Positions 1 through 64,000 of a DNA stretch of 64,000 nt are shown here, piece by piece (positions within the stretch are counted from its first letter, which is position 1; each line of letters opens with the position of its first letter). The stretch is from Bacteroidota bacterium (GTDB taxonomy: Bacteria; Bacteroidota; Bacteroidia; Palsa-948). The stretch is from the NCBI GenBank assembly GCA_016213405.1, contig JACRAM010000006.1, positions 29,731-93,730 of the forward strand, in the 5' to 3' direction. The translations under genes were made by a program, and so were the position numbers. The notes under the pieces were generated by a model, which saw only the letters and a list, made by a program, of their open reading frames with translations, ran no database searches and was not told the DNA's origin.

Positions 1-508
1 CGCCTGTTGTACAATAATTCCGGATGGCAGTAGCTATTATTGAAGTATCATTTACGGGCAATCCCTGTGTGCTGAGATATAAAAGCTGGTGTGTGTTGCC
101 GGCAGCCACCGCCACAGTAGGCATTCCGAAAGAACCGTAATACGCCACCTGTGCCGCACCCGAATCAAACGGAACAGAAGAAAACCCGTTCGTTGCCACC
201 CATGTATTAATATCATGACAGAGTTCAGCGTTATTAAAAGCTGTTTGAAAGTAGCGCACATTGTTTCCGCAAGTGGGTTTCAGATTCTGATACATTACTT
301 CCAGCACACTACCCGCATCCACACAGGACTGGCAGTTGTTCATCCAGAATTCCATGATGATGGCATTGCCTGAATCAAGTTCGCTGTAAAGAGTATGAAC
401 CTGCCCGTTGCAATCCGTCATGGAGAAATCCATAGCGGTGGTTGGCTGGGCATTTGAAAGAACCGAATTCAAGGAGAACAGTAATATGTATAAACCGGTT
501 TTTTGCAT
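1..508 (-). CDS. Thioredoxin-fold (TlpA/redoxin-like) secreted protein, 3' part runs off window start
   Basis: Minus-strand frame from ATG at 508 reads MQKTGLYILLFSLNSVLSNAQ... (signal-peptide-like) then ...IMEFWMNNCQSCVDAG... with a CxxC motif. Open to position 1, no stop seen, so it is absent from the complete-ORF track. Listed ORFs 52..261 and 375..614 are other frames of the same DNA. Confidence 0.5.
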   Translation of the reverse strand, partial: MQKTGLYILLFSLNSVLSNAQPTTAMDFSMTDCNGQVHTLYSELDSGNAIIMEFWMNNCQSCVDAGSVLEVMYQNLKPTCGNNVRYFQTAFNNAELCHDINTWVATNGFSSVPFDSGAAQVAYYGSFGMPTVAVAAGNTHQLLYLSTQGLPVNDTSIIATAIRNYCTTG

Positions 509-689
509 TTGTGTTTATTAGAGGAAACAAATGTACTTTATTTATTTCTTTTCTCAAAATTGCGATTAGTCCGGCACTTGCGGAAACGCATTTTATCATA
601 CGCACGCTGCTCACCTTTTTCGTTTCAACATTTTTCTATATTTACGCCCCGAACTTAAAACATACTATTAATTCTTAAACTTTTTTACA

Positions 690-1628
690 ATGAAAATAAC
701 TGTGGTTGGAGCCGGAAACGTAGGAGCAACCTGCGCTGACGTTATCGCTCAAAGAGATTATGCCAACGAAGTTTGGCTATTGGACATCAAACCAAATTTT
801 GCCGAAGGAAAAGCCCTCGACATCTGGCAGGCGGCTCCCATTCATCTGTATGATTCGCGTGTGAAGGGAAGCACAAATGATTATTCCAAGACAGCGAACT
901 CGGATATTGTTATCATCACATCAGGTCTTCCGCGCAAACCGGGCATGAGCCGCGATGATTTGATTTCTACCAACGCGGGCATTGTGAAATCGGTTACCGA
1001 AAATATTCTGAAGTATTCTCCCAACACCATTCTCATCATTGTGAGCAATCCGCTGGATGTAATGACGTATTGCGCTTATCTCACCGCGAAAAAACCTTCT
1101 TCAAAAGTTTTCGGAATGGCAGGAATTTTAGATACAGCCCGCTTCCGCGCTTTCCTTGCTACGGAATTAGATTGCTCACCCAAAGATATTCAGGCGGTGC
1201 TCATGGGCGGGCATGGCGATACCATGGTTCCGCTGCCGCGCTACACTACCGTTAGCGGAATTCCGGTCACCGAACTTATCGCGAAAGATAAATTAGATGC
1301 CATCATTGACCGCACTAAAAAAGGCGGTGGAGAAATTGTAAACCTTCTTGGCACTTCTGCCTGGTATGCACCGGGCGCTGCTGCCGCTCAAATGGCAGAA
1401 GCCATTGCGCTTGACCAGAAACGGATTTTCCCGGTGTGCGCGCTGCTCAACGGAGAATACGGAATGAAAGACATTTATCTGGGCGTTCCTGTTAAACTCG
1501 GTAAGAACGGTATTGAGCAGATCATCGAACTCAAACTGAATGCCGAAGAGAAAAAATTGTTGGATGATTCAGCAAAAGCCGTGAAGGAAGTGATGGGCGT
1601 GCTGGATAATATGAAAGTAACTGCCTGA
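690..1628 (+). CDS. mdh: Malate dehydrogenase (LDH-like MDH family)
   Basis: MKITVVGAGNVGATCADVIAQRDYANEVWLLDI... Rossmann GxGxxG plus the conserved MDH/LDH core; 312 aa. Confidence 0.9.
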   Translation: MKITVVGAGNVGATCADVIAQRDYANEVWLLDIKPNFAEGKALDIWQAAPIHLYDSRVKGSTNDYSKTANSDIVIITSGLPRKPGMSRDDLISTNAGIVKSVTENILKYSPNTILIIVSNPLDVMTYCAYLTAKKPSSKVFGMAGILDTARFRAFLATELDCSPKDIQAVLMGGHGDTMVPLPRYTTVSGIPVTELIAKDKLDAIIDRTKKGGGEIVNLLGTSAWYAPGAAAAQMAEAIALDQKRIFPVCALLNGEYGMKDIYLGVPVKLGKNGIEQIIELKLNAEEKKLLDDSAKAVKEVMGVLDNMKVTA

Positions 1629-1640
1629 CAGCAGTGCCCC

Positions 1641-1783
1641 ATCCCTAAAGGGAGAAAATGAAAGTCCCAAGCATCAAGCCCCAAGTACCAAGTCCAAAGA
1701 AGCAGCCGACATCGGCTTTCCCTTGGAATTTTGGACTTGGAATTTGGAATTTGGGACTTTATTTCCTTTAGGGATTTAGGGCA
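1641..1783. repeat. About 140-bp imperfect palindrome (MITE-like) with terminal inverted repeats ATCCCTAAAGG / CCTTTAGGGAT; interior made of CCAAGT/ACTTGG-type short repeats; central GCCGACATCGGC hairpin
   Basis: Read directly: atccctaaagggagaaaatgaaagtcccaag ... cttgggactttatttcctttagggat. Inner arms ccaagtaccaagtccaaag vs ctttcccttggaattttggacttgg. Lies between the mdh stop and the next gene. Confidence 0.6.
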
Positions 1784-1792
1784 AGACAACAA

Positions 1793-2218
1793 ATGACTAC
1801 TTCCATTCCAATTCAAATCTTAAAACTCGATGATGGCTTTCATCTTCTGATTTCCATCCGTGTAAACGGAAAAGCTGCCAGAGCGCTGATTGACACAGGC
1901 GCATCGCAAACGGTTTTTGATAACACGCGTATTAAACATTTCCTTAAGTCAGAAAAGCTGGAGAAGCACGACAAACTCTCCACCGGGCTGGGCACGAATG
2001 ATATGAAAAGCCATTTAGTGGTGATGGAGAAGATTTCTCTGGGAAAGATTGAAATCAAAAACTATAAAACCGTTGTGATAGATTTGAGCCATGTGAATGC
2101 AGCGTACAAACAGATGAAACAAAAACCCATTGATGGCGTGCTGGGTTCCGACCTCCTCAAAAAATACAAAGCCGTGATTGATTACGGGAAGAAGAAATTA
2201 GTCATTACAAAAATCTGA
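1793..2218 (+). CDS. Retropepsin-like (clan AA) single-domain aspartic protease
   Basis: 141 aa with LIDTGAS (D-T/S-G-A active-site motif) near the N-terminus. The size is typical of the bacterial retropepsin-like family. Confidence 0.65.
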   Translation: MTTSIPIQILKLDDGFHLLISIRVNGKAARALIDTGASQTVFDNTRIKHFLKSEKLEKHDKLSTGLGTNDMKSHLVVMEKISLGKIEIKNYKTVVIDLSHVNAAYKQMKQKPIDGVLGSDLLKKYKAVIDYGKKKLVITKI

Positions 2219-2310
2219 AATATTAATTAAGGTTGAGGTTAAGGTTAAGTTATACTAAAACAACTCGGCTTTCCGAAATCACTACCAATGGTACAGATAA
2301 CGAATCTCTC

Positions 2311-3534
2311 TTACAAAACCCCCTCATCATACGCTTTCTCACCGTGTTCTGATTCATCCAGCCCTTTATCCTCGCCTGTTTCGTTCACCCGCACTTTGGC
2401 AACCCTATTTATCAAAAAGAGCATTGCGTACGTAAACACAAACGCATAGAGGCAGGCGCCCAGCACGGCAATCACCTGATGCATGAAGAAAGTTGAACCA
2501 CCGTGAAGCAAACCGTCAGCGCCAGCGGCATTTACAAACTTTGATGCGAACACTCCGAGAAGAATGGTGCCGAGGCATCCGCCAATTCCGTGAACGCCCC
2601 ACACATCGAGCGCGTCATCCCATCCCATTTTATTTTTAAGATGCACTGCCAGGTAGCAGATACTTCCTGATGCAATGCCGATGGCTACAGCCGCGTTGAG
2701 CGAAACAAATCCTGCCGCGGGAGTGATGGTGGCAAGTCCCGCCACTGCGCCTGTGAGCAGTCCGACAAACTTTGGCTTCTTCACTAATGACCATTCAATG
2801 ACGAGCCATGTGATGGCAGCGAATGAGGCGGCAACATCTGTATTTAGAAAAGCAAGACCCGTAACTGCATTTACATCCAGCGCGCTGCCTGCATTGAATC
2901 CATACCAGCCGAACCAAAGCAAACCGGTTCCGATGGCGATGAGCGGAATACTGTTCGGAACAGATTCTTTGTCTCTTCGTTTTCCAACATATATAACTGA
3001 AGCCAGTGCAGCAAATCCTGCGGTGGCGTGAACCACAATACCTCCTGCGAAATCAAGCACGCCCCATTGCGCGAGCAATCCGCCTCCCCACACCATGTGC
3101 GCGAACGGATAATAAACGAGCAATTGCCAGAGCACAAGAAATACCAAATACGATTTGAAGGTTACACGATTTACAAAAGCTCCTGTGATAAGCGCAGGCG
3201 TGATAATGGCGAACATCATCTGATACGCCATGAAAACAAACTCAGGAATATTTTTGTTTCCGGAAAATGCTGAATTCAGATTTACTCCGCGCATGAACGC
3301 TTTGTCAAAATTTCCGATTAAGCCGCCCATAGCATCACCGCTGAAGCAGAGCGAGTAGCCGCAGATATACCACATGATGGTGGTGATTCCCATCGAAACA
3401 AAACTCTGAATCATGATTCCGAGAATGTTTCGTTTGCCTGCCAATCCTCCGTAGAAGAAAGCAAGTCCGGGTGTCATGAGCATGACGAGACTTGTTGCAA
3501 GAAGCATAAAGCCGGTGGTTCCTGTGTCAAACAT
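2311..3534 (-). CDS. amt: Ammonium transporter (Amt/MEP family)
   Basis: 407-aa polytopic protein with conserved Amt stretches (MFDTGTTGFMLLATSLVMLMTPGLAFFYGG..., ...HGIGGCLGTILLGVFA...). Confidence 0.9.
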   Translation of the reverse strand: MFDTGTTGFMLLATSLVMLMTPGLAFFYGGLAGKRNILGIMIQSFVSMGITTIMWYICGYSLCFSGDAMGGLIGNFDKAFMRGVNLNSAFSGNKNIPEFVFMAYQMMFAIITPALITGAFVNRVTFKSYLVFLVLWQLLVYYPFAHMVWGGGLLAQWGVLDFAGGIVVHATAGFAALASVIYVGKRRDKESVPNSIPLIAIGTGLLWFGWYGFNAGSALDVNAVTGLAFLNTDVAASFAAITWLVIEWSLVKKPKFVGLLTGAVAGLATITPAAGFVSLNAAVAIGIASGSICYLAVHLKNKMGWDDALDVWGVHGIGGCLGTILLGVFASKFVNAAGADGLLHGGSTFFMHQVIAVLGACLYAFVFTYAMLFLINRVAKVRVNETGEDKGLDESEHGEKAYDEGVL

Positions 3535-3551
3535 GGTGATTGAGATTTAGT

Positions 3552-3577
3552 AGCCCATCCCCAACCCTTCCCGAAGA
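3552..3577. repeat. 26-bp GC-rich element AGCCCATCCCCAACCCTTCCCGAAGA (intergenic copy)
   Basis: 25/26 identical to 35472-35497 inside wzt; it lies in the porin-amt spacer within a larger G/C-rich structured tract. Confidence 0.85.
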
Positions 3578-3662
3578 CAACCATAGGTTGCGACCGCAGG
3601 TAGGAGCTTGAGGGCATATTGTTTTTCTCCTTCCCTTTGGGGAGGCAGGGAGGGGCTTTTTT

Positions 3663-4793
3663 TCAAAATGAAACTCCGAAATGAAATAAGATTTCCAAAC
3701 GGCTGTCTTCGTTTTCTTTCCAGCGGAAAATTTCCTGGTTGGCATCCATCTCTATTTGTCTTGCCTCCAGGCGAACATATGAATTGTCTGTGGGTTTGTA
3801 TTCAACGCCTGCGGTGACTCCCCACAATTTCAATCCGGTTTGTTTATTTTGTTTGTCAATAATAATTCCTCCCATGAATCCCTGCGGGTCATTAAAGATT
3901 TCTTCTCTTGTGTAAACTGCAAACTTTTTCTTCAGTTGATATTTCAATCCAAGCACTCCGCTAAACATGGTTGCGTTGTTCTTATTTAATGTGTCTCCGT
4001 TTTCCTGCATGCAGTAATCTCCTCCCAGTTGCATTTTAAGTTTTCCGAACTGGTAATTGAAAAATAAATTATTGTGAAAGCGCAGGTGCGAAATGCTGTC
4101 GGCAGCTGTTGGTGTGTCATCGCCAATGTAATTGCTGTAGCCGATGTTTCCTTTATCTCCAAGCGCATACGTGGCAAGCAACCCGAATGATTTCATGCTG
4201 TTGTTATCCTCATAGATATTATATCCGTTCAGCACATACGCATTAATGGAAAGTTCAGCAGTAGGATTATAATTCAAACGGAAGCCGCTTTCGTAATACG
4301 GTTCATAAAAAGTATTGACAGAAATAGAACTCGCAATGTTTTCTTTGGGAAGAAGCCCTTCTGTTCCGAAATGCGTTCTGAAAAATCCTGCATCGAACCA
4401 GAGCTTTTTGCATAGCCGGACGCCAACATGCGCTTCCATTATATTATTGTATGTGCCCGACCAGGAGCTTAGCGGAATATCGCCAAACTGAAGCGCAACA
4501 ATTCCCCGGATCTTTTCCGCGTCATATTGTGCCGTGAGCATTGCCGTGTTTAATCCAAATCCGCTTCGCGGACAAACGGAAGGGAACTTCTGGAAACTGC
4601 CATCGCCAACGCTGTCGGTATAATAAGCGTAATAAGCGTCAACATATCCGCTGATAATAATTTTAGCAGAATCTTTTTTTGTACTGACGGAATCTTTTTG
4701 CTGAGCGAAGGAAGTTTTACAAATAAAAAATCCTGCAAGGAGAGCAGGGAAAATCCATCTGAATAAAGAAAAATGTTTCATGGGGGAAAACAA
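3663..4793 (-). CDS. Putative outer-membrane porin (beta-barrel) encoded immediately upstream of amt
   Basis: N-terminal signal peptide (MKHFSLFRWIFPALLAGFFICKTSFAQQ). Alternating aromatic/hydrophilic beta-strand pattern ending in ...HFGVSF. Same strand as amt, 128-bp spacer. Confidence 0.5.
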   Translation of the reverse strand: MFSPMKHFSLFRWIFPALLAGFFICKTSFAQQKDSVSTKKDSAKIIISGYVDAYYAYYTDSVGDGSFQKFPSVCPRSGFGLNTAMLTAQYDAEKIRGIVALQFGDIPLSSWSGTYNNIMEAHVGVRLCKKLWFDAGFFRTHFGTEGLLPKENIASSISVNTFYEPYYESGFRLNYNPTAELSINAYVLNGYNIYEDNNSMKSFGLLATYALGDKGNIGYSNYIGDDTPTAADSISHLRFHNNLFFNYQFGKLKMQLGGDYCMQENGDTLNKNNATMFSGVLGLKYQLKKKFAVYTREEIFNDPQGFMGGIIIDKQNKQTGLKLWGVTAGVEYKPTDNSYVRLEARQIEMDANQEIFRWKENEDSRLEILFHFGVSF

Positions 4794-4931
4794 TTTTGTT
4801 TATGCAAACATAAATGAATTTGTTCGTTTAGCTGATCTATTAATAAAAAGATAGCCACATTGGTTTGTGGATAAACCCTGTAGGATAAAGATTTGCCCAA
4901 AGGGATACATCCGCCTGTTTCATGGAGGAAA

Positions 4932-5336
4932 TTATAAAAACCGATCTTTCACACCATCAGATGGAATCATGCACTCGCTTCTTTTTCCCCACCATTTATA
5001 GCGGTTGCGTGCAATCAGGTTGTAACAAAAATTGCGGATGAAAGCGGGCACAATAATGAAAACAAAAGCAAGAGAATAAATTCCTCCCAGATGATATAAT
5101 ATATGAAGCCCTGCGGATGATTGGAGATATACCTTGTTATTATAGATCAGCACTGCGCTTTCTTCTTTTACAGAAACAGCATGCTCTTTCAGTATTTTTT
5201 TTCCCACCTCCGACTGCAAAGTGGTGAAACGGAATTTCTTTTTCTTATCGTGACGAATGATAAAGTTAACCCAGCGGTTGCAGTAATTGCAGATACCGTC
5301 AAAGAGAAGAACAGGATAGAAATGTTCTGACGCCAT
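4932..5336 (-). CDS. Thiol-disulfide oxidoreductase DCC-family (DUF393) protein
   Basis: N-terminal FDGICNYCNRWVNF motif (DxxCxxC) is characteristic of DUF393/DCC proteins; 134 aa. Confidence 0.7.
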   Translation of the reverse strand: MASEHFYPVLLFDGICNYCNRWVNFIIRHDKKKKFRFTTLQSEVGKKILKEHAVSVKEESAVLIYNNKVYLQSSAGLHILYHLGGIYSLAFVFIIVPAFIRNFCYNLIARNRYKWWGKRSECMIPSDGVKDRFL

Positions 5337-5388
5337 TTTTAATTGTAAAAGTTATAACTCCAGTGGCTATAAAAGTACGGTAAGTTAA

Positions 5389-6195
5389 ATGATTCGTAAA
5401 TTCGCTTCTGATTTGTATTATGTAAAAATGTTTTTCTTCATTTCTAAAATATTATCCTTTCTTATTACTCCGGTCATCTGGGTTTTTGTGCTGCTTTTGT
5501 TTTCACTTCTTTCAAAAAATCCTAAAAGGAAAAAACGAAGTTTAATCTGGGCGCTTTGTTTGTTTTACTTTTTCTCCAACTCATTTATTCTCGAAGAAGT
5601 GAACCGGGTATGGGAAGTTCCCGCCACGCATTACAAAGATTTGAAAACCTATGATGCGGGAATTGTGCTTGGAGGAATGCTGGAATATGATATAGATTTT
5701 GACCGGTTGCAGTTTTTCAGAGGAGCTGACAGATTGTTTCAGGCAGTGGAATTATATAAAACAGGCGTCATCAAAAAAATATTTTTTGTTGGCGGAAGCG
5801 GAAGCATTGAGTTTGCCCATATTAAAGAAGGAATGTTTGTGCGCAGGTATTTGCTTACGATAGGAATTCCTGACAAAGACATCTGGATTGAAAATGAATC
5901 GCGCAACACGCATGAGAATGCCATTAACGCAAAAGGGTTTTTAGAAGAGCACCAATATCAGAGCGGAAAATTTTTGCTTATCACTTCTGCCAGCCATATG
6001 CGCAGGGCATTCGGCTGTTTTAATAAAGTTAGAATTAATGTTTCTCCCTATAGCGTTGACCGCAATGCAAGTCCTGTAAGGCGCTACTCATTTGATCATC
6101 TGTTTATTCCTGATGTTGAAACGCTTCTCAAATGGGATGCTCTCATCCATGAATGGATTGGAATGATTGTTTACAAGATGAAAGGTTACGCATAG
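5389..6195 (+). CDS. DUF218 (ElyC/SanA/YdcF-like) membrane-anchored protein
   Basis: N-terminal TM helix, then GIVLGG ... VGGSGS ... ITSASHMRRA, typical of the DUF218 fold. The true start may be the internal Met at about 5431. Confidence 0.6.
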   Translation: MIRKFASDLYYVKMFFFISKILSFLITPVIWVFVLLLFSLLSKNPKRKKRSLIWALCLFYFFSNSFILEEVNRVWEVPATHYKDLKTYDAGIVLGGMLEYDIDFDRLQFFRGADRLFQAVELYKTGVIKKIFFVGGSGSIEFAHIKEGMFVRRYLLTIGIPDKDIWIENESRNTHENAINAKGFLEEHQYQSGKFLLITSASHMRRAFGCFNKVRINVSPYSVDRNASPVRRYSFDHLFIPDVETLLKWDALIHEWIGMIVYKMKGYA

Positions 6196-6225
6196 AACAT
6201 GTAATAGGGGAGAAGGCAGATGGAA

Positions 6226-6252
6226 ATGACTAATGACTAATGACCAATGACT
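6226..6252. repeat. Heptanucleotide tandem repeat (ATGACTA x ~4) at the 3' end of the M1 peptidase gene
   Basis: atgactaatgactaatgaccaatgact read directly. The minus-strand stop codon TAG of the peptidase lies inside the array. Confidence 0.9.
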
Positions 6253-7967
6253 CTCTTTTTCATTTTTTTATTTTCTTCCACACCGTAAAGAAGCATGAAG
6301 TCGTTAAAGGAAATCTGTTTGTAGGTCTGCTTGGAGATGAATGCTTTCTGAATTGTATTGGAGGGCGTTAAACTTTTCTTAACGATTTCGTCCAGCATGA
6401 GTTCAACAGGCATTTTGAAATCTGCTCCAACATTTTTCCACCGATAATAGAAATTCTCGCCTTCCCAGTAATATTCAAACACGGGAGCTTCCCGCTTATA
6501 GAGATATTGATTAAAGAACCAGTTGTAATTTTCATTTGTTTTTTCGTTCACCACAGAAATAAAATCCTTAGAGCTGGTTGTTTTAAGTTTGTATCTGTCG
6601 AAAAAAGTTTTCAGTATGTCAAAAAATACTGCATCATCATTGATGGTTGAGCGGAGCGTGTGAAGCACCCAAGCGCCTTTCTGGTAGCAATCGCTGTTTC
6701 GGTAATCAAAATATCTTCTGTCAACAGGCCCGACAACTGGCCATTTGTTTTTTATGAAGAGGCGGTAGAAAACCAGGTAGTTTAAATAAGCATTTTTTCC
6801 CTGCGTGCTTTCTACATACAATGCTTCGCTGTATGTTGCAAAACCTTCCTGCAGCCACACATCGGAAAAATCAGATGCGGTGATGGCATTTCCCCACCAT
6901 TCATGAGCGCTTTCGTGAAGAATGATGTAGTCAAAATTTCCACCGAAACTGTTTTTATATCCGTGCCCGTAAGCAATAGCGGTTTGGTGCTCCATTCCTT
7001 CATAGGGAGATTCAATCAGTTTGTAACCATCCATATACCATGGGTATTCTCCAAAAGCTTTTTCGTAGAAAGCAATCTGCTCCTTTGCCTGAGGCAAATG
7101 TTTTTTTGCTTTTTCATAATTGTAAGTCAGCACATAATGATTGATGGGCAGAATTTTTCCGGAAGGCATTGTGTAAGTATCTGCGAGAAGGGAAAACTTT
7201 CCGATATAAATACTCACATCATATAAATTGATGGGATAAGAAATTCGCCATTGGTAAGTAACAAGATTTCCATTTTCTTCCTTTCTGATAAAATGCCCGT
7301 TGCTCACGGCTGTTAAATCTTTTGCAACGGTGATATTTACTGCAGCGCTGTCGGGCTCATCGTTGTTCACATCCTTGCAGGTCCACCAAAGAGACGCGCC
7401 TTCGGTTTCGCAGGCAACGCCTATCCAGGGATTTTTTTCTTTATCTTTTTTCCAGACGAATCCTCCCTTCCAGGGTGGTTTTTTTGCAACAAGCGGTGAA
7501 CCTTCGTAATCAATATTGAGTTTGAATATTTCTCCTGTCTTTTGTTTGAATGCGATGAAGATGGCACCGTGCTTGCGGATGTAAGATGTATTTATGAATT
7601 TTGTATCCTTTTCCTGAATGGAATTTAATGTGGCAAATCCGATAGTATTCACCTTCATGTTCTCATACAAATCAATTTGCAATGTGTCAAAATCAGCAAG
7701 AGCAATGGCACTAATAATTACTTTTCCTTTCAGGTATTTTTTCTTTTCGTCAACAGTTACATTCAATTCATAGTAGGTAGCATCAAAGCAATTGCGGTAT
7801 TTAGTGTTTTCCGTTCCTAAAAGTTTTGTGGTTTCTGAAAACTTTGGGTATTTACCTGCGTGCTTGGGAATGTGAACGCTTTTGTGAATGCCTAATAGAG
7901 AGCAGTCAGAGAAAAATAAGAGGCAAGAGGCAAGAGGTAAGAAGTAATATTTGCTCTTCACTGGCAT
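6237..7967 (-). CDS. M1-family zinc metallopeptidase (aminopeptidase N-like) with signal peptide
   Basis: HESAHEWWGN ... WLQEGFATY (HExxH + E zincin signature of M1) and a GAMEN-like region. The signal peptide carries a CCTCTTG x3 repeat; the stop codon is embedded in a GTCATTA x4 repeat. Confidence 0.8.
   Translation of the reverse strand: MPVKSKYYFLPLASCLLFFSDCSLLGIHKSVHIPKHAGKYPKFSETTKLLGTENTKYRNCFDATYYELNVTVDEKKKYLKGKVIISAIALADFDTLQIDLYENMKVNTIGFATLNSIQEKDTKFINTSYIRKHGAIFIAFKQKTGEIFKLNIDYEGSPLVAKKPPWKGGFVWKKDKEKNPWIGVACETEGASLWWTCKDVNNDEPDSAAVNITVAKDLTAVSNGHFIRKEENGNLVTYQWRISYPINLYDVSIYIGKFSLLADTYTMPSGKILPINHYVLTYNYEKAKKHLPQAKEQIAFYEKAFGEYPWYMDGYKLIESPYEGMEHQTAIAYGHGYKNSFGGNFDYIILHESAHEWWGNAITASDFSDVWLQEGFATYSEALYVESTQGKNAYLNYLVFYRLFIKNKWPVVGPVDRRYFDYRNSDCYQKGAWVLHTLRSTINDDAVFFDILKTFFDRYKLKTTSSKDFISVVNEKTNENYNWFFNQYLYKREAPVFEYYWEGENFYYRWKNVGADFKMPVELMLDEIVKKSLTPSNTIQKAFISKQTYKQISFNDFMLLYGVEENKKMKKRVIGH
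7918..7944. repeat. Heptanucleotide tandem repeat (AAGAGGC x ~3.5) inside the signal-peptide coding region of the M1 peptidase
   Basis: aagaggcaagaggcaagaggtaagaag; encodes ...FLPLASCLLF... on the minus strand. Confidence 0.85.
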
Positions 7968-10585
7968 TACTTTAGAGAGGCAAGTTGTTCTTCAATGGCT
8001 TTGATTTTTGTTTCTGCATCTGCTTGTTTTTTCCTTTCCATTTCAATTACTTCTGGCTTAGCTCTTGAAACAAAACGCTCGTTTGATAATTTTTTCTGAA
8101 CGGATTGGAGGAAACCTTTGTTGTATTCCAATTCTTTCGATAGTTTTTCTTTTTCTTCATTTATATTTATTGAGGTTGAGATAGGAATATAAAATTCTGT
8201 AGCTAAAGAGAGAAAAGAAATCGAGTTGTTTGGTTTTTTAGAATTATGTTTGAATGAACTTAGGTTACACATTTTAATAACAATCGAATCAAATCGTAGT
8301 ACTAATTCAGAAGGTAGAGAAGAATCAGCATGTAATTCTATCTTTTCTTTCGGTGAAATGTTTTGAGATTTACGAACGTTCCTGATTGTTGTAATATGTG
8401 TTTTTATTCCCTCAAAATCTTGAACAAGTTGCTTGTTGAAATCTATAACTTGCGGCCATTCAGAAACAATAATGCATTCTTTTTCTTTTCTGTCTTTTAT
8501 AAGATGCCAGATTTCTTCTGTGATGAACGGCATAAAGGGATGAAGAACTTTCAAAAGCTTCTCAAAGAAATTTATTGTAGCGTCATAAGTTGTTTTGTCA
8601 ATAGGATTTGATTTTCCGTCTACAAATTCCGGCTTTATCATTTCCAGATACCAGGCGCAGAAATCATCCCATAGAAGTTTGTATGTCGCCATCAACGCTT
8701 CAGATAACCTGAACTTTGAATATAAATCGTTTATGTTTTCCAGTTCAGCATTGAACTTTGCATTAAACCATTCTACTGCAATTTTGTTTCCTTCGCTTTG
8801 CGCTGAAGAATTTACTTCCCACATTTTTATCAAACGAAACGCATTCCAAATCTTGTTAGAAAAATTTCTTCCTTGCTCGCAATATGATTCGTCAAACAGC
8901 AAATCATTTCCTGCCGGAGCGCAGAGAAGCATTCCAACCCGCACGCCATCGGCTCCGAATTTTTCCATGAGTTCAATCGGGTCGGGAGAGTTGCCGAGTT
9001 GTTTGCTCATCTTTCTTCCAATCTTGTCGCGCACAATTCCTGTCAGGTAAACATTCTGGAATGGTTTTTCTTTTTTGTATTCGTAACCGGCAATAATCAT
9101 TCTGGCAATCCAGAAAAATAAAATATCAGGCGCTGTTACTAAATCATTTGTGGGATAATAATATTGAATGTCTTTGTTATTCGGGTCTTTGAATCCGTCA
9201 AAAACAGAAATAGGCCAGAGCCAGGAAGAGAACCATGTATCTAATACATCTTCATCTTGTCTTACTTTTTCTGTTTTGAGTTTCGCTATTGCTTCTTCTT
9301 TTGTTTTTGCTACAGCAAAATTTCCTTTGTCATCATACCAAGCCGGAATCCGTTGTCCCCACCAAAGCTGACGCGAAATGCACCAGTCGTGCATGTTCTC
9401 CATCCAGTGCTTGTAAGTGTTGATGAATTTATCAGGAATTAATTTTATTTCTCCGTTCAGAATATTTTCCAGTGCAGGTTTTGAAATCTTATCCATCTTC
9501 AAAAACCATTGCATGGAAAGTTTCGGCTCAATCACCGCGTCTGTCCGTTCGCTGTAGCCGACTTTATTTTTTATATCATCTGTTTTTACAAGCTGCCCTT
9601 TTTCTTCCAGTTCTTTCACGATTTTTTTTCGGACAATAAATCTGTCTTCGCCAATAAATAATTGCGATGACTTACTCATCGTTCCATCAGGATTCAGAAT
9701 GTCTATGGATTCGAGTTTGTGCTTAATTCCAAGATTATAGTCGTTGATATCGTGCGCGGGAGTGACTTTGAGCGCACCTGTTCCGAATTCTTTATCCACA
9801 TACTCATCAAAAATAATCGGAACACTTCTGTTGACGAGCGGAACAATTGCTTTCTTTCCTTTTAATTTTTTGTAACGCTCGTCTTCCGGATGAACGCAAA
9901 TAGCAGTATCACCAAGAATTGTTTCGGGGCGAGTGGTTGCAATCGTAATCCATTCATCAGAAGTTCCTTCAATCTGATATTTTACATAAAACAATCTTGA
10001 ATTTACTTCTTTGTAATTCACTTCTTCATCTGAAAGCGCGGTCAATCCTTTCGGATCCCAGTTCACCATGCGCACTCCGCGGTAGATATATCCTTTCTTA
10101 TGTAAATCAATGAACACATCAATCACCGCTTCGCTCAGAGAATCTTCCATCGTGAAGCGAGTTCTGTCCCAATCGCAGGAGCAACCAAGTTTTTTTAATT
10201 GATCGAGAATGATTCCTCCGTATTTTTCTTTCCATTCCCATGCATAATTGAGAAATTCTTCGCGGGTTATGTCCGACTTCTTTATTTTCTTTTCAGCCAG
10301 CATAGCAACCACTTTTGCTTCTGTTGCAATACTCGCATGATCAGTTCCCGGAACCCAGCATGCATTTTTGCCAAGCAACCTGGCTCTGCGAATCAATACA
10401 TCCTGAATCGTATTATTGAGCATGTGCCCCATGTGCAAAACGCCCGTAACATTTGGCGGAGGAATTACAATGGTGTACGGCTCGCGTTCATCCGGTTTGG
10501 AATGAAAATTTTTTTTCTCCAGCCAATAAGAATACCATTTGGATTCAACTTCTTTTGGAGAATATGTTTTGGGAATGTCAGACAC
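7967..10585 (-). CDS. valS: Valine--tRNA ligase
   Basis: 872 aa. The N-terminal [22 protein letters not shown] (HIGH region), the KMSKQ-like motif ([12 protein letters not shown]) and the C-terminal coiled coil are canonical ValRS. Confidence 0.95.
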
Positions 10586-10626
10586 TAATCAGAGGAATAA
10601 ATGAAAGATAAAAATAGGGAAAAGAT

Positions 10627-11499
10627 TCAGATGGCTGTTAAAGACATATCGAGACTCTTTACGCTATGAGTAAGTGCACCAACGGAAATATAGTCAGCGC
10701 CACAGGAGGCGTACCTACGAATATTTTTTTCATTTATTCCTCCTGAAATTTCGGTTTCAAACTTTCCATTGATGAGATGAAGAACCTTTTTGATTTCAGA
10801 AATTGAAAAATTATCAAGAAGAATCCTGTCAACACTTCCGATGGATATTATTTCTTTTACTTCTTTCTGGTTTCTCGCTTCAATTTCAATCTGAAGTTTT
10901 AATTTTTTCTTTTTGAGATAAGCATTTGCAGATTCAACTGCTTGTTTAATTCCTCCCGCGAAATCAATATGGTTGTTCTTAATGAGAATCATATCATACA
11001 ATCCGAAGCGGTGGTTATATCCTCCGCCAATTCTTACCGCCCATTTTTCCAGATCGCGGAGAAGAGGTGTTGTTTTTCGTGTATCAAGAAGTTTTACTTT
11101 ATATGGTTTGCAAAGAGTAATAAGTTTATTTGTCTGCGTTGCAATTCCGCTCATGCGTTGCATGCAATTGAGAACAAGTCGTTCTGCAGTGAGAATGGAA
11201 CGTGCGCTGCCTTCTACAATAAAAGCAATATCTCCCTTTTTGACTTTTGTTCCATCTGGCAGAAAAAATTTTATCCGCAGATTTTTATCGAAAGAAAGAA
11301 AGATTTTTTCAGCAAGAGAAACTCCTGCAATGATTCCATCGTCTTTAATAATGAGTTTTGATTTTCCTTTAGCATTCTCCGGAATGCAAGAAAGAGTAGT
11401 ATGGTCACCATTACCGATATCTTCTTTCAGTGATGAGAAAACAAATTGATGTAAGTCAAAATTATTTGAGAGAAGAGAGAAGGATTGAAAATTATTCAT
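10627..11499 (-). CDS. nadC: Nicotinate-nucleotide pyrophosphorylase (carboxylating), quinolinate phosphoribosyltransferase
   Basis: 290 aa with EDIGNGDHTT near the N-terminus and a TIM-barrel QPRTase C-terminal half. Confidence 0.85.
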   Translation of the reverse strand: MNNFQSFSLLSNNFDLHQFVFSSLKEDIGNGDHTTLSCIPENAKGKSKLIIKDDGIIAGVSLAEKIFLSFDKNLRIKFFLPDGTKVKKGDIAFIVEGSARSILTAERLVLNCMQRMSGIATQTNKLITLCKPYKVKLLDTRKTTPLLRDLEKWAVRIGGGYNHRFGLYDMILIKNNHIDFAGGIKQAVESANAYLKKKKLKLQIEIEARNQKEVKEIISIGSVDRILLDNFSISEIKKVLHLINGKFETEISGGINEKNIRRYASCGADYISVGALTHSVKSLDMSLTAI

Positions 11500-11890
11500 C
11501 CTGAACTTCGAATCGGAATTGCTGAATAGTTAAACCTGCGCCTTCTTTTTTGAAAAGAAAATAGGAACGGAATTTTTTTCCTGCTGTTGTTTCATAAGTT
11601 CCGATGGCAAACTGGTCACCACTTTTGGAAGTGCCTTTATGCATTACCGCAAATGATTTGATGGGGTTCTTTGAAAAAAAGTCCTTAAGAATCAGTTCTG
11701 CCTGCGCTTTACTGTAAATATCTTCCTTATCAAGAATTTTGAGGTCAACATTGGCAGAGAAAAATTTAGCCACACTTGCAGCGTTTCCTGTTTTAACGGC
11801 AGCAGCAACATCATCGGAGATATCCAAAACCGGTTCAGTTGGTGGCTGAATCAGTGTGAAAAACATCAGTATGGAGAGAAGTGTGTGCAT
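11492..11890 (-). CDS. Hypothetical secreted protein (Bacteroidota-restricted small DUF)
   Basis: 132 aa, N-terminal hydrophobic signal-like segment, no recognised catalytic motif. Confidence 0.4.
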   Translation of the reverse strand: MHTLLSILMFFTLIQPPTEPVLDISDDVAAAVKTGNAASVAKFFSANVDLKILDKEDIYSKAQAELILKDFFSKNPIKSFAVMHKGTSKSGDQFAIGTYETTAGKKFRSYFLFKKEGAGLTIQQFRFEVQDE

Positions 11891-11987
11891 ATATTCGTTT
11901 TCAGATTAAATACAATTATCAAGCCAAAGTGAATGTTATTTTTGCCATGGAACAAATTTATACTTTTTTAGCCCCCGAAAACCAACC

Positions 11988-12446
11988 ATGAATATCGCTC
12001 TTATTTGTATGGGAAAAACATCTGAAAAGCACATTGCTGAAGGAATGAAACAGTATATAGAAAGGATTAACCATTATTGTAAATTCAGTTTGGTGGAGAT
12101 TGAAGCAGGAAGGGGCGATGAAACTCAAATCAGGAAAAAGGAATCAGAAGGTATGCTGAAAAGAGCAGGCGAGAAGGATGTATTGATTCTGCTTGATGAA
12201 AAAGGAAAAGAACTTTCTTCTGTTGAATTTGCGAAAACATTAATTCACCATCAGAATATTTCAACTAAGAATCTTGTCTTTGTGATTGGAGGAGCTTACG
12301 GATTTTCGGAAGAAGTTTATAGTCGGGCGAACATGAAAATCTCATTATCGAAAATGACTTTTCCGCATCAGTTAGTGAGAGTAATTTTCCTTGAACAATT
12401 ATACCGTGCGTTTACGATTCTGAAAGGAGAAAAATACCATCATTGA
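11988..12446 (+). CDS. rlmH: 23S rRNA (pseudouridine1915-N3)-methyltransferase RlmH (SPOUT family)
   Basis: 152 aa with the ...LILLDEKGKELSS...VFVIGGAYGFSEEV... pattern typical of YbeA/RlmH. Confidence 0.85.
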   Translation: MNIALICMGKTSEKHIAEGMKQYIERINHYCKFSLVEIEAGRGDETQIRKKESEGMLKRAGEKDVLILLDEKGKELSSVEFAKTLIHHQNISTKNLVFVIGGAYGFSEEVYSRANMKISLSKMTFPHQLVRVIFLEQLYRAFTILKGEKYHH

Positions 12447-13468
12447 TTAGCACGTGATAAATTCAACTGCCATTTCCATGCGCTCTCCATCATCTGTTCA
12501 ATATTGTATTTGGGCGCCCAGCCAAGAATCCGTTGTGCTTTAGAAGAATCAGAAAAAATGGATTCCACATCACCTTCTCTGCGTGGACCGATAATGTAAT
12601 TTAATTTTTTACCACTGACTTTTTCAAATGCGTTAATCGCTTCCATTACTGAAATGCCTTTCCCTGTCCCGAGATTAATAATTTCAAAATTGTTTTTTAC
12701 TTTTTCTTTCATTAAATATTTCAAGGCAAGTATATGCGCATTTGCAATGTCAGAAACGTGAACATAGTCGCGAATGCAGGAACCATCACGTGTGTTATAA
12801 TTATCACCATGGACAATAAAATGTTCAGCCATACCAATTGCTGTTTCAGTTATTGCAGGAACCAGGTTATCGCATTTTCTTCTGGGATGTTCACCAATCA
12901 ACCCCGAAGTATGCGCACCAACAGGATTAAAGTAACGTAAGGCAATTGAATGAATGTCAGGATTACTTTTTGAAAACTCAGCTATGATTTCTTCTCCCAT
13001 TTGCTTGGTGTGTCCATAGGGGGATTGAGCTTTCTGGAGCGGAGTGTCTTCGTTGACGGGAAGTGTATTTATATTTCCGTAAACGGAACATGAAGAAGAA
13101 AAAATAAAATTTTCAACTCCAAATTCTTTCAAACATGAAAGAACATTTTTTAAGGATTCATTATTATTATGATAATACAATTCAGGATTGGCAACTGACT
13201 CGGGAACTGATTTGAGGGCGGCAAAGTGAATCACTCCTTGTATGTCAGGATTTTCAGAAAAAATCTTTTTCGTGAAGCTTTTATTGCATAGATCAATTTC
13301 ATAATTACTGATTGAATTTCCTGTAATAGTTTTTATTCTATCGAATATGGTCGGAAACGAATTGAAAAAATTATCCGCAGAAAGGATATCCCATGAAGTA
13401 GTTTCAAGCATTTCTATAATAGTGTGTGAGCCAATATAACCTGCTCCGCCTGTGATAAGAATTTTCAT
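12440..13468 (-). CDS. galE: UDP-glucose 4-epimerase
   Basis: MKILITGGAGYIGSHT (GxxGxxG), a YxxxK catalytic region, 342 aa; first gene of the polysaccharide locus. Confidence 0.8.
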   Translation of the reverse strand: MKILITGGAGYIGSHTIIEMLETTSWDILSADNFFNSFPTIFDRIKTITGNSISNYEIDLCNKSFTKKIFSENPDIQGVIHFAALKSVPESVANPELYYHNNNESLKNVLSCLKEFGVENFIFSSSCSVYGNINTLPVNEDTPLQKAQSPYGHTKQMGEEIIAEFSKSNPDIHSIALRYFNPVGAHTSGLIGEHPRRKCDNLVPAITETAIGMAEHFIVHGDNYNTRDGSCIRDYVHVSDIANAHILALKYLMKEKVKNNFEIINLGTGKGISVMEAINAFEKVSGKKLNYIIGPRREGDVESIFSDSSKAQRILGWAPKYNIEQMMESAWKWQLNLSRANQ

Positions 13469-14919
13469 TATTCAAGTATTAAGTTTGCATTCATATTGTT
13501 TTTTATCGAAACAGAATCCAGCGGAATATCCTTCAGAACAGGAAGCGAATCATTAAATAATCCGTTAAAGATAAATCGAAATGAATTGACAGGCGTAATG
13601 TCTGAATAAAGTTTGTCTTTCCATTTATATGGAACATGATAGGCATTTAATATCATGCTTCTGGTGTCGTAGATGTTTCTAAAAGAAGCCGATTGTATCC
13701 ACGGTCCATGGTCTGACTGAACGATAATGATCGGTTTTATTTTGCTGTGCCTGAATACTTCTGATATAAAATTTATTACTTCTTTGTTGATGTATTTCAA
13801 TTGGACTAAATAATCTTCTTTTGGCTCCCACCATGCATTGATAACACGCGGACTTGATTTGAAATTTCCGTTTTCATCACATACGTAAGGCGGGTGCGGA
13901 GAAACAATATGAATGAAAACATATTTAGGTCCCTTCACATAAAAAATATTATACATAACCGATAATTGTTCTTTCAATGTTTTGTAGCGGGCGTATCCCA
14001 ATAAATCATCGAGACGAAAAATCGAATACCGAAGCAATGTTCTTTCAAACTCGCTCAAATTTTCGAGAACAATGGTTGTATCCGCATCATAATTTTCGCG
14101 TGTTACAGCAAATCCCGACCTGACATGAACAATTCTATACCCTTTACTTTTTAAATATTCCGACACCTTGTTGTTATATATGATATTTTTTTTCTCATTG
14201 CTTTCTAAGTAAGAATAATTCAGCGAACTTGAAAGAGAGGGATAGGTGGATATATAATTTGTTCGGCTGTTTTTCGCGATAAAAAAATTATTTCCTGAAA
14301 GATAATCAGTAAGATTATTTTTTTTGTAATGATAAATTTCAGAAAGGACGGAATCATTTGCATAGCCGTCAAGAAGGATGTAGTAAATATCAGGAAGCGA
14401 ATCAGTAGTAAGTGAATTTATTTTTGTGGATGGCTCAGTATCAAAGCTTTTTTCCCCTGCTTTAGAAGTAGAAATGGAAAGCTGAATAATATTAATCAAA
14501 AATAATAGCAGGACGAAAATGTTGAAAGCATAAGTCAGTGAATGGAATGTCCTTTTTGTTCTGAATAAAAAATAACACAATAAAATGACAAATAGAAATA
14601 TGAGAATAAGTATGTAGCGATGTATTTCAGAGAACGGCCACCAGCCTTTATAATATAATTTTTCGGCTAATTCATAAATGAAGCCATAAAAAAACAGTAC
14701 CAGCATAAGAGCAGTTGTAACAACTCCCGCTTTGTGCTTTTGTTTGTTAAAAATATAAGAAACATAGAAGATCAATATGGAAAAGATAAAGGCAATTTCA
14801 TAACTTCTGATAGTGCTTTTGAAAGAAGTAGTTGGATAATTATGAACAAATAGAAAAAATATCAGCGCAGGGACTATCAGAAATGAATGAGAAGGAATAT
14901 TTTTAATAATACTCTTCAC
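13468..14919 (-). CDS. Membrane-anchored sulfatase/phosphoglycerol-transferase-like enzyme (alkaline-phosphatase superfamily)
   Basis: About 5 N-terminal TM helices, then a soluble domain with YYILLDGYAND ... SPHPPY ... QSDHGPW motifs (metal-binding residues of the sulfatase / LTA-synthase fold). Confidence 0.6.
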   Translation of the reverse strand: MKSIIKNIPSHSFLIVPALIFFLFVHNYPTTSFKSTIRSYEIAFIFSILIFYVSYIFNKQKHKAGVVTTALMLVLFFYGFIYELAEKLYYKGWWPFSEIHRYILILIFLFVILLCYFLFRTKRTFHSLTYAFNIFVLLLFLINIIQLSISTSKAGEKSFDTEPSTKINSLTTDSLPDIYYILLDGYANDSVLSEIYHYKKNNLTDYLSGNNFFIAKNSRTNYISTYPSLSSSLNYSYLESNEKKNIIYNNKVSEYLKSKGYRIVHVRSGFAVTRENYDADTTIVLENLSEFERTLLRYSIFRLDDLLGYARYKTLKEQLSVMYNIFYVKGPKYVFIHIVSPHPPYVCDENGNFKSSPRVINAWWEPKEDYLVQLKYINKEVINFISEVFRHSKIKPIIIVQSDHGPWIQSASFRNIYDTRSMILNAYHVPYKWKDKLYSDITPVNSFRFIFNGLFNDSLPVLKDIPLDSVSIKNNMNANLILE

Positions 14920-16316
14920 TTCTTTGTCATTGAATAAAGAATTCTGCCTGAATTTTTCAGAGCAAAAGTCTCATTAATAGAAAAATAATTTCCAAATGCA
15001 GCTATAAAATTCCCGTTGGTGTAATCATTAAAAATATTTTCCCTTCCTGAAATCATTTGCTGAACCATTGCATCGTCTTTTGGAATAAATTCTATTATTA
15101 ATTCTTCTGTAAGCTCTGAAAAATATCTTGCTATTATGGAAAACGGAATATTATTTCCTATGCGAATGTGATGAGTCAATGCCAAGGCAAGAACTGTATC
15201 CGCTTTTCCCCGCTGTGCAATGTTTCTGCGTTCAGCATTTGCCCAGCCGATGGAAGGGGAGGGGTTTGATAAATCAATAACAAGTGGAAGAATATTATTT
15301 GTGGCTGAGTTTTTTAATGCAGTATAAAAGTTTTCTATGCAATAGTGGTCAGCATCCATTGATAAAATATAATTGCAGTGTTTGGAGGCAATCAACGAAA
15401 ATTTGCCTATGTTGCATCCTAAATCCCATAAGGTTTCAGGTTTTAATTTTTCAAGCCAGCTCGTAACGATTTGTTCTTTTAAATGCAGCACTTCTTCCGA
15501 ATAAGTATTTTCTACTTCGTATTTTATCCAGTTACTATTTACTTTTTTTATTTTAAGAGTACGGATACTGTCTTCCATGTGTTGAATCATTAGAAGTAGT
15601 TTGGATTTAGGGAGAACAGTTTTTTTATTTTTAATTGTATTTATTCTGGAATATTTTTTTTGAATTTTTGAGTGGAAGATGATGTGAGCAGCAATTCCGC
15701 TGTTCAGATAGGATGTTGAAGGCAAGAGGGACGAAGCAAGTTCAAGAGGAATACCGTCAATATAGTTAAGAAGTAGTTTTGAGAGTTCTGCGGATTTATA
15801 GCTCATCAAAGCAAGTGGCGCCAGAAAATGCTGGCAGAATTGCCTGTATGCATTCCACGGTTTTCCTTCATCATATTTTTCAAAAGAGAGCGTGTCAATG
15901 AAAATCGGTTTTCCTCCTACGAATTGTACGTTATAGGCAGAAGCATCTTTTAATGTCATCCCATGTTTCAGCGCTTCTTTCTGAACTTTAAGAGTGAGTA
16001 ATGCAGCGTCTTGCAGCTGGCTAAAGCACCATTCGTAGGGATAAGAGATAAATGGAATTTGTTCCGGCTTAATTACTTTATATGCTGTATATTCCTTTGT
16101 CAAGAAATTTTCTATTTCAGAATGTTTAACAACAAACTTCTTTGATGAAAGAGATTGATACAATCCTGAATTAATAAGAAGAGAAAAATTTTCAAAATAG
16201 GAAGGAGCTATTGCCCTGTAAATCTCGTTTTCAAATGTAAATGTAAAGCCGGATGGGTCCCGGAAAGAACCCGGTTCAATCTCAACAGAAGATATATCTT
16301 GGCTGAGCACAGACAT
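14916..16316 (-). CDS. Two-domain protein: N-terminal protein-kinase-like fold + C-terminal class I SAM-dependent methyltransferase (WbdD-like candidate polysaccharide chain terminator)
   Basis: N-terminal half has LKDASAYNVQF...GKPIFIDTLSFE resembling the kinase catalytic loop (D..xxN) and DFG-like ID motif. The C-terminal half has DLGCNIGKFS (methyltransferase motif I). It sits in an ABC-transporter-dependent locus. Confidence 0.5.
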   Translation of the reverse strand: MSVLSQDISSVEIEPGSFRDPSGFTFTFENEIYRAIAPSYFENFSLLINSGLYQSLSSKKFVVKHSEIENFLTKEYTAYKVIKPEQIPFISYPYEWCFSQLQDAALLTLKVQKEALKHGMTLKDASAYNVQFVGGKPIFIDTLSFEKYDEGKPWNAYRQFCQHFLAPLALMSYKSAELSKLLLNYIDGIPLELASSLLPSTSYLNSGIAAHIIFHSKIQKKYSRINTIKNKKTVLPKSKLLLMIQHMEDSIRTLKIKKVNSNWIKYEVENTYSEEVLHLKEQIVTSWLEKLKPETLWDLGCNIGKFSLIASKHCNYILSMDADHYCIENFYTALKNSATNNILPLVIDLSNPSPSIGWANAERRNIAQRGKADTVLALALTHHIRIGNNIPFSIIARYFSELTEELIIEFIPKDDAMVQQMISGRENIFNDYTNGNFIAAFGNYFSINETFALKNSGRILYSMTKK

Positions 16317-16317
16317 T

Positions 16318-16489
16318 ATTCAGAAATCTTTTTCTGATTTTCTTTTTTCCGATCCTTTTTCCAGAAAGAAAAGAGTTTTCTAAAACTGTTTTTGAAAAAT
16401 ATCATAAACGCGGCAAAGCCGGCAATAATTACCTGCGCAGCTAAACTGCCGATGCCCGGATCAATGTATAGAAGATAAAAGGGATGCAT
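16318..16489 (-). CDS. Possible 57-aa small membrane protein
   Basis: Minus-strand ORF MHPFYLLYIDPGIGSLAAQVIIAGFAAFMIFFKNSFRKLFSFWKKDRKKENQKKISE. One TM helix plus a basic tail; it ends 2 nt before the next gene start. Below the 60-aa track cutoff. Confidence 0.25.
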
Positions 16490-16556
16490 CAGTTAAATTA
16501 GCGTGAAGTTAAAGTTTTTTAGCAAAGAGTAATTCTGAAATTGAATTGGATTTACC

Positions 16557-17639
16557 TTAACTCAATAATCTGTTAAATATATTCAGATATTTTTCTTTAT
16601 TTGATTCGACAGAGTATTTTTCTATAACAGTTTTTCTTGCCTCTGTTCCAATTTTTTTTCTTAGTTCAGCATTTTCAATTAACATTGAAATTTTTTCTAC
16701 CCATTCATCCTCTTTATCGGCAAGAAATCCATTTACACCGTCAGAAATTATTTCTGAGTTCACACCAATGGGCGACATCACGCAGGGAATTTCCAGTGCC
16801 ATGTATTGAAGTCCCTTGAAACCACATTTTCCTTTCGTCCATTCATTTTCAGGTAAGGGCATGATTCCTATATCTATTTCAGAAAGCTGTTCAATTTCAT
16901 CCTTTAAGCTCCATTTTATTCCCTGAATAGATAAGTCTGTATTGAAATAATTTTCATCGCCAATAACTTTGAAATAAATTTTGTCACGGTATTTATCTTT
17001 CAGCTTTTTCAGCATCGGAATTGCATATTCAAAATGCTGAATGGTGGTATGGCTTCCCGTCCAGCCGATGCAGATTCGATTATCTTTTTTTATAGTTTTC
17101 TTTTTATGATAATCCGTATCAATAGTAGTAGGAATTATATGTACACATGCATTATGTCTTTTTGCATAATCAGCGAGGTAATTATTACCGGCAATCACTA
17201 AATTAGAGATAGAAATTATTTTTTCAGTTTTTTCGGGATTTTTCAGCCAGCCCAGATTTTTATTCGCTTCCGAAATATCAAAATGCCAAATGGCATCATC
17301 AAAATCAAAAACCAATTTTGCTTTGCTTTTTCTGAATTGTTTTTCAAAGTAAACCGAGCGTGTCATTAATGCTTCTCTGAAAATAAAAATAATATCGTAA
17401 TCATTTTTTTGAAGTAAATTTTTAAAACGAATAAAATAGCTTCGAATAAAGATGACAAGCTTAGAAAAATAATGTCCTGGTTTATAAAATACCTTGTCAC
17501 TTTTTTCGTCAAGTAAAAAACTTAACTCGCAGGTGAAACCGTGTTGGTTTAAATAATCAAAATATTGTTCGAACCTGAATCGTTGACCCGGAGCGCGGTC
17601 TTTGCGGTGCGATGCGATGAAAAGGATTTTTTTTCTCAT
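16557..17639 (-). CDS. Glycosyltransferase family 1 (GT4-type)
   Basis: 360 aa. The C-terminal half has the GT-B EX7E-like region (...EIPCVMSPIGVNSEIISDGVNGFL...). Confidence 0.65.
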   Translation of the reverse strand: MRKKILFIASHRKDRAPGQRFRFEQYFDYLNQHGFTCELSFLLDEKSDKVFYKPGHYFSKLVIFIRSYFIRFKNLLQKNDYDIIFIFREALMTRSVYFEKQFRKSKAKLVFDFDDAIWHFDISEANKNLGWLKNPEKTEKIISISNLVIAGNNYLADYAKRHNACVHIIPTTIDTDYHKKKTIKKDNRICIGWTGSHTTIQHFEYAIPMLKKLKDKYRDKIYFKVIGDENYFNTDLSIQGIKWSLKDEIEQLSEIDIGIMPLPENEWTKGKCGFKGLQYMALEIPCVMSPIGVNSEIISDGVNGFLADKEDEWVEKISMLIENAELRKKIGTEARKTVIEKYSVESNKEKYLNIFNRLLS

Positions 17640-17641
17640 TC

Positions 17642-18655
17642 TTAATTAATACGTTTGCCAATTACATGCCAGTATGGTTCATTAGGCGAGAATGTAAGCT
17701 CTCCTAGTCCGACATTTTCCATCATGACTTTAATTTCTTCTTTGCTAAATCGCTGCTCCAACGGAGTTCCAAATCTATCTAAAGCATCGTTGCGAATTAC
17801 GGTAAAACTCTTTCCTAAGTAATAGGACAAGGGGATTTTTTTGTAATAATTTTTATTTGGAAAAAAAACTTTCATGCATTTTGCAACAATAATAAATGGA
17901 ATGTAAATAAGAACGGCTATTACTTCGCACAAAAAATGTTTTAGAGAAGAAGGCATTTTCGAAATAATAGTTCTTAATAAGTTGGCAGTAGTAAAAATAA
18001 GACGGAATAGAAAATTCCTGTTCTCTAAATTGTAATACAGGTAAAGCAAAAAAAGCCCATTCTTTTTTAATTTCTTAACTGCTTTTGCAAGCGCCATTTC
18101 TGTATGAGGAAGGTGATGCAATACGCCTAAGCAAATGATAAAATCAAAACTTTGGTCAGCAAAAGGAATGTTATCAACTCCTGCTTGAGTAACTCTTACA
18201 TTTTTTTTATCCTGCGTTAATTTCACAGCACTGTAAACCGCTTCGCTTGGGTCAAGTGCTTCAATAAATCCAACCTTATCTGCAAGAAAACGTGACCATC
18301 TTCCGGAACCGCAGCCAAGATCGAGCGCGACCATCTCTTTTGTTAAGTCGGATAGTTTTACAACATCAAAATATTCATTGCCGATATGTTGTATTTCCTC
18401 ATCAGTAAATAAATTAAACTTTTGCCATTCTTCACCAAAAGAATTTATGGTCTCTGTATGTGTGTGTGCATCTTTTTCCTTTACAAAAGATGCGATTTCT
18501 TTACCCTGAAAAGAAATAATTTTTACGGGAGTTTCAATATACGGAAGCATAATCAATCTTTCAGCAATTTTTTTTCGTAAAGATAGCGGATAAATATAAT
18601 TGCCATATAAAAACACCAAACCCCGGGTACTATACTTCACCGGGGTTCGGAACAA
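17642..18655 (-). CDS. Class I SAM-dependent methyltransferase (Methyltransf_11-like) with C-terminal hydrophobic segment
   Basis: LDLGCGSGRWS motif I and DFIICLGVLHH motif; 337 aa. Confidence 0.7.
   Translation of the reverse strand: MFRTPVKYSTRGLVFLYGNYIYPLSLRKKIAERLIMLPYIETPVKIISFQGKEIASFVKEKDAHTHTETINSFGEEWQKFNLFTDEEIQHIGNEYFDVVKLSDLTKEMVALDLGCGSGRWSRFLADKVGFIEALDPSEAVYSAVKLTQDKKNVRVTQAGVDNIPFADQSFDFIICLGVLHHLPHTEMALAKAVKKLKKNGLFLLYLYYNLENRNFLFRLIFTTANLLRTIISKMPSSLKHFLCEVIAVLIYIPFIIVAKCMKVFFPNKNYYKKIPLSYYLGKSFTVIRNDALDRFGTPLEQRFSKEEIKVMMENVGLGELTFSPNEPYWHVIGKRIN
18608..18646 (-). terminator. Rho-independent terminator for the 207-aa GC-rich gene
   Basis: Minus-sense AACCCCGGUGAAGUAUAGUACCCGGGGUU stem-loop followed by GGUGUUUUU. 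Confidence 0.6.
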
Positions 18656-18701
18656 TCACAGTTTACGGACGATGATGTTTTGATTTGAGCCAAGAAGGTT
18701 T

Positions 18702-19325
18702 CTACAGCACCATCAGGTCAATAGGACCATCCCATACTGCGGGACCTTCTTTCAGGACGAGGCGATGACGGAAGAAATAACGCTTCAGGTTATCCAGCCC
18801 GCTAATGGTAACAGTTGCTTTCAAGGTCGAGTCAACTGAAATCCAAGAGGAGGGGTTAGATGCATCAAGCGAATATTCCCACTCGTGAAAACCACGTTCA
18901 GCGCGCTCAGCCAAGAGTACAGCAGTTCCGGGCAATGCACCCCTCTCTACTGTAAACACCCGTTTTTGAGGCGGATTAAACTGCTTCACGATCATCCCGG
19001 CACTGAGAATAATTGCTTCCGCTCCTGTGGCTGCATTCGCAGGGTCGTTGGCTGTATCCTCCACGTAATGTCCTTCAGAAGTGAGTACTCCTTCGAGTAG
19101 CTCACGCTTCTGGTGCATTACGGCTGTCTGCTGGGTGCCTCCGCCTTGCGCCTGGTCAGATGCATTTTGCAGGGCAATGCCTGCATTGTACAAACTTCCA
19201 AGTGAAGGAGAAGGAGTGGGGAAGAAAGCATTGCCTGTCATTTTGGTAACAACATGCAAGGCGAATGCAATCAATTCCGACACACTCATCCCGCTCAGTC
19301 CTAAACTTACTTTAATTCGTCTCAT
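18702..19325 (-). CDS. Hypothetical protein, GC-rich relative to surroundings
   Basis: 207-codon stop-free frame in about 50% GC DNA, with its own terminator; no recognisable motif. Overlapping plus-strand ORFs are interpreted as GC artefacts. Confidence 0.45.
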   Translation of the reverse strand: MRRIKVSLGLSGMSVSELIAFALHVVTKMTGNAFFPTPSPSLGSLYNAGIALQNASDQAQGGGTQQTAVMHQKRELLEGVLTSEGHYVEDTANDPANAATGAEAIILSAGMIVKQFNPPQKRVFTVERGALPGTAVLLAERAERGFHEWEYSLDASNPSSWISVDSTLKATVTISGLDNLKRYFFRHRLVLKEGPAVWDGPIDLMVL

Positions 19326-19459
19326 GACTTTTTAAAGGTTTAGTTGTGCCCTCCCTGTATTCCAGTTGCCGGTGCGGAAAGAACGTAGAGAGGGCTTACT
19401 TTCCCGTCCACCGGAGTGCCTGTTTGCAGCATCAGGCAACTGAATACTATACAACAAAG

Positions 19460-20099
19460 CGCTTGCCAAACTTGTAATTTTCATAGGAGAAAAGTGTTAA
19501 ATGCGACCGGTGATAATAAATGTTCTGCGAATGAATAGAAATGAAATGCAGATGGGCGGATTTCTTCGATGGGGTTTTTGCAAATGTTAAAATTGAAAAT
19601 TTAGCTATGGATTTTTTTTTCGGCACAATCATATTCTGCCAGTGAAAAAACTTAAAAAGTTTCAGAAGATTTCGATAGATCCATTAAGGATATTACATGG
19701 AGTTCAGAACCTATTGAAAGAAGTATTGAAAACAAGATATATTAAATTGAGGATATTGTTCAATGTGTTGAATAAATGGTTTAATGCGTTAATGATATTA
19801 AAAGAAATCTTCTGAATAGTGTTTTATCTGTTGAATTTAGTTAACAAGGTTTTTTACGTTTTATATGAAGTTTAGAATTGATTGTATAATCCCTTCATTT
19901 TTTCTATAAATAAATTGAATAAAAGATATCCTCTTCTGAAAGAATTGAACAATCCCTTTTGGATTTTATATGAATTACTGAGCAGATGGAATAGTGTTCA
20001 GAAAGGAATAAGCGATAAATTGAATATTTGATACGGAGTATCCGGCATCCATACATTTCATATACATCTCGGTAAAATTTTACTTGTAAATTTGTTTAA
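19460..20099. promoter_or_regulatory. About 640-bp AT-rich non-coding region between divergent polysaccharide transcription units; contains a TAAATTTG (-7-like Bacteroidota box) 7 nt before the 20100 ATG
   Basis: No ORF of at least 60 aa. Repeated TTGAAT(A/T) boxes, a 10-bp direct repeat GAATAGTGTT (about 19813 and 19992), and a 10-bp inverted pair ATTGTTCAAT/ATTGAACAAT. Confidence 0.4.
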
Positions 20100-21473
20100 A
20101 TGAACTCCTCCATCATTACCTATCTTGATTGGCTGCTTGCTCCTTTTTATATCCTCGTTATTTATGTTATTGCCTCCATTATTAAAAAAAGGGGAATAAA
20201 AAAGAATCCTATTTATAAATATTTTTTATGGGGGCTTTATGCCAAGATTGGCGGAGCTATTGGTTTGTGTTTGATATATACTTATTATTATGAAGGTGGT
20301 GGAGATACATTGAATTATAATGATGATAGTTCTGCATTACTGAAATTACTATTTTATTCACCTGTTGATTTTTTCAATGCATGGCTATTGCCATTCTCAA
20401 AGGAAACCCCTTCTTATTTCACAAACGAAACCGGGTATCTCATTTTTTGGAATGATTCAAACGCATTCATGGTAGATCGACTTCTTGTACCAATTAAACT
20501 GTTAAGTTTTGACAGTTACCTTGTTTCATCCGTACTTATGGCAGTGGTTAGTTTCACGGGTGTGTGGAAATTATATGAAGTGTTTTGTGATTCTTATCCA
20601 TTCCTGTACAAGTACTTTGCTGTTACTCTTCTTTTTGTTCCTTCCGTTTTGTTCTGGGGTTCAGGAATCCTGAAGGACTCATGGACGCTCGCTGCTGCAG
20701 GGTGGTACTGTTATGCGTTTTACAGAATTTTCATTAAAAGAGATAGAATTATATTCCCACTGACAGCACTTGCTATTTCAATATTCATTTTGATTACTAT
20801 CAAACCCTATATTTTTGTGGGCTTGCTGCCAGGATCTATGCTGTGGATGGTTTGGAACCGTTTGAGCAAAATAAAAAATCTGGCAGTCAGGATTTTTGCT
20901 GCCCCTGTGATTGCTGCTGTGGGAGTTGCGATAGGTGTTGGAATCTGGATGGTCACGAGTTCTAATCTTGGAACATACAGTACCATGGACAGTATGATAG
21001 AAAAAGCGCAAATCGCTTCTTTAGATTTAAAACAGGATTATTACCATGGAAATTCTTTTGACCTTGGAGATTACGACCCCACACTCTCCGGTGTGTTTTC
21101 AAAATTTCCTATTGCGACAGTTACAGGATTATTCAGGCCATTTTTGTGGGAAACAAAAAACATAGTGATGGTTTTATCAGGGATAGAGAATCTTATTATT
21201 TTGGGATTCACTTTTTTTGTTCTGCTCAGAAAACCAGTGAAAGCATTGAGCAATCTTGTTACTATTCCACTTGTTCTTTTCTGCTTAATATTTGCTGTGT
21301 TCTTTGCTTTTTCTGTTGCTATCTCCACTTCAAATTTCGGGGCATTGGTGCGGCTGAGAATACCGATGATTCCATTTTTATTGAGCGGGCTGATGATTGT
21401 AAATTACGGGAAAGCATATATAACTACGCATAAATCTCTTGATAAATTTTCTCCGCAACCTCAAACCCTCTGA
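20100..21473 (+). CDS. Polytopic membrane protein, putative oligosaccharide repeat-unit polymerase (Wzy/EpsG-like)
   Basis: 457 aa, about 10-12 TM helices, a periplasmic loop in the middle; locus context. Confidence 0.4.
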   Translation: MNSSIITYLDWLLAPFYILVIYVIASIIKKRGIKKNPIYKYFLWGLYAKIGGAIGLCLIYTYYYEGGGDTLNYNDDSSALLKLLFYSPVDFFNAWLLPFSKETPSYFTNETGYLIFWNDSNAFMVDRLLVPIKLLSFDSYLVSSVLMAVVSFTGVWKLYEVFCDSYPFLYKYFAVTLLFVPSVLFWGSGILKDSWTLAAAGWYCYAFYRIFIKRDRIIFPLTALAISIFILITIKPYIFVGLLPGSMLWMVWNRLSKIKNLAVRIFAAPVIAAVGVAIGVGIWMVTSSNLGTYSTMDSMIEKAQIASLDLKQDYYHGNSFDLGDYDPTLSGVFSKFPIATVTGLFRPFLWETKNIVMVLSGIENLIILGFTFFVLLRKPVKALSNLVTIPLVLFCLIFAVFFAFSVAISTSNFGALVRLRIPMIPFLLSGLMIVNYGKAYITTHKSLDKFSPQPQTL

Positions 21474-22617
21474 ATCTTTTTGCAATATTTCTGATTTCTT
21501 CTTTCTTTTTTTGCAAGGAAGGTGAATTTAATATTGCATCTATTTTTTTTACTGCAGCAAGATAATTTTCTTTATCGAAATTATACAACACAGCTCCAAT
21601 ATCGTTTTCTTCAATAATGCTGGAATCATCTGAAATGTTTTTTGTAATTACAACAGGCAATCCCATTGCCCAATATTCTCCATCCTTTAGTGAGGTGCAA
21701 TATTGTTTACTTGGAACCGGCTTTACAGGATTTAAGGCAAAATCAGCCAAGCCGAGATAAACCGGCATTTGTTCATATTCTATCGATTCTATAATACAAA
21801 TATCTTTTGGAATTTTTTTTTGCTTCAAATAGATTTCTATTTCACTTTTAGAAATAGTATTAGGCAATAGTATTATTCTGAATTTGTCTTTCCAATAATT
21901 ACAACACACAGAGAAGAAGTCAAAAATTTCTTCCTGAAGATAGATCCCGCCTATTTTGCCGGCATAAACACAAATAATATTGTCATTGTTTAAATTATAT
22001 TTATTTAATAGTTCTTTATTTTTTGAGTATTTAAATGCAAACAAATCAAGGTCTATACAAGCCGGTTTTGAATAAAATTTATTCAGTGCTGCATTATATT
22101 TTTTTAAAGCATAAGATTTCATAGATGCAGTTGCGGCAATAACTGCAAAAGCCCGTTTGGTTTGAAGCTTTTCAAACAGAAAAAGTATTTTGTATGGCAG
22201 TCCATTTTTTTTCCATGTTCCGTTTTCTACCATAGATTCAGCGTGCGGTTCATAGCTGTCAATGATTAATTTCTTTCCTGTGAATATTGATAAAATATAT
22301 CCTATCATGCCTGCGGGAGTGCCCATACAATGAATGGCGCTTACTTTTTTAAATACAATCAGGCACCATAGAGAAATAATTATTCTAATCCATTGAAAAG
22401 AGGCCAATATCCCGAATGAGTAATAATGAAATGGCACCCATTGTATTTGTTCATCTCCTTTTTCATTTATTTGATTGTTATTCCTTTCTAATGTTAGAAG
22501 GTATATTTTACTATTTACCGGAAGATTGTTTTTTATAATTTTTAAGTAGGGAAGAGTGTACGCCTGAACCAGCGCATCGTTATAACTCCAGTAAGTAAGA
22601 ACTAAAATATTCGACAT
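21424..22617 (-). CDS. Glycosyltransferase family 1 (GT4-type)
   Basis: 397 aa GT-B-like protein in the glycosyltransferase cluster. Confidence 0.55.
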   Translation of the reverse strand: MSNILVLTYWSYNDALVQAYTLPYLKIIKNNLPVNSKIYLLTLERNNNQINEKGDEQIQWVPFHYYSFGILASFQWIRIIISLWCLIVFKKVSAIHCMGTPAGMIGYILSIFTGKKLIIDSYEPHAESMVENGTWKKNGLPYKILFLFEKLQTKRAFAVIAATASMKSYALKKYNAALNKFYSKPACIDLDLFAFKYSKNKELLNKYNLNNDNIICVYAGKIGGIYLQEEIFDFFSVCCNYWKDKFRIILLPNTISKSEIEIYLKQKKIPKDICIIESIEYEQMPVYLGLADFALNPVKPVPSKQYCTSLKDGEYWAMGLPVVITKNISDDSSIIEENDIGAVLYNFDKENYLAAVKKIDAILNSPSLQKKKEEIRNIAKRFRGFEVAEKIYQEIYA

Positions 22618-23307
22618 TTACATAGGTGCTGAATAGGAGGAATTACTTTGAAGCGTATTTAATTGTTCAACAGTATCTACCGTGAACCATTTTGATGGGT
22701 AAATATCAGAACAGTATAATTGTTTTTGTTCAATAAGGTATTTCCATAATAAATTAAAATCTTCCACAGGAGATATTGATGAATTAATTTTTGCAGGGTT
22801 TATAATTTGAATGCCTGAACAATAAATATCAGATGTTTTTAAGCGACTCAATTCATGCACAACATTTTTATTATGAAAAATATAATCGCCATCAAGTCCT
22901 TCAACAGGTTTTACGGGAATCACCATGCAGGCAGGTTCGCCATGATGAAAATAATTTTTAGTTAATAAGTCAATGTCTAATTCTACGACATTATCACAGG
23001 TCAATACAATTACCGGTTCATTAATAAATTTTAATAATGTATTGTAAATCCACCAGCAATTACCTTTCCCTTCAGTATTAAAAATGCTTGAAACATTATG
23101 TTCGATTACGTGCTTTGCCAATAAAGCTTTTTGATATCCAACGGTGATATGAACATTTGGAATGTGGAGTTTTAATTTTTCTATGCCATTTGCAATGAGA
23201 GTTGAGCCATCATAGTTTGCCATGGCTTTCGGAAGCTTTTTTGTAAGGGGCATCATTCGCTGTCCTCTGCCGGCAGCAATAATTACTGCATGGTTAATGT
23301 TTTGCAT
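22618..23307 (-). CDS. Sugar-phosphate nucleotidyltransferase family protein
   Basis: AVIIAAGRGQRMMPLT (the G-x-G-x-R signature of NTP_transferase / MobA-like folds); 229 aa. Confidence 0.6.
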   Translation of the reverse strand: MQNINHAVIIAAGRGQRMMPLTKKLPKAMANYDGSTLIANGIEKLKLHIPNVHITVGYQKALLAKHVIEHNVSSIFNTEGKGNCWWIYNTLLKFINEPVIVLTCDNVVELDIDLLTKNYFHHGEPACMVIPVKPVEGLDGDYIFHNKNVVHELSRLKTSDIYCSGIQIINPAKINSSISPVEDFNLLWKYLIEQKQLYCSDIYPSKWFTVDTVEQLNTLQSNSSYSAPM

Positions 23308-23308
23308 G

Positions 23309-24259
23309 CTAGTTTTCTTCTAAGGGTGGGAAATTAATAATATTAGTTATTTCCTCTTTTGTTAATTTGTCTGTATTCGCTGAAGAAAGTCCGAAAGCAA
23401 TAGGTTTTTTTACCTTATGGTTAAAAGAAATCAGATAATGAGTTATGTTATTATACATTACTTCTTCAGTATAAGGCAATTCAAGTTCACCTATTAAAAA
23501 TTCATCATCACGCTCACCCGGTCTTCCTTCTATTTTTTCATATCTGCCGCCATTTAATTCAGTCCATAGTTTTAAAATATCTTCTATCTGCGCAGCTTTC
23601 ATTTTTCTTGACAGCACTTTTCCTTTTACATCTTGAATTTTGTTAAGCGATGTTAAAACTAAATTTACAGCTTCATCTACAGTAAAAAAGAATCTTCGCA
23701 TTTCAGGACCTGTTGTGCCAATTACTCCGGTTTCTTCATGCATCTTTTTCCATATTGGAAGAACAGAACCAGTTGACCATGCCACATTCCCATAGCGTAC
23801 ACAAGCAAATTTGGTAGAAGATTTCTCATTCATGGAGCAAAAGAGTCGTTCCATTAAAGCTTTTGTTAATCCGTAAGTATTGCGAACCGGGGGAGATGCT
23901 TTGTCTGTGGAAATTCCAATAACAACTTCTACATTTTTATCAACAGCAACTCTAGCAATATTTTGACTTCCGATAACATTAACATCAACACATTCCATAG
24001 GAAATATTTCAGACAAGTCAACAAATTTAGTGGCGGCAGCATGAATGATTATTTGAGGTTTATATTCGTTTACAACATCCCTTACTGCCTCTATGTTTGT
24101 TACATCAAGTGGAGTTACATGACATCCGGAGAATTTTTGCGCAAATAGATTTTGCTTATTATTTCTGCCCGAAAGAATTACTTTATAATTATTTTTAAGA
24201 GCCAAACCTAATCTTCTTCCTAAAAAGCCGGTGCCTCCGGTTATTAAAATTGTTTTCAT
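23309..24259 (-). CDS. NAD-dependent epimerase/dehydratase (CapD/PseB-like polysaccharide biosynthesis protein)
   Basis: MKTILITGGTGFLG Rossmann motif, short-chain dehydrogenase architecture, 316 aa. Confidence 0.6.
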   Translation of the reverse strand: MKTILITGGTGFLGRRLGLALKNNYKVILSGRNNKQNLFAQKFSGCHVTPLDVTNIEAVRDVVNEYKPQIIIHAAATKFVDLSEIFPMECVDVNVIGSQNIARVAVDKNVEVVIGISTDKASPPVRNTYGLTKALMERLFCSMNEKSSTKFACVRYGNVAWSTGSVLPIWKKMHEETGVIGTTGPEMRRFFFTVDEAVNLVLTSLNKIQDVKGKVLSRKMKAAQIEDILKLWTELNGGRYEKIEGRPGERDDEFLIGELELPYTEEVMYNNITHYLISFNHKVKKPIAFGLSSANTDKLTKEEITNIINFPPLEEN

Positions 24260-24322
24260 TAATTATAATTAGTTTATAAATAACAATAGTAGGTATTTTT
24301 ATGTACTTCGCATTAAGGTTAC

Positions 24323-25048
24323 TCATTTCTTTCGGGCAACAATGATATTATTGATGAAAATATCCTTATTAACCGGTAAAATAAAGGAGAAGAATAGTTC
24401 AACAAGGGTTAAGGGGAAAATAATAAGTAGAGTAAAAAAGAATTTAATGAGTTTTATATTGGGCATTGCTGTAAATAAATAATCATTGAATAATTGTGCT
24501 ACTACCAGCAAGTAGTTGCCTTTTTTTTCCTGAACAATAATTTCAAATCCATTTTTTTTCAATAAATATTTAATTCCAAAAGAAGTATAGCGTACGCTGT
24601 CATTGGGCTTTTCATTTTCCTTCCATACAAAAGGAACGGTAAGTAAAAAACAGCCATTCTTTTTGAGTACCCGGTTTAATTCAGGAATTATTTCTTCCAC
24701 ATTAAAAATATGGGTCAACGCCTCGGAACTAAATAGTGAATCAAAATATTCATCATCGAAAGGAATCTTTTTTCCATCATAAAATTTATCAACAAAAGAA
24801 ATATCATTGTTGTGTGCAGAGTTCTTTATTTCAACCCCTATATGATGTTTTACATTAAACAGTGAATGATATGGTTTCGTCCCGCATCCAAAGTCAAGCA
24901 TCGTCCCTACCATATAGTGTGCATTTTTTTTAATACCTGATGATATGCCTCTTGAGATGATATAATTAGAATTAATTACAATAGAATACCATGCGGGAAT
25001 AAAAACCTGCCTACGATAATATTTTTTTAATGAATCTATCAGCTTCAT
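24323..25048 (-). CDS. Class I SAM-dependent methyltransferase
   Basis: LDFGCGTKPY motif I; 241 aa with a C-terminal hydrophobic tail. Confidence 0.6.
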   Translation of the reverse strand: MKLIDSLKKYYRRQVFIPAWYSIVINSNYIISRGISSGIKKNAHYMVGTMLDFGCGTKPYHSLFNVKHHIGVEIKNSAHNNDISFVDKFYDGKKIPFDDEYFDSLFSSEALTHIFNVEEIIPELNRVLKKNGCFLLTVPFVWKENEKPNDSVRYTSFGIKYLLKKNGFEIIVQEKKGNYLLVVAQLFNDYLFTAMPNIKLIKFFFTLLIIFPLTLVELFFSFILPVNKDIFINNIIVARKK

Positions 25049-25075
25049 ATTATTTTAAAAGTAAGCATTTAGAAT

Positions 25076-26065
25076 TTAGCCATCATAATCTATAGGGAGC
25101 AAGTTCCAGTTTTTTATATCGGTAATGAAATTCGAAGGGGATACATTGATATTCTCAAAAACTGAAAAGTAAAAGGGATAAGTCATAATGCCTTTATTAA
25201 AAGGATTTTTCATAAAGAGCCGTTGTTTTAATAATTTAGAAAAAAATGAATTTTTATTTGACCAGCAATAAATTCCTTTTAATTTATTATTAATAGTTAT
25301 TTGATATATTTTATTAAACAACATTGAATAAGCATCATTTTCTAATGAATAGATATCTTTAATTAATAGAAGTAAATTTTTTTCAATACAATAAATGCAA
25401 TATCCCACTAGCGTTTCATTTTTGTAACAATAAATGATTCTATGCGAAGCAGAAGGATCTTTGAAACGCCATTCTAAATAAGATTTGTCCCTTGCTTTCG
25501 CAATAGGAAATTGCATAGAAATTACTTTATCCAAATCATTTATTGCTTCGCTGATGATATCTGTATCGGTAAAATGAAATAGTGGATTCGATGGAATTAT
25601 TTTACTTAATAGAATTTCAATTTTTAATTGTAAAGATATTTTAAAATGAGGCTTGATTCTTCCCAATCCTTTCCAATGAAGTTTTTTAATGTAACCCGAG
25701 TAGGGAATTTCTCCGGGAAACACCTTAGCAAGTGATTTGCCTTGTCTTTTCAATTCGTCACATGTCAGTGCAGCTAATTTTTCAAAGATGCCCATTCTTC
25801 TATAGTTTGGGTGTGTCATTGTATCGCAGGCAAGATACATGACATTTTTTTTTCCATTAATATAATATGCATCCGGTATTGCACCCCAATATCCGACTAA
25901 TTCGCCCTCTTCATTTTTTGCAACATATCCAATCACATTGCCTTCGGAGTTTTCATAATATTTCCAATGATAAAAATCTATTGTTGAGGCTCTGCCAAAA
26001 CATAATAAGGTTAATGCTGGCATTTCTTTTAAATCTGCTTGCGAAAATTTATGAAAGGATAGCAT
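25076..26065 (-). CDS. GNAT-family acyl/acetyltransferase-like protein
   Basis: 329 aa; ...NYRRMGIFEKLAALTCDELKRQGKSL... resembles the acyl-CoA binding R-x-x-G-x-G/A segment of GNAT folds. Confidence 0.4.
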   Translation of the reverse strand: MLSFHKFSQADLKEMPALTLLCFGRASTIDFYHWKYYENSEGNVIGYVAKNEEGELVGYWGAIPDAYYINGKKNVMYLACDTMTHPNYRRMGIFEKLAALTCDELKRQGKSLAKVFPGEIPYSGYIKKLHWKGLGRIKPHFKISLQLKIEILLSKIIPSNPLFHFTDTDIISEAINDLDKVISMQFPIAKARDKSYLEWRFKDPSASHRIIYCYKNETLVGYCIYCIEKNLLLLIKDIYSLENDAYSMLFNKIYQITINNKLKGIYCWSNKNSFFSKLLKQRLFMKNPFNKGIMTYPFYFSVFENINVSPSNFITDIKNWNLLPIDYDG

Positions 26066-26086
26066 GAATTTTAAAACGATTGTATT

Positions 26087-27067
26087 CTATTTGCGAATAA
26101 ATTTGTGAAATCCGTTTATTCTGAAAAATAGTTCATATGGATTTTTGTCATGCACATTAAATCTTGGGATTGCATATTTATAAGGAGTATCGTTCACTTT
26201 TTTTAAATCCACTAATTCATTATTTACTGCAAAACCTGCTTTATAGTATTTTAGAACAAGATGCAAAACTCTGCCGGAATAATTTCCTGCCGGATAAGCA
26301 ATGTAATCAACATTGTTTTCTAGTTTGGCAGTGAGTAGATTTTTAGACTCATACAGTTCATAATCAAGTGTTGCCTCGTCTTCTATCATTGACAATGCCG
26401 GATGAGTCATTGAGTGAGACTCATATTTTACATCAGCCAATGTTTCTTTTATTTCTGACCAGGACATACTATTGGCATTCGTGTCATCCTTGTATCCCAA
26501 AGTTTGCATAATAGTTGAGACATATATTCTGCGCTGCTTATCCGGTAAGCGTATTAAAAGTTTCCTGACTGCAAATGCTGCTTTACTTCTTTGCTTTTCG
26601 CTTTCAAGTTTTAAAAATATTTGTTCATTATTGATGTTTAAACATAATTCAGTTTTGTTTGTGAATTTGAAGCAATTGTCTAATTGAGATGTCCAGATAA
26701 TCTGATTTTTATTTACGCAATCAACCGGAACAAACATAGTGACCGGAACCTGATGTTTCTTTATTATGGGAAGAGCATGTTCATGGAAATCTTTAAATGC
26801 ATCGTCAAATACTACAGCGCAGCAATCACGCAACTGTTCTTTTTTTTTATCGAATAAATTATTAAGAGAAATAAAGCGATATTTTTTTGATAAGAACTTT
26901 ATGTGAGATTCAAATTGTTTTGGTGTAAGTGGGGACCAGAATCCATCGGGATAAGGACTAATTCTGTGAAAAATTAAAATTGGAATTCTTAAATTCATTC
27001 TATGATAATGCATTAATAAGTACCCCAATCCTGTATAATATAAAATTTTAAAAATAATGTTTCTCAT
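26087..27067 (-). CDS. Polysaccharide deacetylase (CE4, NodB-homology domain)
   Basis: VVFDDAFKD (TFDDG-like motif 1) and HSMTHP (H-S/T-x-x-H-P motif 2). Confidence 0.7.
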   Translation of the reverse strand: MRNIIFKILYYTGLGYLLMHYHRMNLRIPILIFHRISPYPDGFWSPLTPKQFESHIKFLSKKYRFISLNNLFDKKKEQLRDCCAVVFDDAFKDFHEHALPIIKKHQVPVTMFVPVDCVNKNQIIWTSQLDNCFKFTNKTELCLNINNEQIFLKLESEKQRSKAAFAVRKLLIRLPDKQRRIYVSTIMQTLGYKDDTNANSMSWSEIKETLADVKYESHSMTHPALSMIEDEATLDYELYESKNLLTAKLENNVDYIAYPAGNYSGRVLHLVLKYYKAGFAVNNELVDLKKVNDTPYKYAIPRFNVHDKNPYELFFRINGFHKFIRK

Positions 27068-27094
27068 ATTTTATAGAACTGCACTACATTTTTT

Positions 27095-27997
27095 TTATTT
27101 TAACTTCCTGATAATGTTGTTTCCAATTAATATTTTGAAAAATAAAATAATCAAATTAATATTAATACCAATTTTAGCAGTTGTTTTAATAAGGTATTTA
27201 ATTGCATAAATTCTATTTTCATCTATATAATTATGAATAGCGCAAAAGTAGAATGAATAGCCCTCCACTATCCTAATCTGTTTGTTGCTTAATGGCAGGT
27301 TTTGTTTGATCCATTCTACAGCCAAAAGTTTTTTTGAAATAATATCCTGGTTATTTCCCCTCATGGTTCTTTCATCGTGATCATTGAGTGTGATGGTTAT
27401 TTTATCAGCAATATAAATCTTTTCTTTCATAAGATTTTGCATGAGAAACATCCAATCTTCTACCACAGTATATTTGCTATCCTCGTTAAAAAGATGAAGT
27501 TCTGAATTGTTTTTTTTGATGCAAAAGGATATGGCAAGCGGATTCCCCTTTAAAAGCAGTTCTATTCCATGCCATCCTTCTTTAACTCCTGCAAGCGATG
27601 AGGGATAAAATATTTTATTATTTCTTTTAATGTTATATTTTGTGGCAAGAAAATTTATTTCAGGATTAGTTTTTATAATAGAAAACAAGGTGCTTAAATG
27701 GTCTGGATGCATGGTATCATCCGAATCAAGAAAAGTAAGAAACGCGCCTTTTGCATTTTTGATTCCGGTATTTCGTGAAACAGCGCGTTCATAATTTTTA
27801 TCATGTTGAATAAATATTATTTTTCCTGAATCATGCAGGGGTTTTAATATTTCAGCAGTAGTATCCGTTGAGCAATTGTCAACTACAATAACTTCATAAT
27901 CAGGATAAGTTTGTGAGAAAACACTATCAAGTGTTTTTAAGATTAAAGAACTCCTGTTATAAGTAGGAATTATTATACTAAAAAATGGTTTATTCAT
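27095..27997 (-). CDS. Glycosyltransferase family 2
   Basis: FSIIIPTYNRSS...YEVIVVDNCSTD...DSDD; canonical GT-A/GT2 N-terminus. Confidence 0.85.
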   Translation of the reverse strand: MNKPFFSIIIPTYNRSSLILKTLDSVFSQTYPDYEVIVVDNCSTDTTAEILKPLHDSGKIIFIQHDKNYERAVSRNTGIKNAKGAFLTFLDSDDTMHPDHLSTLFSIIKTNPEINFLATKYNIKRNNKIFYPSSLAGVKEGWHGIELLLKGNPLAISFCIKKNNSELHLFNEDSKYTVVEDWMFLMQNLMKEKIYIADKITITLNDHDERTMRGNNQDIISKKLLAVEWIKQNLPLSNKQIRIVEGYSFYFCAIHNYIDENRIYAIKYLIKTTAKIGININLIILFFKILIGNNIIRKLK

Positions 27998-28045
27998 TAT
28001 AAAGATTTTCTAAGTCATATACCAGATAAATTAGCCAGAAAGTCT

Positions 28046-29170
28046 TTAATAATGCTTCTTTCTATTCAGCATTCGATAAACTTTGTATATAAATTCAAGT
28101 TTTTTCTTATCGTTGGGATAGTCCTTGTATGTTTTTGGAGGCAACATCATCATTGCATCAAACTCATCAATGGTTATTCCCAGTTTTTTACATATATATT
28201 CTTTTTCTTTGGCTACATTGCCCGGGTCATAGGGTTTTTTAGCCAGTTCCAGCAAAGCTTCCTCACGCGTGATTGTACCATCGCATATCTTTGAGGAAAA
28301 TGTTACCAGACGATAATCTATTTGAAATTTTTCAGGTAAAATATATGATTGCACAAATCCTGTGAATGTTGATTCATGATGTTTTTTACCATAATATTTC
28401 CATCCAAAATTTTGTTCAAGAATTTTTATTGCATCTTTTTTGCTGTAAGGGAAATAATTCAGCAAATAGATAATTCGTATGCCCTTTACATATTTGTAAT
28501 ATATTTCACTTAAAGCGTTAAATGCGGGTAAGGTTTTCAATTTTTTGTTACCAAATTTTTTGTAAATGGCTTTTACATACTTCAGGTCTTTGGCATTATA
28601 ATGCCAGCTTTTTGGAAGAATTCCTTCTGTGGCATAGTTGCCCCCGCTGATTATGTATTTAATATTATACGTTGCGGCAACTTTATGCAACACTTCATAA
28701 ATTGCAATATCAGTGGGAGTTTCTATTTCAGGCACTGATGCTTTGAAAAATGCTAACTGGATGTTTTTAAATTCTTCCCAGTCCAGAATGTAATTTTGAT
28801 AGTTGAAACCTAATAATTCAATAACTTGTTTTATGTTATTAACTGATATTTCTGAATCCCAGCCGTTATCCATGTGTACAGCCAACACCCGTAACCCAAA
28901 GGTTTTGGAAATATAGGCAGCGTAACAACTGTCAACTCCTCCGCTGATTCCCAACACGCAATCGTACTCCTTATTTTTGCCTGATTGTTTGATCGTATCA
29001 ACAAGTTGAGGCAGTAGGTTATTGTTGTTTTCTGTTTTATAGGGCAAACTGGAAATATTTTTATAATTTTCCTTGCAATGATTGCAATAACCGTTTTCAT
29101 CAAATACAATTTCAGTATCTGATGTGTCCATCACACACCTGGTGCATTGCTGATATTTTCTGGCATCCAT
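28046..29170 (-). CDS. N-acetyl sugar amidotransferase (WbpG-like, PP-loop ATP pyrophosphatase)
   Basis: N-terminal Cys-rich CTRCVMDTSD...CNHC, then LGISGGVDSCY (SGGxDS PP-loop); 374 aa. Confidence 0.7.
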   Translation of the reverse strand: MDARKYQQCTRCVMDTSDTEIVFDENGYCNHCKENYKNISSLPYKTENNNNLLPQLVDTIKQSGKNKEYDCVLGISGGVDSCYAAYISKTFGLRVLAVHMDNGWDSEISVNNIKQVIELLGFNYQNYILDWEEFKNIQLAFFKASVPEIETPTDIAIYEVLHKVAATYNIKYIISGGNYATEGILPKSWHYNAKDLKYVKAIYKKFGNKKLKTLPAFNALSEIYYKYVKGIRIIYLLNYFPYSKKDAIKILEQNFGWKYYGKKHHESTFTGFVQSYILPEKFQIDYRLVTFSSKICDGTITREEALLELAKKPYDPGNVAKEKEYICKKLGITIDEFDAMMMLPPKTYKDYPNDKKKLEFIYKVYRMLNRKKHY

Positions 29171-29395
29171 TTGGACAAAAATACTTTAATTCTTTCCCCG
29201 ATGATAACTATCGGGGCAGGTTTCTGAAATTAAAAATTCCTCTCAGCCTGTTCCTAATTAACGGAATGTATAAGAATTTGGTATTTTGATGTTTAAAAAC
29301 AATTTGGTATTAGTTTTTATTTTGCATTGCATTGCGGATTAATGTTACAAACATAGTATCATTATTTCTGTTATTGAATTTAAACCCTGCTTCGG

Positions 29396-29434
29396 CTAAG
29401 TAGGAATAATGATGCTAAAAAAGGGATTATTCAT
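29396..29434 (-). pseudogene. Relic of a GT2 gene 5' end (MNNPFFSIIIPT-stop) duplicated from the 27997 start region
   Basis: 29397-29441 is about 89% identical to 27961-28004, which holds the real GT2 start MNKPFFSIIIPTYN. The copy reads ATG AAT AAT CCC TTT TTT AGC ATC ATT ATT CCT ACT TAG on the minus strand. Confidence 0.6.
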
Positions 29435-30539
29435 TATAAAGCTTTTCCAGATCATTTATCATTCGTTCCAGATTAAATTTCTGAACAAATTGTTTTCCAT
29501 TGAGAGCGATTGTATTTGCCAAATCTTTATCAGATTGCAGACGAATCATTTCCTTATAAATTTCGTTTGAGTTTTTAAAATTAACCACAAGTGCATTTTT
29601 TTCATGTTCGATGAATTCGCAAGCAATTCCTGATAATGTAAAAACAGAAGGCACTCCTGCCGCCAATGCTTCAATGTAGGTTTGACCGAATGCTTCGCAT
29701 AATGAATCAATGGGAGTATGTATATAAATGTCGAACAGCTTATATAAAGCAGCCACATCTTCTTCAAATGGAATAATTCTATAATTTGACTCAGGAATAG
29801 TTTCCAACTGCTGTACTATTTGATTATGGTAGGGTCCATAAGCATTGGCTAATATCAATGTGGCATCAGGATATTTTTTTAAAAAATCTTTAAACGCTGG
29901 AATAATATATTGTATGCCTTTCCATTCAATGTAGCGGGCAATAACACCAATTCGTGGATGGTTGTCCGGAATATTCCATTTTAGCTTTATCTTGTTACTG
30001 TTTTTTATATCAATTGAATCAAAATGCCTGAGGTCAAACCCATGATAAATAGTTCGGATTTTTTCAGGGTTAACATTTTCAAATTCAACTAATGTTTTGT
30101 AAGTTGCCTGGCTGATAGAAATAATATGTGTAGCCATTTTATTGCACCATAAATCATATTTCACTCCTTTTGGAAAATACCGACGATGGTAGGTACTGTC
30201 GTGGCGGGTGTAAATTCTTTTTTTTATCCCACATAATCTCCCGGCAGTTAATGCAATTAAGTTCGCATCAAAAACATGCGTGTGAATAATGTCAGGTTTT
30301 AATTTGAGAAAGAACCAGAAAACTTTAATAAAGGCAGTAACAATATTTTGTTTTCCATTATAATAAATCCGTATAACATTTATTTTATTCTTAGTGAGGA
30401 AATCTTCAAATGAAGAATTCTCAATATTCAATAATAATACTGTCAATTCATATTTTTTTTTTAATTCTGATAAAGTCCACTCTAATCCAAGTGATTTATT
30501 GACATGAGAAATGATATAAATAATATGTTGTTTCGGCAT
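29427..30539 (-). CDS. Glycosyltransferase family 1 (GT4-type)
   Basis: 370 aa GT-B protein with ...EAFGQTYIEALAAGVPSV... (EX7E-like). Confidence 0.65.
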   Translation of the reverse strand: MPKQHIIYIISHVNKSLGLEWTLSELKKKYELTVLLLNIENSSFEDFLTKNKINVIRIYYNGKQNIVTAFIKVFWFFLKLKPDIIHTHVFDANLIALTAGRLCGIKKRIYTRHDSTYHRRYFPKGVKYDLWCNKMATHIISISQATYKTLVEFENVNPEKIRTIYHGFDLRHFDSIDIKNSNKIKLKWNIPDNHPRIGVIARYIEWKGIQYIIPAFKDFLKKYPDATLILANAYGPYHNQIVQQLETIPESNYRIIPFEEDVAALYKLFDIYIHTPIDSLCEAFGQTYIEALAAGVPSVFTLSGIACEFIEHEKNALVVNFKNSNEIYKEMIRLQSDKDLANTIALNGKQFVQKFNLERMINDLEKLYNE

Positions 30540-30542
30540 GAA

Positions 30543-31406
30543 TTATCGGGCTATAATATCATAGTGGCAATTAGTGAAATCAGTATCAACTGAAACTGCC
30601 ATTCCGGATTCAGCGTTGGTAATAGTGCGGTATTGCAAACTGGAGAGAAAGGCAATTAATGCTTTTACGGAGTCACCCTGAACATTGAGATTGTTTTCAT
30701 CGACTTCAATGAATAATACGGGTTTGAATTTTTTTAACAGCTGTTCTGCTCCTTTAAGCACTTTTAATTCATAACCTTCCACATCAATTTTAATAAGATT
30801 TACTTGAGGGAAATGATTAATCTGTTCAATATCATCCAATCTTCTTATTTCTACAGTTTCATTTGCATTTTTTTTTTCAACTGCGATTCGATTTCCTCCT
30901 CGATTTGATGCAGCGCGCACTTCTATCTGCGCTTGTTGAGGAATTTCTCCCAGTCCGTACGGCAAAAGAGTAACATTTGTCATCTTGTTTAATTCAATAT
31001 TTTTTTTGCACTGAATGAAATTATACGGATCCGGCTCAAAGCCAATAACCCTTCCTGTTTTGCTTAATCGTCCAAGGTTAAGCACTGTCCAGCCAATGTT
31101 TGCACCTACATCAATCACATAATAGCCCTCTTTACATAAATTAAAAAGCTGTGAAGATTCATTTTTAAAAGCAAAATAATACAGATAGCCCATCCAGTCA
31201 CTTATGTCAATATGCATAGTAATATCGTCTCTTGTAATTTTACGCCATGAAGGATGTTGGTATTGATAATAATTTGGCGCAAGTTTACACCAGAAATTAG
31301 TTGAGGGATTTCCCTTGGTTTTGCTCACAAGGAATCTTTCTAACGATGGTATTTTAAAAACATTTCTGAATAAATTTAATAAACGAGTTTTTGCTGGCAA
31401 TTCCAT
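30543..31406 (-). CDS. FkbM-family methyltransferase
   Basis: YVIDVGANIGWTVLNL motif typical of FkbM methyltransferases; 287 aa. Confidence 0.7.
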   Translation of the reverse strand: MELPAKTRLLNLFRNVFKIPSLERFLVSKTKGNPSTNFWCKLAPNYYQYQHPSWRKITRDDITMHIDISDWMGYLYYFAFKNESSQLFNLCKEGYYVIDVGANIGWTVLNLGRLSKTGRVIGFEPDPYNFIQCKKNIELNKMTNVTLLPYGLGEIPQQAQIEVRAASNRGGNRIAVEKKNANETVEIRRLDDIEQINHFPQVNLIKIDVEGYELKVLKGAEQLLKKFKPVLFIEVDENNLNVQGDSVKALIAFLSSLQYRTITNAESGMAVSVDTDFTNCHYDIIAR

Positions 31407-31408
31407 TT

Positions 31409-32329
31409 TTATTTTTTATTATATCCTTCAAAGATACTCACTGCCTGCAATGTTAATACCAACCGAAAATAAATTTTATTCGCCCATCTCGCATTGGGAA
31501 TTGATTTGACTAACAACATTAATAATGGCTTTATCCGAATAAAGAATCTTAAAACAAATTTCTTGAAAGCGGGATATGTAATTGCTAATTCTGAATAACC
31601 GATTTTTACCCCATGCTTTCTTGTTGCAGCTACTTCCTTCTGTTTTTTCAGCCATAATTCTATACTGTCAACTTTGTCAGCCTCATTGTGGTAAACCAAT
31701 ATTCTTGTATCAATCAAAAACCTCATTCCCATTTTATTTAACCGAACGGGGAAATCATAATCTTCAAAACCGCTATGCTGAAAACTCTCATTGTATCCGC
31801 CCGATTTTAAAAACGAATCTTTATCCATAGACAGATGAAAACTTGCTATCATCAGTGATTCAAATAGAGCATTGTTCTTCCAACGTGGATTTTTATACCA
31901 TCCCTTAAAATTTGTGAGGTTGTGTTTCAGCAAATACCTGCCAAAAGAGTATTCATCTAAATGGGCAGTTAGTTCCGGTGGATAAATCCAGTCAGGATTA
32001 ACACAAATATTTTTTTCTTGCCTGTGAACGGAGAGGGTTTGCTCAATTGTTTTAGTGCTGATAAGAATATCATCATCAAGAAATAACAACAAATCCGATT
32101 TTGCGATAGCTGCACCAGCATTTCGTGCGGAAGCCACACCGGATTTAACATTATCAATTAATATAATCGGTGCATTTATCCATTTTTCTATTTCAGGATG
32201 CGAGGTTTTAGAATCATTAACAACAATTATTTCAGCGTGTATATGCTTTATTGCGTTTACTGAATGTTCTAATGTTTTATAAAAAATATTTCCTCTTTCT
32301 TTGGTGGGTATGATGATGCTTAAATCCAT
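31409..32329 (-). CDS. Glycosyltransferase family 2
   Basis: MDLSIIIPTKERGN...EIIVVNDSKTS...LDDD. Confidence 0.75.
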   Translation of the reverse strand: MDLSIIIPTKERGNIFYKTLEHSVNAIKHIHAEIIVVNDSKTSHPEIEKWINAPIILIDNVKSGVASARNAGAAIAKSDLLLFLDDDILISTKTIEQTLSVHRQEKNICVNPDWIYPPELTAHLDEYSFGRYLLKHNLTNFKGWYKNPRWKNNALFESLMIASFHLSMDKDSFLKSGGYNESFQHSGFEDYDFPVRLNKMGMRFLIDTRILVYHNEADKVDSIELWLKKQKEVAATRKHGVKIGYSELAITYPAFKKFVLRFFIRIKPLLMLLVKSIPNARWANKIYFRLVLTLQAVSIFEGYNKK

Positions 32330-32383
32330 TTGCTATTTATTTCATAGAATAGTGTTCGCCAATATGGTAATTCCGTTTACAGA

Positions 32384-34354
32384 TTATTTCAAAAGAAAAA
32401 ACCGTTCACCTGTTTTTTCATCTCTTATTTCTCTTTTAATTTCATGTTCAAGGAGGGAGTCAAGGATTACATCTTTGGTAGTAATCAGGTAATTAATTTT
32501 ATACTCATGAATAAAATCCAAACGACTTAGATTTATATTTTTAAATTTTTCACTTGCTTTTTGTTTTTCGACATACTGGTAAAAAGGAGAACCTTTCAAA
32601 CTTTGTTCTTCCAAAGCCAATTGCCTTTTTTCTTTTGAAAATGGATAATCGTTAACAGAAATGCTTATAGGGAAAGTACGAGATTCAGTATAAGCCAAAT
32701 AATTTCCGATGGTTGTCATGACGGGAATATAACCAAAATCTGTATTTCGATAATATTCTTTGTCAAGCATGAATGCACCGTGTGAAGATAAATCCGGTGC
32801 TATTTTATTAATTTCTTTTAAAAAAATTATTGATCGTGTCTGTCGAAAGACCTCATGGGTATAAGTATAAAAAATACTTTGCAGCAAAGTGCTGAATATA
32901 ACAAAGGTGCCTATGTAAAACACCCCTTTATTATTAGGATTCTTTATAAAAAGAAAAAAAATACATGCAGCTATGCTGATTAAATTAAACATCGAAACTG
33001 AAATGTAAATAAATATAGTGACAGCAAAACCAGGCAGCGGATTCATGAAAGCCCACCCTAATAGAGAAAAAATCACTATCAGAGGAACAAATAGAATAAA
33101 AATATTATTTTCTATAAATATTTTAATTTTAAATCTGGTCAATAAGAATATAGTTATCATGATTGCTGGAAAATAAACCAAAAAAAGTTGAATGGTTGTT
33201 TTGCCTATGATGTTTATTATAGTTCTGAGATTGGATGAATCTATAATAGCCGGAATTAAATCTTTCAAGCTTGTAGGAACAACAGTAGGAGTATTTTCTC
33301 CAAATGTTTTATAAAATAGCCAGATGTAAATAACTAGTAATATAGCAGCAGCAGTTATATAGACATAAAAATCATTTGCATCCTTTTTATTCGATTTGTT
33401 TTTAGCAAAAATAAAGTAATGAAAAATTGGAAAAGAAAGAACAGAACACAGTATCCCGATTGAAGTAGTTATGTTTGCAACAGGCAAGCACAATAATGAA
33501 AGAACAGCGAGTTTATATTTATTATTAAGAAAGAGAAGTAGGGCACTCAAGAGGAAGATGTAAATAGGAAATAGTTTACAGTAGTTGAAAATATTTGCAG
33601 AAAACAATTCCGATGACTTTAAAAAATCTGCTTCCGAGAAAAATCCGAACCAAATCCCAGATAAGAACAAGAAAAAAAAGCATGCTGTTTTGTGATAGAT
33701 ATTTATTTTTTTAAAAAATGAAAATAATGCGACCAAACCAAACCATAGAATTACTGTTGCTGATGAATAGCTTACCAATACAAGGCATAATAATGGATTA
33801 ACATTGAAGAAACATAAACCGACATTAAGCCAAAGATCAAAAAAATGGTAGGGACTAACACCCATTTCATTAGCATAAATGAAGTTTAGAGAAGCATTTT
33901 CTTGACCGGTTTTAACTAAAAAATTTGAAAGATGAGCATATATTGTATAATCAATATGCGACACGATAGGAATTCCGCTAGAATTGTAAATGAAATAAAA
34001 TCTTAGTGCAAAAATCAATAATGAAATAATTCCTACTTCCGCGAATAAGCGCGGATAAGATGGTCTTTCAGAATCGCAAGCTGTTATATATTCTCTTTTG
34101 TTTTTGAAATAATCTATTAAAAAAAATAATGCTATTATAAAAAATCCACATTGAAGAGTTTTAAACTTTGTATAGTAGAGTGAAGTAATAATAACAAAAA
34201 CAATCATTCCTGAAAATAATTTTGTGAATGTATCCGTAGAAGAATATAGAATTTTTATTTTTAATAAATAGAGTAAGCCGTTTCCAATTAAATAGAATAG
34301 TAAAAGAACTAATAAAAGAAAAATGTAATAGTTGATAAAAATTGTTAGCATCAC
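32384..34354 (-). CDS. Large polytopic membrane protein (at least 12 TM) with C-terminal soluble domain; possible GT-C-fold glycosyltransferase/polymerase
   Basis: 656 aa, very hydrophobic N-terminal 470 aa, about 180-aa hydrophilic C-terminal domain; locus context only. Confidence 0.3.
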   Translation of the reverse strand: MMLTIFINYYIFLLLVLLLFYLIGNGLLYLLKIKILYSSTDTFTKLFSGMIVFVIITSLYYTKFKTLQCGFFIIALFFLIDYFKNKREYITACDSERPSYPRLFAEVGIISLLIFALRFYFIYNSSGIPIVSHIDYTIYAHLSNFLVKTGQENASLNFIYANEMGVSPYHFFDLWLNVGLCFFNVNPLLCLVLVSYSSATVILWFGLVALFSFFKKINIYHKTACFFFLFLSGIWFGFFSEADFLKSSELFSANIFNYCKLFPIYIFLLSALLLFLNNKYKLAVLSLLCLPVANITTSIGILCSVLSFPIFHYFIFAKNKSNKKDANDFYVYITAAAILLVIYIWLFYKTFGENTPTVVPTSLKDLIPAIIDSSNLRTIINIIGKTTIQLFLVYFPAIMITIFLLTRFKIKIFIENNIFILFVPLIVIFSLLGWAFMNPLPGFAVTIFIYISVSMFNLISIAACIFFLFIKNPNNKGVFYIGTFVIFSTLLQSIFYTYTHEVFRQTRSIIFLKEINKIAPDLSSHGAFMLDKEYYRNTDFGYIPVMTTIGNYLAYTESRTFPISISVNDYPFSKEKRQLALEEQSLKGSPFYQYVEKQKASEKFKNINLSRLDFIHEYKINYLITTKDVILDSLLEHEIKREIRDEKTGERFFLLK

Positions 34355-34363
34355 TTGTTGGAA

Positions 34364-35611
34364 TTAGTATTCTATTTTCCAATTTATATCGCTGATAAAA
34401 AATTTGTTGAATCGTTTGTCAGGTAATTCACCTGAGGGAGCAAACTTTATCGGGTCAACTGTTAACTGGAAACATTCGCGATATACTTCTAAATCTTTAT
34501 AGGCATTACCAAAATGCATATCAATATAATAAGTTCCTTCAAATAAAGTTAGGCAAGGAATGGACATTGAAATGCATCCGCTGGTCAAAGATATGGCTGC
34601 GATGTTGCCCGAGTAATGTTTGTTGTTTATTCCTAACAAGGGCGTGTTTTGATTGTCTTTAAAAATCAGACCCAATACAGGAAACTCTAATGAAAAAGAG
34701 GATTTAAAATGCACTTTGATTTCAAGACGACAACCCATGTATGCAGTTCCTGATAACTTTCCGTCACAAAATATCTCAATCTTTTTTATGATGCCGCTAA
34801 CGTTATCTTTAGCAGGCATAATGATTCCGGCATGCTGTGTGGATGCTGCTGCCAATACGGTTTGGTAATGATAGATCACATCTGTTGAAGAGCCATTTTT
34901 TGCTATTTCACCTTCATGTAAAAGAATGGATTTAGCGCAAAGATTTTCAACTGCTGCCATATTATGACTCACAAACAATACCGTCTTCCCTTCTTTCTTC
35001 GTAACATCATCCATTTTCCCTAAACATTTTCTCTGAAACTCTGCATCACCTACCGCCAGCACTTCATCAATCAATAAAATTTCCGGCTCAAGAAATGCGG
35101 CAACAGCAAATGCCAGCCGCAACTGCATCCCGCTTGAATAATGTTTCAATGGAGTATCCAGAAATTTTTCCACTCCGCTGAAATCAACAATCTCATCAAA
35201 CTTGTTTTGAATTTCTTTCCGATTCATACCGAGAATGGAGCCATTCAAAAAAACATTTTCTCTTCCTGTCAGTTCGGGATGAAACCCTGTTCCGACTTCC
35301 AGTAAACTTGCGATTCTTCCTCTTGAAATAATTTTTCCTTCGGTGGGAGGAGTTATCTTTGAAAGAATTTTCAGAAGAGTGGATTTTCCTGCTCCGTTCT
35401 TGCCGATGATTCCAATTGATTCTCCGGGATAAACATTGAAGGAAATATCCTTCAGCGCCCAGAAGTCTTCAAGCCCATCCCCATCCCTTCCCGAAGAGAA
35501 GGGAGATTTAAAAAAACTTGTAACACTATCCCGTAAACTTAAATAGGGTTGCTGTTCGTGTTGGATACGAAATTTTTTGGATATATTTTTTATTTCAAGA
35601 ATGGGTAGCAT
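34364..35611 (-). CDS. wzt: Polysaccharide ABC exporter ATP-binding protein (Wzt/TagH-like) with C-terminal carbohydrate-binding-type extension
   Basis: GKNGAGKSTLLK (Walker A), LSGGMQ-like YSSGMQLRLAFA signature, LLIDEVLAVGD Walker B, plus about 170-aa extra C-terminal domain. It carries an in-frame 26-bp repeat element near the N-terminus. Confidence 0.8.
   Translation of the reverse strand: MLPILEIKNISKKFRIQHEQQPYLSLRDSVTSFFKSPFSSGRDGDGLEDFWALKDISFNVYPGESIGIIGKNGAGKSTLLKILSKITPPTEGKIISRGRIASLLEVGTGFHPELTGRENVFLNGSILGMNRKEIQNKFDEIVDFSGVEKFLDTPLKHYSSGMQLRLAFAVAAFLEPEILLIDEVLAVGDAEFQRKCLGKMDDVTKKEGKTVLFVSHNMAAVENLCAKSILLHEGEIAKNGSSTDVIYHYQTVLAAASTQHAGIIMPAKDNVSGIIKKIEIFCDGKLSGTAYMGCRLEIKVHFKSSFSLEFPVLGLIFKDNQNTPLLGINNKHYSGNIAAISLTSGCISMSIPCLTLFEGTYYIDMHFGNAYKDLEVYRECFQLTVDPIKFAPSGELPDKRFNKFFISDINWKIEY
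35472..35505. repeat. Same 26-bp element plus GAGAAGGGA arm, inserted in frame in wzt
   Basis: agcccatccccatcccttcccgaagagaaggga forms a CCCTTC/GAAGGG hairpin; minus-strand translation is SSGRDGDGL within the Wzt N-terminus. Confidence 0.85.
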
Positions 35612-35683
35612 CTGCGATTAATACCCTTCGACTTCTCCCTCGACTCCGCTCGGGATGACATTGCTCAGGGTGACAATATGAAT

Positions 35684-36892
35684 TTATGAATACAGAAAGT
35701 CATTTAAGTGAATATGTTTTATGCCATTTATGTCCTTGGGAGCATATTCGTCTAATGAAACAACCATTTTAGGATAATTATCCTGTATAGCTGACAAATT
35801 TCCAAACTCCCTTTTTTTTACTTTCTCGTCAGAAATTAAATACGATGCCTGAATATACAATTTCTCCCCTTGTTTTTCACAAACAAAATCAATTTCCTTG
35901 TCCTCATCTTTCCCCACCATTACCTCGTACCCATTTATTTTCAAATGGATAAAAATAACATTCTCTATAATTTTTCCCACATCGGTATTTGAAAATCCTA
36001 CGATGGAATTCATGATTCCCCAGTCCTCAAAATAAAACTTTTCATTAACTTCAAAAATTTTTTTTCCTGAAATTTCTTTTCTCTTTACATTATAAATCAG
36101 AAACGCCTGCTTTAAATAATCCATATAATTCAAAACAATCTGTGGCGACATATTAATCCTTTGTGATTTGAGATAATCGCTTATTTTTTTTGCTGAAATT
36201 ATGCTTCCTACATTTCCTGCCAGGAATCTTACTAAGTTTTCGAGAAAACGGGTATTTCGGATTTGATGACGGGAAATAATATCTTTATAAATAATTGTTG
36301 TATAAATATTTTCGAGGTATTCTGAAATTATTTCATCTGTTTTATTAAGATTCCTGATAAAAGGAAGTCCACCCCATAACATATATTTTTTTAACGCTTC
36401 GCGGTTGTGCTGAAAATCATGAAAGAGCAAAAATTCGTTGTATGATAAACCATATACCTTAAATTCAATATATCTCCCGCTTAAATAAGTTGCCAGTTCG
36501 CCCGAGAGCAGATCAGCATTGCTTCCTGTACAGTAAATATCCAGTTTTTTATCCAAAGCAAAATGACGAAGCGCTTTTTCAAATTCACTTATGTCCTGAA
36601 TTTCATCTATGAATAAATAATTGCCAACTTTCAGTTTTATTAATTCGTTCACATACTTGACAAGGTGTTTGTAATTTTGAATATTTTCAAACTCATAATT
36701 TTCCTTATTAATATAAATAATGTTTGCGTGAGGTTCATTGCCCTTAATAATGTCCATTAACTGAAACAACAGGTAGCTTTTTCCAACTCTTCGCTGTCCG
36801 ACAATCACTTTAATGAGATTTTTTCCGATGAAAGGTTTTATTTTTTCAATATACCCGCTTCGGTTTATGTAAGATGGAAACTCAGATTTCAT
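35684..36892 (-). CDS. AAA+ ATPase of the AAA_14/DUF4143 family inserted between wzt and wzm
   Basis: VGQRRVGKSYLL Walker A, LFIDEIQ Walker B; the C-terminal about 100 aa carries a DUF4143-like acidic/lysine motif (EIDFVCEK). Confidence 0.75.
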   Translation of the reverse strand: MKSEFPSYINRSGYIEKIKPFIGKNLIKVIVGQRRVGKSYLLFQLMDIIKGNEPHANIIYINKENYEFENIQNYKHLVKYVNELIKLKVGNYLFIDEIQDISEFEKALRHFALDKKLDIYCTGSNADLLSGELATYLSGRYIEFKVYGLSYNEFLLFHDFQHNREALKKYMLWGGLPFIRNLNKTDEIISEYLENIYTTIIYKDIISRHQIRNTRFLENLVRFLAGNVGSIISAKKISDYLKSQRINMSPQIVLNYMDYLKQAFLIYNVKRKEISGKKIFEVNEKFYFEDWGIMNSIVGFSNTDVGKIIENVIFIHLKINGYEVMVGKDEDKEIDFVCEKQGEKLYIQASYLISDEKVKKREFGNLSAIQDNYPKMVVSLDEYAPKDINGIKHIHLNDFLYS

Positions 36893-36982
36893 GTATGAAT
36901 GAAATTTTACAAATATATGTAATAAGTTTCATGTACGAATGAAAGTGTAAAAAATTTCTTATTTCTCTGTTTCTTTTTCTGT

Positions 36983-37834
36983 TTACGCGAGGTCGGCAAA
37001 GTAATACTCTGTTTTCCGGAAGTAAAACAAGCCGGCAAAAAATAAAAAAAAAGAAATAATTATACTTATCACAACCAATTGAACGTTTAATGCGGAATGT
37101 GCAACAGGCGAGCGAAGCAGTTCAATGGCACCTGCCATAGGATTAAGCATAAGGATTTTTTGTGCCCAGGGAATTTTAATTATTGATACAGGATAAATGA
37201 CTGGTGTGATAAAAAAAAGCATCTGGATAAAAAATGGAATCACATACCTGAAATCGCGGTACTTCACATTCAGCGCGGCAAGCATGGTTCCTAATCCAAA
37301 GGTTGACAGTACGGTGATAAAAATACTGAGCGGGAGATAAAATACAATCACTACATCAATGGGCTGGCGATAGTAAATGAGTATGCCGATGTAAATGATA
37401 AATGCCATGATGAAATCAAACAGCGCAACCAATATGGCAGACATTGGAATTATTAATCTTGGGAAATAAATTTTTTTAATGATGCCCGCGTTTGTCACCA
37501 TGCTGTTGGATGCATTGGAAAGCCCGGAAGAAAATATGTTCCATAGCAATAAGCCGGAAAAAACAAAAACAGGGTAGGGGAGGTTATTGTCAGTGGGAAC
37601 ACCCAGCGCATGCCCGAAGAAAAGAGTAAATACTATCATGAGTATAAAGGGCTGGAGAATTGCCCAAAGCACACCAAGCACAGTTTGCTTGTATTTCACT
37701 TTAATATCTCTCCAAGTAAAGAAATAGAATAATTCCCTGAATTCCCAAAGTTCTTTTAATCCAAGTGAGATTTTGCTGACCGGTTTAATTTCGTATTGCA
37801 TATTCTTTAAAAACGTACAGTTGCATGAATGCAA
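36983..37834 (-). CDS. wzm: Polysaccharide ABC exporter permease (ABC-2 type, Wzm-like)
   Basis: 6-TM ABC-2 permease pattern. The probable true start is the internal Met (MQYEIKP...) at about 37801. Confidence 0.75.
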   Translation of the reverse strand: MHSCNCTFLKNMQYEIKPVSKISLGLKELWEFRELFYFFTWRDIKVKYKQTVLGVLWAILQPFILMIVFTLFFGHALGVPTDNNLPYPVFVFSGLLLWNIFSSGLSNASNSMVTNAGIIKKIYFPRLIIPMSAILVALFDFIMAFIIYIGILIYYRQPIDVVIVFYLPLSIFITVLSTFGLGTMLAALNVKYRDFRYVIPFFIQMLFFITPVIYPVSIIKIPWAQKILMLNPMAGAIELLRSPVAHSALNVQLVVISIIISFFLFFAGLFYFRKTEYYFADLA

Positions 37835-37858
37835 ATTTAAAATAATTAACTTTGTAAT

Positions 37859-40800
37859 ATGTTCAATTCCTCAAAGCTGTGTTTTTGCTTTAAGAGAGCC
37901 ATCAGGATTTACTTTCTGATTATTTGTTTATGTAATAGTAATATTAGTTTTTCTCAGGCATTTAGTCCCTCAGATATTAATGGTTTAAGATTATGGTTGA
38001 GGTCAGATACCAATAATTTTCTATTAAGTGGAAGTTTAATTGACCAATGGAATGATATAAGTGGCAATGGGAATAATGCTTTTCAAGCTACAAGTGGGTT
38101 GAGACCATCTTTGATTAGTTCTGATACATTGTTATTTAATTATCCGGTTGTAAAATTTGATGGTGTAAATACAAGACTGGAAACGATGTTTACGCAACCC
38201 GATGCATACAGCATATTTATTATATATGCACATCGAAATGGTGACCGTGGTTCATTTTATAGTACCAATACATCTGGTTATCCATTGCAAAGGGATACAT
38301 TGATATGGCCGAGTACCAATGCTGCATATTACGTCTTGACAGATTCACTCAATTTAAGAAACCTATATGTTGATGTTCACGATTTTCAAAATAATAATTA
38401 TGCTACCTATTTAAACGGAATATACCGAGGAGGATCTCTCAGCCCACGCTTAAAGAGTGGAGGGACTTTTAATATAGGACATGCTATTATTGAACCTCTT
38501 GATGGTAATATTGCTGAATTTTTAATTTATGATGTTGCACTTTCTGATTCCTTAAGAGGATTAGTAGAAATATATTTAATGAACAGGTATGCTCCGCCTG
38601 TAAATCTTGGAGCAGACATTAACATTCCTTATGGTTTCTGTGATACAACACTTGCTGCAGGAAAAAGATTTACTTCTTTTTTATGGAGCACCGGAGCCAC
38701 AACCCAAACAATTCAGGTAAATCAATCAGGTGTTTATTGGGTAACTGTTACAGATATTTTTGGGCGCACATCTTCTGATACAATCAACATAACCTATCCC
38801 GGCAATTTTTCCCCTTTTCCTGATACAATCATTTGTTATGGCACATCAATTCAATGGAACACACAATTAGATACGCTGGGTTATGATTTTCTCTGGAGCA
38901 ATGGTTCTACCGATTCTGTTATTACCATCACACAAGCCGGCACCTATTCCGTTCAGGTAACCGACACAAACGGATGTGCTTTTTATTCTGCCCCGATAAA
39001 TGTTTCTGTTGATTCATTTTCCATCACCGCTTCCTTCGGTCCCGATACTTCTATTTGTTCCGGAGCAAGCATTGGTTTGGTTTCAGGCGCAAGCACGGCA
39101 TTTTCATATTCATGGTCAACAGGAGAAAGTACTTCTTCGATAATTGTTGCACCAACTTCTGCGGGCACCTATTCATTTTCTCTTACGGTTCAGAATATAA
39201 ACGGCTGTACTGCAAAGGATACAATTAATGTAAATGTTAAGGGATTCAAACCCACTGTTGGTTTTATTGTGAATGATGTTTGCTTAGGTGATTCAATGAG
39301 TTTCATTGATACGTCAAGCGCTACTTTTCCAGATGGAATTGACACATGGTTGTGGAATTTTGGAGATGGCAATAATTCTTCTGTACCAAACCCATCACAC
39401 ACTTATACCGCCACAGGAACTTACACCACTTCGCTTACAATAACTACTGATTCCTTATGCACAGCTACCATACAAAAAACAGATACGGTAAATGTTTTAC
39501 CAATTGCCAATTTTAATTTAAGTCCTCCTTACTGCTCCGGATTGGTCTCTTATTTTATGAATGCGTCTTCTATTTCTTCTGGCGCAATTATTCAATGGAA
39601 TTATGATTTCGGTGATGGCTTCACCGGCACTGGTCCGAATGTATCGCATACGTATTCTGCTGCCGGAACTTACTCTGTGCAATTAATAGTTACTTCTGAT
39701 AAGGGTTGCAAGGATACAATTGTAAAAACAATAACTGTTTTTCAATCGCCAACTGCATCTATCACATCCACTTCTGTTTGTGAGGGAAGCAGTACTTCTT
39801 TTTCCGGAAGCGGAGGAGGAAGCTATCTATGGAATTTTGGTGATGGTTCTCCTAATGCTACTTTACAAAATCCTACCCATTTTTATTCTTCCGGAGGAAC
39901 TTATTATGCAACGCTTACTGTTACCGGATCAAATGGATGTTCAAATAAGGATACGGATACTGTGGCTGTTTATTTTTTGCCAAACGCTGCCTTCACCGGC
40001 AACTCTGTTTGTAAGAACAGCCCCTTGCAGTTTACAGATATCAGCACGGTAACAGGAAGCACTATCATTGCATGGAACTGGGGTTTTATAAACGGAACTC
40101 CTTCTTCTTCAATATTGCAGAATCCAACCACCACTTATACTGCTACAGGAACGTATTTTCCTTCACTCACTGTAACTTCCGCGCTGGGATGTTCTTCTTT
40201 AACAACTACACAAACGGTTACAGTTCAGCCATTGCCAACGGCAAACTTTTCTTTTTCACCTAACTATGGAGCGCCACCGCTGACTGTGGATTTTAATAGC
40301 AGCTTATCATCCGGAGCAACAGGATATCAATGGAGTTTTGGAGATGGAGGGCAAAGCGCCCAGCAAAACCCTTCCTATACTTATCTGGATACAGGATTGT
40401 TTCCAATTACTCTCATTGCACAGAATCAATTTGTATGCGTTGATACTGTTTGGGATACTATATATGTTGCTTTGCCTGTTTTAGATATTGCAGTAAAAAC
40501 TGTGAGTACTGTTCAATCAAACAATACTGTTCAGGTGACTGCATGGTTATATAATGCCGGCACGCTTGATGTAAATATGGTAGAACTCTCTGCCTATCTT
40601 GATAACGGAACTCCTGTTCATGAATTCAGAACAGGATTAATCAAACCTCATTTTCCGGCAACATATACTTTCAATTCATCTTTTGAAAATGTGAATGACC
40701 AGCACAGTGTGGTGTGCGTTGATGTGAAAAAAGTAAACGGAAAAGAGGATGATGTTTTTCCCAACAATCATTCGTGCTCGCCAATTACAAATGAGTTTAC

Positions 40801-41050
40801 CGTGCTTGACCCTTTTCCGAATCCTGCAGATGATGAGATTTACTTTTTGTTTATTCTTCCTTCGTCAGGAAAAGTGCTGGCGCAGGTCTATGATGTCAGG
40901 GGAAGGTTAGTGGAGATATTGCTTGATAAAGAAATTTCTAAAGGATTAAGTTCTATAACTTACAATACTATAAAATTGAATAAAGGAATGTATTTTCTTA
41001 AACTCATCTTTGAGGATAAGTCAGTAACAAAAATTTTCCTGAAGAAATAG
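37859..41050 (+). CDS. Secreted LamG-like + multi-PKD-repeat protein with T9SS C-terminal sorting domain
   Basis: Signal peptide, N-terminal concanavalin/LamG-like region, at least 6 repeats of WNFGDG...NPSHTY..GTY (PKD signature), C-terminal ...KGMYFLKLIFEDKSVTKIFLKK typical T9SS CTD. Confidence 0.8.
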   Translation: MFNSSKLCFCFKRAIRIYFLIICLCNSNISFSQAFSPSDINGLRLWLRSDTNNFLLSGSLIDQWNDISGNGNNAFQATSGLRPSLISSDTLLFNYPVVKFDGVNTRLETMFTQPDAYSIFIIYAHRNGDRGSFYSTNTSGYPLQRDTLIWPSTNAAYYVLTDSLNLRNLYVDVHDFQNNNYATYLNGIYRGGSLSPRLKSGGTFNIGHAIIEPLDGNIAEFLIYDVALSDSLRGLVEIYLMNRYAPPVNLGADINIPYGFCDTTLAAGKRFTSFLWSTGATTQTIQVNQSGVYWVTVTDIFGRTSSDTINITYPGNFSPFPDTIICYGTSIQWNTQLDTLGYDFLWSNGSTDSVITITQAGTYSVQVTDTNGCAFYSAPINVSVDSFSITASFGPDTSICSGASIGLVSGASTAFSYSWSTGESTSSIIVAPTSAGTYSFSLTVQNINGCTAKDTINVNVKGFKPTVGFIVNDVCLGDSMSFIDTSSATFPDGIDTWLWNFGDGNNSSVPNPSHTYTATGTYTTSLTITTDSLCTATIQKTDTVNVLPIANFNLSPPYCSGLVSYFMNASSISSGAIIQWNYDFGDGFTGTGPNVSHTYSAAGTYSVQLIVTSDKGCKDTIVKTITVFQSPTASITSTSVCEGSSTSFSGSGGGSYLWNFGDGSPNATLQNPTHFYSSGGTYYATLTVTGSNGCSNKDTDTVAVYFLPNAAFTGNSVCKNSPLQFTDISTVTGSTIIAWNWGFINGTPSSSILQNPTTTYTATGTYFPSLTVTSALGCSSLTTTQTVTVQPLPTANFSFSPNYGAPPLTVDFNSSLSSGATGYQWSFGDGGQSAQQNPSYTYLDTGLFPITLIAQNQFVCVDTVWDTIYVALPVLDIAVKTVSTVQSNNTVQVTAWLYNAGTLDVNMVELSAYLDNGTPVHEFRTGLIKPHFPATYTFNSSFENVNDQHSVVCVDVKKVNGKEDDVFPNNHSCSPITNEFTVLDPFPNPADDEIYFLFILPSSGKVLAQVYDVRGRLVEILLDKEISKGLSSITYNTIKLNKGMYFLKLIFEDKSVTKIFLKK

Positions 41051-41059
41051 TGAGAGAGA

Positions 41060-41485
41060 TTATTTCTCTACCAGTTCCGGCTTGCCGGCAGAGGTTTTAG
41101 AAGAATCGGTTTCTACAGCAGTTAAAGCAGCTTCAGTTTCATCTTTCATTTCATCAATCTTGGCTTTCTTGCCGATGGCCCCGCGCAGATAGAAAAGTTT
41201 CGCTCTTCGGACTTCTCCTCTCTTTTCTACCGAAATTAATTCAATGAACGGAGAGTAAAGAGGGAAAATACGTTCAACGCCCACGCCATTTGAAATTTTT
41301 CTTACAGTAAATGTTTTCACGTTGCCATCACCATGTATTTGGATAACCGCGCCTGTAAACTGCTGCACGCGTTCTTTGTCGCCTTCTTTGATTTTATAGT
41401 TAACCGTAACCGTATCGCCAGCCCTGAAAGGGGGAATGTTAGTCTTGGTGATTAATTGCTGCTCAGCGTATTTGAGTAAGTTCAT
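41060..41485 (-). CDS. rplS: 50S ribosomal protein L19 (with short C-terminal extension)
   Basis: [48 protein letters not shown]... canonical L19. The listed ORF starts 20 codons upstream at a non-conserved Met. Confidence 0.9.
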
Positions 41486-41689
41486 AGCCGTAAGTTTTAT
41501 AAAAGGGACGCAAAGATAATAGATATTTCTAATTGAAAGCACCAAATCTCAAAATCCAATTTTCAAATAAATCCCCAAGAAAACACCTAAAATTCAAATT
41601 CAAAATAGAGCAACAAAAACTGCGTTTGGATTGTTTGGTGTTTAATAATTTTTATTGGTATTTATTTGAGATTTAGGATTTGATTTTTG

Positions 41690-42391
41690 TTATTTCAGAA
41701 GATTTGGTCTTCGCATTTCAGTTCTTTCTATCGATTTTTCCTGTCTCCATTCTTCTACTTGTTTTGTGTTTCCGGAAAGAAGTATGCCCGGTACTTTCAT
41801 TCCTTTATAATCCGCAGGACGGGTATAAGCTGGAGGTGAGAGAAGCCCATCCTGAAAGGAATCTGTGAGGGCAGAGGTTTCGTCAGAAATAACCCCGGGG
41901 AGCAGGCGGATAATAGAATCGCAAACCACCGCGGCAGGAAGTTCTCCTCCGCTCAGCACATAATCCCCAACTGAAATTTCTTTTGTGATGAAATGCTCCC
42001 GCACGCGTTCATCCACGCCTTTGTAATGCCCGCAAAGAATAATGAGGTTTTTTGCAAGCGAAAGTTTATTCGCCATTTTTTGATTGAACAATGCTCCGTC
42101 AGGCGACATATAAATCACTTCATCATAATCTCTTTTCCCCTTAAGTTTGTTAATGCATTTTGCAATCGGCTCAATCATCATCACCATCCCGGCACCGCCT
42201 CCGTACATATAATCATCCACATGTTTGTATTTGTCTGAAGCATAATTCCGAAGGTTGATGATATTGATCTTTACAAGTTTTTTATCAATAGCTCGCTTTA
42301 CAATTGAATTCTTAAACGGACTTTCAAGCAGTTTTGGAAGAACTGTTATAATGTCAATTTGTAATGGCGTATTTTTTTTACCTTTTTTCAC
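41690..42391 (-). CDS. trmD: tRNA (guanine37-N1)-methyltransferase
   Basis: [15 protein letters not shown]...[13 protein letters not shown]... SPOUT TrmD signature; classic trmD-rplS order. Confidence 0.9.
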
Positions 42392-42669
42392 GTGCCCCGT
42401 TGGATTTTACTATTCATATTTGAAAAATAGTGTTTTAATCGATTTCCAATATAGATTTTTCCATTTCCTGATTTAAGATATTTCTCTCTTCTTAATGCGT
42501 CTTTTTGATTTAAGCAAACTTCATGATAAACTAAAACAAAAGGTCTTCGGTGCTTTGTTGATGCAACAAGTCCTTCGTTATGTTCTGATAATCTTTTTTG
42601 AATATCACTAGTATAACCTGTATACAAATGACTGTCTTTCAAGCTAAATAAAACGTAAGTATAATACAT
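42388..42669 (-). CDS. GIY-YIG nuclease-superfamily protein (UPF0213/YhbQ-like)
   Basis: [30 protein letters not shown] (GIY-x10-YIG pattern). Confidence 0.75.
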
Positions 42670-42757
42670 CTCAAAAATCCTACGGGGCAAGCGAAAGTAA
42701 TCAACATATCTGATTTTCATTTGAGAAATTTGATTTCGTTAAACCGAAACAAAACCT

Positions 42758-42765
42758 TACATTTG
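42758..42765 (+). promoter_or_regulatory. Candidate Bacteroidota -7 promoter box (TACATTTG) upstream of bioB
   Basis: Matches the TAnnTTTG consensus about 20 nt upstream of the bioB ATG. Confidence 0.3.
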
Positions 42766-42784
42766 TCTTTACAATCAATTCTTT

Positions 42785-43768
42785 ATGAAAAAATTTACTA
42801 CTGCGGAGATAAAAGAAATTTACAACACACCATTACTGGATTTAGTTTTCAGGTCGGCAAGTGTGCACCGGATGTTTCATGACCCTTCTGAAGTTCAGGT
42901 GAGTTCCTTGCTATCCATTAAGACAGGCGGTTGTACGGAAGATTGTGGCTATTGTCCGCAGTCAGCGCGCTACCAAACGGATGTTGACGTTCACAAGATG
43001 ATTTCGGTTAATGATGTGATGGATGCAGCTTCAAATGCAAAATCAAGCGGTGCAACGCGCATGTGCCTCGGTGCTGCATGGAGAGAAGTTCGCGATAATT
43101 CTGATTTCGAAAGTGTTCTTCAAATGGTAAAAGGAATAAATGAAATGGGCATGGAAGTCTGTTGCACGCTCGGAATGCTCACAAAAGAGCAGGCGCAGAA
43201 ACTTGCGGATGCAGGACTTTACGCTTACAATCATAATCTGGATTCATCAGAGGATTTCTACAAAAAAATAATCACCACAAGAAAATATGATGACCGCCTA
43301 AACACAATTGAAAATGTGAGAAAGGCAAAGGTCACTGTTTGTTCCGGTGGGATTATCGGAATGGGGGAATCAGCAGATGACAGGATAGAAATGCTGTACA
43401 CGCTTTCCAATTTAAATCCACCGCCTGAATCTGTTCCCATCAACGCATTAGTTCCTGTGGAAGGAACTCCTCTTGAAAAACAAAAACTTGTTTCTATCTG
43501 GGAAATGCTTAGAATAATTGCGACCACCAGAATTGTGATGCCGAAATCAGTAGTGCGATTATCCGCTGGCAGAACGCAGATGTCCTTGGAAGGACAAGCG
43601 CTTTGTTTTTTGGCAGGAGCAAATTCGATTTTTGCAGGAGATAAATTACTGACAACCCCTAATCCGGATTTTAATGAGGATATGGAAATGTTCAAACTCT
43701 TCGGATTGAAATCCCGTGAAGCATTCAAATACGAAAAGGAAAAAATATCAGAAACAGTTTCTGCATGA
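42785..43768 (+). CDS. bioB: Biotin synthase (radical SAM)
   Basis: [11 protein letters not shown] (CxxxCxxC radical-SAM cluster) and the conserved BioB C-terminal region. Confidence 0.95.
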
Positions 43769-44478
43769 CGAAAATTTTACTAGTAGTTTTTTCTTTTATT
43801 GCAACCGCTGGGTTTTCCCAGTCAGGATATTACTTTCATCCCAAGGGCGATGGAGATAAATATTTTGTAGCGCTGGGTTACGGACAAGGAACCGCTCACT
43901 GGAGCTCACTTTTCAAAAGCACTGAGTTTTACGATAAAGATGGCAGAGTGATTAACACAGGCGATTTGGAATTCGCAGCAAACAGTCCGACCAAACAGTA
44001 TGATGTGCATGTGCTGGCGCCTATCAAGCACATTCGTTTGGGTTTAGGAATTTCATTTGAACATCATTATTTGTCCCAATTAAAAATTTATACAAAGAGC
44101 GGAGAAGAATATCTTTTGTTCGATGAAAGTTTACGCTTTGATAAGATTAATTTTATTGCAGAAGTTCCTTTTAACTATGAATCAAAGAAAAAATATTCCT
44201 TCAGCTGGAATTTTAATTGCGGATGGTTTGGCTATACCAATGTGAAGCGTTTTAATTTCATTGGAGAAAAACCTTTTCCTGTTGCGCTGCACGGTGCAAC
44301 CGGTATTACAGTGGATTACCAGTTGTATCCGCAGGTATATGTTTTCGCGTTTCCGAATGTTGAATATAAATACTACAGCAATTCGCATACTGAAGCGCCT
44401 GTTGATATCACTCACCGTGTTTTCTCAGCAAGTGTTATTGCAGGAATACGTGTTGACTTAGGAGCATTTAATTATTGA
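43765..44478 (+). CDS. Uncharacterized secreted, probable outer-membrane beta-barrel-like protein embedded in the bio operon
   Basis: Signal peptide [19 protein letters not shown], alternating beta-pattern, C-terminal ...DLGAFNY. ATGA overlaps with both bioB (stop) and bioF (start). Confidence 0.5.
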
Positions 44479-45665
44479 TTCCATTGAGCGAAGACTTTCT
44501 ACATCACCGTTTGAAGAGCAGAGAAGAACAAGATTTGCTCAGAAAACTTTCTCCCGAAAATAATCTCGTAGATTTTTCTTCCAATGATTATTTAGGATTT
44601 GCTCGCTCCGAAGAATTACAAAAATTTATTACCGCTGAACTCCAAACTCCAAACTCCAAACTCCGAACTGGTTCCACGGGCTCTCGTCTTCTTACCGGCA
44701 ATTCACAGTACGCAGAAGACTTAGAGAAGTTTATTGCTGAATATCATAAAGCGGAAGCAGGCTTGATTTTTAATTCCGGCTATAACGCTAACCTTGGTTT
44801 GATTTCTTCGGTGGCACAAAAAGGAGATGTTATTTTCTATGATGAACTTTCTCATGCTTCCATTTACGATGGAGTGCGTTTGTCAAAGGCAGAATCATTT
44901 CCGTTCAGACACAATGATATATCACATCTTGAAGAAAGATTGAAATTTTACAGAAGCAATCATGACAGCAATTCAAATTGCTTTGTGATTGTTGAAAGTG
45001 TTTATTCTATGGATGGAGATTTTTCTCCTTTGAAAGAAATTACTTCTCTTTGTGAAGAGTATAATGCAAACTTAATTGTTGATGAAGCGCACGCCACCGG
45101 AATCTTTGGACCGAAAGGTGAGGGAAGAGTTGTTGAATTGAATCTCCATGAAAAATTTTTTGCACGTGTTCATACGTTCGGCAAAGCGCTTGGATGCCAC
45201 GGAGCGATTGTTTTAGGAAGTGAATACCTGCGTAATTACCTTATCAATTATGCCCGCTCATTTATCTATACAACTGCACTACCGGTTCATAGTTTAGTGG
45301 TAATAAAATCGTCTTATAATTATCTTTTAAATAGTTATGATAGAATGCTTAAAACCAATGATTTGATAAAATCATTCAAATCGTTAGTAAAGGATAAAAG
45401 TGTTACAGGATTTTTAGAAAGTTCAAGCCCGATTCAGTCATTGGTTGTTGAAGGAAACGAAGAAGTAAAAAGGATTTCTTTGCTTGTTCGGAAAGACGGA
45501 TTTGATGTTCGACCGATTCTCAGTCCAACAGTTCCCAAAGGAAAAGAAAGAATCAGAATTTGTTTGCATACTTTCAATACGCTGGAAGAAATAAAAGGAC
45601 TGCTTTCTTCCTTGAAAAAAAATAGTAATCTTGCCGTTGTAAAGCAAGAGCTAATTTCTGAATGA
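44475..45665 (+). CDS. bioF: 8-amino-7-oxononanoate synthase
   Basis: Class-II aminotransferase fold with ...DEAHATG... and the PLP lysine region (...TFGKALG...). It contains an in-frame AACTCCA x4 heptamer repeat. Confidence 0.85.
   Translation: MIPLSEDFLHHRLKSREEQDLLRKLSPENNLVDFSSNDYLGFARSEELQKFITAELQTPNSKLRTGSTGSRLLTGNSQYAEDLEKFIAEYHKAEAGLIFNSGYNANLGLISSVAQKGDVIFYDELSHASIYDGVRLSKAESFPFRHNDISHLEERLKFYRSNHDSNSNCFVIVESVYSMDGDFSPLKEITSLCEEYNANLIVDEAHATGIFGPKGEGRVVELNLHEKFFARVHTFGKALGCHGAIVLGSEYLRNYLINYARSFIYTTALPVHSLVVIKSSYNYLLNSYDRMLKTNDLIKSFKSLVKDKSVTGFLESSSPIQSLVVEGNEEVKRISLLVRKDGFDVRPILSPTVPKGKERIRICLHTFNTLEEIKGLLSSLKKNSNLAVVKQELISE
44638..44671. repeat. Heptanucleotide tandem repeat (AACTCCA x ~4.7) in frame within bioF
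   Basis: aactccaaactccaaactccaaactccgaactgg; encodes ELQTPNSKLRTG. Confidence 0.9.
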
Positions 45666-46273
45666 GAAAATTTTTTGTCACAGGAATCGGAACGGATGTC
45701 GGTAAAACTGTCACTTCAGCAATTCTTGTTGAAGCGTTGAAAGCAGATTACTGGAAACCCGTTCAGGCGGGAACTTACTACGCAACAGATTCTGAAAATG
45801 TGAAGAAATGGATCAGCAACGAAACAAGTGTCATTCATCCCGAAGCATACAAACTACGCGAACATAAATCTCCTCATGAAGCTTCTGAGATGGAAGGAGT
45901 CACAGTTGATTTTGATAAAATAGTTTTACCTCAAACAAATAACACATTGGTGATTGAAGGCGCAGGTGGAGTGATGGTGCCTGTGAATAAACAATATTAC
46001 ATTATTGATTTGATAAAAAAATTTGACACAGAAACAATTGTGGTAATTCAGAATTATCTTGGAAGTATCAATCATTCCCTCCTTACAATAGACGCCCTCA
46101 AACAGAGAGGAATAAAAATCATCGGACTTGTGTTTAATGGCTCCCCTCACGAACCTTCCAGACAAATCATTGAAAGCTATAGCGGATTGAAAACTATTTC
46201 ATGGATTGTTAATGAGCCGACAATTAACAAAGAAGTGATTTTGAAGTACGCGAAAGATTTTCAGAACATCTGA
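45662..46273 (+). CDS. bioD: Dethiobiotin synthetase
   Basis: MRKFFVTGIGTDVGKTVTSAIL (P-loop), 203 aa. Confidence 0.9.
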   Translation: MRKFFVTGIGTDVGKTVTSAILVEALKADYWKPVQAGTYYATDSENVKKWISNETSVIHPEAYKLREHKSPHEASEMEGVTVDFDKIVLPQTNNTLVIEGAGGVMVPVNKQYYIIDLIKKFDTETIVVIQNYLGSINHSLLTIDALKQRGIKIIGLVFNGSPHEPSRQIIESYSGLKTISWIVNEPTINKEVILKYAKDFQNI

Positions 46274-46309
46274 CTTCTCTCCTGATTTGTATATTCGCTT
46301 TTCCATTCT

Positions 46310-47590
46310 ATGTCACTCTCATCGCGCGATAAAAACATCATCTGGCATCCATACTCGCAGCATCAGCTCAATCCTGATTCTATTGGAATTGTAAAAGCTA
46401 AAGGTGCTTATGTGTATGATCAGAAAGGGAAAAAATACATTGACGCGCTTTCATCCTGGTGGACTTCCATTCACGGACACACTCATCCTTACATCGCAAA
46501 AAAAGTTTTTACCCAATTAAAAAAACTAGAGCATGTCATCTTTGCCGGATTCACTCACGAACCCGCTGTTGAATTGGCTGAACGACTTTTGAAAAAACTT
46601 CCTAAGAATCAAAAAAGAATTTTCTTTTCTGATAATGGTTCTACTGCCGTTGAAGTTGCATTGAAGATGAGTTTTCAATACTGGTATAACAAGGGAACAC
46701 CAAAAACAAAAGTGATTGCGTTCGAGAACGCCTATCACGGAGATACATTCGGAGCGATGTCTGTGAGTGAACGTGGAGCATTCACAAAGCCGTTTGATTT
46801 TGGATTGTTTGATGTGGCTTTTATTGATGCGCCTATTAAAGGAAAAGAAACAGAATCTATTCAACAACTCACATCAGCCATCAACCATCAACCATCAACC
46901 ATTGCAGCATTTATCTTTGAGCCAATTGTGCAGGGAGTTGCCGGAATGGTAATTCACGAAGCCAAAGCACTCAGCGAAATGATTAGGATTTGTAAGGCGA
47001 ATAATATTTTCACAATTGCGGATGAAGTGTTTACGGGATTTGGCAGAACAGGAAAGTTTTTTGCATCAGATTATCTTTCTGAAAAACCTGATATGGTTTG
47101 TCTTTCAAAAGGATTAACGGGCGGAACGATGGCGATGGGTGTTACTTCCTGTACTGCAGAAATCTTCAATGCCTTTCTTTCCGAAGACAGGATGAAAACT
47201 TTTTTTCACGGACATTCATTCACGGCAAACCCTGTTGCTTGTTCAGCTTCTCTCGCAAGTTTGGATTTGATTGAAAAGAAATCTACTAAGGAAAGTATAA
47301 AGAGAATTACAAAGCGACATGAGAAATTTTCAAAAGCACTTATTGGAAATAAGTCAATAAAGGAAATAAGGAAAATTGGTGTTGTTCTTGCGATAGAACT
47401 TAAAACATCTGGCGAAACGTCTTACTTTAATTCCATTCGTGATAAGGCAACTAAGTTTTTTCTTGGCAAAGGAATTTTACTTCGCCCGCTTGGAAATGTG
47501 ATTTATCTTGTTCCGCCTTATTGCATATCCGATAAAGATTTGGATTACATTTACAATTCAATAGAAGAATTCATAGGAATATTAAAATGA
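46310..47590 (+). CDS. bioA: Adenosylmethionine-8-amino-7-oxononanoate aminotransferase
   Basis: Class-III aminotransferase with the [18 protein letters not shown] region. The N-terminal WHPYSQ... is typical of BioA. It carries an in-frame CATCAAC x4 repeat. Confidence 0.9.
46872..46905. repeat. Heptanucleotide tandem repeat (CATCAAC x ~4.8) in frame within bioA
   Basis: catcagccatcaaccatcaaccatcaaccattgc; encodes [12 protein letters not shown]. Confidence 0.9.
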
Positions 47591-47668
47591 TGTTGTTCGA
47601 CCCTGAAAGGGTCGGATATGAATAGCAGCGTTAATTCTATTCATGTTCGACCCCGAAGGGGTCGAATA
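47590..47668. repeat. Tandem pair of GAA-loop hairpins (GTTCGACCCYGAARGGGTCGRA) flanking a small central palindrome, bioA-accC spacer
   Basis: gttcgaccctgaaagggtcgga ... gaatagcagcgttaattctattc ... gttcgaccccgaaggggtcgaa. Confidence 0.8.
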
Positions 47669-47687
47669 CATACGATAAAAATAACTT

Positions 47688-49178
47688 GTGATAATAAAAA
47701 AGGTTCTTATTGCTAACCGCGGAGAGATTGCTCTTCGCATTATGCGTTCGTGCAGGGAAATGGGCATTTCTACCGTTGCGGTTTTTTCTGAAGCGGACAG
47801 GAATGCTCCGTTTGTTCGCTATGCGGATGAAGCGGTTTGTATCGGTCCGCCTCCTTCTTCACAATCTTATCTCAACGGAAAAAAGATTATTGAAGTATGT
47901 AAACAGTTAAAAGTTGACGCTGTTCATCCCGGCTATGGTTTTCTTTCCGAGAATGCTGAGTTTGCCCGTTCAGTTGATAAAGCCGGAATTATTTTCATCG
48001 GACCTCCTGCTGAAGCAATGGAAATGATGGGCGACAAACTTTCTGCAAAAGCTACAGCGAAGAAACATAACGTTCCAATGGTGCCCGGAACTGAAGGAGC
48101 AATAGATGATATTAAAGAAGCAAAAAAAGTCGCTAAAGAAATTGGATTTCCAATTCTCATCAAAGCAAGCGCTGGAGGTGGTGGAAAAGGAATGCGCATA
48201 GTGGAAAAAGAAAATGACCTGGAAGAAGAAGTCAAGCGTGCATCCAGCGAAGCGAAATCTGCTTTTGGAGATGGATCAGTGTTCATTGAAAAATATGTTG
48301 AGAAGCCAAGGCATGTGGAAATTCAAATTCTCGCGGATAAGCACGGCAATGTGGTTTATCTTTTTGAGCGTGAGTGTTCAGTTCAGCGTAGACATCAAAA
48401 GGTTGTGGAGGAAGCGCCATCAACCGTTCTCACTCCTGAAATCAGAAAGAAGATGGGCGAGTGTGCTGTGAGTTTGTCAAAAGCCTGCGGATATGTTGGA
48501 GCGGGAACGGTTGAGTTCCTTGTTGACGCAAAAAAGAATTTCTATTTTCTTGAAGTAAATACGCGCCTACAGGTTGAACACCCGGTCACAGAAATGATAA
48601 CAGGAACTGATCTGGTGAAAGAACAAATCAAAGTTGCTCAAGGAGAAAAACTTTCTTTCAAACAGGAGGATTTAAAAATCAATGGACACTCCATTGAGGT
48701 GCGGGTGTATGCTGAGGACCCGGCAAATAATTTTCTTCCTGATATAGGCAGGCTGGTTTCGTATAAAATTCCTCAAGGAGTTGGAGTGCGTGTAGATGAT
48801 GGCTTTGAAGAAGGAATGGATATTCCGATTTATTATGACCCGATGATTGCCAAACTGATTTCTTACGGAAAGAATAGAGAAGAGGCAATTGCAAGAATGA
48901 TTCGCGCGATTGATGAATATAAAATCATTGGCGTTGAAACTACTTTGCCGTTCTGCAAGTTTGTTCTTAAGCATGAAGCATTCACCTCTGGAAATTTCGA
49001 CACGCATTTTGTAAGCAAATATTTTATTCCTAAAAAATTGTTTCCTGAATCAGAAGACGAGGCATTTGTTGCTGCACTTGTTTCTTCCCGACTTATGAAA
49101 ACTGCAAAGTCAAACATTTCAAATAATCATTCAGCTTCTGTTTCTAAATGGAAAAAGAACCGAATTACTGAAGAATAA
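47688..49178 (+). CDS. accC: Acetyl-CoA carboxylase biotin carboxylase subunit (GTG start)
   Basis: [27 protein letters not shown]..., ATP-grasp core, 496 aa, no BCCP domain. Confidence 0.85.
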
Positions 49179-49292
49179 TACATCATTCTTTTCAGATTTT
49201 GCATTTGTTGGTAATTTCCCTACCTTTGAAGTAACATTTCAGGCATTCGTTCGTTAAATTAGTGGCATAGTTCTTGAAATGATTCAGATCAA

Positions 49293-49934
49293 ATGACAAA
49301 ATTCGCTTACATAGTTCGGGTAATTTCAGCAATGATTCTTTTACTCTTGTTCGTTTCAGACGGAGTTTTCGCTCAGCTAAAAAATATTTCACAGAATGAT
49401 ATGAATATTCCTTTTCAGAATAATATCATGCTGACTGCATTTCCTTATCATGGTGAAACTCTTCCTACGCTTACTCTTAAAGAGTTTCCTGTTATAGCAG
49501 TTCGCACTTTCAAAAGTGAAAAAGATAAACTTGCTTATTTTAAACTGAAGCGCGATGTGCGAAAAGCATACCCTTACGCTGTGCTTGCATCCATTAAGCT
49601 AAAAGAGTATGACGCGATTCTTGTCAACGTTCCTGAAAATAAGCGCGCACCTTTTTTGAAAAAAACAGAGAAAGAACTTAAAGAGCAGTTTGAAGCCGAT
49701 TTAAAAAATCTTACCATGAACCAGGGAAGAATTCTGATCCGTCTGATCAATCGTGAAACAGGAATGACAACTTATAAAGTGATAAAAGATTATCGCGGTG
49801 GATTCTCCGCATTTATGTGGCAGTCGCTCGGGCTTTTATGGGGAAATAATCTAAAGTGGACATACGATCCTTCCAAAGGAGAAGACATGCTGATTGAAGG
49901 AATCATTCAGGAAATTCAGGACAAAGAAGTTTGA
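49293..49934 (+). CDS. Hypothetical secreted protein (Bacteroidota DUF)
   Basis: Signal peptide MTKFAYIVRVISAMILLLLFVSDGVFAQ; 213 aa; no motif recognised. Confidence 0.4.
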   Translation: MTKFAYIVRVISAMILLLLFVSDGVFAQLKNISQNDMNIPFQNNIMLTAFPYHGETLPTLTLKEFPVIAVRTFKSEKDKLAYFKLKRDVRKAYPYAVLASIKLKEYDAILVNVPENKRAPFLKKTEKELKEQFEADLKNLTMNQGRILIRLINRETGMTTYKVIKDYRGGFSAFMWQSLGLLWGNNLKWTYDPSKGEDMLIEGIIQEIQDKEV

Positions 49935-50824
49935 TTCTTTCTGAATCTTTCAGCAACTACCAACTCTTTACTTCCGGCAGAATACTGATAAAACCCTTTT
50001 CCGGATTTAACTCCAAAATTTCCTTCAGCAACCATATTTACTAGCAGAGGACAAGGAGCATATTTAAGAGAGCTGAATCCATCTTCAAGAACTTTCATGA
50101 TTGAAAGACAAACATCCAGCCCGATGAAATCTGCAAGCTGGAGCGGACCCATCGGATGAGCCATTCCGAGTTTCATTACTGTATCAATTTCTTCAACGCC
50201 TGAAACGCCTTCGTGCAGGGCATAAATTGCTTCGTTGATCATGGGCATTAAAATTCTGTTTGCAACAAATCCGGGCGCGTCATTTACTTCAACAGGAATT
50301 TTTTTCAGCTTGCGGGAAAGTTCCATTACAATTTTCGTTACCTCATCTGAAGTAGCTTTCCCGCGAATCACTTCCACTAATTTCATTAATGGCACAGGAT
50401 TCATAAAATGCATTCCGATTACTTTGTCAGCACGTTTGGTTACAGATGAGATTTTCGTAATGGAGATAGAAGAAGTATTGCTGGCAAGAATTGCATCGGG
50501 CTTGCAGATGGAATCCAATTGTTTGAAGATATTCAGTTTTAATTCTGAATTTTCTGTTGCAGCTTCTACAACCAAATCTGCATTCTTTGCTCCGTCTTCC
50601 AGTTTTATAAAAGTGGAAATATTTTTTAATGTATTCTGCTTATCCGCTTCTGTAATGCTTCCTTTCGCAACTTGCCTGTCAATATTTTTTGTGATGGTTG
50701 CAATTGCTTTATCCAGAAATTCCTGCTTGATGTCAACCAGCGAAACTTTATATCCGAACTGCGCAAAAGTGTGGGCAATTCCGTTGCCCATAGTTCCGCA
50801 TCCGATAACTGATATTTGCTGCAT
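49916..50824 (-). CDS. hbd: 3-hydroxybutyryl-CoA / 3-hydroxyacyl-CoA dehydrogenase
   Basis: MQQISVIGCGTMGNGIAHTFAQFGYKVSLVD (NAD Rossmann) and the C-terminal 3HCDH domain; 302 aa. Confidence 0.85.
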   Translation of the reverse strand: MQQISVIGCGTMGNGIAHTFAQFGYKVSLVDIKQEFLDKAIATITKNIDRQVAKGSITEADKQNTLKNISTFIKLEDGAKNADLVVEAATENSELKLNIFKQLDSICKPDAILASNTSSISITKISSVTKRADKVIGMHFMNPVPLMKLVEVIRGKATSDEVTKIVMELSRKLKKIPVEVNDAPGFVANRILMPMINEAIYALHEGVSGVEEIDTVMKLGMAHPMGPLQLADFIGLDVCLSIMKVLEDGFSSLKYAPCPLLVNMVAEGNFGVKSGKGFYQYSAGSKELVVAERFRKNQTSLS

Positions 50825-50840
50825 TGCTTATCCTTTTTTA

Positions 50841-51488
50841 TCAAACAAATTCATCAGGATTTATTATACGATAGACGATTGCCGCAACCGTGCTGCCTGT
50901 AAATGGTCCGGCAATGTAAATCCATAGAAATTGCTCAGGATGACAAGGGCATGAGCCGAAAATTGTGTCCACGAGAATAGGTCCCATGCCAACTGCGGGA
51001 TTAAATGCTCCGCCAGATATCGGTCCCGCAATAATTGCTCCTGCTAAAACAGTAAATCCAATTGCAAGACCATAATAACTATTGCCTGCAGTTTTCTTTG
51101 AAGTGGCTACAGACAGCACAACCAAAGCAAGCGCAAAGGTGAAAACCATTTCAACAGCAAGCGGCTTGAGGATGTTGATTTCAGTTGCCGGTTTCGGTCC
51201 GCCAATGCTTCTTCCCCAAATGAGAAAGAAAAAATAAGCTGCGGCAAACGCAGCAATAAACTGAACCAGCATATAGAACAAAGAATCTTTCGGGCTTATT
51301 TTTCCTCTTAGCCAAACGGCAAATGTTACCGCAGGATTATAATGAGCGCCAGAAATATGCCCGCCCATATACACCATCACCATCAGTGTAGCGCCAATGC
51401 CAAGGGGGGCAAGAAAGTTGCCGCCAGAAAGACATACAGCAAGAACAAGAAAAAATGTTCCGATGAATTCAACAATATATTTTCTCAT
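50841..51488 (-). CDS. aqpZ: MIP-family channel (aquaporin Z-like)
   Basis: Two NPA boxes (HYNPAVTFA and FNPAVGMG); 215 aa. Confidence 0.85.
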   Translation of the reverse strand: MRKYIVEFIGTFFLVLAVCLSGGNFLAPLGIGATLMVMVYMGGHISGAHYNPAVTFAVWLRGKISPKDSLFYMLVQFIAAFAAAYFFFLIWGRSIGGPKPATEINILKPLAVEMVFTFALALVVLSVATSKKTAGNSYYGLAIGFTVLAGAIIAGPISGGAFNPAVGMGPILVDTIFGSCPCHPEQFLWIYIAGPFTGSTVAAIVYRIINPDEFV

Positions 51489-51579
51489 GATATATATTTA
51501 AAAGTTTGTGACAAAGGTAAATTTTTTACTTTCGCCTCTCTTAAAAGAATTTCACAATCAAATCCTAATACATATTTCT

Positions 51580-52053
51580 ATGCCAATCACCATCGGACAG
51601 AAAGCGCCCAACTTCAATCTTCCTGATCAGGAGAAGAATATGGTTTCATTGGAGGGATTAAAAGGAAAAAATGTTGTTCTTCTTTTCTTTCCTGCCGCGT
51701 TTACGGGCGTGTGTACAAAAGAATTGTGCCAGACACGCGATGAGCTTTCTTTTTATAATGGAATGAATGCAAAAGTTTATGGTGTGTCTGTTGACATGCC
51801 ATTTTCTCTTGGAAAATTCAAGGAGATGAATGGAATTACTTTTCCGCTTCTTTCTGATTTTAATAAGGAAGCTATCACCGCTTACGATGTGTGCAATGAA
51901 AATTTTTCTGTTGGATTGAAAGGCGTTGCCAAGCGCGCTTCGTTTGTGATTGATAAAGAAGGCACCGTTGTTTTTGCAGAAGTTCTCCCGAACCCTGGCG
52001 ACTACCCGAACTTTGACGGAATCAAGAAAGCGCTGGAAACAGCTAAGCAGTAA
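51580..52053 (+). CDS. Peroxiredoxin (AhpC/TSA family, BCP/PrxQ-like)
   Basis: FPAAFTGVCTKELC (P-x3-T-x2-C peroxidatic Cys with a resolving Cys 5 residues later). The track ORF starts 24 codons upstream at a weaker Met. Confidence 0.75.
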   Translation: MPITIGQKAPNFNLPDQEKNMVSLEGLKGKNVVLLFFPAAFTGVCTKELCQTRDELSFYNGMNAKVYGVSVDMPFSLGKFKEMNGITFPLLSDFNKEAITAYDVCNENFSVGLKGVAKRASFVIDKEGTVVFAEVLPNPGDYPNFDGIKKALETAKQ

Positions 52054-52753
52054 TTATCGCCAGCCCCATTCCTGCAAGAATCGTAACAAGTTTCATGATG
52101 TGAAAGCGGTGCTGTTCGCTGCTTTCAAACAGGATGGTGGTGGATACATGAAGAAAAATTCCTACCACCACTGCCATCAGGTAATTTGAATAGTTGGTAA
52201 TCAAATGCATATTTCCTTCCAGAAGATTTCCGGTGAGCGCTCCGAGCGGGGTCATGAGCGCGAAAACAAATAACCAGAAAAAAGCAATGCCCTTTTTTTG
52301 TCCTGATTGAATGAGCATGCTCATCAGTGCGATGGCAATAGGCACGTTGTGAAGCATGATTCCGGTTGCGAGAGATTTTTTTGTCTCGGTAAATTCACCA
52401 GCCAGCGGCATTCCTTCAATAAAAGAGTGAACAGAAAGAGCAAGCATCACAGCGATGGGGAAAGTTTTTTCTTCGTGCTGGTGAACGTGAATGTGCCCGT
52501 GCTCAATGCCCTCAGAAAAATATTCAATGAGGATTTGAAGAAGAAAGCCAGCGAGAATAAAAATTCCCGTCTTGACATTTGCATTTGAATATATTTCAGG
52601 AATAAGGTGAAGAACGGCAATGGCAAGAAGATAGGCTCCGCTGAAGGCAAGAATCAGTTTCAGTGTTTTGCCTCCGATCTGAAAAAATAAAACGCTGCTT
52701 CCGCTGATGATAACTGTAATGAAGAGGAGTATGTAAATCAATTCGCCTGACAT
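52043..52753 (-). CDS. ZIP-family divalent metal transporter (ZupT-like)
   Basis: 8-TM protein with a His-rich loop (HGHIHVHQHEE) and HSFIEGM in TM4/5. Confidence 0.7.
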   Translation of the reverse strand: MSGELIYILLFITVIISGSSVLFFQIGGKTLKLILAFSGAYLLAIAVLHLIPEIYSNANVKTGIFILAGFLLQILIEYFSEGIEHGHIHVHQHEEKTFPIAVMLALSVHSFIEGMPLAGEFTETKKSLATGIMLHNVPIAIALMSMLIQSGQKKGIAFFWLFVFALMTPLGALTGNLLEGNMHLITNYSNYLMAVVVGIFLHVSTTILFESSEQHRFHIMKLVTILAGMGLAIITA

Positions 52754-53481
52754 TATTTCTTTTTCCCTATGAGGATTAATCTTTCGGATTTTGTTTCATC
52801 AAATTTATTTAAGCTGTAATCGCCAAACAAATGTAGCACCTCCAGTCCGTTTTCAGCGAAAAAGTTTTCAAGGTCTCTTTGAGTATATGCTTTAACCTGT
52901 TCCCGGAATGAAAAACCTTTTCCGTTATCAGTAACAGAAATTTCTTTTACGATGGAATTATCCTCAATGAATCGTTTGATTTCAAACGCAACCTCTTTGC
53001 ATTCCATTTTCTCGTTCGGAATAAGTTCTTTTATTTCTTTATAGGAGTTCATGAAGTCCAGTATAAGCCATCCGTCTTTTTTCAGAGCGCTGGTCATTGA
53101 TTTCACCGCCTTGTTGTTTTCAGCATCTCTTTCAAAATATCCGAAGCTGGTGAATAAACTCAGCACCGCGTTGTAATAATTTATTCTGAAAAAATTTCTT
53201 TGGTCGTGAATATAAAAGGTAAGGTTTTCCTTTTCCGATTTTTTAGCTTCGGCAATATTTTTTTCGCTGATGTCAATGCCCGTAACATCAAATTCTTTTT
53301 CGGCAAGATAAATGGAATGCCTTCCCCGCCCGCAGCCGCAATCAAGAATTTTGTTTTTGGGAGAAAGCTTTAGCAAGGATACCAGATTGCCGAGAAACAA
53401 CTTGGCTTCATCCGCATTGCGGTGCTTGTAAAGCATGCAATAATATTCCGAGCCGAACCAGTCCTGAATCCAGCCGGTCAT
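52753..53481 (-). CDS. Class I SAM-dependent methyltransferase
   Basis: ILDCGCGRGRHS motif I, DVTGIDIS motif II. Confidence 0.75.
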   Translation of the reverse strand: MTGWIQDWFGSEYYCMLYKHRNADEAKLFLGNLVSLLKLSPKNKILDCGCGRGRHSIYLAEKEFDVTGIDISEKNIAEAKKSEKENLTFYIHDQRNFFRINYYNAVLSLFTSFGYFERDAENNKAVKSMTSALKKDGWLILDFMNSYKEIKELIPNEKMECKEVAFEIKRFIEDNSIVKEISVTDNGKGFSFREQVKAYTQRDLENFFAENGLEVLHLFGDYSLNKFDETKSERLILIGKKK

Positions 53482-53520
53482 TGAGAAAGTATTATCAGTA
53501 AATTTGAAAAATGCATTTGC

Positions 53521-53832
53521 TTGAAAACTAACTTAAAGATAAAGTTCTTCATTTTTTTTGTTTCGGCAACATTATTTTCAGTTCAATGCTATTCGCAGCG
53601 CGCCAGCGGGGAGAGCCCGATCATATCAGGAGCAAAAAACATTGTTAAAGCTGCAGCGCCTGTAGTGAAAGACGGTTACAGAAGAATTGAAAAAAGATCG
53701 GGAGCCGTGCGCGCTATTAATGGCGCTGTTTCACAGGCAAAGCCGATGATAGACAAAGCTATTCCTATGGTGCAAAAAGGTTTTATCATCGGCAAGAAAA
53801 TATATAAGATTCTTAAAAAGATTTTAAGGTGA
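53521..53832 (+). CDS. Small secreted protein with cationic amphipathic C-terminus
   Basis: Signal peptide then ...KGFIIGKKIYKILKKILR; 103 aa. Its stop overlaps the downstream GTG start. Confidence 0.35.
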   Translation: MKTNLKIKFFIFFVSATLFSVQCYSQRASGESPIISGAKNIVKAAAPVVKDGYRRIEKRSGAVRAINGAVSQAKPMIDKAIPMVQKGFIIGKKIYKILKKILR

Positions 53833-55037
53833 CCAACCGCCAGTTGTTTTTCAACCATCTGGCGCAGACCTCCGCTGCGCCTCCCGCTCTTGAAATTAAA
53901 AGCGCGAAGGGAATTTATCTCTATGGCGCTGACGGAAAAAAATACATGGATTTGATTGCTGGAATTTCTGTTAGTAATGTGGGGCATGGAAATCCGAAAG
54001 TGCTGAGCGCGATAAAAAAGCAGTTAGACAAGCACAGTTACCTGATGGTTTACGGAGAATATACTGTTGCCCCGCAGGTGGAATACGCAAATCTTCTGTT
54101 CAACTATCTGCCAAAGAAATTGAACAATATCTATTTCGTTAATTCAGGAAGCGAAGCGGTGGAAGGCGCGCTTAAACTTGCCAAGCGGTTTTCGGGCAGA
54201 ACAGAAATCATCGCTTTTAAAAATGCGTATCACGGAAGCACACACGGAGCGCTGAGCGTGATGGGAAATGAAACGATGAAGCAGGCATTCCGCCCATTGC
54301 TGCCTGATGTGCGCTTTATCGAATTCAATAATGAAAAACATCTTGAACAAATTACAAACAAGACTGCATGTGTAATTGTGGAGCCGATTCAGGGAGAAGC
54401 AGGGGTAATAAGTCCCAAGTCCCAAGTCCCAAGTCCTAAGTCTCAAGGCAAAAACTTTCTTCAACTGCTAAGAGAAAGATGCGATGAAACCGAAACGCTT
54501 TTAATCTTTGATGAGATACAAACCGGAATGGGCAGAACAGGAACTTTATTTGCGTTTGAGAAATACAAAGTGGTGCCTGATATTCTTTGTCTGGCGAAAG
54601 CGTTTGGCGGAGGAATGCCGCTTGGCGCGTTCATCTCTTCGAAAGAAATCATGTCAACGCTTTCTCATCATCCGGCACTGGGGCACATCACTACTTTTGG
54701 CGGTCATCCGCTGAGTTGTGTGGCAGGAATGGAGACGTTGAAAATTACGAATGACGAATTACGAATGGCGAATTCAAAATCAAAGCTCTTCAAAAAACTT
54801 TTAGTTCATCCGCGCATTAAAGAAGTGAGGGGAGAGGGCTTGCTTCTCGCGGTTCAGTTTGGGAGCGAAGAGGAAAACAAAAAAATAATTTCACGGTGTA
54901 TGGAGAACGGTGTGATAACCGATTGGTTTCTTTTCTGCCCTTCTGCCATGCGCATTGCGCCTCCGCTTATTATTACAGAAAAAGAAATAAGGAAAGCGTG
55001 TGAGGTGATTTTGAAAAGTATTGAAGAAGTAATTTAG
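53829..55037 (+). CDS. Class-III (acetylornithine/ArgD-like) PLP aminotransferase, GTG start
   Basis: SGSEAVEGALKLAKR..., DEIQTGMGRTG, LAKAFGGGMPLGA (PLP-Lys region). It carries two in-frame heptamer-repeat insertions. Confidence 0.8.
   Translation: MTNRQLFFNHLAQTSAAPPALEIKSAKGIYLYGADGKKYMDLIAGISVSNVGHGNPKVLSAIKKQLDKHSYLMVYGEYTVAPQVEYANLLFNYLPKKLNNIYFVNSGSEAVEGALKLAKRFSGRTEIIAFKNAYHGSTHGALSVMGNETMKQAFRPLLPDVRFIEFNNEKHLEQITNKTACVIVEPIQGEAGVISPKSQVPSPKSQGKNFLQLLRERCDETETLLIFDEIQTGMGRTGTLFAFEKYKVVPDILCLAKAFGGGMPLGAFISSKEIMSTLSHHPALGHITTFGGHPLSCVAGMETLKITNDELRMANSKSKLFKKLLVHPRIKEVRGEGLLLAVQFGSEEENKKIISRCMENGVITDWFLFCPSAMRIAPPLIITEKEIRKACEVILKSIEEVI
54411..54448. repeat. Heptanucleotide tandem repeat (AGTCCCA x ~5.4) in frame within the aminotransferase
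   Basis: agtcccaagtcccaagtcccaagtcctaagtctcaagg; encodes SPKSQVPSPKSQ right after the conserved IQGEAGVI. Confidence 0.9.
54747..54774. repeat. Heptanucleotide tandem repeat (ACGAATK x 4) in frame within the aminotransferase
   Basis: acgaatgacgaattacgaatggcgaatt; encodes TNDELRMAN. Confidence 0.9.
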
Positions 55038-55423
55038 TAAACTCCTGTAGTAAGCATCACTAGCGTGCAGGCTTCGAGGGATTCAATTCCTGCATCACGA
55101 ATTATTTTTGCAAACTCAGGATTTTCAGCGCCCGGATTAAAGATAACGCGCCTGGGTTTTAAGGAAAGAATATAATCGTAATAAACGGGCTGGTTCTTTG
55201 CTCCCACATACAGCGAAACAGAATCAACCCCTTCAATCTTCGGAAAACCTGTTTGAATTATCACACTATCAAACCCGAGGGCACCATTTGCAATGCCTGA
55301 AATTCTTCCTTGCTTTAAACCAATGGCAATTACATTATGGTTGTGCTCCCGCAGTTTTCTCACCGCACGGTTTGAATACCGCTCACGATTTTCTGATGCG
55401 CCTATTACTACGGTTGTCTTCAT
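55034..55423 (-). CDS. CoA-binding domain protein (YccU-like)
   Basis: MKTTVVIGASENRERYSNRAVRKL... Rossmann-like CoA-binding fold; 129 aa. Confidence 0.8.
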   Translation of the reverse strand: MKTTVVIGASENRERYSNRAVRKLREHNHNVIAIGLKQGRISGIANGALGFDSVIIQTGFPKIEGVDSVSLYVGAKNQPVYYDYILSLKPRRVIFNPGAENPEFAKIIRDAGIESLEACTLVMLTTGVY

Positions 55424-55504
55424 CTGCGAATACGAATATGTACGAATCTACTAATTTTTCTTTGTTTTTATTCGTTTATTCGTATTGATTCGTATTCGTA
55501 GATG
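55421..55504. repeat. Inverted repeat built from CGAATAC-type heptamers around a T-rich centre (intergenic hairpin)
   Basis: catctgcgaatacgaatatgtacgaatctac ... cgtttattcgtattgattcgtattcgtagatg are near reverse complements. It spans from the CoA-binding gene start to the MFS stop. Confidence 0.8.
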
Positions 55505-56731
55505 TTATTCCACTTCAATATAATCCAAGTCCTTTCCGTATGTTTCTTTCAGTTTGAAAAGGGAGAAGAAGGCGAGAATCATTACCACTGCTCCAACAAT
55601 TATTGCAGATGATAAAATTCCCAGCGATACTGCCATAGCATTCCATGCCAGCGTCATCACTACCAAAGAACCGCGCACAAAATTAGGAACGGTGGTGGTG
55701 ACTGTGGAGCGTATGTTTGTGCCGAACTGTTCAGAAGCCACGGTGACGAACACTGCCCAATATCCTTGCGCAAGTCCGAGTATGAAAATGATGAGATAGA
55801 AAAGTCCGGTCGATGCACCGAATGAAGAAAAATATCCTGTGATGGAAAAAGTGAGCGCAATGAGCGCGATTAAAATCGCCATCCTTCTCGACTTCAGCCA
55901 TTGGCTCATGAATCCGGTTATTAAACTTCCGAGCGCTGCGCCAATGTAATGATACATGACCGCTCTGCCCGGATTGATTGCATCGGTAATTCCAAGATAT
56001 TCTCCAAACTCTTTCGAGAAGGTTACCAGTATTCCGATCACGAACCAGATAGGAAGCCCGAGCATGATACAGTAGATGTACTTGAAAAGTTTTTCTCGCG
56101 TGCTGAAGAGGGAAAAGAAATTACCGCGGCTTGCTTTTGATTCTTTCACTTTGTCAAACATTCCTGATTCGCTCACATACACGCGCAATCCTAAAAGAAA
56201 AAGTCCGAGCACTCCGCCTGCCCAATACGCTTCGCGCCATCCCCATTCTGCAACAGCGAAGGCAAGCACCGCGCCCGCAATCCCCACTCCCGATACAATG
56301 CTGGTTCCCCATCCGCGCGTTTCTTTTGTCATCACTTCAGATACGAGCGTGATGCCAATGCCCAGTTCTCCTGCTAATCCAAACCCTGCAACCACCCGAA
56401 GCCAGGCGTATTGTTCAAAGGTGTGCACAAATCCGTTGGCGATGTTGGCGAGCGAGTAGAGGAGTATGGTGAGAAATAATACAGCCAGTCTTCCTTTTTT
56501 ATCACCGAGAATGCCCCAAACGATTCCGCCAAGCAGCATTCCGATCATCTGCATGTTGATGAGAAATATTCCTGAGTTCTTTATCTGCTCTGCAGGAATT
56601 CCGATTTCTTTCAAACTCGGAACGCGCACAATGCTGAACAGGATCAGATCATAAATATCCACGAAGTAGCCGAGCGCGGCAACAATTACAATGATGTTGA
56701 ATGGATTTTTTGTGCCGGATAATCTGGACAT
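55505..56731 (-). CDS. MFS transporter
   Basis: 12-TM protein with the MFS loop motif ...GILGDKKGRL... between TM2 and TM3. Confidence 0.8.
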   Translation of the reverse strand: MSRLSGTKNPFNIIVIVAALGYFVDIYDLILFSIVRVPSLKEIGIPAEQIKNSGIFLINMQMIGMLLGGIVWGILGDKKGRLAVLFLTILLYSLANIANGFVHTFEQYAWLRVVAGFGLAGELGIGITLVSEVMTKETRGWGTSIVSGVGIAGAVLAFAVAEWGWREAYWAGGVLGLFLLGLRVYVSESGMFDKVKESKASRGNFFSLFSTREKLFKYIYCIMLGLPIWFVIGILVTFSKEFGEYLGITDAINPGRAVMYHYIGAALGSLITGFMSQWLKSRRMAILIALIALTFSITGYFSSFGASTGLFYLIIFILGLAQGYWAVFVTVASEQFGTNIRSTVTTTVPNFVRGSLVVMTLAWNAMAVSLGILSSAIIVGAVVMILAFFSLFKLKETYGKDLDYIEVE

Positions 56732-56976
56732 GAAAAAATACCCGAAACATATTTGTTTCTGGATTTGCGGGCTGGCGTTTACAACTTGATGACAACGAAT
56801 CGATACACTTCGATGCCTTCCCTTCCAACCCTGAAATTAGTTTTCAAGTGACGAAGATACAACTTCCTGACGATTTCGTTCCCGAATTGGACAAAATAGA
56901 GAACTTTTATGACTTGCATTTGCAGGAGTTGCTTCCGATTTCAGTTGGAGAGCAAGGCAACAATGGGAGTATTACC

Positions 56977-57014
56977 CAACAGGCAAAAGAAAACCCCTGT
57001 TATGCGAACAGGGG
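56977..57014 (-). terminator. Rho-independent terminator closing the phage-derived operon
   Basis: Minus-sense GCCCCUGUUCGCAUAACAGGGG stem-loop followed by UUUUCUUUUG. Confidence 0.65.
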
Positions 57015-57042
57015 CAAACTGGTGGGGTGATTTCGCTAAGAA

Positions 57043-58257
57043 TTACCTCCCCTTTTTCTTTGCTTTTGCGTTGGCTGTTTTGGCAGGGCGTTTTGAGAAT
57101 TTCTCAACCTCTTCCCTTAATGCCTGTATCCTTCGCTGAATAGTTTTCAGGGAGGCGTTTTTCAGGTATGCCCCCAATTCATCATCGTCCAGTTTCTTTG
57201 CAATGTCCATCGCCTCTTGCCTCAAGGAATTTTCAGGAGTGACGATTGCCTTTTCCACTCCCTTTTTATTCTGCACCCATGCTGTGATTTGCTGGCGTAG
57301 CTCCTGTCCGAATTGCTCGGAATATCCTTTGCCTAAATCCTCCCACTTGGGATATTTGCCATTGTCTATTTTGAATTTATAAGGCTTCCATCCTAAATTT
57401 TCAATCACACCATCAATTTGTTTTTCCGTTGCGGTGTCATACCATACTTCCCCTCCAATTTCTTTTTCTTCATTGTTTTCTTCCTGCTTCAACCGATCCA
57501 CGATTGAATACCTTTCCTTGATTTTTTTCATGTCCTCTGCCGAAAGTTGTCTGTTTCCATTTATTAACTCAGAAGCCCAAGAAGAAACTGCATGGCTTTG
57601 TGAATACTCTTTTATTTCCTGAAGCATTTTTTTTATTTCAGGTGTAATGTGTAGCGGGGTTTCTTTGGAATCAATTTTGACAAGAACACCACGAAACCCC
57701 TCCAACAAATCAGAGAAGAAATTTCTCCATCTTATTAAATCAGGCAGGTGTTTCTTCGGGTCAAGGTTTTGTATTTCGCTCTCTGCCTGAAGCCATAAAT
57801 TTTGCGATGCTTCTATATGGCGGTTCATTCCTTCCTCAATAGATTTGGAATACCCTGTATGTTTATCGTACTTTTCATAAAGTTTCTCTCCCAATGCTTC
57901 GTGAATGTGCGCCAGCGTTCCCACATCACCCCAATTGGGATTTTTATTTGAGGCGAAATATTCAATGACCTTTTTCAAATCAGTCATCATTTTTTTGATG
58001 TCGTCTTTGGGATTGCCTTTTACACCCCTAACTAATCTTTCCTTCTCCCATTGATTTGTGGCATCATCAAGCATCATTAGCAAGCCCATCATATCGTTCA
58101 CAAATCTCTGTGCGTGTTTAAAAAGCCCTGTTTCCATTTTAATCGCTTCGTTAAAAATTTCGTTGAACTCTTCATCAGAAAATTTTCTGCCGATGTTTTC
58201 TTCGTGCAGTTGTTTCAAATCAGCGAGTTCATCTGAATAATCGATTGTATTTGTCAT
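57043..58257 (-). CDS. Hypothetical 404-aa helical, Lys/Glu-rich protein (phage-module gene)
   Basis: Long ORF with a basic C-terminal tail (KRPAKTANAKAKKKGR); no recognisable motif; last gene of the module. Confidence 0.45.
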   Translation of the reverse strand: MTNTIDYSDELADLKQLHEENIGRKFSDEEFNEIFNEAIKMETGLFKHAQRFVNDMMGLLMMLDDATNQWEKERLVRGVKGNPKDDIKKMMTDLKKVIEYFASNKNPNWGDVGTLAHIHEALGEKLYEKYDKHTGYSKSIEEGMNRHIEASQNLWLQAESEIQNLDPKKHLPDLIRWRNFFSDLLEGFRGVLVKIDSKETPLHITPEIKKMLQEIKEYSQSHAVSSWASELINGNRQLSAEDMKKIKERYSIVDRLKQEENNEEKEIGGEVWYDTATEKQIDGVIENLGWKPYKFKIDNGKYPKWEDLGKGYSEQFGQELRQQITAWVQNKKGVEKAIVTPENSLRQEAMDIAKKLDDDELGAYLKNASLKTIQRRIQALREEVEKFSKRPAKTANAKAKKKGR

Positions 58258-58314
58258 TGGTAATTAGTTTTAATTTGGACAACAGTAACACACATATTTG
58301 GAACACGCAAGTCT

Positions 58315-59556
58315 TTAATAAATGGGGTCTTTCGTTTCGCTTTCTTCTGAATTTGGTTCCTCAAAAATCTGCATCTCTCCGCCCTGATTGAATCTTCCGA
58401 ACTGAACCGCCTTGCCTTGCTCCGGTATTTCGATCACTACATCCACATCGTGCTGAAATTCGTTTCTCCCTCTGAAAGCGCCTTGCTTGGTGGTTTGGAA
58501 AATGAATATGAACGACTTGCCCGGATTGTCGGCTCGCAACTTGTCCAGGTCTTTCGGAGTTAATCCAAGTTTGTTGACACTGTCAAGGATGATGAAATCA
58601 TACTTCGATAAATCTTCCGGCAGATAATCGCTCACATATAAATTAGGATTGGCGACTTCTTTATCAGCGAGTTTTTTATGAAGCGTAGCATCTAATTTTT
58701 CTTCCTTCGCCACATAGAGCGTGCCCCCATGATGACGGGCAAGGTATCCGGCAAAGTCCATGCAGAGGTATGACTTGCCTGTTTTGGGTTTGCCAAAAAC
58801 CATCGCTGTAAATCCTTTACTGGGATCTCCAATCAAATCTCTCCACTTTTTTGAAAAACCAAGCGATTCAAATTTCATTTCAGCGAAGTCAACGCTGCTC
58901 ATCAGGTTGTGATCCTGCGGGGGAGCCGGAGTATCTTCTTTGGGTTGCTCATCAATTCCTCTTAACCCAACGGAGCCAACTTTTTCAGGCAGAGATTTAT
59001 CGGGTAGAGGTTCATCGTACTCTTTGGATTTCTTAATCGCCTCCCGAAGCATCAGTATTGTCGCTTCCTTTAATTGAATTCTTACAGAATGCGCTTTCAT
59101 TCCGTTATAGATATGAAGCAGGGATTTCTGAATGAAGCCGATCTCCCTTGCAAAGACGGAGGACTTGCGAATTTTCTTGCTCACAATTGCAGACTGCAAC
59201 TGCTCTATTGTTTTCAAAAGAACAGGTTTTGCAATTTCTTCATCCCTCCAGTCAAGCAGCAGTTTGAAATACTTTACTTCCTCTTTAAACTTGTGATACA
59301 TCTTTCTGTATTTCCGTTTGGCTGGCATTCCATCCACTCCTGCAAGATTTTTATTCGCTTTGATGTATTCACCGAGTTTTTCAAAAGCAAGGTCAGCGAC
59401 CTTTTTAAACTCCGCATCCTGCTTGTAAAACTTCCAATCCTTGCCTTGATCTGTTTTAGTCATTAGAACGAGATGCGTTTTCTTCAGCACCTCAGGCAGA
59501 TTCTCAAAGCCAATGCGTTTGACTTCTGAAAAGTAATTTTTCTTTGTAATTTTCAT
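58315..59556 (-). CDS. RecA-superfamily P-loop ATPase (KaiC/RadA/DnaB-C/Sak4-like core) with unknown about 230-aa N-terminal domain
   Basis: ...LGFSKKWRDLIGDPSKGFTAMVFGKPKTGKSYL (RecA-fold lead-in plus Walker A), DFIILDSV (Walker B), and a short core after it. Confidence 0.6.
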   Translation of the reverse strand: MKITKKNYFSEVKRIGFENLPEVLKKTHLVLMTKTDQGKDWKFYKQDAEFKKVADLAFEKLGEYIKANKNLAGVDGMPAKRKYRKMYHKFKEEVKYFKLLLDWRDEEIAKPVLLKTIEQLQSAIVSKKIRKSSVFAREIGFIQKSLLHIYNGMKAHSVRIQLKEATILMLREAIKKSKEYDEPLPDKSLPEKVGSVGLRGIDEQPKEDTPAPPQDHNLMSSVDFAEMKFESLGFSKKWRDLIGDPSKGFTAMVFGKPKTGKSYLCMDFAGYLARHHGGTLYVAKEEKLDATLHKKLADKEVANPNLYVSDYLPEDLSKYDFIILDSVNKLGLTPKDLDKLRADNPGKSFIFIFQTTKQGAFRGRNEFQHDVDVVIEIPEQGKAVQFGRFNQGGEMQIFEEPNSEESETKDPIY

Positions 59557-60419
59557 CGCTTGACGATTTTTAATTTTTTGAGTTGTGATTGTAAATCCTT
59601 CAGCATCTTTCTGTCCAATTCATAAATGCCTGTGTCCTTCTCATCGTAGTTAAACACCATCACCTCAGTTTTTATTTTGTCGGTGAGTTTTGTAACTGCA
59701 ATTTTCTTAGTAACCGAATAAACATTCCATTTATATTTCTTAATGTATTTTTTCAGGATGGCATTCGGATAACTGCTGAGTAAGAACTTTCCTTTGATTT
59801 TTGTCAGCGCATTCAACAATCGGATGTAATCCGCTTCCATGTATCCTTTGTAATGCCCTTGATGCGTGTTGATGTATGGCGGGTCGCAGTAAAAGAATGC
59901 TTTATTGAAGTCGCGGAGCTTAATAACACGGATTGCATCGTTGCATTCAATCTGCACCTTCTTCAATCGGTCAGCATATATTTTTGAAAAATCGTCCCGC
60001 TTCTTTGCAACCGAATCTTCCTTTGAATCATCCTTTCCGAAGCTCCAAGAAGTCAGCAGTCCTGCAAATCCCTGATTGGCGAGCGTCCAAAACGCCCATG
60101 CTCGTTTCACATCGGAAAACATTTCAGAGTTTTCATATATCACTCTTGCTTTTTTCCAAAGCATCCTGCTGTGCAGAGTGGATTTGATTTCTTTTTCCAG
60201 TTCTTTGAACTTTGTCTGCACCACTTTGAAAAATATCATCACTTCTCCGTTCGTGTCGTTGATGACTTCAACATTGGATGGAGGTTTTGCAAAGAACAAT
60301 GCGCCTCCTCCGAAAAATGGTTCGCAGTACAAAACGTGCTGTGGAATTAAAGCCAGCAAACGCTTCACAAGCGTTTGTTTCCCTCCGTAATATGTAATCG
60401 GTGTTTTCATAGAAGCCAA
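59553..60419 (-). CDS. dam: DNA adenine methyltransferase (Dam / D12 class, alpha group)
   Basis: KTPITYYGGKQTLVKRL..., CEPFFGGGALFF (motif I), FYCDPPY (motif IV DPPY). Confidence 0.85.
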   Translation of the reverse strand: MASMKTPITYYGGKQTLVKRLLALIPQHVLYCEPFFGGGALFFAKPPSNVEVINDTNGEVMIFFKVVQTKFKELEKEIKSTLHSRMLWKKARVIYENSEMFSDVKRAWAFWTLANQGFAGLLTSWSFGKDDSKEDSVAKKRDDFSKIYADRLKKVQIECNDAIRVIKLRDFNKAFFYCDPPYINTHQGHYKGYMEADYIRLLNALTKIKGKFLLSSYPNAILKKYIKKYKWNVYSVTKKIAVTKLTDKIKTEVMVFNYDEKDTGIYELDRKMLKDLQSQLKKLKIVKR

Positions 60420-60431
60420 AGCCCCTCCTAA

Positions 60432-60448
60432 TCCTCCCCGAAGGGGAG
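60432..60448. repeat. Perfect GAA-triloop hairpin CCTCCCCGAAGGGGAGG between the two methylase genes
   Basis: cctccccgaaggggagg read directly; same CCC-GAA-GGG core as the hairpins at 47.6 kb. Confidence 0.8.
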
Positions 60449-60453
60449 GACTT

Positions 60454-61971
60454 TCAGGCTGCTTGTTTTAGTTTGATATTATTTTTCATTGTTTCATCAA
60501 GATTTTTTCGTGCGATGTTGCAATATTCTTTTTTGCCGTCTATGCCGATAAAATTCCTACCGAGTTCTATGGCGCGAACGCCAGTCGTTCCTGTTCCACA
60601 AAAAGGGTCAAGGATGATTCCACCTTCGGGACAACCGGCAAGGATGGGTTTTGTAATCAGTTCAGTATTGAAGGTTGCATAGTGTTTGTCAGCACCACGC
60701 TTGGTGGAGATCACCCAAAAGTCCGTTATATCACCTGGATTCTTTCCTTTGGGATTAAGTTTGACTGTTGTTTGTTTCCCGCCACCTTTTTTTCCTTTGC
60801 CAAAGGGTCCCTTAGTATTTTTTGAATCCCCTCCGTAAGCAGTCATTCCATATTGCACTCTGTCATACGAAGATGCTTTGTAGGGATCCCGAACCGCATC
60901 CAAGTCAAAATAATAATCGGGATTTTTTGTAAGAAATAAAATATGTTCGTGTTTTTTGGAAAATCGGTCACGAACGCTTTCAGGAAGAGAATTCGGTTTC
61001 GCCCAAATGATATCGTTCCGCACAATCCATCCCCGCTCCACGCATCCACAGGCGAAACGATGCGGAATCAGGGTCAAACACTTTGTACGGAGATTATTTG
61101 CCTTGTCGTTATTCGCATCCTTCGGAACAATTTTCCTTACCTGTACTTTAATGAGCGTTTGGGCATTATCGTAAGGACTCTTTCCGCTTCCGTTCCCACT
61201 TCCGAAATAACTGTCGCCAAGGTTCACCCAAACCGTGCCTTCAGGTTTCAATACGCGGTAAATCTCATCCATCAGCAAGAGCATATTTTCGAGATACTGC
61301 ATATAGGTTTTTTCTAACCCCCACTGCCCTTTGAATCCATAGTCGCGGAGTTGCCAGTAGGGAGGGGAAGTGATCACGCAGTCAACACTCTCATCGGGAA
61401 ATGTTTTTAATACTTTCAGGGAATCTCCTTCAATAATAGTATTGGCGATCTTTTCAATTTCTTTGCTGGGAGGAGTTTTTTTCTTGACTCCCATCAAACC
61501 TTCATTCGAGAAAGAGAAAAAAGAATCTTTTGTTATTATCAGGTGGTCAAGAACAATAATATCCATTGAAGCTGCTGCTGTTTTAATTTTACTGGTAAGC
61601 ATTTTATCTAAATCGCTTGGCTTGATAGTCCCACTTGGATGATTGTGGGCGAGAATAATTGAAACAGAACCGCTTTTTAGCGCGGTGCCAAGAACCAAGC
61701 GGATATCAACTGGCGCGGAAGTCATCGTTCCTTTAGAATGCTTGTAGTATCCGGTGATTTTATTCGCCTGATCGAGATAAAGGACAAAAAACTGCTCCTG
61801 TAGCTCCAGTTCGCCCTTTGGAAAAAGGTTACGAACGAAATCAGCCACTTGCTGTGGATTGGTAACCGCCCCTCCGAAGATTTTTTTATCGGATCGGTGG
61901 TAGCTGATTTTGATTTCAGGTACCACCATATCCGCCACTTCACCGAGAACGATTTCTGCAACTGCCGTCAT
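60454..61971 (-). CDS. Fusion protein: N-terminal RadC-like JAB/MPN domain + C-terminal beta-class N6/N4 DNA methyltransferase
   Basis: ILAHNHPSG (JAMM-like HxHPSG of RadC/DUF2466) at about aa 95-105. Then DCVITSPPYW (motif IV, SPPY) and later DPFCGTGTTG (motif I), the order typical of beta-class N6_N4_MTases. Confidence 0.75.
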   Translation of the reverse strand: MTAVAEIVLGEVADMVVPEIKISYHRSDKKIFGGAVTNPQQVADFVRNLFPKGELELQEQFFVLYLDQANKITGYYKHSKGTMTSAPVDIRLVLGTALKSGSVSIILAHNHPSGTIKPSDLDKMLTSKIKTAAASMDIIVLDHLIITKDSFFSFSNEGLMGVKKKTPPSKEIEKIANTIIEGDSLKVLKTFPDESVDCVITSPPYWQLRDYGFKGQWGLEKTYMQYLENMLLLMDEIYRVLKPEGTVWVNLGDSYFGSGNGSGKSPYDNAQTLIKVQVRKIVPKDANNDKANNLRTKCLTLIPHRFACGCVERGWIVRNDIIWAKPNSLPESVRDRFSKKHEHILFLTKNPDYYFDLDAVRDPYKASSYDRVQYGMTAYGGDSKNTKGPFGKGKKGGGKQTTVKLNPKGKNPGDITDFWVISTKRGADKHYATFNTELITKPILAGCPEGGIILDPFCGTGTTGVRAIELGRNFIGIDGKKEYCNIARKNLDETMKNNIKLKQAA

Positions 61972-62198
61972 TTTGATTTTGGGTTTAGTGATTTGTTGCC
62001 GGGTTGTTTTTCGTATCCCTCGTTGCAGAAAGAGTGAGCGATTGCTTCACCGATGAGTGCACCGATGAATCCGCCTACCATTACATAGGGCATTACTTCC
62101 TTCTCCTTACTCTTTGCGTAATAAAATCCTGTGAGGGATGATATCAGCGTAAAATAGGAAACAATCGCTTTTTCTTTTAATGAAACCTTAGTCGTCAT
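61968..62198 (-). CDS. Small membrane protein (2 hydrophobic segments)
   Basis: 76 aa, translationally coupled (ATGA overlap) on both sides. Confidence 0.4.
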   Translation of the reverse strand: MTTKVSLKEKAIVSYFTLISSLTGFYYAKSKEKEVMPYVMVGGFIGALIGEAIAHSFCNEGYEKQPGNKSLNPKSK

Positions 62199-62848
62199 TT
62201 TTGCAATAATAATGTTGCTGTAGCTCCTGATAAAATCAATATCCCAGCGGAGAGGATTTTTGTTTTCAGGTTAGACCTGTGGATTTTCTTATCCGCAAGT
62301 TTCAGCTTCTCCGTAAGTTCGCTTTGCTGTGCAAGGGAAGAATCTGCTACCTGCCTAAGCATCGAAAAGCTATTTTCACAAACCGCTACCAGCGAGTCCT
62401 TGTTCTGAATGACGCATTTCAGGTCAGCGATTTCATTGTCGCATAAACTATCTCGCATATTAGTTTCAGAAATAAACTGCATAACCTGCGTTTTCAGGGA
62501 ATCGCAATTGGTAATGATATCGCTGGTATCCTTCAGGATTTTACTTTCTGAAATAAGTAGCTGTATTTTCCCTTGCAGGAAATTCACTTTTTGGGTGGAC
62601 TGCGTGAGGGCAACTTCTGTATTCTGAATCTGATTTACCAGCGCATTATTCTTTACCACCCAGTATTGAATCTGATTTTTGTAGTTCTCCTCAATGTTGC
62701 TGACCTGTACTTTAAGTTCCTTGACAACATTTTTTGATTCCCTGATTTCTGTTTTGAATCCTTCCATTGAATTAAACAGGAGGTAAGTTGAAATTGCCGA
62801 TAGCAAGCTGAATAAAATGGTTATGATGATTGTCTTTTTCATTTTCAT
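62195..62848 (-). CDS. Membrane-anchored coiled-coil protein (i-spanin-like topology)
   Basis: N-terminal TM/signal (IIITILFSLLSAISTYLLF), a long heptad-rich middle, C-terminal hydrophobic segment. Confidence 0.45.
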   Translation of the reverse strand: MKMKKTIIITILFSLLSAISTYLLFNSMEGFKTEIRESKNVVKELKVQVSNIEENYKNQIQYWVVKNNALVNQIQNTEVALTQSTQKVNFLQGKIQLLISESKILKDTSDIITNCDSLKTQVMQFISETNMRDSLCDNEIADLKCVIQNKDSLVAVCENSFSMLRQVADSSLAQQSELTEKLKLADKKIHRSNLKTKILSAGILILSGATATLLLQK

Positions 62849-63090
62849 GGTTGTTCGTTTTTAGTTTCGTTAGTGTTTGTTTTTGCTTTTTTCTCTATTG
62901 AATAACCGAAACATCCCGCTCCGATGATGCTGACGAAAGAGTAAAACATATACTCAGGTACTGCGATTCCAAAAAACTGCTGTCCAATCCAACTTATGAG
63001 CGTTACCACTACAAAAACAAGCGTTACTAATTCCCGCAGGTTGTAACTGCCGTCTTTGTCTTTCAGTATTTGTTTTCCAAATTCATTCAT
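62845..63090 (-). CDS. Holin-like small membrane protein
   Basis: 81 aa, two TM helices, a charged C-terminal tail (EKKAKTNTNETKNEQP); located next to the amidase. Confidence 0.45.
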   Translation of the reverse strand: MNEFGKQILKDKDGSYNLRELVTLVFVVVTLISWIGQQFFGIAVPEYMFYSFVSIIGAGCFGYSIEKKAKTNTNETKNEQP

Positions 63091-63751
63091 TGGTGTCGTA
63101 GTTTATGTATCCGATTAATCCCAGTCCGAGCGTGAGTGTTCCTATTACGATTCTTTTAATTGATTCCCTCCGCATCGCACGGAAGTCAAGCAGCGTATAG
63201 GTGAATCGGTTTCCATACAAACTGCTGTGGTTGTCGCACATCGACATGAACTCATTAAAATCACTTGCATTCTGAAAGACCTGGCATCCTGCGGAAAATT
63301 TATCAATGACTTTTGTTTTCCCTTTTGCCATCGCCCTGTGAATGTTGATTCCAAAAATTCCTGTGTCCTTTCTTCCATTGAAAAAATCAAGCCTCGCATT
63401 TCGGTCGTAGTCCCGCATAATGGTCACAGGAGCCATCTGCACAAGGGCTTTGTATTGCCCGAGGTGCATTCCGATTTTGTAGGCATTTACATATTGCCCT
63501 TGTGCGAGGATGGCTGTGCCCTGCGGTTGCATCGGGTTCTTCAGCCAGTAAGTTCCGGGATCGGTCGTTCCTTTGAAAATGTGATAGTTCCATTTTAATG
63601 GTTTTGCTTTGTAGAAAACGTGTATCTCATCATCAAAGCGGTTAGGCACAACGCTACGTGTGCGGATTCCCACGATGTTCAGTTCATAAGGGCGTGTGTT
63701 CAGCACAAAGCCTTTGTCGCGGAGAATGGATTTTACTCTCGGAAGTATCAT
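63083..63751 (-). CDS. YkuD/L,D-transpeptidase-fold-like protein with C-terminal TM anchor (putative peptidoglycan-active enzyme); start at the internal Met overlapping the amidase stop
   Basis: INIHRAMAKGKTKVIDKFSAGCQVF matches H-x(17)-S-x-G-C of the YkuD catalytic pair. C-terminal IVIGTLTLGLGLIGYI. ATGA overlap with the upstream gene if started at 63751 (MILPRV...). Confidence 0.4.
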   Translation of the reverse strand: MILPRVKSILRDKGFVLNTRPYELNIVGIRTRSVVPNRFDDEIHVFYKAKPLKWNYHIFKGTTDPGTYWLKNPMQPQGTAILAQGQYVNAYKIGMHLGQYKALVQMAPVTIMRDYDRNARLDFFNGRKDTGIFGINIHRAMAKGKTKVIDKFSAGCQVFQNASDFNEFMSMCDNHSSLYGNRFTYTLLDFRAMRRESIKRIVIGTLTLGLGLIGYINYDTNE

Positions 63752-64000
63752 GCTGCCTGTTTGAAATCGGGTTTGTAGTTTTTGAGCCACTCTCTCACAT
63801 CAAAGCTTGGACAGGCTTTATGCACGCCCGGAAAATCCCTGTGTCCGAGAAACTTTGCCTTCGGATATTTTTCTCCGAGTTCCATCAGCTTGTTAAACAT
63901 GGAGTGAATCTGTCTTTCAGATCGGTTATCCATTGGATTGCCTTCTTTGTCAACTCCTCCGATGTAGGAGATATGAATGCACTCCTGATTATGACCGTAT
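63748..64000 (-). CDS. N-acetylmuramoyl-L-alanine amidase (Amidase_2/PGRP-type endolysin), 5' part beyond window end
   Basis: ...CIHISYIGG...KFLGHRDFPGVHKACPSFD... (conserved Amidase_2 His / Cys-Pro region). The frame stays open to position 64000. Confidence 0.65.
   Translation of the reverse strand, partial: YGHNQECIHISYIGGVDKEGNPMDNRSERQIHSMFNKLMELGEKYPKAKFLGHRDFPGVHKACPSFDVREWLKNYKPDFKQAA

Follow-up and report, generated by a model that had tools for sequence, protein, structure and literature searches.

The class-III aminotransferase gene and its two arrays

Within the window, by which is meant the whole 64-kb stretch of DNA that was analysed, a gene for a class-III aminotransferase contains two tandem arrays of heptanucleotides, and further arrays and two hairpins lie elsewhere (Table 1). 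The aminotransferase matches the Pfam profile PF00202 over residues 18-396 (E = 4.5e-97; 325.7 bits against a gathering cut-off of 30.5). Its top NCBIfam match, TIGR00707 of the argD subfamily, reaches 341 bits, under the cut-off of 410, and NF002874 (ArgD) reaches 325 bits, under the cut-off of 457; since both scores are below their cut-offs, no substrate is assigned and the enzyme is called only ArgD-like. No arg genes were found adjacent to it. The AF2 model of the protein (pLDDT 85, pTM 0.87) was matched by Foldseek to the ArgD and YgjG structures 2ord, 1vef and 4uox with TM-scores of 0.86-0.90. All columns that are invariant in 60 close orthologs are retained, including K257, which we take to be the PLP lysine, and D228, E229 and Q231, presumably of the DEIQ motif (DE(I/V)Q), the catalytic roles being assumed from general knowledge of the fold. 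The enzyme is intact, with every invariant residue of its family in place. The database entry MBI4929276.1 ('MAG: Bacteroidetes bacterium') has the same protein sequence.

Table 1. Heptanucleotide arrays, hairpins and the host aminotransferase gene in the window (TRF, Tandem Repeats Finder).
Feature	Position	Strand	Description
Class-III (ArgD/YgjG-like) PLP aminotransferase	53829..55037	+	Intact ORF, 402 aa, 1209 nt, GTG start, 0 internal stops
Site 1 array in aminotransferase	54410..54451	+	AAGTCCC x3 + AAGTCCT + AAGTCTC + AAGGCAA; TRF, in frame
Site 2 array in aminotransferase	54743..54775	+	AATTACG AATGACG AATTACG AATGGCG AATTC; TRF, in frame
Array in BioA, a paralogous class-III aminotransferase	46872..46902	+	(CATCAAC)x4.4; TRF, in frame, 10 residues coded
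Array in BioF	44635..44669	+	(AACTCCA)x4.6, coding ELQTPNSKLRT; TRF, in frame
Array in M1 peptidase	7917..7947	-	(GCCTCTT)n on the coding strand; TRF; codes hydrophobic core YFLPLASCLLF of N-terminal signal peptide
Array across stop codon of the same M1 peptidase gene	6225..6252	-	(AGTCATT)n; TRF
Intergenic hairpin after mdh	1641..1775	+	Termini CCCTAAAGGGAG...CCTTTAGGG; imperfect heptamer arrays as arms
Intergenic hairpin between MFS and CoA-binding genes	55421..55504	+	Inverted repeat I1, 35-nt arms

Tandem Repeats Finder and the absence of any stop from the reading frame bear out the report of an earlier note that two heptamer arrays lie in frame within this gene. The arrays begin mid-gene, at nt 582 and 915, and their places in the fold were judged from the secondary structure and pLDDT of the AF2 model. 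The 60 close orthologs were compared as proteins or, for 15 loci fetched singly and representing 14 distinct orthologs, as DNA; when GTDB genomes and JGI metagenomes were scanned, the matches listed were almost exclusively distant orthologs of 49-62% identity. Both the unit and the length vary among orthologs at both sites.

At site 1, Tandem Repeats Finder reports a period of 7 over 54410-54447 (5.4 copies, 90% matches, score 62) with the unit AAGTCCC, a rotation of AGTCCCA. The protein reads ISPKSQVPSPKSQG over residues 194-207, and the array codes for S195-K208 (SPKSQVPSPKSQGK). The site is a genuine insertion of approximately 10 amino acids: ten gap columns stand opposite it in the alignment with the ArgD structure 2ord, and it is empty in 33 of the 60 close orthologs, the others varying in the length and unit of their inserts; the empty loci L001, L169 and L173 have the text ...ILP-(K/E)NNFL. 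It lies in a predicted coil between a strand (179-184) and a helix (210-220), where the mean pLDDT drops to 85 in residues 191-200 and to 74 in residues 201-210. Insert lengths of 27, 30, 33 and 48 nt were considered as possible traces of multiples of seven with compensating indels and were set aside as uninformative, any multiple of three being at most 2-3 nt from a multiple of seven.

The site 1 units carry on the native flank in register. In the window the array begins in the codons of Ser195 and Pro196, the first unit including the codon of the near-invariant Pro196; in L162 the first unit, CTGCCAG, is the conserved pair of Leu-Pro codons; and in L166 the unit GAAAAAT is similar to GAAAATAAT, the native text of empty sites. 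Among orthologs read as DNA, the nearest one to depart from the window at site 1 is L161 (86-87% amino acid identity); its array has the same length, with AGTCACA x3 in place of AGTCCCA x3, a concerted change within the array. An independent ENA assembly (L170) matches the 33-nt core of site 1 (54410-54442) at every base, the peptide is identical in JGI protein P0122, and the three near-identical strains show no variation at this site.

At site 2, the call is a period of 7 over 54743-54773/4 (4.4 copies, 83% matches) or, alternatively, a period of 14 (AATTACG AATGACG, a rotation of ACGAATK; 2.3 copies, 94% matches, score 57). The protein reads KITNDELRMANS over residues 305-316, of which I306-N315 (ITNDELRMAN) is coded by the array. 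No net length is added here: the window protein is no longer at this point than its orthologs or the ArgD of T. maritima, and the array occupies a 42-nt slot that orthologs also possess, inside a confidently predicted helix (residues 294-324, pLDDT >90). The first heptamer of the slot is common to the window (ATTACGA) and L001 (ATTACAA), and the units that follow diverge, repeating that heptamer in the window and reading GGCAGAA x4 in L001. The slot is filled by AATACGA, GGACAKA, GGCRGCA, AAGTYAA or GGCAGAA in L161, L162, L164, L166, L167, L169, L170 and L171, so that a heptamer array with a unit other than that of the window is present in all nine close orthologs that were read as DNA and have no larger insert at the site; the resulting peptides are unrelated (TNDELRM, KSQKLKV, RQKAEG). 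Site 2 is thus not an insertion, and its array is old. Between the window and L170, 4 of 7 positions of the site 2 unit differ while the flanks within the same recombined tract differ by 5-7%, a change of unit that outpaces point mutation with homogenisation.

The earlier note had proposed two independent insertions, possibly in surface loops, to be checked against orthologs and structures. Site 1 answers to that description, being absent from many close orthologs and situated in predicted coil; site 2 does not, its array being old, with differing units in nine close orthologs, adding no length to the gene and lying mid-helix, and the pair of arrays therefore does not represent two independent insertions. 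Against the pseudogene that the earlier note named as the alternative, the frame is intact and the invariant residues are kept.

Homologous recombination complicates the history of both sites. Recombination patches were demonstrated among the sequences of related strains; the near-identical pair L166 and L171 differs solely within a patch of 130 nt, possibly the mark of a strain chimera. In a neighbor-joining tree the site 1 inserts are patchily distributed and internal branches are short; with recombination as well, a count of independent gains would be unreliable, and none is given.

Heptanucleotide arrays elsewhere in the window and in other Bacteroidota

Five period-7 arrays with a self-match score of at least 12 occur in the window; the average over 100 second-order Markov simulations of the 64-kb sequence is 0.02. 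At that score the window has no array of period 4-6, 8-13 or 15. At a threshold of 9, which takes in site 2, there are seven against 0.63 expected. Given eight arrays per 64 kb, the occurrence of two in one 1.2-kb gene has a probability of approximately 0.01. Close relatives have 15 period-7 arrays per 167 kb, and 2.26 Mb of distant Bacteroidota loci contain 74, versus no more than 16 for each of the remaining periods between 5 and 11; across 2.4 Mb of other Bacteroidota loci, repeats of period 7 predominate. As the sole enriched period in the window, it supports the proposal in the earlier note of an active process that makes heptamers.

BioA, the array of which is also present in the L162 ortholog, is only 3 amino acids longer than E. 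coli BioA, and BioF, with a decayed copy of its array in the L162 ortholog, is within 2 amino acids of the length of solved homologues. Folding revealed no secondary structure in the array at the peptidase stop codon (6225..6252). The coded peptides suit their contexts, being hydrophilic in variable, poorly conserved segments of the ArgD-like protein, BioA and BioF, and hydrophobic in the signal peptide. Seven distinct units are found in the window, most at one locus and each at one or two loci in 64 kb. A core common to all units was sought, and ACT/AGT is the most enriched trinucleotide (24/75 versus 17% expected, p = 0.001, uncorrected for 32 tests), an enrichment too weak to build on.

Hairpins related to the array units

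Two intergenic hairpins contain sequences akin to the aminotransferase arrays. The arms of the hairpin after mdh, located by Tandem Repeats Finder and an inverted-repeat search, consist of AAGTCCC/AAGYMCC units (1662-1697) and TTGGAAT/GGGACTT units (1723-1754), and its RNA fold has a free energy of -61 kcal/mol (z = -5.8); with AAGTCCC in the left arm and GGGACTT in the right arm, the resemblance of the site 1 unit to a palindrome at 1.6-1.8 kb, as pointed out in the earlier note, is confirmed. Its termini are also present in L168, L082 and L173. The hairpin between the MFS and CoA-binding genes (-29 kcal/mol, z = -7.3) has TACGAA(T)/ATTCGT(A) motifs spaced 6-10 nt apart in its arms (Tandem Repeats Finder periods 6-10), with the same core as the site 2 unit. 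A third inverted repeat that holds TACGAAT (I7, 15916-16039) lies within an ORF of 466 aa and looks like a chance occurrence. No Rfam family was found across the whole window, and a consensus terminator scan did not call the heptamer hairpins.

Hairpins of this kind also enter the aminotransferase gene in relatives. The family CCCTAAAGGGAG...CTCCCTTTAGGG is dispersed in the clade (the window, L168 and L082) and is in frame at site 2 of L173/P0013; P0008, P0018 and P0026 have the same insert there, as judged from the protein text PGPKG...SPLGVGG. L172 has an in-frame 87-nt palindrome at site 1 that is unrelated to this family. The tested segments of the L172 and L173 inserts fold as hairpins (dG of -52 and -46.5, respectively).

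Origin of the arrays

The most probable explanation, to which we assign a probability of roughly 0.6, is that both arrays are heptanucleotide arrays of the STRR or long simple sequence repeat (LSSR) type, made locally by slippage in 7-nt steps, filtered by selection and shuffled by recombination. Slipped or out-of-register copying in steps of 7 nt during replication or repair would generate the arrays, period 7 being the preferred register of slippage in this lineage and, more weakly, across Bacteroidota; neighbouring native sequence would template new units, which would then spread along the array. Events that survive within genes would be those that keep the frame, are free of stops in all three phases and lie within an unconstrained segment of the protein. 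In the loop after QGEAG an array may thereby have added approximately 10 amino acids, and in the variable middle of the predicted helix an old array may have been overwritten repeatedly at constant length, with homologous recombination between related strains moving the array alleles. Slipped copying is favoured by the native first heptamer of site 2 (ATTACRA), which appears to have overwritten GGCAGAA units in register. Since a single slip of +/-7 nt shifts the frame, turnover at constant length would require paired or net-zero events; that overwriting step, like the slippage itself and the functional neutrality of the peptides, we infer. Against local slippage alone, each array shares a core with a hairpin of the window (AAGTCCC at 1.66 kb, TACGAA at 55.4 kb), one unit recurs at several loci in other Bacteroidota genomes, the site 2 unit changes faster than its flanks between the window and L170, the window's own arrays yielded no length variant, and the 7-nt register itself is left unexplained.

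Assigned in this way, the arrays belong to what is essentially a known repeat class. Like LSSRs, they consist of at least three highly similar head-to-tail units within the range of 5-11 nt, exceed the expectation from composition, and have diverse units that vary, as array lengths do, among close relatives. Similar heptamers, the STRR sequences of heterocystous cyanobacteria, were reportedly described by Mazel and colleagues in 1990 with the units CCCCAGT, TTGGTCA and CAACAGT. Set beside those units, AGTCCCA is one base from AGTCCCC, a rotation of STRR1; AGTCAAA of the relatives is likewise one base from AGTCAAC, a rotation of STRR3; and AATGACY at 6225 resembles the complement of STRR2, again one base apart. 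As in STRR, tandem heptamers often form inverted pairs that make intergenic hairpins; unlike STRR, they occur in another phylum, and the 64-kb window lacks a few unit families of high copy number, having one or two loci per unit.

Heptanucleotides are the most abundant LSSR class in most prokaryotic genomes, and polymerase slippage, as here, has been proposed as their cause (Mrazek, Guo and Shah 2007, as relayed in PMC4679880 and PMC4692102). LSSRs are described as mainly intergenic, with unit lengths that are multiples of three preferred in genes, whereas five window arrays are in frame in housekeeping genes, and one of them has been kept across the clade at constant length with a changed unit. 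Direct repeats of TAACTGA are known from Beggiatoaceae, Cyanobacteria and five Bacteroidetes, mostly just 5' of start codons, where a regulatory role was proposed, and further heptamer repeats occur in intergenic regions of Gramella and Aequorivita, with one set within purC (MacGregor 2015, PMC4679880). These share with the present arrays a direct heptamer repeat and a patchy phylogeny that reaches Bacteroidetes, but are built on a single specific unit that carries forward stop codons, and no unit in the window is TAACTGA.

It is unlikely, though deserving of serious consideration, that the arrays were instead copied in, either as pieces of a mobile hairpin (MITE-, REP- or RPE-like) or by ectopic gene conversion from hairpins into permissive sites of genes. 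This would accommodate the AAGTCCC units in the left arm of one hairpin and TACGAA in both arms of the other, as well as the dispersed family and the unrelated palindrome that relatives carry in frame at sites 2 and 1, respectively. An inverted partner array lies at most 160 nt away for 23 of 90 arrays, compared to 2 in controls, and within single genomes of other Bacteroidota one unit may recur at several loci, as AGTTACG does at five in L091, which is not predicted by purely local slippage. The two aminotransferase arrays themselves, however, are non-palindromic (z = 0.60 and 0.11; 0.1-0.6 for the genic arrays, indicating no secondary structure) and have no hairpin termini, CCCTAAAGGGAG being absent from the aminotransferase gene; no target-site duplication is visible at the arrays. 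The likeness to hairpin arms is limited to the repeat unit; for site 1 it consists of a single stretch of 16 nt (1680-1695) that pairs up with two tandem units with at most one mismatch. Units vary at the same site among orthologs and extend native flanking codons in register, and their diversity and locus-specificity are not expected of a single mobile sequence.

The Rickettsia palindromic elements said to have been described by Ogata and colleagues in 2000 are reportedly mobile palindromes of 100-150 bp with a family consensus, found in frame in conserved housekeeping genes at spots compatible with fold and function. The inserts at L172 site 1 and L173 site 2 are alike in this respect; the window arrays differ in being 33-42 nt long, non-palindromic and locus-specific, with neither hairpin structure nor a dispersed family consensus, and in adding no length at site 2.

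A bolder suggestion, which we regard as a long shot, is that a sequence-directed process, common to Bacteroidota, cyanobacteria (STRR) and Beggiatoaceae (TAACTGA), writes the arrays by copying or overwriting DNA in a 7-nt register. Candidates for the writer would be a repair or priming enzyme that prefers an A-R-T or ACT-AGT core, or directed conversion from hairpins. If true, it would explain the turnover of units at constant length within genes, the change of units faster than their flanks, the reuse of a unit at multiple loci of a genome and the similarity of units in distant phyla.

The chance is slimmer still that the arrays are selected for a function, whether as a frameshift on/off switch (contingency locus) or as a peptide with a period of seven residues, such as an amphipathic helix at site 2. 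The retention of heptamer arrays at site 2 by all nine close loci, up to approximately 25% amino acid divergence, could be read in this way; a 7-nt unit yields a 7-residue period, which is that of the helical heptad, and the model places site 2 in a helix. Heptanucleotide contingency repeats, mutating by slippage, are documented in Haemophilus, the hmw1A promoter of H. influenzae being one such phase-variable locus (PMC8262952). Those arrays have many copies, are located at promoters or 5' ends of surface-protein genes and vary among clones, whereas the present ones have 4-5 units in the middle of genes for metabolic housekeeping enzymes (ArgD-like, BioA, BioF). Close relatives and cluster members yielded neither frameshifted nor copy-number variants, nor did the arrays of the window itself vary in length across three independent data sets. 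The peptides at each site are unrelated between orthologs, and site 1 is dispensable in the 33 orthologs that lack it. Four shortened cluster members considered as possible frameshift alleles (P0055, P0056, P0057 and P0075) turned out to be cut at the N terminus by contig ends.

That the arrays are an assembly artefact or belong to a decaying pseudogene, as a metagenome-assembled source, the proneness of short repeats to mis-assembly and the possible chimera of L166/L171 might suggest, is effectively refuted by the sameness of the site 1 array in those three data sets, by the recurrence of arrays at both sites in NCBI, ENA, JGI and Logan assemblies, and by an intact frame with conserved invariant residues and a confident model.

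Implications

A genome-wide mutational bias can be seen here reshaping conserved enzymes: 7-base repeats enter housekeeping genes and persist across related lineages, though a slip of one unit would wreck the frame. The arrays flag where the fold can bear arbitrary sequence, in the loop that follows QGEAG and in the variable stretch of the predicted long helix; both sites also accept hairpin elements, and are thus natural permissive sites that would be usable for loop engineering of class-III transaminases. For annotation, low-complexity segments with a period of seven residues in proteins from metagenome-assembled genomes can be real. The site 2 series, in which the 42-nt slot and its first heptamer are constant and the fillings differ, records the natural turnover of an array with unusual clarity, and could serve to test why 7 nt is a favoured register in bacteria, a question that dates from the descriptions of STRR and LSSR.

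Host gene and its two heptamer arrays

Both arrays lie in a gene for a class-III PLP aminotransferase (PF00202, E 4.5e-97 in Pfam), the nearest structures to which are ArgD and YgjG (2ord, 2e54 and 1vef; E ~2e-67, phmmer). Its score falls below the NCBIfam cut-off for ArgD (341 versus 410 bits), and the enzyme is therefore called ArgD-like, with no substrate assigned. MBI4929276.1 ("MAG: Bacteroidetes bacterium", 136-kb contig) is an identical protein, and the AlphaFold model (pLDDT 85, pTM 0.87) superposes on solved ArgD/YgjG structures with TM 0.86-0.90. The arrays are present and in frame as the earlier note described them, encoding SPKSQVPSPKSQ at site 1 and ITNDELRMAN at site 2. The observation holds up and is well supported statistically, but its interpretation as two independent insertions is half right: site 1 is a true loop insertion, whereas site 2 is not a second one but probably an old array overwritten inside a helix at no change in length.

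The start of the aminotransferase gene shares 4 nt with a conserved ORF of 103 aa (53521-53832) that has a hydrophobic N terminus and lacks a match in Pfam; L161, L162, L170 and L172 have an ORF of similar size, alike by position and also without Pfam match, upstream of the gene. The ortholog P0047 alone has a third insertion site, with LRTKLRSPSSSG ahead of the PKxL motif (columns 114-125 of the ortholog protein alignment).

Heptamer arrays, hairpins and related sequences in the window and in fetched loci of relatives and other Bacteroidota (L numbers); P numbers are ortholog proteins
Feature	Location	Strand	Detail
Aminotransferase ORF	53829..55037	+	402 aa
Site 1 array, (AAGTCCC)x5.4	54410-54447	+	Tandem Repeats Finder, 90% matches
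Site 2 array, (AATKACG)x4.4	54743-54774	+	Tandem Repeats Finder, 94% matches at period 14
In-frame array in BioF	44635-44669
In-frame array in BioA	46872-46902
M1 peptidase signal-peptide array	7917-7947	-	encodes hydrophobic core YFLPLASCLLF
Array spanning M1 peptidase stop codon	6225-6252	-	same ORF, 6237..7967
Intergenic hairpin, family copy	1641-1775		heptamer arrays in left and right arm
Other hairpin family copies	L168 3413-3507, ~1230-1304; L082 ~3980-4063; L173 5906-5965
Second intergenic hairpin	55421-55504		TACGAA(T)-motif arms, core of site 2 unit
(A/G)TTACGA/TACGAA copies	L091 2633, 4901, 9818, 16592, 16696; L101 4794, 4851; L139 11058
87-nt GC-rich palindrome	within L172 1077-2351 (P0043)		in frame exactly at site 1, encodes CNIQPPLIPPKGGNLHVQSPSLWEGRGGLG
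Site 1 unit AGTCCCA	window
Site 1 unit AGTCACA	L161		86-87% aa identity; place and length as in window
Site 1 unit CAGTWGG	L162, L167, L168
Site 1 unit TTAAAAA/TGAAAAA	L166
Site 1 unit AAGGCAA	L171
Site 2 unit GGCAGAA	L001, L167
Site 2 unit GGCRGCA	L164
Site 2 unit AAGTYAA	L166, L169, L170, L171
Site 2 unit GGACAKA	L162
Site 2 unit AATACGA	L161

Insertion at site 1, turnover at site 2

Between IQGEAGVI and NFL the window protein has 10 residues more than ArgD of T. maritima. In a set of 60 proteins, made up of the window protein and the 59 relatives closest to it (65-87% identity), the site is empty (…ILP(E/K)NNFL) in 33 and carries +2 to +31 aa of unrelated sequence in the remaining 27; in their DNA, most of these inserts are heptamer arrays with units that differ between orthologs. 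The palindrome in L172 is part of a 129-nt segment with a folding energy of -52 kcal/mol. When mapped onto the AlphaFold model, site 1 falls in predicted coil that connects strand 179-184 to helix 210-220, where block pLDDT drops to 85 and 74, but site 2 falls in the middle of the confidently predicted long helix 294-324. Site 1 is an insertion, and its position is a hot spot.

Site 2 is not an insertion: in this segment the window protein does not exceed the length of its orthologs or of ArgD from T. maritima, and a heptamer array of a different unit occupies the slot in nine of nine close orthologs with DNA read and no larger insert. The window and L001 have in common a 42-nt slot and its first heptamer, and read in register ATTACGA, ATGACGA, ATTACGA, ATGGCGA, ATTCAAA, ATCAAAG and ATTACAA, four times GGCAGAA, GGGTCAG, respectively. 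In the window, copies of the first heptamer stand where L001 has GGCAGAA units and have probably replaced them, which is direct sequence evidence that an old array has turned over in place without a change of length. The BioA and BioF arrays, which are also present at the syntenic L162 locus and leave the proteins within 3 aa of the length of solved homologues, behave like site 2.

Period-7 arrays in the window and the phylum

At a self-match score of at least 12, the window contains five period-7 arrays versus 0.02 expected from second-order Markov simulations, which bears out the claim of an active heptamer-generating process beyond chance; among periods 4-6, 8-13 and 15, none has an array with such a score. 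A lower threshold that takes in site 2 gives seven versus 0.63. The preference is not confined to this genome: 2.26 Mb of distant Bacteroidota loci hold 74 period-7 arrays (at most 16 for each other period from 5 to 11), and close relatives hold 15 per 167 kb. About one fifth of arrays are genic (21/95), and 23 of 90 are paired with an inverted array no more than 160 nt away (controls, 2). Across all period-7 arrays of the window and the fetched loci (173 minus four near-duplicates), ACT/AGT is the most over-represented trinucleotide of the units (24/75 versus 17% expected, p 0.001 uncorrected), and is also contained in the cyanobacterial STRR heptamer units and in TAACTGA of Beggiatoa.

The hairpin at 1641-1775 belongs to a dispersed family with termini CCCTAAAGGGAG…CTCCCTTTAGGG, most copies of which are intergenic, as in the window, L168 and L082; a copy is in frame at site 2 in L173 (P0013), and the peptide text points to the same element there in P0008, P0018 and P0026. 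In P0075, site 2 holds an insert of ~50 aa that starts SSHPDPKG and ends SPLGVGG. Directly downstream of the 1641-1775 hairpin is a stand-alone retropepsin-like aspartyl protease (1793-2218; PF13650, E 1.8e-14). Loci of distant Bacteroidota with high GC content also contain the unit (A/G)TTACGA or the core of it, TACGAA, in many cases as inverted pairs; it matches both the window's site 2 unit (54743) and the hairpin at 55421-55504. A second unit, AGTTGAA, is found at three loci within L091, and the recurrence of both there suggests that unit families are genome-specific.

Recombination between strains

Array alleles are shuffled by recombination. L170 is ~99-100% identical to the window over 2.2 kb up to ~nt 700 of the aminotransferase gene and 93-95% identical thereafter, placing a recombination breakpoint inside the gene (window 53829-55037 versus L170 5186-6394); its site 2 array is of the AAGTCAA type, synteny is gone past the aminotransferase, and ~6 kb of other genes separate it from the CoA-binding gene. 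L166 and L171 are near-identical over 3 kb (98-100% per 100-nt block), except for a single block at 96%, which lies 0.8 kb upstream, and a mosaic patch of ~130 nt centred on site 1, comprising a site 1 array of another unit (+21 nt) and ~55 nt downstream, with a 75-nt flank at 76% identity, the level of between-lineage divergence. Because of recombination, the scattered occurrence of inserts across the protein tree gives no count of independent gains.

Origin of the arrays

The favoured reading (probability roughly 0.6) is local genesis, in which DNA would be copied slipped and out of register in 7-nt steps, with selection then acting on the resulting arrays. It is favoured because no period other than 7 is enriched, units are numerous, specific to their locus and extend conserved flanking codons in register (Pro196 at site 1 of the window, Leu-Pro in L162, I-T at site 2), arrays of close orthologs change concertedly, genic arrays are without secondary structure, and the peptides suit their surroundings: hydrophilic where the protein is variable and poorly conserved, hydrophobic in the signal peptide. 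Local slippage also matches the view published in Mrazek 2007, as PMC4679880 and PMC4692102 summarise it, that no class of long SSR is commoner in prokaryotes than heptanucleotides and that a polymerase footprint may underlie their abundance.

One slip of 7 nt shifts the reading frame, so that slippage must assume net-zero or paired events; the window's own arrays showed no length variant, and the site 2 unit differs from that of L170 at 4 of 7 positions while the flanks differ by 5-7%. Each array also has a same-core partner hairpin in the window, and other genomes reuse a single unit at several loci. These weak points keep alive the unlikely alternative that arrays were copied in from hairpin elements or by ectopic conversion. 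It is improbable that a sequence-directed process common to several phyla writes DNA in a register of 7 nt; the ACT/AGT enrichment and the recurrence of units at different loci and in different lineages are suggestive but weak evidence for it. A function as phase switch or selected heptad peptide is improbable as well. An assembly artefact or pseudogene can in practice be discarded, as assemblies made independently agree, the reading frame is intact and invariant residues are kept.

Relation to known repeats

RPE-like elements (Rickettsia palindromic elements) were rejected for the arrays, which lack palindromy and a family consensus, the two defining features tested, although the hairpin inserts of relatives do resemble RPE in behaviour; nor do the arrays qualify as contingency loci on present evidence. 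They are members of the heptanucleotide SSR class and behave like cyanobacterial STRR, also in being paired into intergenic hairpins, with units that resemble STRR units to within one base. Unlike heptanucleotide SSRs as usually described, these arrays are in frame in housekeeping genes, and one is kept at constant length across a clade.

Follow-up and report, generated by a model that had tools for sequence, protein, structure and literature searches.

What has brought cell-wall hydrolase genes, small membrane proteins, two DNA methyltransferases and a RecA-like ATPase together at one end of a stretch of Bacteroidota DNA? The window (the whole 64,000-nt stretch analysed, from contig JACRAM010000006.1) ends in a block of nine intact ORFs, 57043-64000, all co-oriented on the minus strand as the initial annotation had stated, and flanked by MFS transporter and aminotransferase genes. 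That annotation offered three readings: the edge of a prophage, a degraded prophage or a domesticated phage-derived unit. The first comes nearest: the block marks one margin of a phage-like mobile element, integrated here and continuing past the window end. We lean towards viewing it as the distal (3') 7 kb of an integrated element of ~20-25 kb, a temperate, tailless, jelly-roll-capsid virus, probably membrane-containing; judging by synteny with relatives, the rest would lie past 64 kb in the source genome. The features of the block are as follows, in the order of transcription.

63748..64000, minus strand: N-acetylmuramoyl-L-alanine amidase (Amidase_2-type endolysin), 3' part of 83 codons, continuing past the window end
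63083..63790, minus strand: putative cell-wall-acting enzyme of family phrog_3000; H..NIH..SAGC motif, hydrophobic anchor at the C-terminus
62845..63090, minus strand: 81-aa small membrane protein, candidate holin, with two hydrophobic segments and a charged C-terminus (hydropathy)
62195..62848, minus strand: 217-aa protein: TM/signal anchor at the N-terminus, then a long coiled-coil-like stretch and a TM segment at the C-terminus
61968..62198, minus strand: 76-aa small membrane protein (hydropathy), kept in 31 of 33 related loci
60454..61971, minus strand: RadC (JAB-fold; PF04002, 9e-36) fused to a beta-class N6/N4 DNA methyltransferase (N6_N4_Mtase, PF01555, 3e-54)
60433..60449, no strand assigned: GC-rich hairpin CCTCCCCTTCGGGGAGG, within the 43 nt that separate the stop of RadC-MTase from the start of Dam
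59553..60419, minus strand: D12-class (Dam-family) N6-adenine DNA methyltransferase (PF02086, 1e-24), its stop overlapping the ATPase start (ATGA)
58315..59556, minus strand: 413-aa ATPase with an N-terminal helical domain (~residues 1-180), a linker and a C-terminal RecA-superfamily P-loop domain
57043..58257, minus strand: 404-aa protein, final gene of the block, in a variable slot at the element end
57033..57053, no strand assigned: probable right-hand boundary of the element, or cargo indel point, from alignment with locus L180
56993..57015, minus strand: intrinsic-terminator-like hairpin and T-run closing the operon (9-bp stem with 5 GC pairs, then TTTCTTTT)

The genes form one tightly coupled unit. 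The five ATGA start/stop overlaps listed by the initial annotation are all in place, a sixth overlap, ATGAATGA, lies at 63083-63090, and gaps occur at just three junctions of the block (34, 57 and 311 nt). The clean terminator reported near 57.0 kb is the minus-strand hairpin and T-run, which begins 28 nt past the stop of the 404-aa gene (57015-56993). As had also been noted, the window shows no tRNA and no integrase; other element genes, too, are absent outside the block. The composition had been misjudged: the block, said to be more GC-rich than the adjacent core genes, has 41.7% GC against 42-47% in its neighbours (42.4% for the adjacent 50-57 kb, 44.7% for the three nearest genes, 46.6% for the MFS gene). 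Only the mean of the whole window (37.8%), lowered by a low-GC stretch at 14-38 kb, is below that of the block.

The proposal of a lysis-like cassette ahead of a DNA-modification/ATPase block is supported. The truncated amidase ORF matches the phrog_822 amidase (4e-25) and is 61-76% identical to full-length genes of 144-148 aa in L002-L004; full-length homologues (144-151 aa), seen in L088 and L095, carry PF01510 Amidase_2, in keeping with the earlier name of Amidase_2 endolysin. For the second ORF, 235 aa as called, the likeliest start is the ATG at 63751, giving 222 aa and an ATGA overlap with the stop of the amidase gene. Its product matches phrog_3000 (6e-35), a family frequent in IMG/VR phage contigs, and the C-terminal domain of the endolysin phrog_33083 (8e-16). 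The earlier label YkuD-like is not confirmed: only the invariant H...NIH...SAGC motif agrees with it, and Pfam gave no YkuD match even at E<=5, and no match at all. A Glucosaminidase gene occupies this slot in L088, and the element holds three or four peptidoglycan-targeting genes beside holin-like proteins. Hydropathy is consistent with the earlier labels for the next three products (a holin-like 2-TM protein, a TM coiled-coil protein and a small membrane protein). The 81-aa protein is kept directly after the hydrolases in 32 of 33 related loci and matched no Pfam or PHROG family. The 217-aa protein, with TM segments predicted at residues 5-23 and 197-215, is kept in 27 of 33 and also has no family match; it is a candidate spanin-like envelope-spanning lysis factor or virion membrane protein.

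The RadC-MTase fusion, Dam and RecA-fold ATPase named in the initial annotation all hold, the first two by their Pfam domains and the last by fold. The 505-aa fusion represents the 'polyvalent' protein of the element in a short form: the orthologous slot encodes 2128 aa in L002 and 1731 aa in L004, and these long proteins share RadC, AAA_34/ResIII and Helicase_C_4 domains, with MTase and MutS_I in L002 only. The hairpin CCTCCCCTTCGGGGAGG behind the fusion occurs once in the window. For Dam, the ATG at 60410 is the likeliest start; the protein matches TIGR00571 (dam) at 5e-29, under that model's cut-off, and is found in 14 of 33 related loci. The ATPase has the Walker A motif GKPKTGKS and the Walker B motif DFIILDS; its AAA_24/AAA_25 matches are weak, and its P-loop domain is RadA/Sms-KaiC-DnaB-like. 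A role as packaging ATPase was considered and rejected on account of this RadA/KaiC/DnaB-like fold. The element has no FtsK/HerA (A32-type) packaging ATPase, and its sole ATPase is RecA-like.

Might these genes be a chromosomal restriction-modification or defence island that adjoins cell-wall genes by chance? The two methyltransferases do fit type II MTase models, the RadC-MTase matches mad2 (1.2e-15) over the methyltransferase domain only, and the ATPase has a weak mad8 match (2.6e-5). PADLOC, however, matched only MTase models in the block, with no restriction endonuclease as partner and no complete system; the MTase and ATPase genes are translationally coupled to the lysis genes and accompany the element in all relatives. 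An island of this kind is barely credible.

The relatives give the block its context. More than 40 related loci, in groundwater, soil and freshwater Bacteroidota MAGs and three IMG/VR contigs, share one gene order on a single strand: first a small HTH protein and an ImmA-like regulator, preceded in some copies by a large serine recombinase; next ~12 membrane and beta-rich proteins that lack annotation, then the peptidoglycan-hydrolase/lysis cassette; and lastly the RadC-methylase polyvalent protein with or without Dam, the RecA-superfamily ATPase and variable cargo. The same block, with ~14 co-oriented conserved genes ahead of it, is found in L002, L003 and L004 (proteins 63-83% identical). 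The layout recurs in IMG/VR L086 and L087, in L095 and L097 and in 80 metagenome loci, and the ENA loci L088 and L092 jointly make one complete element flanked by host genes. Lysis genes before methylase genes, an order first thought unusual, is thus the family's conserved layout: 27-32 of the 33 loci with enough sequence retain the lysis cassette followed by the polyvalent protein and/or Dam.

The element is mobile. Its copies adjoin MFS (window), MauE (L091), LytTR/OmpA (L092), two-component system (L097) or FecR/sigma/AraC (L130) genes, the chromosomal site differs between copies, and several MAGs hold more than one. The serine recombinase is at the right end in L003 and, with the small HTH protein and ImmA, at the left end in L086, L157 and L160; it is within reach on the left in 2 of 39 loci and on the right in 1 of 33, where the end lies mostly past the fetched sequence. 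Cargo turns over at both ends: the right one may carry the 404-aa gene, Mrr or RibD_C, the left one genes for two-component systems or ion channels. Against a phage origin, the initial annotation would have counted ordinary chromosomal genes in the flanks together with synteny conserved as a chromosomal operon, and here the outcome is mixed: synteny is indeed conserved, but as that of a mobile element with a serine recombinase and ImmA-type regulators, not of an operon fixed in the chromosome. At the element's end, the 404-aa gene is rare, strain-specific accessory cargo. It has only 14 homologue clusters and nothing significant in Pfam, PHROG, NCBIfam or PADLOC (Bcl-2 and phrog_14596 are sub-threshold); L003 and L091 carry a homologue, and an Mrr_cat gene takes its place in L092. 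At the probable boundary, L180 is 93.7% identical to the window as far as 57053, then has an extra 676-bp RibD_C gene, past which it matches window 57033-56766 at 98.9%. Past their 404-aa homologues, L091 and L003 share no similarity.

These comparisons make it unlikely that the block is a defective or domesticated remnant, whether a host-kept lysis/bacteriocin-like or GTA-like unit or a decaying, immobile element, and the 'degraded' and 'domesticated' options of the initial annotation lose ground with it. It is true that an integrase is out of reach in most copies and absent from the complete copy L088/L092, that no circular or free form was found (contigs of 17-27 kb stop inside the element), and that the polyvalent protein of the window is short, 505 aa against 1731-2128 aa elsewhere. 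The short variant (RadC-MTase of ~505-531 aa, Dam, ATPase and 404-aa homologue) was, however, found again in L003 and L091 and therefore marks a lineage, not decay. The nine ORFs are intact and translationally coupled, insertion sites and copy number vary, cargo is exchanged at both ends, and protein identity among copies runs from 25 to 90%, as expected of an evolving mobile element.

The edge of a conventional tailed prophage (Caudoviricetes), with structural genes past the window, is highly improbable, common though amidases, phrog_3000 proteins, Dam, N6_N4 methylases and Sak4-like/AAA_24 ATPases are in tailed phages. By PHROGs or Pfam, terminase, portal, HK97 MCP and tail families are missing from all the close relatives (63-83% identity), both in the 10 kb ahead of the amidase and in the remaining flanks. 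None of the 80 IMG/VR contigs with a phrog_3000 gene has another element gene, and the element's signature protein is unmatched in 50,697 GenBank phage records.

Virus-like features are the peptidoglycan-targeting genes beside holin-like proteins, the exchange of phrog_3000 for glucosaminidase in the hydrolase slot, the presence of two close relatives and one distant relative in IMG/VR, and a 240-aa protein. The gene for this protein is the most conserved of the element, with at least 1,680 clusters at 65-93% identity and 441 clusters at the 50% level. In fold comparison its model matches SPV1 VP4, STIV and PRD1 P3, and also P23-77 VP16 and VP17 and HHIV-2/HCIV-1 proteins; the best matches of the predicted fold are capsid proteins. 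Against a viral reading stand the weak, unspecific matches that Foldseek gave against BFVD (TM <=0.38), the missing FtsK/HerA-type packaging ATPase, the lack of a recognised replication initiator and the scarcity of recombinases within reach. The family is large, unannotated and found in Bacteroidota. None of its core genes matches a phage, plasmid or conjugative family described so far, and the complete element contains neither conjugation nor tailed-phage families.

A real but lesser possibility is that the element is integrative and non-viral, for instance an integrative plasmid, or a new kind of transfer system that works through cell contact or vesicles. Its membrane proteins and peptidoglycan hydrolases would then build or open an envelope-crossing route; as in conjugative elements, the RadC-MTase-helicase protein and the RadA-like ATPase would accompany the DNA or act on it in the recipient. 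Polyvalent proteins with RadC and SMS/RadA have been placed in conjugative elements or plasmids, notably of Bacteroidetes (PMC5512222). Many proteins of the element are membrane-anchored; packaging ATPase, terminase and portal are all absent; and just three IMG/VR contigs (two close relatives, one distant) stand against more than 256 metagenome loci and the 1,680 or more protein clusters. Yet relaxase, VirB4/TraG-type ATPase, coupling protein and Bacteroidetes Tra families are all missing from the complete element, and 72,556 plasmid records contain no match. The capsid-like fold of its most conserved protein also argues for a virus, as does the phage-type cassette of amidase, phrog_3000 protein and holin-like protein, with an enzyme family that is widespread in phage contigs.

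The element is essentially a single long operon, rightward (leftward in the window). Lysogeny and regulation would fall to the serine recombinase of some copies, the small HTH protein and the ImmA/IrrE-like HTH-metallopeptidase (module 1), followed by a ~190-aa protein with a small HTH protein (module 2) and a morphogenesis-like set of membrane and small beta-rich proteins, including the 240-aa jelly-roll protein, that may form the virion (module 3). Cell-wall hydrolases with small membrane proteins come next (module 4), then the polyvalent RadC-methylase(-helicase) protein, accompanied in some copies by Dam (module 5), the RadA/KaiC/DnaB-like ATPase (module 6) and variable cargo (module 7). 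From identity and position, the 81-aa holin-like protein may open the inner membrane late in infection, whereupon the amidase and phrog_3000 enzyme would cut peptidoglycan; the TM-coiled-coil-TM protein and the 76-aa protein would finish envelope disruption or sit in the virion membrane. The two orphan methyltransferases could modify element DNA and so confer restriction resistance in the current and next host. The RadC domain, joined in relatives by MutS-I and an Sbno-type helicase, may act on DNA soon after entry, by analogy with the systems in PMC5512222, and the RecA-superfamily ATPase may serve as a hexameric-helicase or RadA-like motor for replication or recombination of the element.

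Parts of this scheme resemble known systems. Canonical lysis cassettes (lambda S-R-Rz/Rz1; PRD1 XV-XXXV-XXXVI-XXXVII) combine endolysin, holin and spanin; here, similarly, two wall enzymes, one of them an Amidase_2 endolysin, directly precede a small 2-TM protein, then envelope-anchored coiled-coil and small membrane proteins, the whole set translationally coupled. The differences are that no family is matched by the candidates for holin and spanin, that the 217-aa protein has a TM at both ends and no lipobox, and that the cassette lies mid-operon before methylase and ATPase genes instead of at the end. Integrated elements under ImmA/IrrE-type metallopeptidase-HTH control and with large serine recombinases, such as ICEBs1 (ImmR/ImmA) and those with phiC31/TP901-1-type integrases, find a parallel in the HTH_3 and Peptidase_M78 genes of the relatives and in their Resolvase/Recombinase/Zn_ribbon_recom integrase at an element end, divergent from the long operon, although the window has none of these genes and many copies have no recombinase in the fetched sequence.

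The prototype of the polyvalent proteins is DarB, the methylase-helicase antirestriction protein of phage P1. Such proteins of phages and conjugative elements were described by Iyer, Burroughs, Anand, de Souza and Aravind (2017; PMC5512222), who reported RadC, MutS-I and SMS/RadA domains in those of Bacteroidetes and assigned the RadC and SMS/RadA types mainly to conjugative elements. Like them, the 2128-aa protein of L002 joins RadC, DNA methylase, MutS-I and an SF2 (Strawberry-notch-type) helicase, is encoded by an invading element beside late genes and, as in Bacteroidetes systems, is followed by a RadA/Sms-KaiC-like ATPase. Unlike them, the window has the system in three separate genes, for a two-domain fusion, Dam and the ATPase, in an element with no conjugation genes.

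Among lipid-containing Bacteroidetes phages, FLiP and PhiCjT23 (Finnlakeviridae) have ssDNA genomes of <10 kb, rolling-circle replication and a double jelly-roll MCP of ~300 aa, whereas the element has 20-25 kb, no recognised Rep and a single-jelly-roll-sized protein of 240 aa. The temperate, tailless icosahedral phages with an internal membrane and vertical jelly rolls (Thermus P23-77 and IN93, Simuloviridae and sphaerolipoviruses of haloarchaea, PRD1 and PM2), and also SPV1 of the Portogloboviridae, show no detectable sequence similarity to it, and it lacks a FtsK/HerA-type packaging ATPase; its Bacteroidota host, polyvalent protein and RecA-like ATPase also set it apart. They are alike in genome-size class (~17-25 kb), in an integrated, temperate habit, in one long operon of many small membrane and beta-rich proteins with virion-type lytic enzymes, and in the predicted fold of the 240-aa protein, here a putative capsid protein.

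The nine open reading frames (ORFs) between 57043 and the end of the window all lie on the minus strand and are tightly coupled. The five ATGA overlaps described in the initial annotation are all present in the sequence, a further overlap, ATGAATGA, is found at 63083-63090, and spacers (34, 57 and 311 nt) separate the genes at just three junctions. The terminator proposed at ~57.0 kb is there too:

57015-56993, minus strand, terminator-like hairpin with a T-run

The block is flanked by genes for an MFS transporter and an acetylornithine-type aminotransferase. It had been thought richer in GC than its neighbours, but at 41.7% it does not exceed the 50-57 kb region (42.4%) or the MFS gene (46.6%). 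The compositional outlier of the window is 14000-38000, a stretch of mostly minus-strand genes with a GC fraction of 0.29-0.36 versus 0.38-0.46 elsewhere, and not the phage-like block. A scan of the 64-kb window agreed with the annotation in finding no tRNA, and no homologue of an element gene outside the block. Between the start of the MFS gene (56731) and the stop codon of the 404-aa gene (57043) is a small plus-strand ORF (56749-57030), which converges on the 404-aa gene, the hairpin region (56993-57049) being common to both. In the window its first canonical start, a GTG at 56848, would give a 60-aa product; its counterpart in a 98.9%-identical stretch of L180, a related locus, is called as a 93-aa gene.

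Most genes of the block belong to known families, namely the amidase, phrog_3000, RadC, two methyltransferases (MTases) and a RecA-like ATPase. The first ORF, truncated by the window end, matches the amidase family phrog_822 (4e-25), and its full-length homologues carry PF01510, in agreement with the Amidase_2 endolysin originally called. With a second enzyme beside it, the peptidoglycan hydrolase of a phage lysis cassette is present. This second, 235-aa, ORF matches phrog_3000 (6e-35) and the C-terminal domain of the endolysin phrog_33083. Its description as YkuD-like is favoured by an invariant H..NIH..SAGC motif but not by profiles, five family members giving no match to YkuD in Pfam even at E<=5 and none by sequence in the PDB; the resemblance is a lead that the motif suggests. 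The next three proteins (81, 217 and 76 aa) match no family in Pfam, PHROG, NCBIfam or PADLOC profile searches, and their proposed membrane topologies fit the hydropathy. The 81-aa protein is holin-like in size, hydropathy and position next to the hydrolases, is kept in 32 of 33 loci and matches no holin family. The 217-aa protein, also without a family match, has a transmembrane (TM) segment at each end, a helical middle and no lipobox cysteine after the N-terminal segment. Further on, the 505-aa ORF is indeed RadC (PF04002) joined to N6_N4_Mtase (PF01555), and the 288-aa ORF a D12/Dam-class methylase (PF02086). The 413-aa ORF matches AAA_24/AAA_25 weakly and also phrog_6891; its protein has the RecA-type core fold foreseen for it, with Walker A and B motifs, and belongs to the RecA superfamily (RadA/Sms, KaiC, DnaB branch). 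The 404-aa protein has sub-threshold matches only, to Bcl-2 (E 0.008, far below cut-off) and phrog_14596 (E 0.004). The genes, overlaps and terminator of the initial annotation have held up, but its GC and YkuD claims have not.

Searching genomes with the 235-aa protein as query led to three loci in groundwater Bacteroidetes MAGs, L002, L003 and L004 (83, 73 and 63% identity), in which the whole block is kept in identical order and ~14 more co-oriented genes, homologous between the three, lie upstream of the amidase. The same architecture is found on two IMG/VR contigs (L086, L087), in the related loci L095 and L097, and on one ENA contig (L088 + L092) that holds a complete element between host genes. 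It is shared by 80 metagenome loci, many of which lie on contigs 0.1-5.3 Mb long, and the order is kept in L179, a more distant IMG/VR relative. A further locus, L091, ends exactly as the window does, with MTase, Dam, ATPase and 404-aa homologue followed by host genes. Gene counts were taken over the 33 loci having >10.5 kb to the right of the element's signature gene, which encodes a 240-aa protein. The amidase is present in 30 of them, the phrog_3000 gene in 32, the 81-aa gene in 32, the TM-coiled-coil gene in 27 and the 76-aa gene in 31; a polyvalent protein (RadC-methylase, with or without helicase) occurs in 20 and Dam in 14. Lysis genes before methylase and ATPase are therefore the normal layout of the family and not the unusual order supposed at first, although the accompanying proposal, that the block is the edge of an integrated phage-like element, is supported. 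The slot of the phrog_3000 gene is filled in L088 by an unrelated Glucosaminidase (PF01832) gene (15355-15987), a non-homologous replacement that supports a wall-hydrolase role for this slot. Ahead of the phrog_3000 gene, the window and L002-L004 have a single amidase gene; some relatives have two amidase paralogues in tandem:

L113, 14632-15484, tandem amidase paralogues
L130, 14677-15523, tandem amidase paralogues
L132, 15252-16144, tandem amidase paralogues
L142, 15220-16105, tandem amidase paralogues

The upstream module of these relatives encodes several membrane-anchored proteins: a LEA_2-like protein, a transglutaminase-like protein of 500-880 aa with a TM segment, proteins of ~200 and ~232 aa, and one of ~298 aa that matches endolysin PHROGs over its N-terminal part. 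The rest of the module is made up of a coiled-coil protein, a protein of 60 aa and small soluble beta-rich proteins, and PHROG and Pfam searches gave no match to its core families. Its most conserved gene encodes the 240-243-aa signature protein, known from at least 1,680 clusters at 90% identity (441 at the 50% level). The best 120 of these at least 1,680 clusters, at 64-93% identity to the query, are all 'hypothetical' and carry no Pfam domain. Searches that included 70 distant members gave no PHROG or Pfam match for this protein, and none was found among GenBank phages or PLSDB plasmids. A PDB sequence search with profiles of this protein, the ATPase and the phrog_3000 family returned nothing meaningful, and hhalign showed no relation between the signature family and the adjoining small beta-rich families (127, ~190, 108 and ~170 aa). 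By fold, a model of the protein, a candidate jelly-roll capsid protein, has matches among viral capsid-type structures that include the D13-type scaffold protein of Orf virus (Orfv075; score 8.9), satellite panicum mosaic virus (8.1), the major capsid proteins (MCPs) of STIV (8.0) and a microvirus (8.0), PRD1 P3 (7.7), an HHIV-2 protein (7.6), P23-77 VP17 (7.4), HCIV-1 VP7 (7.3) and VP4 (6.4), the FLiP MCP (6.6) and P23-77 VP16 (6.5). Foldseek matches to BFVD were weak and unspecific. The long operon begins with a conserved gene that is always followed by one for a small helix-turn-helix (HTH) protein. The product of this first gene, of 180-250 aa, has the motif ...IPHPCIWL..KGFAGT..WY... and no family match, and may be a replication initiator or a late activator:

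L003, 1014-1553, first gene of the long operon
L087, 5725-6297, first gene of the long operon
L095, 4054-4803, first gene of the long operon
L130, 5801-6388, first gene of the long operon

What kind of element this is can be judged from the relatives, as the window stops before the region concerned. PHROG and Pfam searches found no large terminase, portal or HK97-fold MCP in the 10 kb upstream of the L003 amidase, and the precomputed Pfam annotation of L088 + L092, L095 and L097 contains none either. Tail genes (tape measure, tube, baseplate, fibres) were not found by these searches either, and the one match to a 'virion structural protein' (phrog_14478; E 0.001, ~100 residues of the transglutaminase-like protein) is too weak to be informative. 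A tailed prophage is thereby ruled out for practical purposes, with only the slightest probability left to it. No relaxase, coupling protein, VirB4/TraG or Bacteroidetes Tra gene was found in the complete element (precomputed Pfam) or among the L003 and L087 genes (Pfam), and a canonical integrative and conjugative element is rejected. The complete lack of conjugation genes, together with the putative capsid-like fold of the 240-aa protein, also counts against the main rival, a non-viral integrative element using some other transfer route. This rival draws strength from the bias of RadC/RadA polyvalent proteins towards conjugative elements, and from the finding of no FtsK/HerA-superfamily (A32-like) packaging ATPase in the element; on balance we think it unlikely. 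The reading we prefer, with slightly better than even confidence, is a temperate, probably tailless, virus-like integrated element of an undescribed family. A bolder reading, to which we give rather less than even odds, makes it a lineage of tailless, temperate Bacteroidota viruses that is very widespread, so far unrecognised and of family level or higher. Such a virus would form its particles from a capsid protein of single-jelly-roll size, without sequence kin among known capsid proteins, and from a set of virion membrane proteins; it would have enzymes that degrade the cell wall and a virion- or entry-associated RadC-methylase-helicase protein with a RadA-like ATPase, but would lack a packaging ATPase of the FtsK/HerA type. 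The 'Charybdis' elements, archaeal and 4.6 kb long, are unrelated.

The element is mobile. Genes flanking it vary between copies, and several single MAGs each contain two or three copies, as judged from the locus tags of protein hits (P-handles):

IT233_* tags, P0016 and P0079 (MCP-like, i.e. the 240-aa protein), P0160 and P0161 (ATPase)
HY062_* tags, P0164 and P0180

The NCBI Bacteroidetes MAG with an ATPase identical to that of the window (P0198, HY841_00845, on a 136-kb contig) has an MCP-like gene on a different, 76-kb contig (P0053, HY841_03980). Otherwise, exact matches to the 222/235-aa, RadC-MTase and ATPase proteins were limited to one Logan contig of 2.6 kb (L001), and run SRR12113407 also contains DNA of 100% identity. 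In L003, a large serine recombinase (Resolvase, Recombinase, Zn_ribbon_recom) directly follows the 404-aa homologue. In L086, L157 and L160 the recombinase is at the opposite end, adjoining a small HTH gene and divergent from the long operon, and in L157 a gene for an ImmA-like HTH-M78 peptidase lies by it. No recombinase was found within the fetched sequence of many copies or in the complete L088/L092 copy; that of the window's copy, if present, should be at the far end, beyond the window.

The right-end cargo differs between copies, being the 404-aa gene, an Mrr-type nuclease gene or a RibD_C gene; at the left end the cargo genes include those for two-component systems, for an ion channel and for secreted proteins. 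The left-hand examples (a 538-aa secreted protein, a histidine kinase with response regulator, an ion channel) lie between the lysogeny genes and the long operon:

L087, 1-5500, variable left-hand cargo region
L086, 2793-4912, variable left-hand cargo region
L088, 4493-5461, variable left-hand cargo region

With just 14 clusters of homologues, and its gene in the variable end slot, the 404-aa protein is regarded as cargo. The similarity of the window to L180 (93.7% identical) breaks at 57033-57053, where L180 has an extra co-oriented RibD_C gene (1783-2458) before resuming at 98.9% identity over window positions 57033-56766. The placing of this gene exactly after the 404-aa gene shows cargo gain or loss at the element end. 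L091 and L003 share no sequence downstream of their 404-aa homologues. Taken with the break in similarity to L180, this indicates that the element most likely ends within ~20 nt of the 404-aa stop codon. An alignment of the ends of the window's element, L091 and L003 revealed no att-like common sequence, no tRNA was seen at any boundary examined, and the contigs of 17-27 kb included no free or circular genome, all stopping inside the element. A defective or domesticated remnant of such an element would be expected neither to have intact, coupled ORFs nor to show varying insertion sites, multiple copies and cargo turnover, and we consider it improbable. An MCP-like hit (P0073) is assigned to a Microcystis aeruginosa MAG and an ATPase hit (P0227) to a Patescibacteria MAG; binning errors are the probable cause, though a wider host range could also explain these assignments.

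No nuclease ORF or other restriction partner was found in the block from the ORF listing or by PADLOC. The latter recovered MTase models for both methyltransferases, a mad2 match (1.2e-15) confined to the MTase domain of RadC-MTase and a weak mad8 match of the ATPase. An island devoted to restriction and modification requires a nuclease partner, so this possibility, the least probable of those considered, is effectively dismissed, and the methylases are read as orphan, self-protective enzymes. The 43-nt spacer from the RadC-MTase stop codon to the Dam ATG contains a perfect GC-rich hairpin at 60433-60449, CCTCCCCTTCGGGGAGG, of which the window has no second copy; it may serve as an internal attenuator or in RNA processing.

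Under the tailless-virus reading, the window would contain the tail of the late operon. Its wall hydrolases and holin- or spanin-like membrane proteins may serve in release, or partly in the virion membrane and in entry. The methylases would shield the element's DNA from restriction, RadC and the RadA-like ATPase would process or replicate DNA, and the cargo gene would come last. Gene identities, coupling, synteny, mobility and the folds of the ATPase and the 240-aa model were observed; particle formation, the parts played in lysis and the anti-restriction function are inferred.

As far as the searched libraries reach, the element family is undescribed: its core has no Pfam or PHROG families, it has no relative among GenBank phages or plasmids, and no description of it was found in the full-text literature. 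Virus-detection pipelines miss it almost entirely, with only three IMG/VR contigs versus at least 1,680 protein clusters and >256 metagenome loci, and provirus and mobile-element finders now leave these 20-25 kb regions labelled as hypothetical chromosomal genes. Such finders could take as markers two very well conserved sequences, the 240-aa protein and the ATPase C-terminal domain. The significance of the block therefore rests mainly in the family it reveals and less in the 7 kb alone. If the family is viral, it is a common, overlooked group of tailless phages for the Bacteroidota of soil, groundwater, freshwater and wastewater; if not, the result is nonetheless a large mobile-element family, moving by a mechanism yet to be worked out.

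A virus with a jelly-roll capsid and no packaging ATPase has a precedent in the Odin group (Yutin et al. 2018), and the present family, if viral, would extend such viruses to a major bacterial phylum. The DNA-modification genes also have parallels. Iyer et al. 2017 (PMC5512222) described polyvalent proteins with a methylase-helicase dyad, whose prototype is P1 DarB, with RadC domains, with MutS-I domains in Bacteroidetes and Firmicutes, and with SMS/RadA domains in Bacteroidetes, and proposed that they work early after DNA entry. In the slot of RadC-MTase, L002 has a 2128-aa protein comprising RadC, N6_N4_Mtase, MutS_I, AAA_34/ResIII and Helicase_C_4, and L004 a 1731-aa RadC-helicase protein; both match these polyvalent proteins. 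The window, like L003 and L091, has the short form and a separate Dam, and its RadC-MTase family, combining at least two conflict-related domains in a mobile-element context, counts among them by its domain content. If the element is a virus, polyvalent proteins of the RadC/RadA type, with their putative anti-restriction role and until now tied to conjugative elements, would serve a non-conjugative element too.

Follow-up and report, generated by a model that had tools for sequence, protein, structure and literature searches.

A RecA-fold ATPase and its detached tail module in an apparently undescribed virus-like element of Bacteroidota: a candidate helicase acting on the element's own DNA

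The gene pair described here, encoding a 413-aa ATPase and a 404-aa helical protein, forms one functional unit, a ring-helicase-type ATPase together with a detached tail, and most likely processes the DNA of the mobile element that carries it rather than defending the host. That element, 21-23 kb long, integrated and temperate virus-like, is conserved in Bacteroidota. Our preferred reading, tentative and with a probability of roughly 0.4, is that the pair represents a hexameric helicase used by the element in replication or recombination and equipped with an exchangeable adaptor tail. The element is widespread and apparently undescribed, and we found no description of it or of the ATPase family in the literature.

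Both open reading frames were recovered with the positions and lengths (404 and 413 aa) given in the initial annotation (Table 1). They are real genes and not chance reading frames: the ATPase has homologues in 1394 protein clusters, with catalytic residues that are invariant across 85 aligned sequences, and the 404-aa protein has 14 homologues sharing a conserved N-terminal domain. On the minus strand of the window, that is, the whole 64-kb stretch of DNA analysed, the order runs from lysis-like genes through the RadC-N4/N6 methylase, the Dam-like methylase, the ATPase and the 404-aa protein to a terminator. The last four genes are predicted to be co-transcribed, since they lie on one strand with gaps of 0-57 nt and the operon has a single strong terminator, solely past the 404-aa gene. 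The stop codon of the Dam-like methylase and the start codon of the ATPase share an ATGA overlap, and neither methylase was seen with a restriction partner, which bears out the earlier proposal of a link between the pair and two orphan methylases. The lysis-like cassette, part of the same element, encodes 76-aa and 81-aa membrane proteins, a 217-aa TM coiled-coil protein, a 235-aa phrog_3000/endolysin-related protein and an Amidase_2 protein whose gene is cut by the window edge; their counterparts (clusters c18, c4, c3, c5 and c2) each occur in 34-72 of 93 loci. On the opposite side, the visible end of the element falls between the terminator hairpin and an MFS transporter gene. Neither tRNA nor Rfam RNA was found within the window, no conserved sequence follows the 404-aa gene among the three closest elements and, as regards attachment sites, the flanks of one element seen whole share no direct or inverted repeat of at least 11 nt.

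Table 1. Features of the ATPase locus (positions in the window).
Feature	Position	Strand	Basis
MFS transporter gene	55505-56731		
Intrinsic-terminator-like hairpin, 9-bp stem then TTTCTTTT, closing the operon	56993-57015	-	sequence
404-aa helical protein	57043-58257	-	ORF
Basic C-terminal tail KRPAKTANAKAKKKGR of the 404-aa protein	57046-57093	-	sequence; low pLDDT
Conserved four-helix bundle of the 404-aa protein, aa ~83-186, possibly DinB/YfiT-like	57700-58011	-	
413-aa ATPase: conserved helical N-domain, disordered linker, RecA-superfamily core	58315-59556	-	ORF + AF2 model
RecA-fold core, aa 220-400, RadA/Sms helicase domain closest	58357-58899	-	
GRFNQGG motif, aa 387-393	58378-58398	-	sequence
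Walker B DFIILDS, aa 320-326	58579-58599	-	sequence
Walker A GKPKTGKS, aa 255-262	58771-58794	-	sequence
N-terminal helical domain of the ATPase, aa 1-181	59014-59556	-	AF2 secondary structure
D12/Dam-like N6-adenine DNA methyltransferase	59553-60419	-	PF02086 1e-24
RadC-like JAB domain + N4/N6 DNA methyltransferase, one fused protein	60454-61971	-	PF04002 9e-36, PF01555 3e-54
Lysis-like cassette, same element as the ATPase	61968-64000	-	ORFs, PHROG matches

The ATPase model (AF2, mean pLDDT 81) agrees with the minimal RecA/KaiC/DnaB-C-like core behind an unrecognisable N-terminal region that had been described from the sequence, except that this region spans about 240 rather than 230 residues; the lead-in LIGDPSKGFTAMVFGKPKTGKS begins at residue 241, and the protein ends 20 residues past the core. 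Across the 85 aligned sequences (42-78% identity), the invariant positions comprise P257, K258, G260, K261 and S262 in Walker A, D325 and S326 in Walker B, G387, R388, N390 and G392 in the GRFNQGG motif, and the E285/E286 pair, Q354 and H369. The invariance of the Walker motifs, the EE pair, Q354, H369 and R388 argues for an active enzyme. R388 is a candidate arginine finger, its invariance being compatible with a finger acting in trans, and GRFNQGG, when aligned by hand, may be the positional counterpart of the KNRFG motif of RadA, whose role has been described (PMC5512693).

Judged from the model, the ATPase is structurally homologous to RadA/DnaB-type helicases. It has in common with RadA/Sms of S. 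pneumoniae (PDB 8rxc, 5lkm) the RecA-like helicase-domain fold (structural score 16.7), and RadA was the sole, weak match (E about 0.2) of a PDB search with the family profile; the single core sequence retrieved nothing useful from the PDB, and the NCBIfam search yielded sub-threshold KaiC and sms matches only. Among the top 50 viral structure models in BFVD, the best matches are DnaB-like or replicative helicases and primase-helicases, and packaging ATPases are absent. These structural and profile matches support the helicase reading. The protein differs from RadA/Sms in five respects: (i) its N-domain is an unrelated 180-aa helical unit, its tail is variable and it comes from a mobile element; (ii) the N-terminal C4 zinc-binding motif (PMC5512693) is absent, C265 being the one cysteine in the entire 413 aa; (iii) in place of the strictly conserved KNRFG, the family has FGRFNQGG, with R388, N390 and G392 invariant and with the K and the exact order absent; (iv) the C-terminal Lon-protease-like P domain is lacking, and the tails of relatives show no Lon match; and (v) it scores 18.7 bits against the equivalog cut-off of 403 bits of TIGR00416. 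With respect to DnaB-family/SF4 helicases and primase-helicases (T7 gp4, Twinkle, RSF1010 RepA, T4 gp41), it leaves Pfam DnaB/DnaB_C unmatched, carries no primase domain and has a core that, at about 180 aa, is far smaller and in which the canonical H1-H4 motifs are not recognised. The resemblance to DnaC/DnaA-type AAA+ loaders and initiators (phrog_3277, 1e-3) is confined to the P-loop, and the fold is RecA-type, not AAA+.

Since RadA is a recombination helicase and not a replication helicase (PMC5512693), the same structural evidence also suits a branch-migration or strand-annealing ATPase of RadA/Sak4 type, possibly acting with host RecA, that would drive recombination-dependent replication, genome circularisation or repair of the element's DNA. 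The Sak4-like phrog_124 (7e-7), a sub-threshold AAA_24 match, precomputed PF13479 matches in some relatives and RecA-like recombinases at ranks 9 and 50 of the BFVD list are in line with this alternative, as is a 636-kb phage that encodes a core-only homologue beside an exonuclease. Like Sak4, the ATPase has a small RecA core and is carried by a mobile element. However, the PF13479 score (19.8 bits) lies below the Pfam cut-off of 27 and the match spans only Walker A to Walker B; Sak4/AAA_24 proteins are core-only and come with a cognate SSB, whereas the ATPase has its long N-region and variable tail, and the element has no SSB or exonuclease partner gene. Considering also the missing RadA hallmarks and the predominance of replicative helicases among the viral structural neighbours, we regard a dedicated recombination motor as unlikely, though the least so of the alternatives.

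The N-domain consists of a conserved 65-aa head and a single copy of a helical module of ~85 aa which, on reading the sequences, is duplicated in some relatives (e.g., the L011 protein). Ten residues (N7, P21, T35, G38, W41, F58, L61, Q121, Q143 and N151) are invariant in the 85 sequences. The domain belongs to no known family and has no PDB sequence match; its lack of detectable similarity to origin-binding, primase or DnaB N-terminal domains in Pfam and PDB profile searches speaks against a replication helicase.

In Bacteroidota species-representative genomes, 308 ATPase loci were found, each of them closing the same syntenic element, and 20 of 22 resolvable elements sampled independently via another gene possess the ATPase. 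This fixed position and independent recovery define it as a near-universal core gene of the element and not as variable or hotspot cargo. The hosts are soil, freshwater and wastewater Bacteroidota, and several genomes carry two or three divergent copies of the element. A Mu-like transposable phage was considered for such multiple copies and dropped, as the co-resident copies are divergent and integrases of the serine or tyrosine type are present in many elements. Virus collections barely register the element: IMG/VR holds 3 matches among 2.9 million contigs and 50,697 phage records hold none. Among deposited phages, the only matches to the ATPase were a 7-kb contig and the core-only protein of the 636-kb phage. 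The ATPase is a marker of a very common mobile element, and defining the role of its single conserved motor would reveal how this hidden element class replicates or packages its DNA.

The element encodes nothing else recognisable as a helicase, primase, polymerase or Rep, and a core gene in such a setting favours a helicase function. The same is suggested by its location on the circular map, where it adjoins the side with the integrase and the lysogeny switch, and by the core-only relative of the 636-kb phage, which has an exonuclease and a clamp loader encoded at a distance of 2-4 kb and shows weak DnaB-like PHROG matches. We favour, without considering it proven, a replication or recombination role, of which the first is the one that the initial annotation had weighed against defence; that annotation took homology to replication-recombination proteins in a phage context as the finding that would speak against a novel module, and what was found comes close to it, namely homology to RadA/DnaB-type helicases and homologues always located in one integrated virus-like element. 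At the family level, the module is nonetheless new, as had been anticipated. Further observations argue against a replication gene: its place near the end of an apparently late operon, behind lysis-like genes, is unusual for one, and no iterons or origin-like repeats occur in 56600-64000.

In the helicase reading, the ATPase would be a ring-forming, SF4-like DNA motor of RadA/DnaB type serving replication or replication restart of the element. The conserved N-domain would serve as its anchor, either on element DNA or on an initiator; ATP would be hydrolysed at the subunit interfaces of the RecA core by K261, E285/E286, D325, Q354 and, in trans, R388, and would power translocation on DNA and unwinding. 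The variable tail, here the 404-aa protein with its putative DinB-like bundle and basic end, may act as an adaptor tuning the choice of partner or DNA. Translational coupling to protective methylases would allow new DNA to be unwound and methylated within one expression window.

The absence of a recognisable packaging ATPase from the element means that its sole NTPase could instead be the packaging motor. Such a motor might serve a tailless, probably membrane-containing virus with capsid genes diverged beyond recognition, as an SF4-type ring ATPase comparable to the P4 NTPase of cystoviruses. No capsid, portal, terminase, polymerase or Rep was recognised among the element proteins; PHROG and Pfam searches for a capsid on about 30 of them found nothing, nor did PDB profile searches with the capsid candidate c16 and with c13, and c16 has no match among deposited phages. 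By sequence and by fold, however, viral packaging ATPases (terminase large subunit, FtsK/HerA A32-like) are not the closest relatives: HerA (9.7-9.8) and STIV2 B204 (9.5) score far below RadA, and BFVD offers the contrary picture given above. Moreover, the gene is not beside c16, in one element (L161) it is inverted and adjacent to regulatory genes, and no virion is known for the element. We consider a packaging function improbable. A broader version, in which a tailless, possibly membrane-containing temperate virus lineage missed by detection tools employs the ATPase as a novel dsDNA packaging or methylation-coupled motor, non-homologous to terminases, FtsK or HerA and with a plug-in tail setting its specificity, seems hardly more probable.

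A helicase model does not call for the coupling to methylases. In 73/73 loci, the gene immediately preceding the ATPase encodes a DNA methyltransferase, with overlapping stop and start codons in 43, while its type (D12, N4/N6, C5 or DarB-like) is swapped freely beside the constant ATPase. In one element clade, a single protein of 1300-1580 aa that combines a methylase with a Strawberry-notch helicase takes the place of the methylases, and from its domain make-up we take it to be similar to phage P1 DarB; this likeness is a feature of the neighbour and not of the pair, and the window has two ordinary methylases instead. RadC-JAB fusions are typical of establishment and anti-restriction regions. 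These features would suit a methylase-coupled translocase that threads element DNA past the orphan methylases at entry or replication, in a manner functionally analogous to the methylase-helicase fusion DarB. Yet loci whose large methylase protein already includes a helicase still keep the ATPase, the L161 gene stands apart from any methylase, and we found no earlier example of a methylase being assisted by a RecA-type motor. Anti-restriction by this route is in our view quite improbable; for a RecA-type motor so invariably coupled to DNA methylases, we likewise found no described precedent.

A tight, restriction-modification-like association of methylase and ATPase could also point to defence or superinfection exclusion, with the methylase marking self DNA and the ATPase, with its variable tail as sensor or effector, attacking or blocking unmethylated invaders. 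The hypervariable, module-shuffled C-terminal region, reminiscent of many immune sensors, and the co-orientation of the L161 ATPase with a regulator-side gene are compatible with it. In PADLOC-DB v2, the methylases match generic MTase models and the ATPase matches mad8 only (2.6e-5); this match is confined to the P-loop (residues 237-294), and a known defence system was rejected on that ground. No nuclease or effector domain is present, the N-domain lacks invariant acidic or His residues in a catalytic pattern, a constant ATPase beside exchangeable methylases fits a cognate pair poorly, tail-less ATPases are common, and the gene belongs to the fixed core of the element. The defence function proposed initially thus finds little room, and we rate it the least probable of the alternatives; not being a defence island, the locus is of low priority for defence screens.

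Returning to the helicase and its tail, the two genes do belong together, as was originally suggested, but the 404-aa protein is not an independent partner. Sequence comparison identifies it as a detached part of the variable C-terminal tail of the ATPase, because relatives hold fused or split versions in the same slot: the tail is fused to the ATPase in P0133 and split from it, within the same four-gene block, in P0128, and partner modules are found at the C-termini of Walker-A-bearing ATPases. Since tail-less forms exist, the core activity does not require the partner. This shuffling of fused and split tails represents a natural experiment in how ring ATPases gain specificity. The description of the 404-aa protein as motif-free, helical, rich in Lys and Glu and ending in a basic tail proved accurate: there is no significant match in Pfam, PHROG, PADLOC or NCBIfam and none among deposited phages, the model is all-helical, and Lys and Glu make up 12.1% and 11.1% of the residues. 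In the model, its conserved core may resemble the four-helix bundles of DinB/YfiT-like proteins (EgtB N-domain, mycothiol/bacillithiol S-transferases), to which it has no sequence-level match; unlike in those proteins, the bundle forms part of a longer helical protein, which elsewhere is an ATPase tail. The family alignment has H119 in every sequence, with H18, H133 and H147 close to invariant, a spacing that presumably differs from that of the His triad forming the DinB/YfiT metal site.

The more surprising result of this analysis lies outside the coordinates first singled out: the ATPase and its 404-aa partner mark a temperate virus-like element that is widespread in Bacteroidota and has largely been missed by annotation and virus-detection resources. 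As the initial annotation had claimed, both genes of the pair are present, and so are the two methylases to which it tied them; the pair lies on the minus strand of the window, with both methylases found by Pfam upstream on the same strand. The ATPase start is overlapped by the stop codon of the Dam-like gene (ATGA), and 57 nt separate the ATPase from the 404-aa gene. The genes upstream of the methylases overlap one another; their products include small membrane proteins and a 235-aa protein with matches to phrog_3000 and to an endolysin PHROG, and the upstream-most, an Amidase_2 gene, is cut by the window end. The methyltransferase fusion recurs in two other sampled loci (L003 and L176). Elsewhere in the window, a long minus-strand gene run (12000-38000) has a markedly lower G+C content (0.30-0.35) than the remainder (0.39-0.46).

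Features of the window and of sampled element loci (L numbers; positions without a locus are those of the window)
Feature	Position	Strand	Basis or context
404-aa ORF	57043-58257	minus	ORF call
413-aa ATPase ORF	58315-59556	minus	ORF call
D12/Dam-like methyltransferase	59553-60419	minus	PF02086, 1e-24
RadC-like JAB + N4/N6 DNA methyltransferase fusion, 505 aa	60454-61971	minus	Pfam
Terminator-like hairpin, sole strong one	57015-56993	minus	Directly 3' of 404-aa gene
MFS-transporter-like host gene	55505-56731		Beyond hairpin; sequence read by eye
Protein c16, 239 aa	L093:6437-7150; L036:2028-2744
Protein c6	L093:10001-10729
1300-1580-aa methylase/helicase protein	L011:5320-9987; L010:5236-9978; L012:5077-9995		ATPase directly after
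ArsR-type HTH + MerC pair	L007:12061-13047; also L028, L032, L034, L046, L054, L080, L084		Directly 3' of ATPase
Inverted ATPase gene	L161:654-2576	minus	Left end of element

An AlphaFold2 model of the ATPase (85 homologues as input; mean pLDDT 81) agrees with the proposed RecA-type core behind an N-terminal domain, with residues 1-181 forming a helical N-domain, 183-213 a linker that is disordered, and 220-400 a compact core of RecA type. Residue 241 opens the lead-in quoted in the initial annotation; Walker A (GKPKTGKS) begins at residue 255 and Walker B (DFIILDS) at residue 320, and the protein has a single cysteine. Walker A, E285/E286, D325, Q354, K357, H369 and G387-R388-x-N390-x-G392 are invariant in the family alignment. 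In our own residue-level alignment, the last of these motifs would take the position of RadA KNRFG, whose arginine is a proposed arginine finger (PMC5512693). Given the invariant catalytic residues and this placement, the ATPase is almost certainly an active enzyme and probably acts as an oligomer whose active sites are shared.

Assignment to RadA was nevertheless rejected, since the protein has neither the zinc finger nor the Lon-like domain, carries no exact KNRFG and reaches 18.7 bits where the cut-off is 403. Pfam DnaB (no match) and Pfam AAA_24/Sak4 (19.8 bits, cut-off 27) were rejected as well. In terms of mechanism, the ATPase is a known kind in a new form, a mobile element's SF4-like motor from the RecA superfamily; in terms of family it is unclassified and fails the tests by which RadA, DnaB, Sak4, packaging ATPases and known defence systems are defined.

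The partner had been described as motif-free, helical and Lys/Glu-rich with a basic tail, and database searches, structure prediction and composition all agree: Pfam, PHROG, PADLOC and NCBIfam returned nothing significant, the predicted structure is all-helical, and the protein contains 12.1% Lys and 11.1% Glu and ends in KRPAKTANAKAKKKGR. It has 14 homologues in 5.8 billion clusters, and its profile 70 matches in 1.84 billion representatives. To judge by its relatives, the 404-aa protein is an ATPase tail that has become detached. It can be assigned to the ATPase because a 670-aa homologue (P0133), whose gene directly follows that of a D12 methylase in an element of this kind, is an ATPase carrying the partner's conserved domain at its C-terminus; because a stand-alone 482-aa homologue (P0128) begins with a module characteristic of long ATPase tails ('WTEPxHL...REEIP...GGxLT'), followed by the partner domain, and lies behind a 419-aa tail-less ATPase in a window-type block of RadC-methylase, D12-methylase and ATPase; and because the partner HMM matches the C-termini of P0133, P0076, P0017 and P0101, to which a library search adds P0137 and P0138, both with a Walker A. 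Across the ATPase family, the region after GRFNQGG consists of shuffled modules and spans 0-524 residues, lengths near 0, 175 and 275 being common. Tail-less forms are common, which makes the tail or partner an accessory.

The ATPase family comprises 1394 clusters, every named source being Bacteroidota, and GTDB species representatives hold 308 loci (Chitinophagaceae, Sphingobacteriales, Flavobacteriales and unclassified Bacteroidia). Several single genomes carry 2 or 3 copies, with cores 76-94% and tails 36-73% identical, a divergence that makes them distinct elements rather than recent duplications. Whole elements (L095, L109, L122 and L093+L011) are about 21-23 kb long, and the order of protein clusters in the element is strikingly constant: c28 (550-600 aa, weakly transglutaminase-like), c20, c16, c12, c13, c14, c11, c9, c6, c7, c2 (Amidase_2), c5, c3, c4, c18, c1, the methylase slot, the ATPase and the element end. 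The slot holds one or two methylases or a single 1300-1580-aa protein. Window genes correspond to c2, c5, c3, c4 and c18, followed by the methylases; 56990-64000 is the last 7 kb of an element continuing past the window end. Independent sampling through c16 revealed the left end, which starts with a divergent Cro/C1-type HTH gene or a 175-aa gene, followed by an HTH_3 + Peptidase_M78 (ImmA/IrrE-like) fusion, a 182-aa protein without matches between two small HTH-like genes, membrane proteins and c28.

On the 3' side of the ATPase, a small gene and a large serine recombinase occur in about 24 of 93 loci, and a tyrosine integrase in others. Neither recombinase was seen at the visible window end, and integrase, tRNA and repeat were all sought in 56732-57042, where related elements have their serine or tyrosine recombinase, and none was found; the window copy may carry its integrase elsewhere or be immobilised. 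This conserved virus-like element thus has a temperate-type switch, integrases and several peptidoglycan hydrolases. In Pfam and PHROG searches with about 30 of its proteins, and PDB profile searches with c16 and c13, none was recognisable as a capsid, portal, terminase, polymerase, primase or Rep protein. It is present on just 3 IMG/VR contigs and in none of 50,697 deposited phage records, and our literature search found no description of it or of the ATPase family.

The gene immediately upstream of the ATPase encodes a DNA methyltransferase in 73 of 73 distinct loci (D12 in 47, c19 in 26), with an overlap of 4 or 1 nt in 43. This invariant coupling would suit a methylation-linked translocase, a reading we regard as quite improbable. 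The ATPase is also a near-universal core gene of the element: of the 33 loci that were sampled through c16 and extend 9 kb or more downstream, it lies at the right end in 19, while in 12 the sequence stops inside the large c19 gene and one (L151) was assigned to no class. It is absent from a truncated element (L160). In L161 it has been inverted and relocated to the left end, next to the regulatory genes, where it adjoins the 175-aa gene, itself divergent from the HTH-ImmA regulator, and c1 is followed directly by the serine recombinase at the right end. Of the three functions initially offered, defence fares worst: a defence or exclusion system is very unlikely, because the PADLOC run matched the P-loop only, an effector domain is absent, the methylase type is freely swapped around a constant ATPase, the gene belongs to the core of the element and not to its cargo, and ATPases lacking the tail are abundant.

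We favour instead the DNA-processing or replication function, with a probability of about 0.4: the pair would be a ring-type DNA motor belonging to the element itself, its adaptor tail being exchangeable, and likeliest a replication or replication-restart helicase. In line with this, the best matches of the ATPase among predicted viral structures are DnaB-like or replicative helicases and primase-helicases (top E 2.8e-13), the putative catalytic set is invariant, no other replication enzyme is recognisable in the element, and on a circular map the gene lies beside the integrase and switch region. Moreover, a 636-kb phage encodes a 218-aa relative that consists of the core alone; it weakly matches DnaB-like PHROGs and has a replication-type neighbourhood, with an exonuclease and a clamp loader 2-4 kb away. 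On the other hand, the ATPase gene has the position of a last cistron, behind lysis-like genes, origin-like repeats were sought and none found, and the N-domain matches no fold family. A RadA/Sak4-like recombination motor, the nearest rival, is doubtful. A PDB search with the family profile returned RadA alone, weakly (E about 0.2), and a few RecA-like recombinases are among the viral structure matches. A packaging motor is improbable: structural comparison gave HerA 9.7-9.8, STIV2 B204 9.5 and VirB4 10.0, packaging or secretion ATPases scoring much lower than RadA (16.7), and the best 50 viral structures include no packaging ATPase. That reading is retained because icosahedral particles would need a packaging ATPase and none is visible in the element, a point that also weighs against the helicase.

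Among the other element genes, c16 is the most conserved (mean column identity 81% across 30 sequences); it matches nothing in Pfam, PHROG, PDB or phage records and is the obvious candidate for the capsid protein. The membrane-anchored c6 has two internal repeats and barely reaches the Pfam Annexin cut-off (25.7 bits, cut-off 25); to our knowledge, an annexin-like lipid-binding protein is unusual for a bacterial virus-like element. Chitinophagaceae-type elements carry, in place of the two ordinary methylases, the 1300-1580-aa protein, which joins a methylase to a Strawberry-notch-type helicase, presumably the domain make-up of phage P1 DarB. The ArsR-type HTH and MerC pair, found at about a dozen loci in different genomes, is either cargo carried by the element or a target into which it prefers to insert. 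In several metagenome loci (L134, L141, L143 and L153), a pair of genes for an ECF sigma factor and a FecR anti-sigma factor directly adjoins the element on its left, a recurrence that points to a preferred site of integration within one lineage.
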